Notes under the pieces: generated by a model | Database searches by the model: none | What the model saw: only the letters and a program-made list of their open reading frames with translations | Told to the model about the DNA's origin: nothing | Made by a program: the position numbers and the translations under genes | In this document: in pieces, positions 1 to 45,210 of the stretch | Position numbering within the stretch: position 1 is the first letter of the stretch | How the letters are laid out: the number at the start of each line of letters is the position of its first letter | NCBI GenBank assembly: GCA_009995385.1 | Contig: JAACPT010000004.1 | Location: 1-45,210, forward strand | Direction of reading: 5' to 3' | DNA: 45,210 nt | Origin: Candidatus Parcubacteria bacterium | GTDB taxonomy: Bacteria > Patescibacteriota > Minisyncoccia > Phycocordibacterales > UBA918

Positions 1-2
1 CA

Positions 3-932
3 AAACCACGTGTGGTCTCTGAAGAAGAGAATCGCGGGATCTTTGAAATCGACGGCCTCTATCCAGGCTACGGTCATACCCTTGGAAATTCACTGCGACG
101 TATTATTCTTTCTTCACTCCCAGGAGCTGCAATTACACAAGTGAAGATTAATGGTGCTGAGCATGAGTTTTCATCGCTTGATGGAATCAAGGAAGACGTC
201 ATCACCATCCTACTCAATCTCAGACGTGTTCGTCTCAATATGCACAATGATGAACCCATGACCATTTCACTCAAAAAGAAGGGAATCGGTCCTGTAACCG
301 CTGCAGACATCGATGCGCCTTCTCAAGTAGAAATCCTCAATGGAGATCAGCACATCGCCGAAATTACTAATAAAAGTACCGAACTTAATATTCAGTTGAC
401 TATCGAGCGAGGACTTGGGTATGTTCCTCGTGAAGTTCATCAAAAAGATAAAATGGAAATTGGTGCAATCGCTATGGATGCAGTATTTACCCCAATTCGT
501 CGAGCAAACTACGAAGTGGAAAATATGCGTGTTGGTGATCGTACTGATTACAACCGGCTACGTATCATTATCGAAACTGACGGCACATATACAGCCCGTG
601 AGGCGCTGGAGAAGTCAGTTGAAATTATGATTCATCAGCTTAAATCAATCATTGGTTTTCAAGACCAGTATCAGGCTACACCAGCACCTGTTCTAGAAAC
701 AACTGAGGTGAAGCCAGAAGTTCCAGACCAGGAAGTTCTAAAGACCAGAATCGAAACACTTGATCTTACCAGCCGCACGCTCCAAGCTCTCGAAGCTGCC
801 AGTATTCGCACCATCGGAGGTTTGGTTCGTAAAAAAGCCGATGACATCCTTGCTCTTGATGGCATCGGACCAAAAGGACTCGAAGAAATCCAAGAATTAA
901 TTGGAAAAATGAGTCTAAAACTTGAAGAATAA
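3..932 (+). CDS. rpoA: RNA polymerase alpha subunit (5' end probably just outside the window)
   Basis: GYGHTLGNSLRRILLSSLPG-like motif, VENMRVGDRTDY, alpha-CTD (GIGPKGLEEI). Frame is open to the window edge. Precedes rplQ. Confidence 0.98.
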   Translation, partial: KPRVVSEEENRGIFEIDGLYPGYGHTLGNSLRRIILSSLPGAAITQVKINGAEHEFSSLDGIKEDVITILLNLRRVRLNMHNDEPMTISLKKKGIGPVTAADIDAPSQVEILNGDQHIAEITNKSTELNIQLTIERGLGYVPREVHQKDKMEIGAIAMDAVFTPIRRANYEVENMRVGDRTDYNRLRIIIETDGTYTAREALEKSVEIMIHQLKSIIGFQDQYQATPAPVLETTEVKPEVPDQEVLKTRIETLDLTSRTLQALEAASIRTIGGLVRKKADDILALDGIGPKGLEEIQELIGKMSLKLEE

Positions 933-938
933 TGACTT

Positions 939-1295
939 ATGCGAAAATCTATTAACACGAGAACACTCAGCCGTACTCGCAGTCAGCGCACCGCACTGAT
1001 ACGCGGTTTGGCAGTGTCACTCATTCGCGATGGTCAGATCAAGACCACGCTAGCCAAGGCCAAAGAACTACAACCAAATATCGAGCGCCTCGTTACCCAC
1101 GCAAAAAATGACACCGTACAGGCGCGCCGATTGGTAGCCGCAACTCTTGGTGAACCAAATGAAGTAATTATAAAGAAGCTGTTCAGCGATATTGCCCCAA
1201 AGATGAAAGAACGGAACGGTGGCTATACTCGCGTCGTGAAGCTTGGTCGAACTTCGCCAGGACGGGATGAAGCAATCATCGCTTTTGTAGAATAA
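939..1295 (+). CDS. rplQ: 50S ribosomal protein L17
   Basis: LSRTRSQRTALIRGL, IKTTLAKAKEL, RNGGYTRVVK; follows rpoA. Confidence 0.98.
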   Translation: MRKSINTRTLSRTRSQRTALIRGLAVSLIRDGQIKTTLAKAKELQPNIERLVTHAKNDTVQARRLVAATLGEPNEVIIKKLFSDIAPKMKERNGGYTRVVKLGRTSPGRDEAIIAFVE

Positions 1296-1299
1296 TTGT

Positions 1300-1665
1300 A
1301 TGACTACTACTGAAAATACTGCCCGCACACACACCATCAACGCTGCAGGTAAACGTCTAGGAATAATCGCAACGGAAGCTGCCTCTGTTCTCATGGGTAA
1401 AGACCAAGCAACATTTGCAAAACATATCGTTGAAAATGTCATCGTCACCATTGAGCACGCCAGCAAAATGGATATTCCAGACAAAAAGAAAGGGGAGATT
1501 TATCAAAGCTACTCTGGATACCCCGGTGGCCGTCGAACCGAGACTCTTGAGCACCTTGGTAAGCGCCTTGGATACGCTGAAGTGGTGCGACGCACCGTTG
1601 AAGGTATGCTTCCAGGCAACAAACATAAGAAGCGTCTTATGAAGCAATTAATTGTCACTGAATAA
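1300..1665 (+). CDS. rplM: 50S ribosomal protein L13 (short form)
   Basis: INAAGKRLG..A, SGYPGG, VEGMLP; precedes rpsI. Confidence 0.96.
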   Translation: MTTTENTARTHTINAAGKRLGIIATEAASVLMGKDQATFAKHIVENVIVTIEHASKMDIPDKKKGEIYQSYSGYPGGRRTETLEHLGKRLGYAEVVRRTVEGMLPGNKHKKRLMKQLIVTE

Positions 1666-1670
1666 ATCAT

Positions 1671-2078
1671 ATGTCTGCAACTAAAACAACCTACGTAGAA
1701 GGTGTTGGGCGTCGTAAGACTGCTACTGCCAGGGTGCGACTCACCCCTGCAACTGCTACTGATATATCAGTCAATGGAAAATCATTGGTAGAGTACTTCC
1801 GTAATCTTGTACATCAAAAAGACGTACAATCTGTTCTCGGTACCAAAGATGCTGGTATTGAGCACTACAACATTACTGCCAAAGTACTTGGTGGTGGACT
1901 TTCTTCTCAAGCTGAAGCAATCCGCCTTGGTATCGCTCGTGCCCTTGTCAAAGAAAAGATTAGCCGCCGTGGGGCACTCAAGGCTGAAGGATTTCTCAAG
2001 CGAGACGCCCGTTCAGTCGAACGTAAGAAGTTTGGTCTCCGCAAAGCTCGTAAGCGACCAGCCTGGAGTAAGCGATAG
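1671..2078 (+). CDS. rpsI: 30S ribosomal protein S9
   Basis: GRRKTATARV, GGGLSSQAEAIRLGIARAL, ERKKFGLRKARKRPAWSKR. Confidence 0.99.
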   Translation: MSATKTTYVEGVGRRKTATARVRLTPATATDISVNGKSLVEYFRNLVHQKDVQSVLGTKDAGIEHYNITAKVLGGGLSSQAEAIRLGIARALVKEKISRRGALKAEGFLKRDARSVERKKFGLRKARKRPAWSKR

Positions 2079-2091
2079 TTTTTTACGCTCC

Positions 2092-2124
2092 ATAAAAAAG
2101 CACCACCTTGTGGTGCTTTTTTAT
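2092..2124 (+). terminator. Rho-independent terminator (bidirectional-type)
   Basis: ATAAAAAAGCACCAC-ctt-GTGGTGCTTTTTTAT inverted repeat right after rpsI. Confidence 0.85.
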
Positions 2125-2128
2125 TTTT

Positions 2129-2157
2129 TTGACACTGTAGCTTTTTAGCTTTATAAT
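2129..2157 (+). promoter_or_regulatory. Consensus sigma70 promoter of grpE-dnaK-dnaJ
   Basis: TTGACA (2129-2134), 17 nt, TATAAT (2152-2157); 8 nt before the ATG at 2166. Confidence 0.85.
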
Positions 2158-2165
2158 GCGCGCGT

Positions 2166-2768
2166 ATGGTGTATATGAAAAATAATGAAAGTGAACTAGA
2201 AATTGAAACCACCAACGATGACACTATTGAATTAGAAGAAACAGAATTAATTGATGAAGAGGAAAAAAGCAATGATAAACTTAAAAAGTTACGAGAAAAA
2301 GTCGCACAGTGTGAAGACGAAAAAAAACAGCTACTAGATGACCTGCAACGATCACGGGCAGACTTTCTCAATGCGAGAAAACGATTGGAAGAAGAACGTG
2401 CTCGGGATCACATTCGCCAGAGGAAAGCCCATGTGGAAGAACTTTTGCCGCTCTGTGATAGTTTCGAAATGGCAATGAGCAATAAAGAGGCATGGGAAAA
2501 AACCGACGAAATCTGGCGAAAAGGAATAGAAGGAATCAACAACCAACTCATGCGGCTGCTTGAATCGTACGACGTGAAAGTCATTGATCCGAAAGGTACA
2601 TCGTTTGACCCATACCGTGATGAAGCGGTCGGCACCGAAGTCGTCGAAGATGAGAAGCTCGTCGATACTATCGTCACTGTACTGCAGCGTGGATATGAAC
2701 TACAAGTGGATGACACAACCGAAGTAATCAGGCACGCACGCGTCACCACAGGAGTCTTGAAGAATTAA
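2166..2768 (+). CDS. grpE: Nucleotide exchange factor GrpE
   Basis: LQRSRADFLNARKR, FDPYRDEAV, QRGYEL...VIRHARV; upstream of dnaK. Alternative start at 2175. Confidence 0.97.
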   Translation: MVYMKNNESELEIETTNDDTIELEETELIDEEEKSNDKLKKLREKVAQCEDEKKQLLDDLQRSRADFLNARKRLEEERARDHIRQRKAHVEELLPLCDSFEMAMSNKEAWEKTDEIWRKGIEGINNQLMRLLESYDVKVIDPKGTSFDPYRDEAVGTEVVEDEKLVDTIVTVLQRGYELQVDDTTEVIRHARVTTGVLKN

Positions 2769-2791
2769 TTGGATTTTAAACTATATACTTT

Positions 2792-4687
2792 ATGGCAAAA
2801 ATACTTGGAATTGACCTTGGAACAACCAACTCCGCAATGGCCATCATCGAGGCTGGCGAACCAACCATCGTAGAAAATAGTGACGGTGCTCGGACTACAC
2901 CATCGATTGTCGCTATTTCAAAGACGAAGGAACGATTGGTCGGACAAATCGCCAAACGGCAGGCAGTAACTAACCCTACTAATACCATCTATGGTATTAA
3001 ACGCTTCATGGGGCATAATTTTGAAGACGCTGTCGTGCAGAAAGATAAAGCGATTGTCCCTTACGAAATCAAGCAAGGAAGTGATGGTGGCGCAGTCGTC
3101 TTAATGGATGGTAAAGAGTATCGCCCAGAAGAAGTCTCAGCAATGATTCTTACTAAACTAAAGAATGATGCCGAAGCAAAACTCGGTGAAAAAATTACCG
3201 AAGCGGTCATCACTGTACCGGCGTATTTTAATGACTCGCAACGTAAAGCGACACAAGATGCTGGTAAAATTGCTGGTCTTGAAGTAAAACGTATCATTAA
3301 TGAACCAACAGCGGCAGCGCTCGCGTACGGATTCAACAAGAAAAAAGACGAAAAGATTGTTGTATACGATTTTGGCGGAGGTACATTTGACGTAACCGTA
3401 CTTGAAGTCGGGGATGATGTGGTTGAAGTACAATCAACAGACGGTGATGCCCACATGGGTGGTCGGGACATTGACCAAGAAATTGTACGATTCCTTATCG
3501 AAGAATTTAAAAAGAGTAACAGTGTTGACTTGAGTAAGGACAAACTTGCATTACAACGCCTCGATGAGGCAGCTGAAAAGGCAAAGCATGAACTCTCAAG
3601 TACCACCGAGACTGACATTAATATCCCATTCATCTCACAAGGTTCTGACGGTCCACTTCACATGGACGTAAAACTCTCTCGGGCGAAACTTGATGAACTA
3701 GCACACCAATACGTTGATAAATCTGTCGAGATTACTAAACGAGCAATGGAAGCTTCCGGTCTTCAGATATCTGAAATCGATGAAGTAATTCTCGTTGGTG
3801 GGCAGACACGTATGCCAGCAATTCAAAATGCGGTGCGTGAACTTTTCAGTAAAGAGCCAAACCGTACTATCAACCCTGATGAGGTGGTAGCGCTTGGTGC
3901 CGCTATTCAAGCAGGAATCTTCCAAGGCGATGTGCGAGATATTACACTAGTTGACGTCATCCCACTTTCGCTCGGCATCGAGACCATGGGTGGGGTAAAT
4001 ACCAAGCTTATCGAAAAGAATACTCACATCCCAACCAAGAAACAACAAGTATTCTCAACTGCAGCTGACAACCAAACCTCAACTGAAATACACATTGTCC
4101 AAGGTGAACGTCCAATGGTAAGTGACAATAAATCGCTCGGGCGCTTCGTACTTGATGGTATTCCACCAGCACCACGCGGCATGCCACAGGTTGAGGTGAC
4201 ATTTGACGTCGATAGTAACGGCGTCCTCAAGGTAACCGCAAAAGACAAGTCAACCGGTAAAGAGCAATCAATCCGTATCGAAGCTAGCTCCGGTCTTACC
4301 GAAGACGACATCGAGCGAATGAAACGAGAAGCCGATGAACACGCTGCTGAAGATGCAAAAAAGAAAGAGTTAATCGATGTTCGCAACAGTGCTGAGCAGA
4401 TGGTATATACAGCAGAAAAGGCGCTACGTGATCATGAAAAAGAAATTCCAGAGGACGTTAAAACTGAAATCCAAGAAAAAATTAAAGCTGTGAACGAAGC
4501 AAAAGGGAATGACGACAAAGCAGCTATAGAAACTGCCTCAACGACACTCTCGACCGTACTTTCAAAGATAGGTGAGATCATGCAGAAGGCCGCAGAAGAA
4601 GCTCAGAAAAAATCAGGACCTGAAGCGACCGAAGAAAGAAAAGACACTGATGAGCCAACCGTTCGTGACGCAGAAGAGGCAAAATAA
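2792..4687 (+). CDS. dnaK: Chaperone DnaK (Hsp70)
   Basis: [39 protein letters not shown]. Confidence 0.99.
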
Positions 4688-4693
4688 TTGAAT

Positions 4694-4741
4694 CGGTGAG
4701 CAGGTGGCACGAATCTTTTTGATTTGTGCCACTCCTCACCG
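4694..4741 (+). other. Intergenic stem-loop between dnaK and dnaJ
   Basis: CGGTGAG..GTGGCACGAATC-ttttt-GATTTGTGCCAC..CTCACCG. Confidence 0.6.
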
Positions 4742-4783
4742 CATCAAGCTGGTGCGAAGATTTATTCCCACGAATATTTCAAT

Positions 4784-5845
4784 ATGAAAGACTACTACAA
4801 AATTCTCGGACTCGAAAAGGGCGCTTCAAAAGATGAAGTAAAAAAGGCTTTCCGCAAAATGGCAGCCAAATATCACCCCGACAAAGCCAGTGGCGATGAA
4901 GAGCGATATAAAGAAGTTACCGAAGCCTACGCTGTTTTAGGTGACGAAAAAAAGAAAGCTGAGTACGATACCTACGGGCAGTCATTTAACGGCGCCGGTG
5001 GTGGAGGAGCTGGCTTTAATTGGGCTGATTTTCAAGGTGGGGCACAAGGATTCGGTGGGCAAGGATTTGAATTTGATCTCAATGATATTTTCCAAAATTT
5101 TGGCTTCGGCGGAGGAGGTCAAGTGCAACGTGGGAGTGATATATCTATTGATATCAACCTTACCTTCGAGGAATCAATTTTCGGTGTAACACGAAAAGTA
5201 TTACTTACCAAAAATAACGCCTGTACGTACTGTGATGGTACAGGCGCAAAAAAGGGAAGTTCACAAGAAAACTGTAGTACCTGCGGGGGGCAAGGGAAAA
5301 TAAGAGAATCGAGACAGAGTATCATGGGGAGCTTTACGACCGTTCGCGAGTGCTCAACTTGTCACGGTACAGGGAAGGTACCGAAAGAGCGTTGCCCACA
5401 TTGTGCGGGAGCTGGTATTGCGAGGACGCAGGAAGAAATTGCAATCAAAGTCCCTGCTGGTATCCAAAACGGTGAGGTCATCCGCATGACCGGAAGAGGT
5501 GAAGCAATGCCACACGGACAACCAGGTGACCTTTACATTAAAGTACACGTTGAGCAACACGCCACCATTAAGCGTGATGGCAATACTTTGATTTCAAAGT
5601 TACCAATTAAACTTACCGATGCTCTCCTTGGTGCCACTTATTCAATTGTCACTTTAGACGGTACTGTCGACATCAAAATTCCAGCTGGTATCACTCATGG
5701 TGAACTTCTCCGGATAAAGAATAAGGGTGTACCAAGTGAGCGTGGACGAGGTGACTTCATGGTAAAAATCTCAGTAGAAACTCCTAAAAAAATCTCTCGT
5801 AAAGCAGAAAAACTCATCGAAGAATTGCGTGGGGAAGGGTTGTAA
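4784..5845 (+). CDS. dnaJ: Chaperone DnaJ
   Basis: J domain MKDYYKILG...HPD, G/F region, four CxxCxGxG repeats; start taken at the ATG at 4784. Confidence 0.98.
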   Translation: MKDYYKILGLEKGASKDEVKKAFRKMAAKYHPDKASGDEERYKEVTEAYAVLGDEKKKAEYDTYGQSFNGAGGGGAGFNWADFQGGAQGFGGQGFEFDLNDIFQNFGFGGGGQVQRGSDISIDINLTFEESIFGVTRKVLLTKNNACTYCDGTGAKKGSSQENCSTCGGQGKIRESRQSIMGSFTTVRECSTCHGTGKVPKERCPHCAGAGIARTQEEIAIKVPAGIQNGEVIRMTGRGEAMPHGQPGDLYIKVHVEQHATIKRDGNTLISKLPIKLTDALLGATYSIVTLDGTVDIKIPAGITHGELLRIKNKGVPSERGRGDFMVKISVETPKKISRKAEKLIEELRGEGL

Positions 5846-5906
5846 TGTACTCGTAAGACCAGCAATGACTTCACCTTCGCTGGTTTTTTTGTGGTATCCT
5901 TTCGAT

Positions 5907-6341
5907 ATGTCGCAGCAAACTACTCGCTTTGATTTTGGTAATGGTCACCGACCGAAAGAGCCCTTTCAACTGTTTGAACAAATTATAAAAGATCGTGGTA
6001 GTCGCTACTCTGCCAGTATAGGTGTCGTAAGAGGAAGAGACGACATTAAGGCATTTTTAAAAGAACTTAAGAGAGACAAGCGCTACGCCAGAGCAACTCA
6101 CAATACCTGGGCTGCTAGGATTGCACACGAAGGAACTATCTTCGAGGCAAAATCGGACGATGGGGAAACCGGAGCCGGCATGGTTGTGCTGCGTATCTTA
6201 CAAAAAGAAGAAATGATTGACTGCGTAGTCTGTGTCACCAGATGGTTTGGCGGAGTAAAACTCATGGGAGACCGCTTCAAACACGTGCAAGATGCCACCA
6301 AGTACGCTGTAGCAAGAAGTAAAGGGGAAACCTACCCCTGA
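5907..6341 (+). CDS. yigZ: YigZ/IMPACT family protein
   Basis: ATHNTWAAR, SDDGETGAG, VTRWFGGVKL. Confidence 0.9.
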   Translation: MSQQTTRFDFGNGHRPKEPFQLFEQIIKDRGSRYSASIGVVRGRDDIKAFLKELKRDKRYARATHNTWAARIAHEGTIFEAKSDDGETGAGMVVLRILQKEEMIDCVVCVTRWFGGVKLMGDRFKHVQDATKYAVARSKGETYP

Positions 6342-6372
6342 ATGACTTTGCGTACCTTATAATGATAGCAAT

Positions 6373-6858
6373 ATGGATTTCGGTACTATTGTAAACTTCA
6401 TCTACGGATTTTCCTTCCTCCTTGGGGTGTTTGGATTTTTTCTAGTATTTGCAATCTTTAAAGGAAGACAATCAATTATAAATGTGACCATAGGAATTTA
6501 TTTGGCTCTTTTGATTAACAATTATTTTCCTGGGTATGAATCACTGTTCACTTCCTTCACAACGACTCACTCTGTCATCATTGCTAAATTATGTTTCTTT
6601 GCGCTGGTAACCATTTTTACTACTGCGCTGTGCTACCAAATAATGCCGAGAGAATATCGCGAAGAGCGCTTTGAAAGCATTGTAAAAAAAGTGTTTCTTG
6701 CGCTGGGAGCCACTATTACAGTGATTGCAATCTGCTTCCAAATTTTTACAATCGGTGACCTTCTTAACACTGACACTCTATTGCAATTCCTCTTCGGACC
6801 AGAACCATACTTTTTTTGGTGGCTGACAATTCCACTGGTTATTATGTATATTGTGTAA
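6373..6858 (+). CDS. Hypothetical multi-pass membrane protein
   Basis: 161 aa ORF with about 5 hydrophobic segments; TATAAT 9 nt upstream. Confidence 0.75.
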   Translation: MDFGTIVNFIYGFSFLLGVFGFFLVFAIFKGRQSIINVTIGIYLALLINNYFPGYESLFTSFTTTHSVIIAKLCFFALVTIFTTALCYQIMPREYREERFESIVKKVFLALGATITVIAICFQIFTIGDLLNTDTLLQFLFGPEPYFFWWLTIPLVIMYIV

Positions 6859-6862
6859 ATCT

Positions 6863-7771
6863 ATGTCTGCATATATTTTAGCAGGAATTGCCGCCTTTCT
6901 ATGGTCTATTGTAAACGTCGTAGATAAGGCACTTATAGAGCGTTTCTGTAAAAACGGAGACACTGGTGCACTTCTTATACTTTCATCGCTATTTCCAGTT
7001 ACGCTCCTTCCTGTCGCTTACTATTTTGCCGAAGGGTCACTGATTCTACCAGTTAGCGATATTCTGATATTAATCCTAACAGGAGTACTTATGGTAGGCT
7101 GGATTGCTGTCTATCTAAATACACTCGTTGATGAGGATGTATCCATCGTCGCACCACTAATGCAACTTACTCCTGTCTTTGCGTTTGTTCTTGCATTCTT
7201 GATTTTAGGGGAGTTGCCGAGTAACACAAAATTACTCGCAGGACTAGTCATTATCATTGGTTCAATCGTCTTATCATTCGAACATACCACTGGCAAATTA
7301 AAAATTACGCTACTTTTTTCAATGTTGAGCGTGTCAGCAATCATCGCCCTTATCAACGTACTATTTAAATTTGTCACGGTAGAAGAAAGTTTTTGGTTGA
7401 GCATGTTTTGGCATGCTCTTGGTATTGTAGTGACTGGCTTCATACTATATATATTTCATAGCAGTTACCGACAACAGTTTCACCGCTTCACAAAAGATAA
7501 TTGGGGAATAGGAATAGGTCTTAATGGAGCAAATGAAACATTAACCATAGCCGGTGATATTTTGTTTGCATACGCAATTCTTCTTGCACCACTCGCATTA
7601 GTACAAACAATGGAAGCCTATCAGCCTCTATTTGTTTTTATCATTAGTTATTTCATTACTCGTTTTGCACCTACCATATTAAGCGAAGATATCTCAAAAT
7701 CTGCCTTAATTCAGAAGGGTGTTGGGATTTTATTGGTTGTTTTGGGAAGTATCTGGTTGCTAACTAGTTAA
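6863..7771 (+). CDS. EamA/DMT family transporter
   Basis: About 10 TM segments in two repeats; SIVAPLMQLTPVFAFVLAFLILGE is a typical EamA motif. Confidence 0.9.
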   Translation: MSAYILAGIAAFLWSIVNVVDKALIERFCKNGDTGALLILSSLFPVTLLPVAYYFAEGSLILPVSDILILILTGVLMVGWIAVYLNTLVDEDVSIVAPLMQLTPVFAFVLAFLILGELPSNTKLLAGLVIIIGSIVLSFEHTTGKLKITLLFSMLSVSAIIALINVLFKFVTVEESFWLSMFWHALGIVVTGFILYIFHSSYRQQFHRFTKDNWGIGIGLNGANETLTIAGDILFAYAILLAPLALVQTMEAYQPLFVFIISYFITRFAPTILSEDISKSALIQKGVGILLVVLGSIWLLTS

Positions 7772-7798
7772 AATAGCTATATTCTAAATTTAAACTCC

Positions 7799-9106
7799 AT
7801 GCGAATACTTTTTATTTCCAAAGAATTGATTGGTGGTTCCGTACTTCAAGCGCTCATTTCTGAGGGAAACGATGTTAAGGTATATATTGAAAACATCGAC
7901 TGGAAATCATGTCTTGACGGCATAGCTCATAAAATAGATGCCTGGGAACCAGAACTTAGTTGGGTCGGTAAAAGTGGTCTCATCGTTTTTGATGACGTCG
8001 GCTGGAATAACACCCAAGATGTACTGCGAAGAGAAGGATACAGCGTCTTTGGGGGAAATATGGAAAGTGACGCATTAGAACTTAACCGACAACACTTTCA
8101 AGATGTACTCAGTGCAAGTGGAGTTAAAATTCTTCCCTAATATGACTTCACAACCGCAGAAGAGGCAATTACTTTTGTGAACGAACAACCTGGAATATGG
8201 GTAGTGAAACAGAACAGTCATATTGGCATGCTCAACTACGTCGGTCAAAGAGATGACTCCAAGGACGTCATAGATGTCTTAGAAATGTACAAGGAAAAGA
8301 ATATATCACCGGTGCACTTACAGAAAAGAGCCCGTGGATATGAAATGGGCGTGGCACGTTATTTTAATGGTAGCGACTGGGTGGGACCAATTGAGGTGAA
8401 TCTCGAATACAAGTCTCTTTGTAACGGTGATATTGGACCACTTACCGCGGAAATGGGCACAGTCATGTGGTACGACACTAATGAGGAAATGCTTTTATAC
8501 AAGTCTACTCTCGCTAAACTGAAGGATTATCTGGCAAAGATTAATTACAAAGGTGATATTGATATCAATTGTATAGTAAACGCTGAAGGTGCTTGGCCAC
8601 TCGAAGCAACCATGCGTTTCGGAACACCTTCAACTGAACTTCAGTGCGACTTACACAAATCACCCTGGAGTGACTTTCTAAAAGCGATAGCTGATGGAAA
8701 GCAATACTCCCTTGATTATCATTCGGGGTACGGGATTGTAGTTTCGGTTGCAACACCACCGTTTCCGTACGCACCAGAAGTATTTGGTGAGTCAAGAACT
8801 GGTACAAGCATGAATAACCGCATTCTCTTTACAGAAGATCTTACTGAACGCGAACAGTCACAAATACGTTTTATGGAAGTATCTGCTACTATAAGTAAGA
8901 CTGGTCAAAAGCAGTTTCACCTCGCAGGTGAACATGGATATGCACTATATGTAACTGGCTTGGGTGAATCAATCAGTCAAGCAAAGGAGGAAGCTTATAC
9001 TGTAGTGCGAAAGATAATTATTCCACGTATGTTCTATCGGACAGATATAGGAGATACATTTATAAATGGGGGTATGGAGACAATTAAAAACTGGGGATGG
9101 ATTTAA
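7799..9106 (+). pseudogene. PurD-like (GAR synthetase family) ATP-grasp ligase interrupted by one in-frame TAA at 8138-8140
   Basis: ORFs 7799-8140 and 8177-9106 share a frame (ILP*YDFTTAEEAITFVNE). Motifs: LELNR..FQ, GDIGPLTAEMG, LEATMRFGTP, MFYRTDIG. Confidence 0.8.
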
Positions 9107-9138
9107 TCTTCTCACAGTGGATTCTAAACAAAAATATT

Positions 9139-10209
9139 ATGTACCACAACAAAGGACCACAGACAGAATACAATCCACTCAAAAAGGTTATCCTTGGTAG
9201 GTTGGACGTCGGTAATAAATTTCCTAAGAATGATTTGGGCATGCTCGCAATGATTGCAGCTGACCAAAAAATCTATACACCTAACGAGACACTAGATCTT
9301 GAAAAAACAAAGCTACTTGTACCCGAAATAACAGAGATAATTCAAAAAACGACTGAAAAAGAATTGAATGAATTAAAAGAAATATTTCTTTCAAGAGAAA
9401 TTGAGGTCGTTCGTCCCGATGTCGTAAGCTCAGAGCATATGGTTACGACACCAAATTTTACTATCAATCAATACCCTGTCTATTGCCCACGAGATATACT
9501 ATTCCATTTTAGAGACCTGACAATCATCAGTCCAAATGTGTATCAGTCTCGAAACAATGAAGCTATATACTATGCATCTATTCTGAGTGCCGAACAAAAT
9601 GATAGCCGGAGTGTCATTCACGCACCAAGACCTCGTTTGCGAGAAGTCGACTTCAATTTAAGTTCAGATGGTCTAAGTATTTTAAGCACTGAGGACCCTG
9701 TTTTTGAGGCAGCTAACACGTTAATTGATGGGGAACACAATGCCATTTATTATCAGATTTCACATAGTGGAAACTCGAATGGCTATCATTGGCTAAAAAA
9801 TTTAATTGCGATGATTTATCCAGAAGTTGTAGTGTATCCACTTTATGTTTATGATGGTATGCATATTGACACCACTATCGCTATCTTAAACTATGATACG
9901 GTTGCATTAAATCCTGAACGAGTTACCGACATATCAATACTCCCAGAGCCACTTAAAAATCGAAGACACATTTTTCCTGACATAATCGATAATCGCAACG
10001 AGAACGGACTTTCCTCAAAGTGGATTGGGATGAATTCATTATCATTGAGTCCTAAAGAAATCATCGTCGATGCTTCGCAAGAGAGGTATATTTCACAGCT
10101 TACCGAAATTGGGATGGATGTGATTCCTCACCTATTAACATACAGTGACGTTATCGAAGGAGGACATCACTGCACCACCTCCGACCTTAGACGATCAGAA
10201 TCTTATTAA
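9139..10209 (+). CDS. Amidinotransferase (AGAT/StrB1-like, pentein superfamily)
   Basis: EYNPLKKVILG N-terminus, CPRD, PVFEAAN, MHIDTT, WIGMNSLSL, GGHHCTTSDLRR. Confidence 0.88.
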   Translation: MYHNKGPQTEYNPLKKVILGRLDVGNKFPKNDLGMLAMIAADQKIYTPNETLDLEKTKLLVPEITEIIQKTTEKELNELKEIFLSREIEVVRPDVVSSEHMVTTPNFTINQYPVYCPRDILFHFRDLTIISPNVYQSRNNEAIYYASILSAEQNDSRSVIHAPRPRLREVDFNLSSDGLSILSTEDPVFEAANTLIDGEHNAIYYQISHSGNSNGYHWLKNLIAMIYPEVVVYPLYVYDGMHIDTTIAILNYDTVALNPERVTDISILPEPLKNRRHIFPDIIDNRNENGLSSKWIGMNSLSLSPKEIIVDASQERYISQLTEIGMDVIPHLLTYSDVIEGGHHCTTSDLRRSESY

Positions 10210-10218
10210 TCATTACAC

Positions 10219-11568
10219 ATGAACAAATTACCGAGAGGATTTTCATTGAGAGACAACACGCTATGGTTCAGAGGTATTGATATCTTAAGATTAGTTAATG
10301 CTCACCAATCTCCACTGAGAATTAATTTCCCAGAGCTTTTGATTGAAAACTATACCTTTTTGACAAAAACAGTGCAGGAGGTACTGAAGAGTCAAGAATT
10401 GTCTGAAAATAAATTTCTTTGCGGATACGCAATTAAAGCTAACCAAAACTATGATCTGGTCGTGAACGCAGCCAAGCACACTTCTTTCCTCGAAGTTTCT
10501 TCAAAAAACGATCTCGATATAATCGAGCAAGTAAAAACAGAGTTAGGTTCGAAGATGATCATTTGTCACGGCTTCAAGCCAGCAAGCACTTCGTATTTTA
10601 AAAAGATAGTTGCGATGCATAAAAAAGGATTCACGATCATCCCTGTAATTAATTCAGTTACTGAATTATATGATTTTGGTTCTCTTGACCTAAAAATGTC
10701 TATCGGTGTACGCATAAGTGCAAAGGTGTCATTTGGAGGCTCAAAATTACCCGATCGATTTGGATTGACGCTGCATGAGATTCAACAACACTTTGCATAC
10801 CTTACACAACACAAGACTCTTTCTCTAACAATGCTACACATGCACGTAGCTAATACAATCAGCGATATTCCTCAGAGAATACAGGATTTCGATGACCTAT
10901 TCACAGTATATGAAATGATGATTAAAGCAGAAATGAAAATCAACTATATCTGCACCGGTGGTGGGTTACCAGAACGTTCGTACACTCCAGATTACTTTTA
11001 CACTGAATACTATCAAAAGCTTATCTTTCGCATAAATCAACTGACTACAGCTGAGTACTTTCCAATATTATTAAGTGAAAGTGGGAGATTCTTGGCAACT
11101 GAAACACAATTCGTTGTTTTGAAAGTGATAGCAGAAAAAAATAGCAACGATGATTTTTCTTGGTATGTTCTAAATGGTAGTGCTATAAATCTGATTCCTG
11201 AAACAGTACTTGATGGTAACAAACACTTTCCCATACTTCCAGTAAATTTTATTGACAGACCAAGCAAGACTGTCATATGTTCGGGTGCAACTTGTGACCA
11301 AGCAGATTTTTTTCACACTCAAAAAATAAACCTACCACAAATCGATAAGAATGACAGTTTGTTTGTAACAATACCTGGGACTGGAGCTTATCAAGAAAGT
11401 CTACTTGGTTCATCAAGAAATACCCCAGGTCATTGTTTGATTGAAGCAACAAACGAATTAACAATTACCGCTTCCGGCATATGTTCGAGAACGACAAAAA
11501 ATGATTTCCTACAAACACTTGGATATACTAAACAAAAAAGTTTTTTTAAGTGGCTATTCTCTCGATAG
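10219..11568 (+). CDS. speA: PLP fold-type III basic amino acid decarboxylase, most like short arginine decarboxylases
   Basis: YAIKAN (PLP Lys), DRFG, HMH, GGGL, ESGR, TCDQAD, TGAYQE...HCLI. Confidence 0.75.
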   Translation: MNKLPRGFSLRDNTLWFRGIDILRLVNAHQSPLRINFPELLIENYTFLTKTVQEVLKSQELSENKFLCGYAIKANQNYDLVVNAAKHTSFLEVSSKNDLDIIEQVKTELGSKMIICHGFKPASTSYFKKIVAMHKKGFTIIPVINSVTELYDFGSLDLKMSIGVRISAKVSFGGSKLPDRFGLTLHEIQQHFAYLTQHKTLSLTMLHMHVANTISDIPQRIQDFDDLFTVYEMMIKAEMKINYICTGGGLPERSYTPDYFYTEYYQKLIFRINQLTTAEYFPILLSESGRFLATETQFVVLKVIAEKNSNDDFSWYVLNGSAINLIPETVLDGNKHFPILPVNFIDRPSKTVICSGATCDQADFFHTQKINLPQIDKNDSLFVTIPGTGAYQESLLGSSRNTPGHCLIEATNELTITASGICSRTTKNDFLQTLGYTKQKSFFKWLFSR

Positions 11569-11638
11569 TAAAGATATACACGATTCACTATAAATAAAAC
11601 TTTAGATTTTGATATACTCTAGATACGAGTAGTAGTTT

Positions 11639-11983
11639 ATGCACTTTCAAAATCATATTCTCGTTTATGTACTACTACCTCTATTGGTACTAACCATAGG
11701 AGCTACTTTTTATCGTGCTGTTATCCTTCATGATTACAATGTTTCGTACGAAGGATCTTGTGATTCAGTAGTAGAAAGCTGCTTTGTCGGATGTGAAGAC
11801 GATGAATGTACACAAGAATATTTCTACACAATCATAAAACGATATGCACCCAATCTTATTGCTAACTGTGGCGACAATATGGGCAACTGCGAAGCAGCGA
11901 ACATCTGTCCACTCGATGAGACTGATTGTGAGATAACCTTTTGTGACCCAAATTTAGATATAAGAATGTGCGACACCATATGA
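11639..11983 (+). CDS. Membrane-anchored Cys-rich small protein
   Basis: N-terminal TM helix, then 10 Cys in about 75 aa; ATGA overlap with the downstream kinase. Confidence 0.8.
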   Translation: MHFQNHILVYVLLPLLVLTIGATFYRAVILHDYNVSYEGSCDSVVESCFVGCEDDECTQEYFYTIIKRYAPNLIANCGDNMGNCEAANICPLDETDCEITFCDPNLDIRMCDTI

Positions 11984-13656
11984 ACTGCTATTTATATTCC
12001 GATCCGCAATATCTCTTCTATATTCCGGATCTTCCAGATTTACTTTACTACTCACACATCCCAACAACGGTCATTGCTTTACTTGTTGGACTCTTTGTTT
12101 TTCTCAACGCCCGCCATCTTTTATTGAACCGATTATTATTACTCATTGCAGTAAGCTTTTCTCTTTGGACTCTTCTCAGTCTCATTGCCTGGACAAACAA
12201 CCATGGTGATATTCTTTTAGCTATTTGGCCTTTCTTTGGAGTACTTCAAGCGTTCATATCAATACTATGCATCTATTTTATTTTTGTGTTCCTAGACAAA
12301 AAAGATGTCTCAGTTAAATTAAAGGCGCTATTTACAGTCCTATTAATTCCAGTATTACTATTTGCTCCCACGGACCTTAGTGTCAGTGGATTTAACATAA
12401 CAAATTGTGATGCTTTTGAATTTGAGGGTTTGATCTATAAGCTCTATTATAACTTGCTTGGTGTACTAGCGATGATTTGGATATGTATCCTCCTAATAAA
12501 ACAATACCGATTGGCAGATAAGAAATTCAAGAAGCAGATACTTTTGATGGGAATCGGATTAGAGCTTTTTCTCTTTATGTTCTTCTCAACAACATTTCTA
12601 TTTTCTTATCTAGCAGGATTAGGAATTCTTGAAGATACACGATACGAATTATATGGACTTTTCGGAATGGATATCTTTATGATTTTCATAAGCATTCTTA
12701 TTGTTCGCTTTAAAACATTTAACGTTGGGGTGGTTGCTTCGCAAGCACTAGTAGTTGCGATAATAATTTTGATAGGTTCACAATTCACTTTTAATGAAAG
12801 TCAAATCTCCACTATTCTTACTTCTATAACATTGGTGCTTACTGGTTTTATCGGCATCATGCTTATACGAAATGTAAGAAAAGAAGTAAAGCAACGAGAG
12901 GAAATTCAATCGCTTGCTGCATCGCTGGCAAGTGCAAACGAGAAACTGATGGAGCTTGATAAGCTTAAGTCAGAATTCGTTTCCATCGCGTCGCACCAGC
13001 TGCGCGCTCCGCTCACCGCCATTCGTGGCTACGCATCTATGTTGCTCGATGGTAGCTATGGAAAAATTCCGGTTCACGCTAATGAAGCACTTACCCGTAT
13101 TGAAGAGTCTTCAAAATACATGACATATTCGGTAGAGGATTATCTTAGCGTTTCTCGTATTGAGTCAGGAAACATGAAGTACAGTAATAGTGATTTCAAC
13201 TTGCGCGATAAAGTCGAACAGATTTGTGACGATCTTCGTCCGCAAGCAATCCGTAAGGGTCTAATGCTACTGTTCCGCACCAATCTTAAAAGCCAAGGTA
13301 TCATCAATGCTGATATTGGTAAGACTATCCAAATCATTCAAAACCTCCTTAACAACTCTATAAAATACACTCCGAAAGGAAGTGTGAAAATTTTGGTCCG
13401 TGATGATGTCGTACGAAAGCGCATTTACATCGATATTGAAGATACTGGTATCGGCATGAACGAAGACATTAAGAATCGCTTATTCAATAAATTTGAACGT
13501 GCCAGCAATGCTAATTCCGTAAATCACAGAGGAACGGGTCTTGGGCTCTACGTCGCCTACCAAATGGCAAAAGCTATGAACGGGGATATTACAGCTTATT
13601 CTGAAGGCGATGGAAAGGGCTCACGTTTCACTATTGAATTTAAATTAGCTCTATAA
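11980..13656 (+). CDS. Multi-TM sensor histidine kinase (HisKA + HATPase_c)
   Basis: Multi-pass N-terminus; H-box SHQLRAPL, N-box NLLNNSIKY, DTGIG, GTGLGL. Confidence 0.95.
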   Translation: MNCYLYSDPQYLFYIPDLPDLLYYSHIPTTVIALLVGLFVFLNARHLLLNRLLLLIAVSFSLWTLLSLIAWTNNHGDILLAIWPFFGVLQAFISILCIYFIFVFLDKKDVSVKLKALFTVLLIPVLLFAPTDLSVSGFNITNCDAFEFEGLIYKLYYNLLGVLAMIWICILLIKQYRLADKKFKKQILLMGIGLELFLFMFFSTTFLFSYLAGLGILEDTRYELYGLFGMDIFMIFISILIVRFKTFNVGVVASQALVVAIIILIGSQFTFNESQISTILTSITLVLTGFIGIMLIRNVRKEVKQREEIQSLAASLASANEKLMELDKLKSEFVSIASHQLRAPLTAIRGYASMLLDGSYGKIPVHANEALTRIEESSKYMTYSVEDYLSVSRIESGNMKYSNSDFNLRDKVEQICDDLRPQAIRKGLMLLFRTNLKSQGIINADIGKTIQIIQNLLNNSIKYTPKGSVKILVRDDVVRKRIYIDIEDTGIGMNEDIKNRLFNKFERASNANSVNHRGTGLGLYVAYQMAKAMNGDITAYSEGDGKGSRFTIEFKLAL

Positions 13657-13810
13657 AAACACTCTGCTGGAGTACACACCACTATAAGAAATATGGTTTG
13701 TATAGTTGTGGTTGATTGAAGAGAAATTCGATGCCTCCGTCACAAGAGTACTCACCACGGTCTCTACCGAGCTACTCGCCCGTAATTTCATTTATGATAC
13801 TATATGAGTC

Positions 13811-14755
13811 ATGCTCACTGAAAAGAAAAGGCTTTTGACTGGACTCCAATCATCAGGAGATTTACATATCGGCAATTATTTTGGCGCCTTAAAACCGTTT
13901 GTTGAAATTTATAAAGAATACGAGAGTTTCTTAATGGTGGCAGATTACCACGCGCTCACTAGCGTCCGTAATCCAGAAGCTCTGCGAAGAAATACTCTCA
14001 ACGTTGTCCGTGATTATCTCGCTGCTGGTGTTGATCCAGAAAAAGCTGTTATTTTTAGACAATCTGATAATCAAGACCACACTGAACTCGGTTGGATTAT
14101 GAACTGCATGGTGACAGTACCATTTCTTATGCAAGCACATTCATACAAGGATAAAGTAGCCAAGGGTATCGAACCCAATGCTGGTCTTTTTACCTACCCA
14201 ATGCTCCAAGCCGCAGATATTGCACTATACAACATCGATACCGTTCCGGTGGGAGAAGATCAACGCCAACATCTAGAGTACACCCGCGAGGCAATTGGTA
14301 AATTTAACCGAGCCTACGGTGAAACTCTAAAAGAACCGCAAGAAATGATTCTTGATGGGGTAGGGGTAGTGCTCGGCACTGATGGTTTGAAGATGAGTAA
14401 GAGCTACAGAAATACCATTCCTCTATTTGGTAGTACCGAGGAAATCCAAAAGGCGGTGATGAGTATAGTCACTGACTCAACTGGAGATAGACCAGAAAAT
14501 GTTTACGCCATTCACCGGTTACTCAAAAGCGCTGCCGAGCTTGATCCAATATATGAGGCAAATAAAGGAAGATACGGGGATTTGAAAAAACTGCTCACCG
14601 CCGACTTGGAAGCCTTCATTGCTCCAATGCGTGAAGTGCGAGCAACCATTACTGATGAAATGGTACAGGAAGTTCTTGCCGCTGGTGTAGATAAGGCAAA
14701 GGCGGTATCACACGTAACTCTTAAAAAAGTACGTAGTGCGATTGGTATCGATTGA
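13811..14755 (+). CDS. trpS: Tryptophan--tRNA ligase
   Basis: HIGN, YPMLQAADI, VPVGEDQRQH, KMSKS. Confidence 0.98.
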   Translation: MLTEKKRLLTGLQSSGDLHIGNYFGALKPFVEIYKEYESFLMVADYHALTSVRNPEALRRNTLNVVRDYLAAGVDPEKAVIFRQSDNQDHTELGWIMNCMVTVPFLMQAHSYKDKVAKGIEPNAGLFTYPMLQAADIALYNIDTVPVGEDQRQHLEYTREAIGKFNRAYGETLKEPQEMILDGVGVVLGTDGLKMSKSYRNTIPLFGSTEEIQKAVMSIVTDSTGDRPENVYAIHRLLKSAAELDPIYEANKGRYGDLKKLLTADLEAFIAPMREVRATITDEMVQEVLAAGVDKAKAVSHVTLKKVRSAIGID

Positions 14756-14817
14756 CATTTATAGTTATCGTGGTAATGTAAAAAAGACTTTTTTGTTCTT
14801 TTTATAGGAGATAACAG

Positions 14818-15129
14818 ATGAATCAAGAGGCTGCTAGAACATACCGAGTGCACCTTTTTCTAACTGAGTTAGCTTGGAAACACGGGCTAAACGTAAACAT
14901 ACTGAAGGTTAATGACGACGAAAAGATACTTGTTTTTCAGCCGACACAAATCGGTCGCGATGAAGGACCAAGCGAGGAACTAGTAAACAGGTTCACAGAA
15001 ACTCTTCGCAGTAACTGCCCTGATGAACTGTCTTCTCTCAAAATCGAAGTCCTGAGAGAAAAAGCACCTTTTCTACCTAATATTGAAGATTTTGTCAGAA
15101 ACGTGATATACAAAATCGCCATTTCTTGA
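14818..15129 (+). CDS. Hypothetical protein
   Basis: 103 aa ORF with AGGAG upstream and a terminator downstream. Confidence 0.65.
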   Translation: MNQEAARTYRVHLFLTELAWKHGLNVNILKVNDDEKILVFQPTQIGRDEGPSEELVNRFTETLRSNCPDELSSLKIEVLREKAPFLPNIEDFVRNVIYKIAIS

Positions 15130-15136
15130 AACCAAC

Positions 15137-15170
15137 AAAAGAACTGTTGCCCCTGCAATGGTTCTTTTTT
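15137..15170 (+). terminator. Rho-independent terminator
   Basis: AAAAGAACTGTTGC-ccct-GCAATGGTTCTTTTTT. Confidence 0.7.
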
Positions 15171-15242
15171 ATTGGTCTGAACGCTATTTTTATTACTGCG
15201 AAGTTCAGATGATTTCGGCACTATCTTTGTTATAATCCTCAC

Positions 15243-16670
15243 ATGACAAAAATTAACACAACCGAAAAGACATTCACAGAGATTCCGAGCAAATACTGTC
15301 AAATTATTTTGACTGAAGATAAACCAGCCTGGCACCGTTTAGTAGAAAAAACAGATGGTAGTCTGGAGTATCGGATGGGGGTAGGGAAATATGAAGCGGT
15401 TACACTTCGCAGCTACCGCACCTTCATACGATCTATTGTGCATGCAGCCAAACAACATCAATTAGACCGTATTGCTATAAACCTCGATATACCAGCATAC
15501 TCAATATTGGCAACGCTTGGTGACGAGTTATTATTCCGCACACTTGGAGAAAATCTCGCACTAGCACAGTACGAATTCCGTAAGTACAAGACCACAAAAA
15601 AAGAGACGGCGATGCTACAAGAAATTTTAGTATGTGGGGTAAAGACAGCAACAATAAAACAAAGTTTCTCCGTTGGTGTTACTATCGGTACTTCTGCTAA
15701 TATCGCCCGTGACATTGCCAATACTTGTGGGGAAGATATGACACCGAGCAAACTCGTATCCGCCACAAAAGCTATTTTCAAAAATTCCTGTGCAACGGTA
15801 AAAATATTGAATAAAACTGCTATCAAAAAAGAGAAAATGGGATTGCTCGAAGTGGTTGGTAAGGGTGCAAACGATGGACCAAACCTCATTATCATTGAAT
15901 ATTGGGGAGCTGGAAAATCAACTAAAAGTAAAAAAACCGAAGCTCCGATTGCTCTGATTGGAAAGGGAATCACTTTTGATAGCGGTGGTCTGAACGTAAA
16001 ACCAGCTGGTTCTATGCACGAGATGCACATGGATATGTCTGGTGGTGCAGCGATGATCGGTACTATGCACGCCATAGCAACACTCGGCATAAAGAAGAAT
16101 GTTATTGCCGTAATACCAACTGCTGAAAATGCCATTTCAAGAGACAGTATGCGCGCAGGTGACATCGCGATAAGTATGTCAGGTAAAACAGTGGAGATAC
16201 TACACACTGACGCTGAAGGTCGCCTTGTTCTAGCTGATGGTATGACCTACGCGACCAAGCACTACCAGCCACGAGTGATGATTGATGCTGCAACACTTAC
16301 TGGTGCTTCATTGGTAGCCCTAGGATCGTTTGCCAGCGCAGTCATGACCAAAGACAAGGAGCTCAGTGACACCCTGGTACAACTTGGTGAAGAAACTGGT
16401 GATTTATTGTGGCCACTTCCACTTTGGGACGAGTACCTACAATCATTAAAGAGCACTCGTGCTGACCTCTCAAACATTGCAACCAATTTTGCCAGAGAAG
16501 CTGGCTGTATTGAAGGGGGGATATTTCTTTCTCACTTTGCACCAAAAAAAACGCCTTGGGCACACCTCGATATAGCCCCTCGTATGGAAAGTAATGCACA
16601 TGATAAATTAGCTAAAGGAGCAACCGGCGAACCTGTACGCTTACTAGTAAAATTTATTGAGCAGTACTAA
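15243..16670 (+). CDS. pepA: Leucyl aminopeptidase (M17)
   Basis: GKGITFDSGG, DMSGG, TDAEGRLVLAD, ATLTG, WAHLDIA. Confidence 0.96.
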   Translation: MTKINTTEKTFTEIPSKYCQIILTEDKPAWHRLVEKTDGSLEYRMGVGKYEAVTLRSYRTFIRSIVHAAKQHQLDRIAINLDIPAYSILATLGDELLFRTLGENLALAQYEFRKYKTTKKETAMLQEILVCGVKTATIKQSFSVGVTIGTSANIARDIANTCGEDMTPSKLVSATKAIFKNSCATVKILNKTAIKKEKMGLLEVVGKGANDGPNLIIIEYWGAGKSTKSKKTEAPIALIGKGITFDSGGLNVKPAGSMHEMHMDMSGGAAMIGTMHAIATLGIKKNVIAVIPTAENAISRDSMRAGDIAISMSGKTVEILHTDAEGRLVLADGMTYATKHYQPRVMIDAATLTGASLVALGSFASAVMTKDKELSDTLVQLGEETGDLLWPLPLWDEYLQSLKSTRADLSNIATNFAREAGCIEGGIFLSHFAPKKTPWAHLDIAPRMESNAHDKLAKGATGEPVRLLVKFIEQY

Positions 16671-16711
16671 TCGTAATTTGGCAGTAATTAATTGTGTTAT
16701 CATTACGTCAA

Positions 16712-17446
16712 ATGAATTCTGCTGTAGCCTTTGCAATCAAGACCGAAACCTTTGAAGGTCCACTCGAATTGCTTATTGAACTGGTTGAAAAAAGAAAATT
16801 GCTCATTAATGATATCTCTCTCGCCCAAGTGACTGATGAGTATATGAAGACGGTAAGTGCCATGCAAGCACTATCACTTCCAAACACTGCGCAATTCATC
16901 ACCTTGGCAGCGACACTACTCCTCATAAAATCAAAATCGCTTTTACCAGTACTGGACCTTACTTCAGAAGAAGAATCAAACATCGGTGACCTTGAATATC
17001 GATTAAGGCACTACCAACTCTACCGCGATGCTGGTATGCAATTACAAAGCACATTCGGCAAACAGCGAATGTATGAACCCGAGTATCTACCCCCCCGCGA
17101 GCCAGTTTTTATTCCTGATAGATTTTGTGACCATACTGAACTACAAGAAGCAATGTACCGAGTCATCGCTAGCCTACCAAGATTTGAAATTAAACCAGTT
17201 GCTAAAGTCCGACAAATAATCTCCCTCGAAGAAATGATGGAGAAGCTCAAGCGACGAATTGAACAACAACTCCAGACGAAATTTTCTGATATTCGCGCTA
17301 CTGAAACTGATCACAAGAATGTCATCATCAGCTTTTTAGCTATTCTGGAATTATTTAAGCAGGGAAATATCATTATCACGCAAACAAAACGGTTCGATGA
17401 TATTAACTTGGAACTCAGAAAGTCGGAAACTCCACGATATTACTAA
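16712..17446 (+). CDS. scpA: Segregation/condensation protein A
   Basis: FEGPLELL, LLLIKSKSLLP, FLAILEL. Confidence 0.95.
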   Translation: MNSAVAFAIKTETFEGPLELLIELVEKRKLLINDISLAQVTDEYMKTVSAMQALSLPNTAQFITLAATLLLIKSKSLLPVLDLTSEEESNIGDLEYRLRHYQLYRDAGMQLQSTFGKQRMYEPEYLPPREPVFIPDRFCDHTELQEAMYRVIASLPRFEIKPVAKVRQIISLEEMMEKLKRRIEQQLQTKFSDIRATETDHKNVIISFLAILELFKQGNIIITQTKRFDDINLELRKSETPRYY

Positions 17447-17481
17447 TCAAATAGATGAGACCTTCGGTCCCATCTATTTGA
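17447..17481 (+). other. Stem-loop with a cUUCGg tetraloop between scpA and scpB
   Basis: TCAAATAGATG-aGAC-cTTCG-GTCc-CATCTATTTGA. Confidence 0.6.
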
Positions 17482-17537
17482 CCACAAACCTTAATAAACT
17501 AGGCTACAATAGGCATATCATGTGGTAAACTACACCA

Positions 17538-18062
17538 ATGACTTTAGATGTCCTCATCGAGGTGCTTCTTTTCTATAAAGCAGCGCCTCAAAATAAGCAG
17601 CGACTTTTGAAACTTTTTGCAGTCCCTGAAGAAGAGTTTTCTACTGCGCTACAAACCCTACGAAATCGACTTACGCTAGGGGCTACCCGCTTAATTGAAA
17701 CTGAGACTGAAATCCAGCTCGCCACTGCCCCGGAGCTTTCAGAATTTATTGAACAGCTCTGCAGGCAGGATTTATCTGGAGATATTGGCAAGGCAGGAGC
17801 TGAAACACTGGCTATTATTCTCTACCGCGAGCCAATTTCGCGAACTGAGATCGATCGTATCCGAGGCGTAAATTCATCGTTCATTTTGCGTAATTTACTA
17901 ACCCGTGGTCTCATTACCCGTGAGTCAATCACTGGTAATGGTTTCAATTTCCGCATCAGTCCAGCGTTACTACAGCACCTCGGTGTAGAGAAAAAGCATG
18001 AACTACCAAAGTTCTCCGAATTCATGGAAGCTATCGATAATTTTGATACCCAAGGATCATGA
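17538..18062 (+). CDS. scpB: Segregation/condensation protein B
   Basis: ETLAIILYREPISRTEIDRIRGVNS. Confidence 0.96.
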   Translation: MTLDVLIEVLLFYKAAPQNKQRLLKLFAVPEEEFSTALQTLRNRLTLGATRLIETETEIQLATAPELSEFIEQLCRQDLSGDIGKAGAETLAIILYREPISRTEIDRIRGVNSSFILRNLLTRGLITRESITGNGFNFRISPALLQHLGVEKKHELPKFSEFMEAIDNFDTQGS

Positions 18063-19051
18063 ACGACGAACCCACATACATAATAGACACCATTCAAAAA
18101 CCAGCGACAAATCGTTTCCCGATTTTTATGCAACTTGGAATATTGGGGTTAATATTGTTTACACTGTTCGGAGCATTATTCCTCCCGCAGGGAGGAGAGC
18201 AGACCAACGTGACCACCACAGCCGCACCAACTCCACAGCAAGCGTCACTACCAGCAGTTCCACAAAAATTTGATGACATTACTATCGTAGCAACAGCAGC
18301 ATATGTCTGGGACGTTAGAGCGCAACGAGCGTTATTCAGTAAGAACGCTGATGAACCACTACCACTAGCTTCAATCACGAAATTAATGACTGCACTTCTG
18401 GCATACGAACTTATTTCCGATGATACCAAAACAACCATTTCTGACAATGCTATTAGACAAGAAGGGAACAGTGGTCTCTCGACTGGAGAACGAATGGGCA
18501 TCAAGCAACTGCGACAGTTAGCACTCGTCTCTTCTTCCAATGACGCTGCTTATGCTCTCGGAGCAAGTGTTGGGGAATTACTTGGTGATCAGGATCCTAC
18601 CTCACAATTCATTCGCGGCATGAACATACGCGCAGAAGAGCTCAAGCTTAATTCGCTGCAATTTTGGAACACCACTGGTCTCGATATATCGGCGACACAA
18701 CCTGGAGCAGTAGGGAGTGCTCGTGACGTTTCATTTCTTATGGAATACATAGTCACTAGATATCCCGAAGTTATTGTCCCAACTCAAGAAACCAGTACGC
18801 GAATTTACAACACCGCTGGAGCTTTTCATGAAGCAAGCAACACCAATGAAGCAGTTATGAAGATCCCAAATATGATTGGTTCAAAGACTGGATTTACTGA
18901 TCTAGCTGGTGGTAATCTAACAATTGCGTTTGATGCTGGTTTTGATCGCCCAATTATCGTTACCGTTCTTGGCTCTACTCGAGATGAGCGGTTTACTGAC
19001 GTACTCACGTTAGTACAAGCAGTACAGCGCTCGCTCGGAGAAAACAAATAA
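18059..19051 (+). CDS. D-alanyl-D-alanine carboxypeptidase (S11 family)
   Basis: SxxK (ASITK), SSN and KTG motifs; N-terminal TM. Confidence 0.93.
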   Translation: MNDEPTYIIDTIQKPATNRFPIFMQLGILGLILFTLFGALFLPQGGEQTNVTTTAAPTPQQASLPAVPQKFDDITIVATAAYVWDVRAQRALFSKNADEPLPLASITKLMTALLAYELISDDTKTTISDNAIRQEGNSGLSTGERMGIKQLRQLALVSSSNDAAYALGASVGELLGDQDPTSQFIRGMNIRAEELKLNSLQFWNTTGLDISATQPGAVGSARDVSFLMEYIVTRYPEVIVPTQETSTRIYNTAGAFHEASNTNEAVMKIPNMIGSKTGFTDLAGGNLTIAFDAGFDRPIIVTVLGSTRDERFTDVLTLVQAVQRSLGENK

Positions 19052-19056
19052 TACCT

Positions 19057-20115
19057 ATGGATTCACTTCTACTTAGTGTTCTTATTCCAGCCATTCTATC
19101 ATTCACTATTGGTATTTTAATTACACCTATCATTACTTATTTTTTGTATAAATATAAAGTATGGAAGAAACAAGGCGGCAAAGTAGCTATCGGTGGTCAT
19201 GCGGCCGCTGAATTTAATCGTCTTAAAGGAGAAACCGAAACTAAAACACCACGCATGGGAGGTATCGTGATTTGGGGAAGTGTCCTTATTACGCTTGGAG
19301 GGACGTACCTTTTAGCACAATTGTTTCCACATTCACTTTTTGCAGACCTTGATTTTCTTAATCATGAACAGACGCTTATTCCAGCCACCACACTACTTGT
19401 TGGTGCTCTCATTGGCTTTCTAAACGACTTTTATGATGTTGTTCGTGGCGGAAAAGGACTACGTCTATCAATTCGACTTCTTTTGATTACCTTCCTTGCC
19501 TCATTCTTGGGTTGGTGGTTTTATCACAAACTCGGCGTCTCGACCATTAGCATTCCTTTTGACGGTGATCTGTATCTTGGTATTTTCATTATTCCATTTT
19601 TTGTACTTCTTACCTTGATGCTCTACGCCAGCGGAGTCATTGACGGCATAGACGGTCTTTCCGGGGGAGTATTTGCTTCTATTTTTGCTGCGTACACCGG
19701 GATTGCTGTTATCCAGTCTCAATTCAGCCTTGCTGTTTTTTGTGCCACCGTTGTTGGTGCCATTTTGGCATTTCTGTGGTTTAACATTCCACCGGCTCGT
19801 TTTTGGATGACAGAGACTGGCTCAATGGCACTTACCTTATCTTTAGCGACAGTAGTGTTTATGACTGACACCTTAGGAGAAGGGAACGGCATTTCACTGT
19901 TACTCATCGTCGGCTTACCACTGATTGCAACCGTTGCGTCAAACGTACTACAATTGACGTACCGTAGACTGACTGGCAAAAAACTTTTTCGGATTGCACC
20001 ACTACATCACCACTTCGAAGCGATTGGCTGGCCGTCACACAAAGTGACAATGCGGTATTGGATTATTAGCATTATTTGCGCTGCGGTGGGCGTCATCATT
20101 GCCATGATTGCATGA
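19057..20115 (+). CDS. mraY: Phospho-N-acetylmuramoyl-pentapeptide transferase
   Basis: KTPRMGG, DGIDGL, FNIPPAR, APLHHHFE. Confidence 0.95.
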   Translation: MDSLLLSVLIPAILSFTIGILITPIITYFLYKYKVWKKQGGKVAIGGHAAAEFNRLKGETETKTPRMGGIVIWGSVLITLGGTYLLAQLFPHSLFADLDFLNHEQTLIPATTLLVGALIGFLNDFYDVVRGGKGLRLSIRLLLITFLASFLGWWFYHKLGVSTISIPFDGDLYLGIFIIPFFVLLTLMLYASGVIDGIDGLSGGVFASIFAAYTGIAVIQSQFSLAVFCATVVGAILAFLWFNIPPARFWMTETGSMALTLSLATVVFMTDTLGEGNGISLLLIVGLPLIATVASNVLQLTYRRLTGKKLFRIAPLHHHFEAIGWPSHKVTMRYWIISIICAAVGVIIAMIA

Positions 20116-21236
20116 ATCCAAAAAAACTAAAACCAAAACCAATCGATGGGCTCATGCTCACCCTTATCATATTCATGGTAGCGGTAGGATTTTTAATTTT
20201 CTCCTCTGCTTCGCTTGGTCTCATGGCGCGCAGTGGAGCGACTTTTGGTTCTGTCGCTTTTAGTCAATTCGTGTTTGGAGTACTGGGCGGTGGCATTGCT
20301 TTTTTCATAATGAGCAATATTTATTACCGCAATTGGCGAAAATATGCATTTTATTTTTTTCTATTGTCGTTACTAGCTACCGTCGCTGTCTTTATTCCTA
20401 AAATAGGTATGACTCACGCTGGAGCAACGCGGTGGTTGGATCTTGGAATTGTCACAATTCAACCATCAGAATTTCTTAAGCTCGGCTTTGTTATTTATCT
20501 TGCCACCTGGCTCTCTGGTGTACATGACAAGATTGAACACTGGCGTTATGGACTACTCCCGTTTGTCGCAATTACTGGTCTAGTCGGTATAATCATGCTC
20601 GCGCAACCAGACACTGACACCTTTATGATTATCGCTTTTTCGGGGATGGCAATGTACCTTGCAGCAGGTGCTCCTTGGCGGCACATTCTGCTTTTACTCC
20701 TTAGCGGTGTTGTGCTACTCGTAGTTATCGCTTTTACTAGACCATATATCATGGACCGTTTTACTAACTTCCTTCACCCAGATTCTGACCTCCTCGGCAG
20801 TGGATACCAGCTACAGCAATCATTAATTGCTGTAGGCTCAGGTGGTATTACTGGTCGTGGTTTTGGTCAAAGTATTCAAAAATTTGAGTATCTCCCTGAA
20901 CCGATCGGAGATTCAGTTTTTGCCGTGTACGCTGAGGAGTTCGGTTTTATTGGTACAATACTTATTATTTTAGCGTTCGTATTTTTGACGCTACGTGGGT
21001 ACAAAACCGCAACTGAATCTACTGACATCTTTGGAACCCTTTTAGTTATTGGGCTCATGACTATGATTATTGCCCAAGCCTTTTTGAATATCGGAGCAAT
21101 GATTGGTGTCGCACCCCTTTCTGGATTACCATTACCATTTGTTAGTCACGGTGGTACTGCACTCATGGCAACTTTGGCGTCACTCGGTATTGTACTTAAT
21201 GTGTCGAAATATCGAACTTTTAGAAAGGTGGCATGA
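20112..21236 (+). CDS. ftsW: SEDS peptidoglycan polymerase FtsW
   Basis: GATRW, QPSEFLK, GYQLQQS, LPFVSHGGT; between mraY and murG. Confidence 0.93.
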   Translation: MNPKKLKPKPIDGLMLTLIIFMVAVGFLIFSSASLGLMARSGATFGSVAFSQFVFGVLGGGIAFFIMSNIYYRNWRKYAFYFFLLSLLATVAVFIPKIGMTHAGATRWLDLGIVTIQPSEFLKLGFVIYLATWLSGVHDKIEHWRYGLLPFVAITGLVGIIMLAQPDTDTFMIIAFSGMAMYLAAGAPWRHILLLLLSGVVLLVVIAFTRPYIMDRFTNFLHPDSDLLGSGYQLQQSLIAVGSGGITGRGFGQSIQKFEYLPEPIGDSVFAVYAEEFGFIGTILIILAFVFLTLRGYKTATESTDIFGTLLVIGLMTMIIAQAFLNIGAMIGVAPLSGLPLPFVSHGGTALMATLASLGIVLNVSKYRTFRKVA

Positions 21237-21250
21237 TACACTAAAGACGT

Positions 21251-22363
21251 ATGAAAATTGGATTTGTTGGAGGTGGTACTGGCGGTCACTTCTATCCGCT
21301 GATCGCGGTTGCTGATGAGTTGAACAAATCAGAATACAAGCCTGAATTATATTATTTTGGACCATCCCGATATGATAAGGATTCCCTTACTAAATACGGA
21401 ATCACATTTGTGTACTGTCCAGCTGGTAAGTTACGAAATTATTTTTCTATTCAAAATTTTATTGATATATTTCGTAATTTTTTTGGTATCTTTATCGCCA
21501 TCTGGAAACTCTACATCATCTACCCAGACGTAATTTTTAGTAAGGGTGGTTATACCAGTGTCCCAATCCTACTTGCAGCCCGTTTTTTAGCTATTCCAGT
21601 AGTGATTCACGAGTCTGATGCGGTACCAGGAAAAGCTAATAAACTAGCTACAAAACAAGCGCGGTATATCGCCATCTCATATGACGATGCAGCAAAGTTT
21701 TTTCCAGCCCAAAAAACCGCACTCACTGGTATACCGCTGCGCCCAGAGATAAAAGAGGCATCAGAAGATCCTTTCACAGCTCTTGGTATACCTAATGATA
21801 AACCACTTATTTACGTCACCGGAGGGTCATCCGGCGCCTCCCGCATCAATGATGCTGTTCTACAGGCGCTCTCAAAATTGCTTCCAATGTATCGTATTTT
21901 CCATCAAACCGGTGCCAATACTCTTGATGAAGTTCGTTTATCGGCGCAAGGGCTACTTGGTGACTCGCCACTTAGAGAAAGTTACTATATCGAAGGAAAC
22001 ATTAGTGCTCCACTTGTTAATACACTAATGACCGCCGCTTCACTCATTATTACTCGCGCTGGCAGTACGACGCTTTTTGAAATTGCCTACCATGGCAAGC
22101 CAGCTATCGTCGTTCCTATACCAGAAGACATCAGCCGAGACCAACGTACTAATGCCTACGCGTATGCAAGAAGTGGTGCAGCTAGCGTGATTGAGGAACA
22201 CAACCTCACGACTAACCTTCTCGCACAGGAAATTCAGTCTATTTTGAACGACCAAAATCGTTACCAGTCAATGTCAAAAGCAGCTAAAAGTATGTATATT
22301 GAAGGAGCTGAAAGTAAGCTAGCAAACATTCTTGTTTCCATTGGAATTGAACATGCCTCATAA
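21251..22363 (+). CDS. murG: Lipid II N-acetylglucosamine transferase MurG
   Basis: GGGTGGH, KGGYTSVP, GGSSGA, RAGSTT, DQRTNA. Confidence 0.97.
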   Translation: MKIGFVGGGTGGHFYPLIAVADELNKSEYKPELYYFGPSRYDKDSLTKYGITFVYCPAGKLRNYFSIQNFIDIFRNFFGIFIAIWKLYIIYPDVIFSKGGYTSVPILLAARFLAIPVVIHESDAVPGKANKLATKQARYIAISYDDAAKFFPAQKTALTGIPLRPEIKEASEDPFTALGIPNDKPLIYVTGGSSGASRINDAVLQALSKLLPMYRIFHQTGANTLDEVRLSAQGLLGDSPLRESYYIEGNISAPLVNTLMTAASLIITRAGSTTLFEIAYHGKPAIVVPIPEDISRDQRTNAYAYARSGAASVIEEHNLTTNLLAQEIQSILNDQNRYQSMSKAAKSMYIEGAESKLANILVSIGIEHAS

Positions 22364-23828
22364 GAATCACACAAAAGTAGTGACGCGTTTTGCACCGTCA
22401 CCAACTGGATATATGCACATCGGTGGAGCCCGCACCGCTCTCTACGCGTATCTTTTTGCTCGTAAATACAATGGTACTTTCATTCTTCGCATCGAGGACA
22501 CCGACAAAAGTAGGGAAGTGAAGGGGGCTATTCAGCATATTCAAGACTCACTACAATGGCTTGGCACCGAGTGGGACTATGGTCCAGACAAGCCAGGACC
22601 ATTCGGCTCATGTATTCAGTCATTACGTCTTGAATCATATAAAAAATACGCATTGAAACTTGTTGCTAAAGGTTTGGCGTATCCAGATCCTTACACCGAA
22701 GAAGAAGTGGAAGTATTCCGGGTTAAAGCTGAAACAGAAAAACGACCATTCCTTTTTCGAAATCACCGTCCAAAGACATTTGATACCTGGGATGGCACCA
22801 AACCACTTCGTCTTAAAGTACCAGAAATAAAACGATATGAGTGGCAAGATGCAGTTCGAGGCACATTGACCGCTGGCGAAGAGATGCTTGATGACATTAT
22901 TCTTATCAAAGCCGACGGGTATCCAACATACAACTTTGCACACATTATTGATGATCTAGAGATGGGTGTAACTCACGTTATGCGTGGTGAGGAATTTATT
23001 TCCAGTACTCCGAAATTCTTAAGTATTTATGATGCGCTAGAAATAGCGTACCCAGTATTTGCAACATTACCACCCATTATGGGTCCAGATGGTAAGAAAA
23101 AGCTCAGCAAACGTGATGGCGCAAAAGATCTTATGGATTATGCAAAAGATGGCTACCTCCCCGAAGCGATGCGCAACTTCCTTGCGCTGATAGGTTGGAA
23201 CCCAGGTGGAAACGAAGAAATCTTTGGGAGCAATGACTCAGACCATACACTCATTGAAAAATTTAGTCTAGATAAAATTCAACGCTCTGGTGGTGCCTTT
23301 AATGAAGAAAAGCTTTGCTGGATGAACAGGGAATACTTGATAAAGCAACCTCTTGATTTCAAATACACCTACCTGAAAGAAGCACTACCAGAGACAATTT
23401 TTGCCCTACCGCAATATTCAGATGAGCGCCTACTTAAACTCGTTCCTGTTATATTTGAACGGATCCAAAATAAAATTGCTATCAGAGATGCCGCAAATGC
23501 AAGGGAATACGACTTTGCGTTTACCATACAATCGTACAAAACAGATTTACTTAAATGGAAAAATGATGACACGGTAGCGGCTGCCGTACCTCGCTTGAAG
23601 CAACTTGTAAAGCTTCTTGAGAAAGCTGACTTTTCATCCCCAGATTCCATAAAGAAAGCGCTCTGGTCTTACGCTGAAGAAACTGGAAAGGGTGAAGTCC
23701 TCTGGCCACTGCGCGTAGCACTTTCTGGTGTCGAACGCTCACCTGACCCTTTTAGTATTGCTTTTATCCTAGGAAAAGATGAAACCATCTCCCGCATTCT
23801 GACTGCTTGTGATAAAATAATTGGATAA
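22353..23828 (+). CDS. gltX: Glutamate--tRNA ligase
   Basis: RFAPSPTGYMHIGG, LRIEDTD, KLSKR. Confidence 0.97.
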   Translation: MPHKNHTKVVTRFAPSPTGYMHIGGARTALYAYLFARKYNGTFILRIEDTDKSREVKGAIQHIQDSLQWLGTEWDYGPDKPGPFGSCIQSLRLESYKKYALKLVAKGLAYPDPYTEEEVEVFRVKAETEKRPFLFRNHRPKTFDTWDGTKPLRLKVPEIKRYEWQDAVRGTLTAGEEMLDDIILIKADGYPTYNFAHIIDDLEMGVTHVMRGEEFISSTPKFLSIYDALEIAYPVFATLPPIMGPDGKKKLSKRDGAKDLMDYAKDGYLPEAMRNFLALIGWNPGGNEEIFGSNDSDHTLIEKFSLDKIQRSGGAFNEEKLCWMNREYLIKQPLDFKYTYLKEALPETIFALPQYSDERLLKLVPVIFERIQNKIAIRDAANAREYDFAFTIQSYKTDLLKWKNDDTVAAAVPRLKQLVKLLEKADFSSPDSIKKALWSYAEETGKGEVLWPLRVALSGVERSPDPFSIAFILGKDETISRILTACDKIIG

Positions 23829-25135
23829 TGCGTATTCGCTTGTTCGTGGTCTTTTTTTTGGGAATAATTCTCCCGCAGTTTCTTTTGGTAACGATACCGA
23901 CCGTTTTTGCTGAATCTGAAATTGAACGACTTAAAACTGAAATAAATACTCGAAGTAATAGACTCACGGAGATTGAAGCAGAAATAGCTAAATTCGAATC
24001 ACAATTAAAGGAGGTAGGAGCTGAAAAGAAAACCCTACAAGTAGCAATTAACCAGCTTGAGTTAGAGCGCAAAAAGGTCAACGCCGAAATCTCGAAAACA
24101 GAAAATTTGATTACTTCAACTGATTTAGAAATTAACAAACTAATCCTCGAAATATCGCGCACCGAGAAAGACATTGCCGCTGCAGAAGCGGCAGTAGGCG
24201 AAATTATTCGTGCCGAATACATGGCTGGTAGTGATACCCTCATAGAGGTACTCCTCAGTAACGTAAAACTTTCGGAATTTTGGAATACCTTTGAAGCACA
24301 TGAAAGTGTGCAAAAGGTACTAGGTGAAAAGGTCGCAACATTAAGCTCTTTTAAAACGCTTCTGGAAGAGCAACGCAATGAAAGCCAAGGTAAACGAACA
24401 GAATTGAGTTCTCTGAAAAATCAGTATTTGGACCAAAACTCCGTACTTACAAACAATAAACAAGAGCGTTCAAAACTACTCGAAGTTACCAAAAACGAAG
24501 AAAAAAACTATCAACAATTACTTGCTAGTAAGGAAGCAGCGAAAGATCAAATAATAAAAGAGATGCGAGACTTTGAGTCAAAATTGCAATTCATCCTCGA
24601 CCCCAACACTATACCAACTCCTGGCACTCGAATCTTTGACTGGCCACTTAAGAATATTGTCATCACGCAGCTTTTTGGTGGAACTGAATTCGCCGCGCGT
24701 AACGCCAGTGTGTACGGCGGTCGTGCGTACCACCCAGGAATTGACCTTGGCACACCACGTGGGACACCAATCTATGCACCACTTACTGGAACCGTTAGGG
24801 CTACTGGCAACACTGATGCTGTACCTGGTTGTTATTCGTGGGGTAAGTGGACTCTCATAGACCATGCTAATGGACTTTCCACATTGTACGCACATCAAGA
24901 CGTTATTGCAGTTACTCCGGGACAAAAAGTCACCACTGGAGAGATAATCGGCTACAGTGGAAGCACTGGTTACTCCACTGGTCCACACCTTCACTTCACT
25001 GTATATGCCAAGGACGGAGTAAGTGTGAGAAAGTTTAGTGAAATAAAAAGCGTCACCAGTTGTGGTGCCGCAACCACACCAGTAGCAGCTAGCGACGCAT
25101 ATATTGACCCAATGCTTTATCTACCACCACGCTAA
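23828..25135 (+). CDS. Coiled-coil M23 peptidase (EnvC-like murein hydrolase/activator)
   Basis: Signal peptide, long coiled coil, HPGID, LYAH, STGPHLHF. Confidence 0.92.
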   Translation: MRIRLFVVFFLGIILPQFLLVTIPTVFAESEIERLKTEINTRSNRLTEIEAEIAKFESQLKEVGAEKKTLQVAINQLELERKKVNAEISKTENLITSTDLEINKLILEISRTEKDIAAAEAAVGEIIRAEYMAGSDTLIEVLLSNVKLSEFWNTFEAHESVQKVLGEKVATLSSFKTLLEEQRNESQGKRTELSSLKNQYLDQNSVLTNNKQERSKLLEVTKNEEKNYQQLLASKEAAKDQIIKEMRDFESKLQFILDPNTIPTPGTRIFDWPLKNIVITQLFGGTEFAARNASVYGGRAYHPGIDLGTPRGTPIYAPLTGTVRATGNTDAVPGCYSWGKWTLIDHANGLSTLYAHQDVIAVTPGQKVTTGEIIGYSGSTGYSTGPHLHFTVYAKDGVSVRKFSEIKSVTSCGAATTPVAASDAYIDPMLYLPPR

Positions 25136-25137
25136 AC

Positions 25138-25179
25138 TGTGGATAAATGCTGATTTTTTGTGGATAACTATGTGGATAG
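25138..25179 (-). promoter_or_regulatory. Cluster of three same-orientation DnaA boxes
   Basis: TGTGGATAA at 25138-25146 and 25159-25167 (reverse complement of TTATCCACA); TGTGGATAG at 25171-25179 (one mismatch). Confidence 0.7.
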
Positions 25180-25229
25180 GATATAGAATAGACTTGCGAT
25201 GCACTGCATCGTAGGAACTTACCCGAATG

Positions 25230-25270
25230 GAAGCCCGCGCGTATGCGCGGGCTTCTGGGCAGTGTTTTTT
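25230..25270 (+). terminator. GC-rich 11-bp hairpin with a downstream T-tract
   Basis: GAAGCCCGCGC-gtat-GCGCGGGCTTC, then tgggcagtg and TTTTTT. Confidence 0.6.
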
Positions 25271-25991
25271 ATAATCCAGGCACTTTATCTTTTTACTTTG
25301 AATCCCTCGTCACAACCTTGTATCAACCTGCATAGATTTGCCGCAACTGGCAGAATAAATATTCTGCCCACAAATGTGAATGTCGCACAATATATGTCAG
25401 GTGTCTATGGTGAGAGAGCGGGGATAACATCACTTACGATACGACATTTGCTCTCAAGTAGACTTGAAAGCGACCAACACATCGGAGATGTTTTTACAGA
25501 AGGAATAATTATACTTACATAAATTGAAATTCGTATCATGTTAATGCGGTGAAAAACATTTATGTATGTATAAGATGTTTTATTTCATACATTTGCACAT
25601 TGCCTTGTTTTTCATACAAACGATTAATTACTGATAAGGAAGTTACCCCACACAAATAAGCTCACCTTGATGTACAAAGCGAGATGATATCACATACCTC
25701 TAGACAAGCTAAAACGCCTTATAATTGATCCTAGAGCCTAATAAAATGAAGCCTTTTAATCAAGCACACTGAAAATAAATATCTATAGTCACTACATGAA
25801 CAAGTAGCTTTTACTAAACGAAGACGATGCCATATGGCAACATGAACCCAGTAAGTAAATACTTGAAATAAACGTGAGAGCAGGCTATATAGAAAATGAT
25901 ATATGCTCAAACCGTCTATTAAATACCACTTCCTGACACAGATTCACAGTGTGTGTAGAAATTGAAAGAACTGAGTGGAATATGCATGTGT

Positions 25992-26019
25992 ATGTCGCAA
26001 AAGATATATTGTGCGACAT
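25992..26019. other. dif-like tyrosine recombinase site (11-6-11)
   Basis: ATGTCGCAAAA-GATATA-TTGTGCGACAT with arms inverted at 10/11; 16 bp of it recur in inverted orientation at 25380-25395. Confidence 0.5.
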
Positions 26020-26042
26020 ACTTATCACCAAACAAAAGTATT

Positions 26043-26825
26043 CTACCTGGTGTGTGCCCCTCCTAATAATTGCACCATAATACGATCGTAGTCTGGTCGA
26101 TGCTTCGTCAGATGTATATGACGCTCTCCCCTGTGAATCAGTTGCGAAGATATTTCTTGATGTCGAGTCAAATACTCATTTAATTTATTTGGGATAATTT
26201 CATCTTGTGAAATTATTTTTTTGTCTTCTTTAAAGTGTGCCCTAAGTTGATGCTTAATCTGCGTGTAGTGAGTACAACCCAAAACAACCACTGTACTCTC
26301 CCCTGCTTTGGTCTCTATAGTTTGTATTGCGATAGTAGCTGCATCAGCTAGTTCATTTCGCTCAATCAACGGTACTAGTTCTGGAATAGCAATCTGTGTC
26401 AGTATCGTGTTACCATTTCCTTTATGATTAAGCTCCAATTGGTACTTTCCCGAATTGACGGTACGCGTAGTTCCGATGAGTACAACATTTGTCAGTACAT
26501 CAAATTTTAAAATTTCAATGGTTGGCACAATAATTCCAAGAATTTTTCGATTGGGATATTCCACTGGCAAAAATTCTTGTTGTAACCTTCGTGCAGTTTG
26601 TGCTGATGCAGTGTTACAAGCAATAATCGAAAGCACTGCTCCTTTTTCAAAAAGATACCGCATTCCAATTTTAGTAAGCTCATATATCTCCTCCTCCTCT
26701 CTATCACCATATGGCAGATGTGCAGTATCACCATAAAAAACATAGTCGTATTGTGGAAGTTTTTTTGTCACTGCTTTTAAAATGGTGAGACCTCCCAAAC
26801 CAGAGTCAAAAAAACCAATTTTCAT
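26043..26825 (-). CDS. murI: Glutamate racemase
   Basis: FDSGLGGL, PYG, ACNTAS, LGCTHY. Confidence 0.97.
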   Translation of the reverse strand: MKIGFFDSGLGGLTILKAVTKKLPQYDYVFYGDTAHLPYGDREEEEIYELTKIGMRYLFEKGAVLSIIACNTASAQTARRLQQEFLPVEYPNRKILGIIVPTIEILKFDVLTNVVLIGTTRTVNSGKYQLELNHKGNGNTILTQIAIPELVPLIERNELADAATIAIQTIETKAGESTVVVLGCTHYTQIKHQLRAHFKEDKKIISQDEIIPNKLNEYLTRHQEISSQLIHRGERHIHLTKHRPDYDRIMVQLLGGAHTR

Positions 26826-27298
26826 ACTCTATATAATTTATTTTCAGCAAGACGCAGTATAAACAAAAATTCATTCTTCGAGAGCTTTGTTACCGATAAC
26901 CGGTTACCTTTCTTAAGGAGTGCCATTCTAGAAAGTTTTTTCTCATTCCGCAATTCAGAAAGTAGCACTGGCCGATTGAATTTTTTAATAAATTTCACAT
27001 CAACAGCAAACCAACGCGTCATAGAAGGATTGGATTTTGGATCGAAATAGTTACTTGTAGCGTCAAACTGTGTCGGATCTGGATACGCTTCTCTCACTAT
27101 CTCCATGAGACCGACAATACCAGTCTCTTTCCCTGTGTTTGAGTGATAAAAAAATGCTTGATCACCAACCCGCACCTGATCGCGGAGCATATTGCGCACC
27201 TGATAATTACGAATTCCATCCCACAATGAACGTTTCTTTGTTAGCAAATCATCAATGGAAAACTCATTAGGTTCACTTTTCATCAACCAATACTGCAT
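26822..27298 (-). CDS. EVE domain protein
   Basis: YWLMKSEP, WDGIRNYQVRN, FFYHS, RLSV. Confidence 0.95.
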   Translation of the reverse strand: MQYWLMKSEPNEFSIDDLLTKKRSLWDGIRNYQVRNMLRDQVRVGDQAFFYHSNTGKETGIVGLMEIVREAYPDPTQFDATSNYFDPKSNPSMTRWFAVDVKFIKKFNRPVLLSELRNEKKLSRMALLKKGNRLSVTKLSKNEFLFILRLAENKLYRV

Positions 27299-27324
27299 AT
27301 TGTAATAGTATATGTTATTTTGAA

Positions 27325-27364
27325 AAACAAAAGACCGGCCCTGCTAGGGGTCGGTCTTTTGTTT
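27325..27364 (-). terminator. Rho-independent terminator
   Basis: AAACAAAAGACCGGCCC-tgctag-GGGTCGGTCTTTTGTTT. Confidence 0.8.
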
Positions 27365-27803
27365 AGTAGTTTGCCGCTAGGGAGTTTCCCCAACATGGCA
27401 TTGATGCACTCCATGGTCTGGTGCCCTGTGTCTCATAGAGATACCGAGCATATTCCATATTACCGTAGACGTCATCGAGATTTATCTGCATTGCAGTAGC
27501 TGATTTCTGGTGGTAACGCTTGTTGATTTGCATTACTCCCGTATCAGCAGGATCAATTCGACCGAGTAGGATCGAACCATCAGTCGTAGTGTGACGAAAA
27601 GCAGATTCACACCGAGCTACATCAATCATAACGGGAATGTCCGCAAAATATGATCGCACAATAGCTTCAGTGCTCATAATGTCAGAAATTTTAGCCACTT
27701 CTGTCACTATCCCTGCATCGTTCTGACTTGCAATGTGTCCGTACGCTGCCTCCTGCACCTCAACAGTCGAAGCGGTAGCAGCCATGAGCAGCGAGAGAAT
27801 CAC
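27363..27803 (-). CDS. Secreted lytic transglycosylase/lysozyme-like protein (start codon uncertain)
   Basis: VARCES (catalytic Glu), GVMQIN, ARYLY...PW; hydrophobic N-terminus. Confidence 0.8.
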   Translation of the reverse strand: MILSLLMAATASTVEVQEAAYGHIASQNDAGIVTEVAKISDIMSTEAIVRSYFADIPVMIDVARCESAFRHTTTDGSILLGRIDPADTGVMQINKRYHQKSATAMQINLDDVYGNMEYARYLYETQGTRPWSASMPCWGNSLAANY

Positions 27804-27941
27804 AGTCGATAAAATAAGCCAAAGGTCTTATCTCGTAAATATCGGTGAGACAAGAGTCGTATTAGTGGAGATTCCTAGAATCAATACACCGCTGCGACAC
27901 CGATAACCGCACAACTATATCACAACTTGCGGATTTTAAAT

Positions 27942-27970
27942 ATTTTACAACATTTTACAGTATAAGTCAA
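27942..27970 (-). promoter_or_regulatory. sigma70 promoter about 130 nt upstream of the lytic transglycosylase
   Basis: On the - strand TTGACT-17 nt-TAAAAT. Confidence 0.7.
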
Positions 27971-28014
27971 GTTATACCGCGAAGTCTACCTAATTTGTGC
28001 CCAATTATCTGTAC

Positions 28015-28794
28015 CTATTCACTCTTTTTGCTGCCTGCATCTAACCACTCTTTTGCTCCTTCAAACGCTCGAAGCACTTCAATAGGAGTAGCAAAAACAA
28101 CGGTATTTGATTGATCGGAGGAAAGGTCATTGAGTGTCTGAAGCGTGCGCAAGTGGAGCGCTCCGGGCGCTGCCGAGAGCATCATCGCTGCTTTTGAAAT
28201 ATTTTCAGCAGCTGCCACTTCCCCTTCCGCTTTGATAATAACTGCCCGTCGTTCACGCTCAGCTTCTGCTTGCTTGGCGATTGTTCGCTCCATTTCTTCG
28301 GGGAGGAAAAAATCTTTAAGCTCTACATTGTCAACTTTTATCCCCCACTGGTCGGTTTCTAGGTCTATCACTGTTCTAATTTGTTCAGACAGTTTATCAC
28401 GCTGCGACAGCACTTCATCAAGTTCTGCGCCACCGACAATATTTCGCATGGTTGTTTGTGCTAGTTGCGATACTGCGTAGCGAAAATCTTCCACCTCTAA
28501 TACTGCTTTTGCTGCATCGGATACTTTATAGTAGATGACGGCATTAATGCTGGCTGAAACATTATCACGAGTGATAACTTTTTGATCAGGTACATCGACT
28601 GCTTTGACTCGAAGGTCAACTTTTTCCATGGTTTGAAAAACTGGAACAATAATACTCCAGCCAGGCTCGCGAATACTGGTCAGTTTTCCCATCGTGAGCA
28701 CTACCCCTCGCTCGTACTGCTTCACCTCTCGTAAAAAGATTACCAGTATTCCAATAGTGAGTAACAAAAATAAGATAATATTCATACCGTACAT
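28015..28794 (-). CDS. SPFH/band-7 (stomatin-like) protein
   Basis: VKQYERGV, ITRDNV, QLAQTTMR, KQAEAERERRA, LRTLQTL. Confidence 0.95.
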   Translation of the reverse strand: MYGMNIILFLLLTIGILVIFLREVKQYERGVVLTMGKLTSIREPGWSIIVPVFQTMEKVDLRVKAVDVPDQKVITRDNVSASINAVIYYKVSDAAKAVLEVEDFRYAVSQLAQTTMRNIVGGAELDEVLSQRDKLSEQIRTVIDLETDQWGIKVDNVELKDFFLPEEMERTIAKQAEAERERRAVIIKAEGEVAAAENISKAAMMLSAAPGALHLRTLQTLNDLSSDQSNTVVFATPIEVLRAFEGAKEWLDAGSKKSE

Positions 28795-28827
28795 TATTAG
28801 TGTATAAAATCTTTGTCCAGTATACGC

Positions 28828-29667
28828 TTATTGATACTGCTTTAAAATAGCCATTGCTCCATAGAGGCCAGCCTCGTCACCCATTTTTGCCGTGGTAATG
28901 AATGGAGCGGGAACAAATCCATTGAGGGCTGCAACGGTATATTTCCTGATTGTATCAATTGAAATTCGGGGGTCTCCAAGAATCATGGATCCACCCAGAA
29001 TGATAGCGTCTGGCGACCAATAGAGAATGGTATTTCGTAGTCCTTGCGCGAGGTATTCTGCTAGTTCATCCCAGACCACATCAGTTTGTGGTATCTCATA
29101 CGGTTCAACGCCAAAACGATTCTTAACTGCTGTACCGGAAACAAGATTTTCCAGAGTCGGTGAAATGTCATCACCTAGAATGGTACGATCGATGTCGACA
29201 ATCTGGTGACCTGGTTCAAAGCCGACACTTGCAAGATCTACTGCACCGTTCACAATTTTCACCCCGCCAACTCCCGTACTAATTGAATGATAAGCAATAA
29301 TCTCAAGTCCTTTCCCTGCTCCATAGATAGCTTCACCTAGTCCAGCTACAGCCGTGTCATTTTCGAGATACACCGGAATAGAAAAGTGCTCTTGGAGTGC
29401 TGCGACGACTGATTTGTTTATCCAGTTGTTTAGTACGGCGTCATTTTGTATTCCACTTTTATCTTCTAAAAGTGGGCCACGAATGCCACCAGCCATTGCA
29501 ATTGGTGTCTTTTTGGTCAATTTTTTTATCGTGGCAATAATTTTTTTAATTCCATCATGAAAGAGTATGGGGGTATTGAAGGACTCAGAGGCAATAATCG
29601 ATTCTAAATCTTCACTTACTGCCACTCGGGTCTTAGTGCCGCCAATATCAAATAGAATATATGTCAT
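28828..29667 (-). CDS. ROK family sugar kinase
   Basis: FDIGGTK, ENDTAVAGLGE, STGVGG, EPGH, GGS. Confidence 0.9.
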   Translation of the reverse strand: MTYILFDIGGTKTRVAVSEDLESIIASESFNTPILFHDGIKKIIATIKKLTKKTPIAMAGGIRGPLLEDKSGIQNDAVLNNWINKSVVAALQEHFSIPVYLENDTAVAGLGEAIYGAGKGLEIIAYHSISTGVGGVKIVNGAVDLASVGFEPGHQIVDIDRTILGDDISPTLENLVSGTAVKNRFGVEPYEIPQTDVVWDELAEYLAQGLRNTILYWSPDAIILGGSMILGDPRISIDTIRKYTVAALNGFVPAPFITTAKMGDEAGLYGAMAILKQYQ

Positions 29668-30170
29668 GTACCGACAATTTTATCACGAAATAGCTGCCAC
29701 GTCCGAATAAATTCTGGAGTAAATAATTCTGGATTTGCGCCAAGTGACGAGTCAATCTCACTGGGAACATACCAGGCAATTGAATCAATTTCTTCAGTAT
29801 TTATAATTAATGGGTATCCTCCAGGGAGAATGACTTTATATAGTGAACTAAAAAAATCGTGTGATCTAAAGGAAGTGGATACTGTAGTAATCGGAAGATC
29901 CCGAATATTTAGTTCTTCTATCAACTCCCGTACTGCCGCTGCTTCGTAAGTTTCACCTTCATCGACGTGTCCAGCGACAGAAAAATCGTTCAGCAATGGA
30001 AGGAAGACATTTTTACTTCGTCGTTGAATTAAGACTTCACCAGCCTGATTGAAAACGCAGACTCGGCAGCTACGTCGCAATAACCCTTTTTCTATTGCCT
30101 CAAGGAGTGGCGCTGATCCGATGATTTCATCCCGGTCATTGACGATGGCAATATTTCGATACTCAGACAT
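29664..30170 (-). CDS. NUDIX hydrolase (IDI-like subgroup)
   Basis: LIQRRS, GHVDEGETYEAAAVRELIEEL Nudix box. Confidence 0.9.
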   Translation of the reverse strand: MSEYRNIAIVNDRDEIIGSAPLLEAIEKGLLRRSCRVCVFNQAGEVLIQRRSKNVFLPLLNDFSVAGHVDEGETYEAAAVRELIEELNIRDLPITTVSTSFRSHDFFSSLYKVILPGGYPLIINTEEIDSIAWYVPSEIDSSLGANPELFTPEFIRTWQLFRDKIVGT

Positions 30171-30175
30171 ATTTG

Positions 30176-31429
30176 CTAGAGACCAAGAATTTCACGGGTT
30201 TTGATTTTGTAGAGTTCAACATTCGGTTGATCAAAGGCGTTGAGATTCATAAGTTCTGCAACATACATTGTTTCAAGCATACGCATTCCCATAAAGAGAC
30301 CGATTGAATAGGCAAGATTTTCGTCAAAAATTGTCGATCGGTATGGTAATTGACGTTCTTGATACGCCGCCATTACACCACCATAAATTGCCGTGGCGAC
30401 TTCTTGTGTCGTAAATCTACCATATTGCTTCCCTACTCCTTTCTTAGAAACCGAATAGTCAATCGTGTCATCATCAAATGTCACAAAGTCAGTGTAAACC
30501 CCTGCAAACCCACTTAAATATAACTGTCCGACCGAATGTAGTTCAACTGGCGTTGCAATAGTTGGAAGAAACCCTTTAGTTACTTTTTTTCCAGCCCGAT
30601 CTGTTTCCTTGCCAATACTTTCAGCAAACAGCTGCCGGTACCAAGCACCAAGCTTGTAGAGTCTTGGCTCAAATGCAAAAAAATTATAGTGCCTAAAATT
30701 CTTACTCATGTAGTGTCGTAGTCGGACTGCATTTTCTGCCACCACTGATTCAAATTCCTCTTTAGTGGCATCAAGAATCCCAGCAATATAGGTATCCGTA
30801 TCGTGACCAAGAAGCGCCATTGGTACTAACCCCACCTCAGTCGCAACAGAGTAGCGACCACCAACTATCTTTGGCATTGTTACTACAGTCGCGCCTAATC
30901 GTGCACCGACCTTCATTAACTCTGTGCCAGGGTCGCCAATAAACACTACTTGACGGTACAAAGCTGCCGTAAACCTACTTTCAAGGGCTGTAAAAAGTAC
31001 GTTAGCATTAACCAGCGTCTCAGCTGTATTGCCTGATTTACTGATCACGCAGACCGCTATTTTCTTTACTGATTTTACCCCCTGTAGAGCCTGTAGCAAC
31101 TGCTCGATATCATGAGCAGATACGGTGTCAAGCGAATGCAACGTTACCGCTCCCGTATCAAGTACAGAGTGAACTGCTTCGGTGCCAAGATTAGATCCTC
31201 CGATTCCGATAAGTACGAGGTGTTTAATTCCTGAAAACTGTTTTTTGAGCGCATCGATAGTATCATGTAGAGCAGGATCTTGCGCATGAACCAGTGAAAA
31301 TTCAGACTGTGTATTGTCATTCATTTTGATAACTGTCTGGACTTTTGCATGGTACGCGGAAAGTTTCTTAACACCAGCTGCTATTACTTTCTCATTAAGT
31401 GAATCTACATCGAAGTAGGAAAAGTACAT
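30176..31429 (-). CDS. pgi: Glucose-6-phosphate isomerase
   Basis: GIGGSNLG, ISKSGNTAET, VGGRYSV, QLFAESIGK, FDQPNVELYK. Confidence 0.93.
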   Translation of the reverse strand: MYFSYFDVDSLNEKVIAAGVKKLSAYHAKVQTVIKMNDNTQSEFSLVHAQDPALHDTIDALKKQFSGIKHLVLIGIGGSNLGTEAVHSVLDTGAVTLHSLDTVSAHDIEQLLQALQGVKSVKKIAVCVISKSGNTAETLVNANVLFTALESRFTAALYRQVVFIGDPGTELMKVGARLGATVVTMPKIVGGRYSVATEVGLVPMALLGHDTDTYIAGILDATKEEFESVVAENAVRLRHYMSKNFRHYNFFAFEPRLYKLGAWYRQLFAESIGKETDRAGKKVTKGFLPTIATPVELHSVGQLYLSGFAGVYTDFVTFDDDTIDYSVSKKGVGKQYGRFTTQEVATAIYGGVMAAYQERQLPYRSTIFDENLAYSIGLFMGMRMLETMYVAELMNLNAFDQPNVELYKIKTREILGL

Positions 31430-31441
31430 ACGAAATTTACG

Positions 31442-32182
31442 TTATATCTGTCTAATGCTCTTAATCTTTTTAGTTTCTTTTAAGATGTACGCGTACGCCT
31501 CATCGACACTGTCGACGACCTGGAAAATTTCAAGATCTTGAGGGCTGATGGTTTTGTGTTTTCGCAATAAATCTTCTTCAAAAAAGTGAACCAACGGGTC
31601 CCAGTACTCTTTCCCGTAAAGAAGAACTGGGAGCGGTTCAATCTTTTTTGTCTGAATAAGCGTAACAATCTCAAAGAATTCATCCAACGTACCAAACCCA
31701 CCAGGAAAGTAGACATACGCTTCTGAAGCAAACGTGAGCATCACCTTGCGTGAAAAAAAGAAATCAAAATTAAGCGATTGGGTCGTGTAGGGATTAAGTT
31801 TTTGTTCAAACGGTAACTGAATATTTAGACCAACTGATTTACCTCCGACTTTGAACGCACCGACATTAGAAGCTTCCATAATACCAGGACCACCACCAGA
31901 GATAATAGAAAAACCTTTTTTTGCTAATCGTGCAGCCAATTCTTCAGCATCTTTGTAGTACGGATCATCAGGAGTTATCCGTGCACTTCCCCAAAAGGTA
32001 GCGGCTAGTCCATGTTCTCGCAATAGTTCAAATCCTTGCACAAACTCCGCCATAATGCGAAAGACGCGCCATGACTGTACCGCATCACCATCAATTGCTC
32101 CCGGATCAAGTAACTCACTGACAACCCGGCTGGTCTTTTCTTTCTTTGCAGATTCATTCTGTTTTTTATTTTTACCAAACAT
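31442..32182 (-). CDS. LOG family nucleotide phosphoribohydrolase
   Basis: GGGPGIMEA, FFSRK, PGGFGTLDE. Confidence 0.92.
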   Translation of the reverse strand: MFGKNKKQNESAKKEKTSRVVSELLDPGAIDGDAVQSWRVFRIMAEFVQGFELLREHGLAATFWGSARITPDDPYYKDAEELAARLAKKGFSIISGGGPGIMEASNVGAFKVGGKSVGLNIQLPFEQKLNPYTTQSLNFDFFFSRKVMLTFASEAYVYFPGGFGTLDEFFEIVTLIQTKKIEPLPVLLYGKEYWDPLVHFFEEDLLRKHKTISPQDLEIFQVVDSVDEAYAYILKETKKIKSIRQI

Positions 32183-32236
32183 AGTCACATTGTATCATCT
32201 GCCTGGCGGAGAGATTTTGGTAGTACACAAAGTGTC

Positions 32237-32833
32237 TCAGCCTAACCACGGTATATCGAACTGCTCAAATTCTGGAAGTAATTTCCTATCATACAGTAAT
32301 CGAGAAATCACTTCAGCATGAGATTTTGCTCCAGTCAGCGCATTGTGGGGTTCTGGTTCATCGGGGATTCCACAGTAATTTAATACGGCATCAAGATTAA
32401 GTGCACTCCGGTGGTGCACGACATCAACCGGAGGTACCAAACCAGCCTTGACCATATGCATCCAGCACAGTGAGTGAGTGTCAATACTTCGATAAGCAAA
32501 ATTCCATTCAAAATTAGCTCGGTACGTTGCCGCTTTTAACATATCGCGGTCAGCTGATACATTCTGCCCTGCTAAAGTACGGTCTGTGATTGACTCACTC
32601 CAACCGATAAAATTTCGAATTAATTCTGCCTCAGTCATTTTATTCACATCAGTCACTTCCGCTTCAGTAAAACCATTCACCGCCAAAGCCTCTGGGTCTA
32701 TGTGTGCACCATCAAAGACGCGGCACTCAGCATAAAACTGGTTGGTTGGATTCTCTAAATCGAGTGCCCCCAGCGACACAATAGAATGTGTTTCATACTG
32801 TAAACCAGAAAATTCTCCATCAACAACTAACAT
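32237..32833 (-). CDS. DEDDh 3'-5' exonuclease
   Basis: VVDGEFSGL, AGQNVSAD, IDT, HNAL. Confidence 0.85.
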   Translation of the reverse strand: MLVVDGEFSGLQYETHSIVSLGALDLENPTNQFYAECRVFDGAHIDPEALAVNGFTEAEVTDVNKMTEAELIRNFIGWSESITDRTLAGQNVSADRDMLKAATYRANFEWNFAYRSIDTHSLCWMHMVKAGLVPPVDVVHHRSALNLDAVLNYCGIPDEPEPHNALTGAKSHAEVISRLLYDRKLLPEFEQFDIPWLG

Positions 32834-32881
32834 AGTAATTTTTTATATTGCGAATATTATTTACATAATATTAACACAAAC

Positions 32882-33268
32882 TCACTGTAGATCTGGACAA
32901 TTGCTAGCTGGTAAGTACCCAGCTGCTTTTGCTGCCTCAATTGAGGTAAAATATATTTTATTTTCCTCTTTTATTTGTACTGCGCCAGGACAGCTTAGTA
33001 AATGATATTTAGTGCCAGATCGAGAGGCAACAATACTAGTAACCGTCTCAGGACTAGTGGACGGAACCACGGCTGTTTGCAGTGGCACTTGTGTGAGAAT
33101 TACTCCCGACCCAAGCTCAAGCTGATTGGCGGTGTCGTTTGGCAAGATAGGTACTGGAGTTGTTGCTGACTGTCTTCCTAGACCAAAAGAGACAACTGCT
33201 ACTAAAACCAGTAAAATAGCCATAAAAATGGTATCGTCTGCTAATAGAGACTTGAATTTTTCGAACAT
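32882..33268 (-). CDS. Membrane-anchored protein with a C-terminal Ada-like metal-binding domain
   Basis: N-terminal TM; ASRSGTKYHLLSC...F.SIEAAKAAGY.PASNC. Confidence 0.8.
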   Translation of the reverse strand: MFEKFKSLLADDTIFMAILLVLVAVVSFGLGRQSATTPVPILPNDTANQLELGSGVILTQVPLQTAVVPSTSPETVTSIVASRSGTKYHLLSCPGAVQIKEENKIYFTSIEAAKAAGYLPASNCPDLQ

Positions 33269-33316
33269 ATATCGTATACTCTGCCAGTTAAATTGTAACC
33301 ATTATACAGTAATCGT

Positions 33317-33598
33317 ATGTCAACCAAAAAAGCGGCAGGTACCGCAAAAAACCTGAAAGACTCACAGCCAAAATATCTCGGCGTGAAGCGAACTGACGGC
33401 CAAGCGGTAAAGGTTGGTGAAATTATCATCCGCCAGCGAGGCACCAAAATTGAAGCTGGTAAGGGTGTAAAAGTTGGTAAAGACCATACGCTTTTTGCAG
33501 TGACTGAAGGAGTTGTTTCATTCCGTAATGTTCGCAAGACTTGCTTCAACGGAAAGACAATCACCAAGAAAGCAGTAGATGTGCTTCAAGTAGCATAA
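33317..33598 (+). CDS. rpmA: 50S ribosomal protein L27
   Basis: [32 protein letters not shown]. Confidence 0.98.
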
Positions 33599-33607
33599 TT
33601 CTCAAAC

Positions 33608-33638
33608 AAAAACCGGTCGCTTGCGCGACCGGTTTTTT
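33608..33638. terminator. Bidirectional terminator between rpmA and the cyclophilin gene
   Basis: AAAAACCGGTCGC-ttgc-GCGACCGGTTTTTT. Confidence 0.85.
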
Positions 33639-33646
33639 ATTGTCTT

Positions 33647-34357
33647 TTATTTTGTTCGTATCTCGACTGAATTGACCACTACATCACTCAGTGGGAGACT
33701 AACTTGATTTGTGTCGACTTTAGCAATCGCATCTACCACTTCCATTCCAGAAATTACTCTTCCAAATACTGGATGCTTTGAAGTAAGCGGTGCTTTATCA
33801 AAGTCAAGATTTTTATTATCAACTAGATTGATGAAAAACTGACTCCCCCCAGAATTAGGACCACTATTTGCCATCGAAATGGTACCCCGTACATTAGTAA
33901 GGAGATCATTCTTAATATGCTCGTCAGGGATTGAGTATTCTGGTCCACCAGTGCCATACCGTAACACCTCAGAAGTCTTGGTAATTGGATCACCTCCTTG
34001 GATCATAAATCCATCAATAACGCGGTGAAATTTTGTTCCGTCATAAAATCTTTCCTGCGCAAGCTTTTTAAAGTTACCCGCGGTGATCGGCATTAAGTCT
34101 TCAAAGAGTTCAATTTCAATTGTCCCCATGTTTGTATTCAGTACTGCGATTGGATTCATATCATTAGTTATTTTTACATCGTACGCCTTCAGCGCTTCAG
34201 GGGTGAGTGGCGCTGGAAGCGTACCATCATCAGAAAGCGTCAGTTCAGCTTTTTCTGTTAACCCACCATTCATCAACCAGACTACTGCCCCAATCAAAGC
34301 TGCACAGACAGCAAATAAAATCAGCAGTGGTTTTAACTTTTGTGTTAGCTCGTTCAT
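33647..34357 (-). CDS. Cyclophilin-type peptidyl-prolyl isomerase, membrane-anchored
   Basis: FHRVIDGFMIQGGDP, SMANSGPNSGGSQFFI, HPVFG. Confidence 0.96.
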   Translation of the reverse strand: MNELTQKLKPLLILFAVCAALIGAVVWLMNGGLTEKAELTLSDDGTLPAPLTPEALKAYDVKITNDMNPIAVLNTNMGTIEIELFEDLMPITAGNFKKLAQERFYDGTKFHRVIDGFMIQGGDPITKTSEVLRYGTGGPEYSIPDEHIKNDLLTNVRGTISMANSGPNSGGSQFFINLVDNKNLDFDKAPLTSKHPVFGRVISGMEVVDAIAKVDTNQVSLPLSDVVVNSVEIRTK

Positions 34358-34366
34358 AAAATTATG

Positions 34367-34807
34367 TTACTTCTTTACAACAGTCACCGTGAATAAATGA
34401 TTCTTCTTTCCACCAGTTAACTGCACCTCGTGCTCACCGACTGCTTTTATCGGTGTAAGTATCTGTAGTATGTTTTGGTCGATTATCACTCCTGCAGTAG
34501 AAGCTGCAGCGACAATATCAGCTTCACGAATTGCTTTAAATAAATGTCCCTGCTCATTCGCTTCTACAGATATAATAATTCCTTTCTCATCAAGTGCTTT
34601 TACCGCTGCCTCAAAGAGTGATTCGCTCGCTTCTTTTGAAGCTACAATTGACGCTTGCCGTCGCTCGATTCGTTTCAAATTAATTGGAGTGGCTGGTTCA
34701 GCCAATTTTTTTGGAATGAGCTGATTAAGGGCATAGCCATCTGGAACCTCTGTAACACTGAATCGTCTCCCGATTTTAGCCACATCTTGCAAAAGAATTA
34801 CTTTCAT
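34367..34807 (-). CDS. rplI: 50S ribosomal protein L9
   Basis: MKVILLQDV..IG, V.DGYALN.LIP, IKAVGEH. Confidence 0.96.
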   Translation of the reverse strand: MKVILLQDVAKIGRRFSVTEVPDGYALNQLIPKKLAEPATPINLKRIERRQASIVASKEASESLFEAAVKALDEKGIIISVEANEQGHLFKAIREADIVAAASTAGVIIDQNILQILTPIKAVGEHEVQLTGGKKNHLFTVTVVKK

Positions 34808-34897
34808 ACCTTTAGATTAAATCCCATAAACTGCATGTCCACTCATGTAAGACGCCATAATCATAACAAAAACAGTCTCACTTCTCCACCCCAGCCT

Positions 34898-36232
34898 TTA
34901 TTCTGCTGTCTCAGTGATGACGACCTCACTTTTAACTACTTCACCGTTTAAAAAACGTATTGCTGCGTCTTTTTGTGGGTCGAGATCAGCTTGTCGATCA
35001 GTTATCGTGCGACCGATGATAACATCTGGTGTTAGACCACCATCTGAAATTGAAGTGCCGTTAGGCGTCAGCCAGCGAGCAACAGTCACTTTAAGTGACC
35101 CTCCGTCATCGAGTTTTACTAGCTCTTGCACCGAACCCTTACCAAAGGTTTGACTTCCAATGACAGTAGCGACCCCATGGTCTTTTAGTGCCCCAGCTAA
35201 TATCTCCGATGCTGATGCTGAGCCATTATCGACTAAAATAACGAGATTTTTGGGATTAAATTCACGCATAAGTTGACCACGACTACGAAATAGCAAATTT
35301 TGAGTAGCGTCATTGAACTCTTCTTTAACTACCACCTTACCAGCTGGTAAAAAGTACCCAGCAATTGCTACTGCACTTTGTAGATATCCACCCGGATTTC
35401 CTCTAACATCAATAATGAGAGTCGAGGCGCCACTTTTTAGGTATTCGTCAAGCGCAGTTTTTACTTGTACTTCAGCCACCGCATTGAAGCTGTAAATAGC
35501 GATAAGAAATGTGTCACCAGTGATTTCTTGTTTGACCGTCGGAATTTCAATCGTGTCTCTGGTAATCGGAATAGTCAAAAATTCAGCTTCACCGGCGCGA
35601 TATATCTGGAGAGTGACAACTGTTCCTTTTTCGCCACGTATCAGACTCACTGCCTCATCAATACTCATACTTTCGGTGGTACGTTCATCGATTTTGACGA
35701 CCACGTCTCCGGCGATTACTCCCGCTCGTTCTGCTGGTGTTTCGGGAAGTGGAGCAATAACGGTGATAAGGTTGTCGCGCAACCCTACTTCCATTCCAAC
35801 ACCACTGAAATTACCAGCAATGTTTTGATCGAATTTCAAAGCGTCTTCTGGAGGCATATAAATAGTGTATGGATCGCCGTATGACTTTACCAAACCAGCT
35901 ATTGCTCCACGGACACGATCTTCATCAGTGAGCGCACTCGTTGTGCTCGCAATCGCAAATTTCTCTTCCAGTAATCCCCACACCCGCCAAAACTCAGTCA
36001 AATCTGCTTGGCGTACATCGCCAGCATCAGCTTGGGAAGGATTAAAAATAGAAAAAATACTTGCAGTCTGGACAGTGATATCAGGCTTGGTAAAAAAACC
36101 TTGACCTATCTCCAATCCTGATACAAATGATCCGAACGCAAAGACAAACGCTAGAAAAAATCCTAGCCAGCGACGCGAACTTTTTTGGCGATGGTTTTTT
36201 GGTGATTGTAGTGAAGATGAAAGTTGTGACAT
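34898..36232 (-). CDS. S41 C-terminal processing protease with a PDZ domain
   Basis: DPYT, GVGME, IDVRGNPGG, SASASE, FGKGSVQ. Confidence 0.95.
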   Translation of the reverse strand: MSQLSSSLQSPKNHRQKSSRRWLGFFLAFVFAFGSFVSGLEIGQGFFTKPDITVQTASIFSIFNPSQADAGDVRQADLTEFWRVWGLLEEKFAIASTTSALTDEDRVRGAIAGLVKSYGDPYTIYMPPEDALKFDQNIAGNFSGVGMEVGLRDNLITVIAPLPETPAERAGVIAGDVVVKIDERTTESMSIDEAVSLIRGEKGTVVTLQIYRAGEAEFLTIPITRDTIEIPTVKQEITGDTFLIAIYSFNAVAEVQVKTALDEYLKSGASTLIIDVRGNPGGYLQSAVAIAGYFLPAGKVVVKEEFNDATQNLLFRSRGQLMREFNPKNLVILVDNGSASASEILAGALKDHGVATVIGSQTFGKGSVQELVKLDDGGSLKVTVARWLTPNGTSISDGGLTPDVIIGRTITDRQADLDPQKDAAIRFLNGEVVKSEVVITETAE

Positions 36233-36309
36233 TGGCACTATTATCTCATAAAGTGACCAGACACCAAAATTGCTGTTGGTGAGAGCACTTTTTTGGTACA
36301 CTACATCTA

Positions 36310-37761
36310 ATGTTTACTCGATTATTTAGTCGCAAAACGCCTGTCCATATGCGAGACATCAAATTTCATAATACTGAATCTGGGAAAGTAGAATTGTTTA
36401 CACCACTCGATGAGAAGTCAGTGAAAATGTACAGCTGTGGCCCGACTGTGTATGATTATGTCCATATTGGAAACCTCCGTTCATTTCTGACTGCAGATAT
36501 TATCAAGAGAGTTTTACTTCGGAATGGCTACTTAGTTGCACATACGATAAATTTTACTGACTTTGGACATCTCTCAGACGATGCTGATGCTGGTGAAGAC
36601 AAAATGATGAAAGGACTGAAGCGTGAAGAACTACCTTTTACACTTGACGCTATGCGACAACTTTCAGACCGATACATAAAAGCCTTTAAAACTGATTTCG
36701 AAGAACTACGAATTATCCCCCCCACTACTTGGGCAAGAGCGAGCGATTACATCAAAAAACAGATTGCGCTTATTAAAGCGCTCGATGAAAAAGGCTTTAC
36801 CTACGAAACCAGCGATGGACTTTACTTTGATATAACAAAGTTCCCTACCTATGGCCGGCTTGGAAAAATTGACATACACAAACTTAAAAGTGGCGCACGG
36901 GTAGAAATTAATACCGAGAAAAGACATCCCGCTGATTTTGCAGTCTGGAAAAAAAGTAGTCTTGGCTGGGATAGCCGTTGGGGAAAAGGATTTCCTGGTT
37001 GGCATATTGAATGTTCAACCATGGCAATGGACACCCTCGGGAAACAAATCGACATTCACACCGGTGGAGAAGATTTAAGCGCGACACATCACAATGCCGA
37101 GATAGCCCAAAGCGAAGCAGTCACTGGCAAGCAATTTGTTAAGTATTGGATACACAACGCGTTTATCACTATTGATAACACCAAAATTTCAAAATCACTA
37201 GGAAATACCATTACCGTTCGACATCTTCGTGATAAGGGTTTTTCTGGAGATGATTACCGTTACTGGCTACTTACCGCACACTACCGCACTCCCGCCAATT
37301 TCTCTTGGGAGGCACTCACCGCTGCCAAGCAAGCGTTATATCGTCTTAAACGCTATGTGTATGAAGATTTTAAACAAAAAACCGCCACTCCAGACCAGAC
37401 TTATCTTGATCGATTCGATGACTGTTTAGTGAATGATCTTGATACTCCAGGAGCAATTGCGGTGCTTTGGGATATGATCAACGATCAAAAACTCGATGAT
37501 AAAGTAAAATGCGGTACCCTCATGTCAATGGATGAAGTACTCGATATCGGACTTTCTGACGACCCTTACGAAGGGATGCGTTCACTCGGCGTCATTGCCG
37601 TCTCTGATCTTTCAGACGAGGTACAACAGCTCATCGACGAGCGAGAAGCCGCCCGTATAGCTCGAAATTGGGACCGTGCTGACATCTTACGCGACACTAT
37701 CAAACTAAGAGGGTACCTCATTGAGGATACCGCTCTCGGACCAAAAGTGATCAAAGAGTGA
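36310..37761 (+). CDS. cysS: Cysteine--tRNA ligase
   Basis: CGPTVY, HIGN, PGWHIECS, KISKSLGN, ADILRD. Confidence 0.97.
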   Translation: MFTRLFSRKTPVHMRDIKFHNTESGKVELFTPLDEKSVKMYSCGPTVYDYVHIGNLRSFLTADIIKRVLLRNGYLVAHTINFTDFGHLSDDADAGEDKMMKGLKREELPFTLDAMRQLSDRYIKAFKTDFEELRIIPPTTWARASDYIKKQIALIKALDEKGFTYETSDGLYFDITKFPTYGRLGKIDIHKLKSGARVEINTEKRHPADFAVWKKSSLGWDSRWGKGFPGWHIECSTMAMDTLGKQIDIHTGGEDLSATHHNAEIAQSEAVTGKQFVKYWIHNAFITIDNTKISKSLGNTITVRHLRDKGFSGDDYRYWLLTAHYRTPANFSWEALTAAKQALYRLKRYVYEDFKQKTATPDQTYLDRFDDCLVNDLDTPGAIAVLWDMINDQKLDDKVKCGTLMSMDEVLDIGLSDDPYEGMRSLGVIAVSDLSDEVQQLIDEREAARIARNWDRADILRDTIKLRGYLIEDTALGPKVIKE

Positions 37762-37763
37762 TC

Positions 37764-37795
37764 AAAGCGTCGTCCAAAAAAGGACGACGCTTTTT
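37764..37795 (+). terminator. Rho-independent terminator
   Basis: AAAGCGTCGTCC-aaaaaa-GGACGACGCTTTTT. Confidence 0.85.
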
Positions 37796-38138
37796 ATCTA
37801 TTAAGCATAGTAAGACTAGCTAGTGCTGCGGCATGAAGGATAACCGTAACACCTCCAATCCACCACTAATATTTTGAGTCCTTTTTAGTAGACACTCTCA
37901 GAATTGCAGTCAAAATAAATAGAATCCCAGTTGCGACTACTAAAAATGTATATAGAAGCCAAAGATTTGGCCAGATAAACGATGAAATATCGATATTCTG
38001 AGGAAGTCGTTCACGGAGTTCTGCGACGTGCACAGATTCCCATTTTCCTGCCTAGATGATGAGAATATGCCCGATGATGACAACTCCTACATACAGTAGC
38101 CGATTTTTCGTTTTGGAGAACCAATCGTACATATGCAT
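37794..38138 (-). pseudogene. Probable 3-TM membrane protein pseudogene with two in-frame TAG codons
   Basis: Manual translation gives ATG at 38138 to TAA at 37794, 115 codons, with TAG at 38054-38052 and 37868-37866 and three hydrophobic segments. Confidence 0.55.
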
Positions 38139-38222
38139 ATATCCTACATCAGAACTATCCCCTCCCTCCACAACCCTGTGTAAAAGCAGTCAAACAAGAA
38201 TTCATGTTAGAATGCAACAACT

Positions 38223-39605
38223 ATGGCTTCTGAGCACAATCGAACACTACGCACACCCCCGTGTAACATAGACGCTGAGAAGGCGCTTCTTGGTGCGATT
38301 ATCCTCAAACCTGATGTCATGCATGATATTTCGGTAACAGTCTACCCTGAGAGTTTTTATGCCGATAAGCACAGCAACATTTACCGAGCGATTTCTTCTA
38401 TTTTCTCAGGCGGAGATCCCATCGATACTGTCTCTGTCGTCACGAAGCTCAAAGACATGAACCAACTCGAACGAGTTGGTGGAGCTTCTTACGTCACTGA
38501 ACTCATCGAAACTGTTCCTGCTGCCGGTAACGCCATGTACTATGCGACGCAGGTCCAAAACAAATCGACACTTCGTAACCTGATTCACGCGGCTGATGAT
38601 ATCGCGGAAATCGGTTACTCTGACCCGGAAAGTGTCGACGAAGCACTAGATCAAGCAGAAAAGAAAATTTTTCAAGCAACACAGGCTCCCTCCGCACAGA
38701 AATTCCGTCCAATCGGTAGTGCCCTCCAGGAAGCCTGGGAGCGCTTTGAACACTTAAGTGAGAACCCACAAGACAAGCGTGGGGTTCCGTCTGGTTTTGC
38801 GGCACTCGATAATATTCTTGCTGGCTTTCAAAAATCAGACCTTGTTATCTTGGCGGCTCGCCCTTCGATGGGTAAAACTACGTTTGCCCTAGACATCGCC
38901 CGTAATGCAGCCCTCCTCCATGGTGCTTCGGTTGGTATCTTCTCACTCGAAATGAGCGACCAGCAACTAGTCGATCGTATGCTCGCAGCAGAAGCTGGTG
39001 TTGATTCATGGAAACTTCGCACTGGCAGACTTTCAAATGACAACGAATACGAAGCACTACAAGCAGCGATGACTAAACTCCACAAGGCTCCGATTCACAT
39101 TATCGATGAGGCTGCTATGAACATTGTGAAGATGCGTTCAGCCGCCCGTCGGCTAAAAAATGAGCATGGACTTGACATGCTCATTGTCGATTACCTTCAG
39201 CTTATGTCCCCTACTCTCACCAAAGGCAGTGATAGTATGGTGCAACAAATTACCGAAATCTCCCGCTCACTCAAAATTCTTGCTAAAGAATTGGAAATTC
39301 CAGTTATTGCTCTTTCCCAGCTCTCACGTGCGGTAGAACAGCGGGGCGGTAAGCCTCGTCTCTCTGACCTCCGCGATTCTGGTTCGATTGAACAAGACGC
39401 TGACGTCGTGATGTTCATCCACCGCGAAGACAAGGTGAATAAAGAAAAGGAATCAGAGAGACCAAATATCGCCGAAATAATGGTTGAAAAACACCGTAAC
39501 GGTCCGGTCGGATCGGCTGAGCTTTACTTCGATGGTCAGCACGTTAGATTCCTCAATCTCGATACTCATCACGCTACGGCACCAGGAGCAGGTAATGATT
39601 TTTGA
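38223..39605 (+). CDS. dnaB: Replicative DNA helicase
   Basis: AARPSMGKT, FSLEM, VDYLQL, LSQLSR, DLRDSGSIEQDAD, KHRNGP; no intein. Confidence 0.99.
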   Translation: MASEHNRTLRTPPCNIDAEKALLGAIILKPDVMHDISVTVYPESFYADKHSNIYRAISSIFSGGDPIDTVSVVTKLKDMNQLERVGGASYVTELIETVPAAGNAMYYATQVQNKSTLRNLIHAADDIAEIGYSDPESVDEALDQAEKKIFQATQAPSAQKFRPIGSALQEAWERFEHLSENPQDKRGVPSGFAALDNILAGFQKSDLVILAARPSMGKTTFALDIARNAALLHGASVGIFSLEMSDQQLVDRMLAAEAGVDSWKLRTGRLSNDNEYEALQAAMTKLHKAPIHIIDEAAMNIVKMRSAARRLKNEHGLDMLIVDYLQLMSPTLTKGSDSMVQQITEISRSLKILAKELEIPVIALSQLSRAVEQRGGKPRLSDLRDSGSIEQDADVVMFIHREDKVNKEKESERPNIAEIMVEKHRNGPVGSAELYFDGQHVRFLNLDTHHATAPGAGNDF

Positions 39606-39606
39606 C

Positions 39607-40224
39607 ATGAATACCCTCGATAAACTCATCCAACTTTTTGAACAGTTTCCTGGTGTTGGAGCGCGACAAGCCAAGCGCTTTGCGTTTCATATTCTTACCA
39701 TGAATAATGACGATTCAACTGAATTATCGCAACTCATTGCCAACCTAAAAGGGAGCGTCGTTGAATGTGGTAGTTGTCATCGTTTTTATGCAACAAAATC
39801 AGGTAATACTTGTTCTATCTGTGCCTCACCCAACCGAGATCACGAGCGAATTTTGATTGTCGAACGTGACTCAGATGTGCAAGCAATTGAGCGGGCTGGC
39901 GTATACGACGGTTTATACTTTGTACTTGGTGGCACGGTACCACTTTTGAATACCATCGATAACAACCGTCTTCGAGCAGGAGCACTCAAGGCTACTATTG
40001 AAACTCGAATTCCCCTTGGGTTGAGTGAGATAATATTCGGGTTTTCTGTCAACCCCGATGGCGAAAATACTGCCCGTTTTGTCGAGTCAATTATAAAACC
40101 ACTGATAGCCGAAACTTCAGTGCAATTATCATATCTTGGTCGCGGTCTCTCTACTGGTAGTGAACTTGAATACGCCGATCCCGAAACCATTAAAAACGCT
40201 CTAAAAAATAGACACCAACAGTAA
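39607..40224 (+). CDS. recR: Recombination mediator RecR
   Basis: HhH PGVG.RQAKR, C4 zinc finger, Toprim (YFVLGG, NPDGENTA), GSELEYAD. Confidence 0.96.
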   Translation: MNTLDKLIQLFEQFPGVGARQAKRFAFHILTMNNDDSTELSQLIANLKGSVVECGSCHRFYATKSGNTCSICASPNRDHERILIVERDSDVQAIERAGVYDGLYFVLGGTVPLLNTIDNNRLRAGALKATIETRIPLGLSEIIFGFSVNPDGENTARFVESIIKPLIAETSVQLSYLGRGLSTGSELEYADPETIKNALKNRHQQ

Positions 40225-40249
40225 GGACGTTCCATTGAAAACTTCTGTA

Positions 40250-40274
40250 AAAAAACTCCCATCGGGAGTTTTTT
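40250..40274. terminator. Bidirectional terminator between recR and rplU
   Basis: AAAAAACTCCC-atc-GGGAGTTTTTT. Confidence 0.8.
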
Positions 40275-40276
40275 GA

Positions 40277-40609
40277 CTAGATTGTATCGATTCGCACTTC
40301 AGCGTAGTGCTGACGGTGTCCGAGTCTTCGGTCGCGGTTACTTTTTGCCTTAAAGCGAATGATGGTAAGTTTCTTACCTTTTTTCTCACCAAGGTAAGTA
40401 GCTTTTACTTTTGTTCCGGTAGTTGGTGTGCCAATCTTCGTAGTTGCTCCATCGTCAGTCATAAGGACAGTTTCAAACTCGATTGCATCTCCTTCTTTAT
40501 AATCACCAAGAAGCTCAACCAAAACGACGTCGCCTACTCGCACAACATATTGCTTCCCGCCGGTGGCGATAACTGCAAATGGTGCTGAGCTCTTTGTTTC
40601 TGTTGCCAT
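40277..40609 (-). CDS. rplU: 50S ribosomal protein L21
   Basis: FAVIATGGKQYVV, IGTP, GHRQ. Confidence 0.97.
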   Translation of the reverse strand: MATETKSSAPFAVIATGGKQYVVRVGDVVLVELLGDYKEGDAIEFETVLMTDDGATTKIGTPTTGTKVKATYLGEKKGKKLTIIRFKAKSNRDRRLGHRQHYAEVRIDTI

Positions 40610-40661
40610 ATGTGGGCGCTATTCTACAAGAAATAAGGATATTTTGCAATACTTGGCAAAT

Positions 40662-41741
40662 CTATCGTTCTTCTTCCGTGTGTGGCGTATCAAGAGTGAG
40701 CACATCAACCCCTCTCACCTCTCCGGTAATACGAGTAATATCTTTGTCTATCTTATTTAATTCCTTATAACCAGCGTTATAGTGATTGACGGTCGTCTCA
40801 AGGGTTTTACCAATTTTTTGGTAGTAAGACTCATATTGCATAAGATGCCCAGAGAGTTTTTCGACGTTTTTAATGATGTCTTGTGCCCGCTCTTCAATCT
40901 CAAGCGCTTTAAGACCTTGTAAGACAGTCTGTAGATATGCCAAAAATGAAGTTGGTGAGACAATGATTACTTTATGTTTACCCGCTGCTCTTTGTATGAG
41001 ATTGTCCTCCCCTGTTCCTACCTTATTCGAAAGTAAGTCATAATAAATACCTTCATGTGGAATAAACATAAAAGCAAAGTCAGTCGTTCGTTCAGAAGGT
41101 CTAATGTACTTTGCAGTCTCAGCGATTCGTAATTTTAAGTCATTGATAAATGTTTTTTCAAATTGCACCTTTTCCGCCCCTTCAATAGCTGTAGCAAAAC
41201 GGTTGTAATTTTCTAAAGAAAATTTTGAGTCAATCGGAATTACCTTCCCTTTTACGAACACCACCGCATCAACTATATCTCCATTTTGAAACGCATATTG
41301 CATCTTGAAACTTTCTGGTGGCAGTACATTTTGGAGTACCGTCTCTAGATAGTATTCTCCTAATATCCCTCGCTGTTTAGGATTTTTCAGAATATTTTGC
41401 AGTTCTTTGAGCTGATCTGCTACTTGAAATACTTGTTTAGAACTCTCCCCCACTTCCGTCACTCCTTTTACCACACTCCGTAACTGCTCATTGACGTCGC
41501 GATTTATTTCTTGAATCAGTTCTCGACTTTCTCTGAACTGGGCTCGACTACCTTCTTGCATCGTTCGATTAGACTCACTAAGGCGAGCATCAAGCGTGCG
41601 GGAAAGATTTTGTAGTTGCTGCTGTAAAAGCATGACCGATTGATCTTCTTTTTTGTCATTTTTCTGAGTAAAGAGCCTGTAGACTACAAACACATTTACC
41701 AGGAGTAACATAGCTATCAGTATAATGAGTGCGATTTCCAT
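40662..41741 (-). CDS. rmuC: DNA recombination protein RmuC
   Basis: N-terminal TM and coiled coil, KQRGILGE, IDSKFSL, DFAFMFIP.E, VSPTS; start taken at MEIAL (41741). Confidence 0.93.
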   Translation of the reverse strand: MEIALIILIAMLLLVNVFVVYRLFTQKNDKKEDQSVMLLQQQLQNLSRTLDARLSESNRTMQEGSRAQFRESRELIQEINRDVNEQLRSVVKGVTEVGESSKQVFQVADQLKELQNILKNPKQRGILGEYYLETVLQNVLPPESFKMQYAFQNGDIVDAVVFVKGKVIPIDSKFSLENYNRFATAIEGAEKVQFEKTFINDLKLRIAETAKYIRPSERTTDFAFMFIPHEGIYYDLLSNKVGTGEDNLIQRAAGKHKVIIVSPTSFLAYLQTVLQGLKALEIEERAQDIIKNVEKLSGHLMQYESYYQKIGKTLETTVNHYNAGYKELNKIDKDITRITGEVRGVDVLTLDTPHTEEER

Positions 41742-41790
41742 ATACAGTTCATCATACCATCTCCATGAATCCATGATAAAATGCTGACAT

Positions 41791-42249
41791 ATGACAATGC
41801 ATGAAGATATTAAAGCGTCACTAAAGGACGCGCTCAAAGCTAGAGAAGAAGTACGGTTGCGCACTATTCGCAGTATGCTCACTGCATTTACCAATGAACT
41901 GGTGGCCACCAGTCGTACCCCACAACAAATTCTAAAAGACGATGAGGTGGTAGCCGTTATCAAACGTCTTGCCAAACAACGAAGAGATTCAATTGAACAG
42001 TACGAAGCTGCTAAGCGCACCGAACTAGCGGAACCAGAAAAAGCTGAATTACTTATTCTCGAAGAGTATCTTCCAGTCCTGATGAGTCAAGACGAAATTC
42101 TCCCTATCGCGAAAGCTATAAAGGCTAAACTTGCTATTACTGACAAAAACAAACTCGGTATGCTGGTCGGAGCGGTGATGAAAGAACTAGCTGGAAAAGC
42201 TGACGGAACCGATGTGAAGGCAGTAGTTGAAAAGTTATTCACTGAGTAG
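41791..42249 (+). CDS. GatB/YqeY domain protein
   Basis: KQRRDSIEQYE, EKAEL.ILEEYLP, GKADG. Confidence 0.93.
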   Translation: MTMHEDIKASLKDALKAREEVRLRTIRSMLTAFTNELVATSRTPQQILKDDEVVAVIKRLAKQRRDSIEQYEAAKRTELAEPEKAELLILEEYLPVLMSQDEILPIAKAIKAKLAITDKNKLGMLVGAVMKELAGKADGTDVKAVVEKLFTE

Positions 42250-42307
42250 TTCTTACATTAATTGCTTTTTCGTATAAGTATGGTTTAATAAAATAGGTCA
42301 ATTCAAA

Positions 42308-42535
42308 ATGAAAGGACAGGAAATGCCAAAGTTTGTTCCACCTGAAGTTGAAGCAGCGAGACGTAGCGGCGACAAAAACGCCCTCAGTGCCATGGGTAAA
42401 GCTGGCGCAAGACAGCGAGCTATAAACGAAGACTTAGCAAAAACTCTTGCTGAAGAGCGCTGGAATGAGGAGTTAAAATGGTTTGAAGAAAACGCCAAGC
42501 GCACCCACATGGATACACACCCAATTGATGATTAG
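42308..42535 (+). CDS. Small hypothetical protein
   Basis: 75 aa hydrophilic ORF followed by a terminator; possible start at MPKF. Confidence 0.6.
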   Translation: MKGQEMPKFVPPEVEAARRSGDKNALSAMGKAGARQRAINEDLAKTLAEERWNEELKWFEENAKRTHMDTHPIDD

Positions 42536-42542
42536 CAGTCAT

Positions 42543-42580
42543 CAATAAAATCAGCACTCCATGGTGCTGATTTTTTATTG
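42543..42580. terminator. Bidirectional terminator
   Basis: CAATAAAATCAGCAC-tccatg-GTGCTGATTTTTTATTG. Confidence 0.8.
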
Positions 42581-42614
42581 TCTAAATTTTGTGCCACTTA
42601 CTGAAATACAATGA

Positions 42615-43565
42615 TTAAATAAAGTGCATCAATTTCACCAAAAAGAACGTAAAGAAAAGAAGCATTGCTATTCCCTCCCAGCGCTGTACCTGCCTTGCTA
42701 ATCCGATTACGAATAGTATTAATGATGCGGCGATGAACACCCACACACCAACCTCCATAACCACCGGGCCAGCAGTAAGTGGCATAATGAGTCCAGGCAT
42801 GCCGACTACCATCAAAATATTAAAGGCATTTGAACCAAAAATATTTCCAATTGCTAGTTCAGTTTCATTCAATTTCACTGCTCGAAGCGAAACAAATAAT
42901 TCCGGTAGTGATGTCCCAATTGCTATTGCTGTAATAGAAACCAAGCCTATTGGTACTGCCAGTGCCGTTGCGATATTGACTGCCATATCGACAGTAAACT
43001 TTGCACCAACCAGAAGAGCGAGAATACCAAATATAATCAGTACTATCATTTTGATAGTGACATTTCCCTTTTCTTTTTTCTCGGATGACTCACCAGCAAT
43101 TTCTTTTTCTGAAGTTAAGAGGTACCAGACGTACGCACAGAAAGTACCAAAAAGTAGCCAGGCTTCAATTCGATCGACAATACCATCATAGATGATAGCG
43201 GTGAAATGCACTGTCGCTATAAAGAAAATCGGCAACTCTGTTTTTAATAAATCTTTTTTTATTAACACTGGACCACCAACTAATGCCAGAATGCCGACAA
43301 TGAGCAAAATATTAGTGATATTTGAACCAACAGCGTTTGCAACTGCAATCTCTGGAGATCCGGCTATGACACCAGCCACTGAAGAAGCAAGTTCAGGAAG
43401 TGATGTACCAATACCGACAATGAGTACTCCGATAGCAAAAGAATTCATCCCTAATGCTGATCCAATCTGTTTTGCCCCTTCAACAAAAAGATCTGCTCCT
43501 CGGATGAGCACATAGAGTGCAACTATTAGTATCACTGACCACTGAATGATTTGGACCCAATCCAT
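42615..43565 (-). CDS. Na+/Ca2+ antiporter (CaCA, YrbG-like)
   Basis: Two GTSLPE repeats and two GSN..NIL repeats. Confidence 0.95.
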
Positions 43566-43575
43566 ACTGAAAATA

Positions 43576-44811
43576 TTAAATAACTAAAAGTGACGGATTG
43601 ATAACGAGGATTGTGCCCAAAATCAACATCAGTAGCCCACCGATAAGCAGTGAGAGTTGCGCATATTTTGCTCCATGCGACTGCAACTTTCCGTACCCCC
43701 AAATAGCCAAAGCAAAGACAATCAAGTCGTCAATCATGTACCCAATGGTATAAATCAAGATGTACCATTGTCGTTCGATGAATGAGAGCATATTTAACTC
43801 AAGAATCTTGGTGTACGCCTGCGCAATACCAATTGAACAAGCAAACTCAATGATGTTGACCGAAAAAGCAATGACTAAAATCGCAAAGATTGAAGCGATA
43901 GTAATGGGCTGTTGTACAATAGCTTTGAACTTGTTAATAGTCTTTGACTGCGATTCGATGTCCGTGATGTCACAAACCAACTGTGCATCTTTATTCTTTT
44001 GCCAGCGAGACAAGAAGAAAATACCTCCGCCAAGAGCCAGAAAACCTACAAACGGAGTTACATACTGATCAAGAGCAATGAAGTCCCATGTCTTGTACCA
44101 AACGTTAAGAATAAGATTATACATGATAGCTTCAGCAAAAACGAAGATGCCAGCTAAAAGCAGCATTTTCTTTCTACTGCCAGCTTGCGAGAGGATGACC
44201 AAAAACGTAATCAACACCCACATCGCACAGGGATTGAAACCATCAATTGCTCCTAGAATTGCAGAAAGTGAAAAAAGTGAAAAAGAACGTAAGTCAACAA
44301 TACCAATCAGCGGGAGATCGAATACAAAGCTCGACCCTTCTTCCAAACTACATTCAAATTCAGTACAAACTCCATCTGCCGTTACAACTTGCTTTGGAGC
44401 GCGCGACAAATGATTTTCGATCGAACGAATGTCACTTTCACGTGCCGCGACAATTGCTTTTTTAATATTTTCCCCAGTTGTTTCTGGTGCATTGTACCCA
44501 ACAATTACTTGCTCCCCGATTATGGTAATTGGGGTCACTTTCGATAGTTCATGTTTTTCCGCAATTTGGTTGTACCAAATACGAGCCTGATCATCTTCAA
44601 GAATATTTAAATATTCATATTTTATGCCTTCTACATCCACCCAAGCAAAAAGTTTTTTACAAAACCCACAATCATCACGACCAAAAATAAAGACCGTCGG
44701 CGTATCAGTAATAATAACTGACTCAGTTGTTGTTTCCGCCAAAGTAGAGTTAGCAATAAAAAATGGGATGAATAGTATTCCCAAAAATATGGTCACGATG
44801 ATTCTTGTCAT
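43576..44811 (-). CDS. Glutaredoxin-like domain fused to a DsbD/CcdA-like membrane domain
   Basis: Signal/TM, CGFC, then about 6 TM with DGFNPCAMW and EFACSIG. Confidence 0.8.
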
Positions 44812-44836
44812 GGCGTCTATGGTACCACACCAAACG

Positions 44837-45210
44837 TCAGGTGGTATATTCCTGATATTGCTGTTGCACCCTTTGCAATACAGGCACCGAATGACCTAGC
44901 GCGTCAATAGTTCGCAATTCAGCCACCCGAACTTGGTAGTCTGGAATCTGTTCTGCTACTAAATCCCAAAAATGTTGACCATGGTTTAATTCGACGAGAT
45001 GACAAAGCTCATGGACGATAATGTAATCTTGCAAATGCGGCGGCAAGTAGAGTAACTTATAATTAAAATTAAGATTTTTAAGCGAGGTGCAACTTCCCCA
45101 ACGGCGCCGCTGATTACGAATCGCAACTCGATTCCAAGAGAGAGCGTAATGCTGGTTGTAATGGTTAAGGCGAGCAAGGACCAAGGCGCGTGCTTCCTCT
45201 TTATGCATTT
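44837..45210 (-). CDS. YgjP/DUF45 (M48-like) zinc metalloprotease, 5' truncated by the window
   Basis: IRNQRRRWGSC, YIIVHELCHL...NH...FW. Confidence 0.9.
   Translation of the reverse strand, partial: MHKEEARALVLARLNHYNQHYALSWNRVAIRNQRRRWGSCTSLKNLNFNYKLLYLPPHLQDYIIVHELCHLVELNHGQHFWDLVAEQIPDYQVRVAELRTIDALGHSVPVLQRVQQQYQEYTT

Follow-up and report, generated by a model that had tools for sequence, protein, structure and literature searches.

The analysed window, a 45,210-nucleotide stretch of DNA from a Candidatus Parcubacteria bacterium, contains four genes which encode in this order an EamA permease, an ATP-grasp ligase, an amidinotransferase and a decarboxylase (Table 1). They are separated by 27, 32 and 9 nt, and the coordinates agree with the original prediction of four co-oriented, tightly spaced genes. 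The enzyme classes had also been named correctly, as profile and structure matches identified an EamA protein, a PurD-like ATP-grasp enzyme, an amidinotransferase and a PLP arginine decarboxylase-like enzyme.

Table 1. Features in and around the four-gene locus (positions in the window)
Feature	Position	Strand	Basis
161-aa membrane protein, no family	6373..6858	+	ORF; Pfam matches sub-threshold only
EamA/DMT-family permease	6863..7771	+	Pfam EamA
PurD-fold ATP-grasp ligase, 435 codons, TAA inside	7799..9106	+	GARS_C, PurD structures
StrB1-like amidinotransferase, pentein fold	9139..10209	+	StrB1, HsvA, SxtG, AGAT matches
Fold-type III PLP decarboxylase, compact SpeA-related form	10219..11568	+	PF02784, PF00278
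114-aa Cys-rich protein	11639..11983	+	ORF; no family match
Membrane histidine kinase, HisKA + HATPase_c	11968..13656	+	Pfam

The placement of the locus between yigZ (UPF0029) upstream and trpS downstream was correct, but the genes of the 161-aa membrane protein, the 114-aa Cys-rich protein and the histidine kinase also fall into this interval. The 114-aa protein has a hydrophobic N-terminus, as judged by eye from the sequence, and a Cys-rich tail, and it gave no match in family profile searches. The last codons of its gene overlap the start of the kinase gene by 16 nt. A homologue of the Cys-rich protein is encoded in the related locus L008, where the kinase orthologue additionally matches HisKA_7TM.

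The AT-richness reported for 9.1–11.6 kb was confirmed, but the bias is modest and extends beyond this part. Among 439 ORFs with a minimum length of 200 aa, the GC content of the decarboxylase gene (0.364) lies at the 1.6th percentile and that of the amidinotransferase gene (0.384) at the 4.6th; the EamA (0.384) and kinase (0.383) genes are as low as the latter, the genome value being 0.433. A promoter scan found 24 promoter-like sites, with 23.5 expected, and a terminator scan was no more informative. None of the 24 listed sequencing runs is an RNA run.

The host is an ultra-small groundwater bacterium. Its genome of 723 kb (92% complete), the genome sizes of its relatives (0.5–1.7 Mb) and homologues with Patescibacteria names are in line with the label CPR-like. 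The earlier remark that no other purine genes are nearby holds for the whole genome, in which purF and purM gave no match and purD none above the cut-off. Searches of the same 92%-complete genome for agmatinase, agmatine deiminase, CN-hydrolase, carbamoyltransferase and carbamate kinase, and for SpeE, SpeD and homospermidine synthase, gave no match either, and therefore agmatine would have no ordinary onward route among the genes found.

Assignment of the four gene products

The ligase just reaches the Pfam cut-off for GARS_C (34.9 bits, cut-off 34.8), stays under that for GARS_A (21.7 bits, cut-off 27) and is matched by PurD structures at E 2e-11. It has 1079 homologues, the best 120 of which are about 430 aa long and 48–68% identical. 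The predicted model of a 68%-identical homologue (pLDDT 92.6) resembles PurD (TIGR00877; PDB 2yw2, 1gso) in fold and domain order, with TM scores of 0.72–0.80 at 17–22% identity. The ligase presumably shares the ATP-dependent acyl-phosphate chemistry of PurD, and we consider it a candidate amide-forming enzyme that probably acts on an amine. PurD being the nearest family and fold, one could also think of a true GAR synthetase of purine biosynthesis. This is extremely improbable, in line with the original prediction: the ligase scores 90.7 bits with the GAR synthetase family model (cut-off 288), purF and purM are not matched, and the neighbours of the ligase are permeases, decarboxylases and kinases rather than pur genes.

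The ligase frame in the window is interrupted by a single in-frame TAA at codon 114 (8138–8140), which the original prediction had noted and which we count against the best reading of the locus. The locus could be decaying, the ligase being a pseudogene in this strain and only the amidinotransferase, the decarboxylase and the permease being active. This is quite unlikely. Position 8139 is a C, giving TCA (Ser), in contigs of each of four other sequencing runs (depth 4.1–6.6 each; four study codes, maybe one campaign), and therefore sister populations carry an intact gene. Serine is also found at this column in 22 of 30 ligase homologues. The remaining frame is open and the family-invariant residues are retained; the TAA of the window may be an assembly or sequencing error.

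The ORF of the amidinotransferase spans 9097–10209, its likely start being the ATG at 9139, which fits a 356-aa database form and the alignment of homologues. No Pfam match was obtained and the protein stays under every curated family model searched, but it matches solved amidinotransferases over the full length: StrB1 (inosamine-phosphate amidinotransferase, PDB 1bwd; E 2e-37), HsvA (about 1e-23 to 2e-23), SxtG (1e-19) and AGAT (9e-18). The Cys of GGHHC, the His of MHIDTT and the Asp of CPRD are conserved, whereas a Glu occupies the position of D209 in SxtG, where StrB1 and HsvA also have Asp. Cys-His-Glu is a hydrolase-type arrangement in this superfamily, and the exchange likewise weighs against the best reading. 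The predicted function is amidino transfer from arginine to an amine; unlike for StrB1, no aminocyclitol pathway is in sight. Among 5.8 billion proteins only 10 close homologues (58–64% identity) were found.

The decarboxylase carries both Orn/DAP/Arg decarboxylase Pfam domains (PF02784, 67.2 bits; PF00278, 29.5 bits). Its nearest named relatives are SpeA proteins (PDB 3n2o), with which the PLP-binding barrel and the PLP-lysine motif align. In contrast to SpeA it comprises 449 aa instead of about 640, lacks the SpeA-specific domains PF17810 and PF17944, both carried by SpeA-type relatives, and scores only 106 bits (cut-off 369) and 96 bits (cut-off 624) with the SpeA models. The NCBIfam models for biosynthetic arginine decarboxylase (106 bits) and LysA (99 bits) score alike, both far under their cut-offs, and this ambiguity in specificity is a further point to be set against the best reading. 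Only 7 close homologues (40–46% identity) were found among 5.8 billion proteins; SpeA-type arginine decarboxylases follow at 22–29%. The nearest Atlas clusters bear the name arginine decarboxylase, which is a lead only. Judged by its sequence, the enzyme is probably an arginine decarboxylase, possibly an ornithine decarboxylase.

The permease starts at an ATG inside the ORF 6851–7771 and matches Pfam EamA with 46.4 bits (cut-off 28.2). It is predicted to carry a precursor or the product.

A ligase module and a rare cassette in a hypervariable island

We surveyed 84 other ligase loci in Patescibacteria and counted neighbours within four genes. The kinase is close to the ligase in 59 loci, an EamA-like permease in 52 and the Cys-rich protein family in 43 (42 by phmmer); since related genomes are not independent, these and the following counts overstate the support. 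Ligase and EamA permease are thus part of a widespread module with the Cys-rich protein and a 7TM histidine kinase. An amine-forming decarboxylase is found beside the ligase in only 22 loci (SpeD-family 21, pyruvoyl ArgDC 1). These neighbours fit the predicted theme of amine or guanidino chemistry combined with a permease, as does an AGAT/HsvA-type amidinotransferase that adjoins an EamA gene at the same site in other members of the genus.

The idea of one conserved operon, on the other hand, was not borne out. Homologues that never co-localise elsewhere had been named as the outcome that would speak against it, and the survey comes close to this, as neither the amidinotransferase nor the PLP decarboxylase occurs near the ligase in any of the 84 loci. 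The four-family set is unique to the window, and therefore it is solely the adjacency of the genes that points to a shared pathway of the ligase with the other two enzymes.

Amidinotransferase and decarboxylase form a rare cassette which travels separately from the ligase. Their genes lie next to each other in the window and overlap by 17 nt in L008, the only other context of the cassette that was read, where a DUF2156 transferase-like gene takes the place of the ligase. In addition, four proteins of the decarboxylase clade and four of the amidinotransferase clade share the same longest-contig sizes, which we count in favour of joint transfer. In both known contexts the cassette is accompanied by an EamA gene and by that of a candidate amide-forming enzyme.

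The genus was surveyed at 47 sites equivalent to that of the window, and the site proved to be a hypervariable polyamine island. Its upstream edge is the gene of the 161-aa membrane protein, which 68 of 80 further genomes in the genus possess, always before the variable site; its downstream edge is the histidine kinase. The islands contain decarboxylases of SpeD, pyruvoyl and PLP type, spermidine/homospermidine synthase-like genes, two amidinotransferase lineages and alternative candidate ligases. The ligase and the DUF2156 (LPG_synthase_C-like) gene are each present at 6 of 47 sites, never together, and a decarboxylase accompanies them at 10 of these 12 sites versus 6 of the remaining 35. An amidinotransferase of either lineage occurs at 6 sites, all with EamA in the island. 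Unrelated genes (IS200 transposase, peptidases, aldehyde dehydrogenase) are also found; in such a recombination hot spot neighbours therefore need not cooperate.

Permease and amino-acid decarboxylase are the commonest pairing in the island (EamA at 27 and a decarboxylase at 16 of 47 sites), and the genome is very small. Both would suit a module for energy or pH of the AdiA/AdiC type, in which the decarboxylase consumes a proton and EamA exchanges arginine for agmatine. We regard this as highly improbable, since amidinotransferase and ligase would be left unexplained and EamA occurs at many sites that lack a decarboxylase; known antiporters of a precursor and its product are members of other transporter families.

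DMT-family carriers of S-adenosylmethionine (SAM) occur in Rickettsia and Chlamydia, and EamA could act outside the pathway as an importer of SAM or another cofactor. SAM synthetase was not matched in the 92%-complete genome, and the relatives' islands are rich in SAM-using genes (SET, NNMT-like and other methyltransferases, radical SAM, SpeE). The EamA proteins of relatives are, however, only 25–32% identical to that of the window, unusually divergent for a housekeeping importer, the genome has a second EamA gene elsewhere, and EamA is retained at all six amidinotransferase-bearing sites. This role is improbable.

A possible pathway from arginine

We give an even chance to a reading akin to phevamine biosynthesis, in which the locus serves to make a guanidino-amine from arginine, with amide ligation and transport as further functions; substrates, order of steps and direction of transport are predicted throughout. 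The decarboxylase would convert arginine to agmatine or, alternatively, make putrescine from the ornithine that the transferase sets free, and the amidinotransferase would place amidino groups from arginine on a primary amine of the pathway. Arginine would therefore be the sole input needed, yielding agmatine or a diamine with two amidino groups. At the expense of ATP, the ligase would then link a free amine of this product with a carboxylate, probably that of an amino acid, and the permease would export the product or import a precursor. Guanidinoacetyl-agmatine and arcaine, the products named in the original prediction, are hypothetical candidates, as is an action on the host or on competitors.

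It is also conceivable, but unlikely, that two unrelated units were juxtaposed in the hot spot, the cassette being a self-contained polyamine supply and ligase and permease separate. Amidino transfer is reversible; agmatine from the decarboxylase could donate its amidino group to ornithine or another acceptor, giving putrescine and arginine and replacing the agmatinase that, like agmatine deiminase and CN-hydrolase, is not matched in the genome. The cassette without the ligase in L008, its absence from the 84 ligase loci and plain polyamine genes in the island elsewhere (SpeE in L028, a deoxyhypusine-synthase-like gene in L127) agree with this. Against it stand the missing matches to SpeE, SpeD and homospermidine synthase for onward use of putrescine and the company of the cassette in both known contexts; moreover, one ornithine decarboxylase, which relatives possess, would be simpler for the same job.

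As precedent for a pairing of amidinotransferase and ATP-grasp enzyme the original prediction had named pheganomycin. Phevamine is nearer, such a pair acting there on a polyamine. According to the accessible part of the report (PMC6187163), HsvA amidinates spermidine, to which two ATP-grasp enzymes, HsvC and HsvB, then attach Val and Phe, and the amidino-polyamine amide leaves the cell. As in hsvABC of Pseudomonas syringae and Erwinia amylovora, an arginine-dependent amidinotransferase and an ATP-grasp ligase are encoded together. The locus differs in that its amidinotransferase is closer to StrB1 than to HsvA (2e-37 versus 2e-23), one PurD-fold ligase stands in place of two ATP-grasp enzymes, a decarboxylase and a DMT permease are added, it belongs to a CPR bacterium and its genes are not kept together as a set.

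The second related system are the SpeD clusters that Li et al. 2023 (PMC10407285) describe for CPR and other phyla, polyamine genes horizontally spread in aquifer CPR bacteria; SpeD homologues are found in the corresponding island of the window's relatives. In the accessible part of that study, CPR homologues, among them that of a Ca. Kaiserbacteria MAG, are biochemically ornithine decarboxylases and others tested are arginine decarboxylases; therefore three unrelated decarboxylase types share the slot beside the ligase. The terms ATP-grasp and EamA do not occur in that part of the text. In contrast to these neofunctionalised pyruvoyl enzymes, the window has a PLP SpeA-related decarboxylase and an amidinotransferase.

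The locus is a mosaic of two separately inherited units. The first consists of the PurD-fold ligase, the EamA permease, the Cys-rich protein and the 7TM kinase, its decarboxylase partner elsewhere, where present, being of the pyruvoyl/SpeD family. The second, the rare cassette of amidinotransferase and PLP decarboxylase, would be the amine supplier here. The locus may represent a variant form of an amine-tailoring island which is hypervariable in this genus of Patescibacteria and lies between the genes of the 161-aa membrane protein and the sensor kinase.

Layout and composition of the locus

The genes for an EamA permease, an ATP-grasp ligase, an amidinotransferase (AT) and a PLP-dependent decarboxylase (DC) were found where the original prediction had placed them, all on the forward strand and separated by gaps of 27, 32 and 9 nt. 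Upstream lie dnaK, dnaJ, yigZ and the gene of a 161-aa membrane protein; on the other side a small Cys-rich protein gene and a histidine kinase gene are followed by trpS. A terminator scan found no forward-strand terminator between the four genes, and a promoter scan yielded 24 sites compared with 23.5 in shuffled sequences, which is no better than the shuffles.

Features of the locus (positions in the window)
Feature	Position	Strand	Remarks
EamA permease	6863–7771	+	open reading frame
ATP-grasp ligase	7799–9106	+	open reading frame with read-through of one TAA
Amidinotransferase AT	9097–10209	+	open reading frame; probable start codon ATG at 9139, in agreement with the homologue alignment and the 356-aa database form
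PLP decarboxylase DC	10219–11568	+	open reading frame
Cys-rich protein, 114 aa	11639–11983		last codons overlap the kinase start by 16 nt
Histidine kinase	11968–13656		downstream of the Cys-rich protein gene, before trpS

The genome (723 kb in 46 contigs, 92% complete) has a GC content of 0.433. The AT-richness that had been noticed by eye is real: DC (0.364) and AT (0.384) rank at the 1.6th and the 4.6th percentile of 439 long open reading frames. A sharp island signal is nevertheless missing, because the GC content of the permease and kinase genes is equally low.

Predicted functions of the four proteins

In the read-through frame the ligase scores 90.7 bits on the purD equivalog TIGR00877, below the cut-off of 288; its C-terminal piece alone reaches 63 bits. 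The predicted structure of an intact homologue with 68% identity, P0067 (pLDDT 92.6), has the PurD fold and domain order. This model matches 14 PurD entries with TM scores of 0.72–0.80 and E-values of 1e-27 to 5e-32 at an identity of just 17–22%, and biotin carboxylases are the next structural matches after the GAR synthetases. The original prediction had hinged on the protein not being a true GAR synthetase within a full pur pathway, and on this point it stands: besides the low equivalog score, purF and purM had no match in the 92%-complete genome, with positive controls in 14 of 14 cases. Judged from its sequence the ligase is PurD-like and not PurD, and a true PurD is practically out of the question, even with this fold. 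The ligase family is large (1079 matches, the best 120 at 48–68% identity and with a length of about 430 aa), and PurD-like proteins of Patescibacteria are often automatically annotated as phosphoribosylamine–glycine ligase.

The ligase frame is interrupted once, by a TAA at 8138–8140 (codon 114). We inspected this position in Logan contigs of four sequencing runs (X8, X10, X11 and X12), none of them flagged as a possible source of the window; the runs carry four study codes but may represent one campaign, as all are aquifer metagenomes of 2017. Position 8139 is a C in all four runs (one contig each, depth 4.1–6.6), changing TAA to TCA and thus to serine, the residue that occupies this column in 22 of 30 ligase homologues. 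Since all four runs read TCA, the ligase is intact in near-identical populations, and the TAA of the window reflects a strain allele or else an error of assembly. That the ligase is dead, as the interrupted frame would have it, is therefore improbable. Recoding of TAA was rejected, as the ligase gene itself terminates with TAA.

AT has no Pfam match up to an E-value of 10, and its sole NCBIfam match, dimethylargininase, stays below the cut-off (18.4 bits compared with 300). It aligns end to end with solved amidinotransferases (residues 9–353 of 356, E-values of 2e-37 to 2e-16), among them StrB1 (2e-37), HsvA (2e-23), SxtG (1e-19) and AGAT (9e-18). For SxtG, a review names C362 as catalytic and assigns D209, D131 and H258 to the network of hydrogen bonds of this residue (PMC12371840). 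Mapped via the 6u1r alignment (chain numbering offset 6), AT retains the Cys (GGHHC), the His (MHIDTT) and the first Asp (CPRD) of this active site. The place of D209 is taken by a Glu (PVFEAAN), E204 of the 370-aa open reading frame, which 11 of 12 members of the clade share; StrB1, SxtG and HsvA have an active-site Asp there. Hydrolases of the superfamily use Cys-His-Glu. AT is a putative arginine-dependent amidinotransferase. Its close homologues are few, 10 proteins at 58–64% identity among 5.8 billion. A scan of genome contigs with the AT alignment gave 25 pattern matches and no confirmed relative.

DC (449 aa) carries both Pfam domains of the fold-type III Orn/DAP/Arg decarboxylases, PF02784 and PF00278, each above cut-off (67.2 bits compared with 23.4 and 29.5 compared with 23); SpeA-specific extra domains were not detected. 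Its AIKANQ motif aligns with PIKVNQ of SpeA, which contains the PLP lysine. Equivalog scores are not reached on the SpeA-type models (106 bits compared with 369 and 96 compared with 624) nor on the LysA model (98.7 compared with 297.9); the biosynthetic ADC (106 bits) and LysA (99 bits) models score alike, both far below cut-off. Seven homologues at 40–46% identity were found among 5.8 billion proteins. Beyond this small clade all homologues found are SpeA-type arginine decarboxylases at 22–29% identity, and the nearest named Atlas clusters, a lead only, are compact "arginine decarboxylases". In the permease, an EamA/DMT protein, the EamA domain was detected in residues 2–138 (46.4 bits, cut-off 28.2), and the Pfam report contains no second EamA repeat.

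Neighbourhoods of the ligase and of the AT–DC pair

The original prediction had treated the four genes as one operon. A scan of species-representative genomes gave 201 relatives of the ligase, of which the best 80 loci, together with four from related genomes, were analysed by clustering the neighbours within four genes of the ligase without prior labels. Among these 84 loci a histidine kinase occurs in 59, an EamA-like permease family in 52 and the family of the 114-aa Cys-rich protein in 43. Less frequent are a response regulator (22), a SpeD/AdoMet_dc-family protein (21), a 228-aa family without name (13), GNAT proteins (10), and methyltransferases and SET proteins (four to seven loci each). 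The parts of this ligase–permease–kinase module of Patescibacteria, which is undescribed in print, namely PurD-fold ligase, EamA-like permease, small Cys-rich protein and 7TM histidine kinase, are all four present in the window. The Cys-rich protein family usually directly precedes the kinase in the ligase loci and may belong with the sensor and not with the enzymes.

A phmmer search of the 84 loci with our reference set recovered no amidinotransferase of either lineage, no PLP decarboxylase of the DC kind and no DUF2156 protein (an LPG_synthase_C-like protein, see below). It did recover one pyruvoyl ArgDC and three arginase-family proteins; the latter count was taken from phmmer, as the cluster labels for ties of three loci are unreliable. 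That the permease and a decarboxylase together constitute a decarboxylase–antiporter module appears very unlikely.

In 400 genomes drawn evenly from the phylum, just a remote ligase subfamily was found (18 genomes, 34–43% identity), in mixed contexts with tRNA synthetases, SAM synthetase (twice), SpeD (once) and EamA (once); its loci were left out of the neighbour counts. In three related genomes (loci L030, L033 and L035) the remote ligase lies beside genes for prolyl- and arginyl-tRNA synthetases and for GIY-YIG nucleases. Another locus, L045 (G437:C3), has two tandem copies with 34–35% identity adjoining a FemAB-like GNAT (Acetyltransf_6) and a methyltransferase.

AT and DC appear to travel as a pair of their own. 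Four AT-clade and four DC-clade proteins agree in the size of their largest contig (13040, 3692, 97020 and 285091), which suggests that the homologues sit on shared contigs. Beyond the window the context of the pair was read at one close metagenomic locus, L008. This locus has the same flanks as the window, with dnaK, dnaJ, yigZ and the 161-aa gene on one side and the Cys-rich protein gene, the kinase gene and trpS on the other. The EamA gene is on the opposite strand, and the ligase position is occupied by a 306-aa DUF2156/LPG_synthase_C protein, followed by AT (58% identity) and DC (41%), whose genes overlap by 17 nt. At five more distant AT loci (L009–L011, L013 and L014; 29–40% identity) no relatives of the decarboxylase, the ligase or EamA were found nearby with the reference set. 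A conserved four-gene pathway is therefore not supported, as neither AT nor the PLP decarboxylase occurs at any of the 84 other ligase loci and the pair of L008 stands beside DUF2156 in place of the ligase. The four-gene set is a mosaic in which chance or selection has brought two units together at a hot spot.

The 92%-complete genome has no match for agmatinase, agmatine deiminase, CN-hydrolase, carbamoyltransferase, carbamate kinase, SpeD or SpeE, so that the ordinary fates of agmatine were not found. Two further options, an energy pathway through agmatine deiminase and the AIH/NCPAH route, were dropped, since PAD_porph, CN_hydrolase, carbamoyltransferase and carbamate kinase were unmatched in this not fully complete genome. 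With agmatinase and agmatine deiminase not found, the AT–DC pair points to the formation of agmatine-type or diguanidino amines with arginine as the sole input. We considered whether the pair could be a polyamine-supply cassette independent of the ligase, with AT replacing the agmatinase; the ligase-free pair of L008 fits this, but we regard it as unlikely. SAM synthetase was also not found in the 92%-complete genome although SAM-dependent enzymes are expected, and the cell may import SAM.

The variable island and its possible products

Of 80 other genomes of the genus, 68 carry the 161-aa marker gene. We counted the contents between this gene and the kinase gene at 47 sites, comprising 40 of the 68 marker genomes, five further loci of the genus, the window and L008. 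The EamA permease is present at 27 sites (a weak Pfam match in L127 would make it 28), including all six that bear an amidinotransferase; that it imports something foreign to the pathway, such as SAM, is accordingly a rather improbable reading. Decarboxylases are of the SpeD family (13 sites), pyruvoyl ArgDC (1) or PLP type (2). Ligase and DUF2156 occur at six sites each and never together, and amidinotransferases are either AGAT/HsvA-type (4 sites; E-value 1e-104 to AGAT and HsvA) or StrB1-like (2 sites). Spermidine synthase was found at two sites and a deoxyhypusine-synthase-like gene at one, SET proteins with a 220-aa family without name at about nine and a 270-aa family without Pfam matches at 12; GNAT, NNMT-like methyltransferases, peptidases and an IS200 transposase occur at single sites, and at three sites the island is empty.

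A decarboxylase accompanies the ligase or DUF2156 at 10 of 12 sites, compared with 6 of the 35 others, which is suggestive and no statistical test, because the genomes are related. Five of the six DUF2156 sites have a decarboxylase.

Several island contents deserve description. The soluble DUF2156/LPG_synthase_C protein (L008:9023-9943; also L128, L131, L135, L136 and L150) matches PDB 2hqy with an E-value of 5e-16. The 270-aa family (L145:1846-2697 and 11 further sites of the genus, alignment A3) lies beside EamA and the Cys-rich protein. Its model (pLDDT 90) gave no clear Foldseek match; in VIA-align, BshC (Z 8.4) and a lysyl-tRNA synthetase of class I (Z 8.3) were borderline. The family may represent a third type of enzyme in the island that ligates amino acids. 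The pair of SET protein and 220-aa protein (L138, L141, L149, L160, L162, L166 and others) mostly occurs without EamA. The closest relative by marker gene, L127:1501-2550, has a SpeD homologue, a deoxyhypusine-synthase-family protein (302 bits) and an EamA-like permease, and looks like a homospermidine route.

The locus resembles two known kinds of system, phevamine-like amidino-amine tailoring and the polyamine clusters of CPR bacteria. The phevamine pathway is the nearest worked-out chemistry: HsvA amidinates spermidine, and valine and phenylalanine are then added by the ATP-grasp enzymes HsvC and HsvB (PMC6187163). As in the hsv cluster, amidinotransferase and ATP-grasp ligase genes are adjacent in the window. 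Unlike there, AT is closer to StrB1 than to the HsvA type, a single PurD-fold ligase stands in place of two HsvB/C-type ligases, and the combination is not conserved as a set. Concerning the polyamine clusters, many SpeD homologues have been shown to decarboxylate ornithine or arginine as pyruvoyl enzymes, that of an aquifer Ca. Kaiserbacteria MAG being an ornithine decarboxylase with a kcat/Km of 1100 M-1 s-1, and such genes have been argued to spread among CPR bacteria by horizontal transfer (Li et al. 2023, PMC10407285); ATP-grasp and EamA go unmentioned in that paper. In a literature search covering main texts without supplements and few subscription journals, no paper linked Patescibacteria with amidinotransferases, arcaine with an amidinotransferase or DUF2156 with polyamines. 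Judged by title and beginning of the abstract, nothing relevant was found for ATP-grasp, polyamine and Patescibacteria, and the matches for PurD and Patescibacteria were unrelated.

How could the four proteins work together? DC would convert arginine to agmatine, or the ornithine released by AT to putrescine, and AT would transfer amidino groups of arginine to a primary amine, so that arginine alone could feed the route, as in 2 Arg to arcaine, Orn and CO2. Because the ligase would act on a free amine only, agmatine, or an aminoacyl group later amidinated by AT, is the likelier partner; the permease would export the product or import a precursor. In different genomes three unrelated decarboxylase types occupy the slot beside the ligase, and this is the strongest reason to suppose that the substrate of the ligase module is an amine formed by decarboxylation. 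We give an even chance to the general reading that an arginine-derived guanidino-amine is made by DC and AT, joined through its free amine by the ligase and moved by the permease. Of the interpretation originally proposed, the theme of amine and guanidino chemistry persists on a broad comparative basis, but the operon is not conserved as a unit.

More tentatively, and with considerable doubt, the island may be a strain-diversifying locus for cationic amine conjugates beside a membrane sensor kinase of ultra-small Patescibacteria, each strain exporting its own guanidino- or polyamine-amide. Parts would be shuffled between strains around one DMT permease: decarboxylases (SpeD-derived, pyruvoyl ArgDC or PLP SpeA-like), two amidinotransferase lineages, aminopropyl/aminobutyl and N-methyl/N-acetyl transferases, and up to three unrelated candidate amide-forming enzymes, namely the PurD-fold ATP-grasp protein, the transferase-like DUF2156 protein and the protein whose fold resembles those of class I tRNA synthetases and BshC. 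The window would represent the arginine-only, guanidino version, and the exported product would serve dealings with hosts or rivals.

The larger interest lies in the diversifying island itself and in the orphan PurD-like family. CPR bacteria are regarded as having very little biosynthetic capacity of their own. If the reading is true, a strain-variable locus that invests arginine and ATP in a tailored cationic small molecule would be a rare lead into the interaction of episymbiont and host, and the large orphan PurD-like family of Patescibacteria would gain a function open to testing, the ligation of polyamine-type amines into amides.
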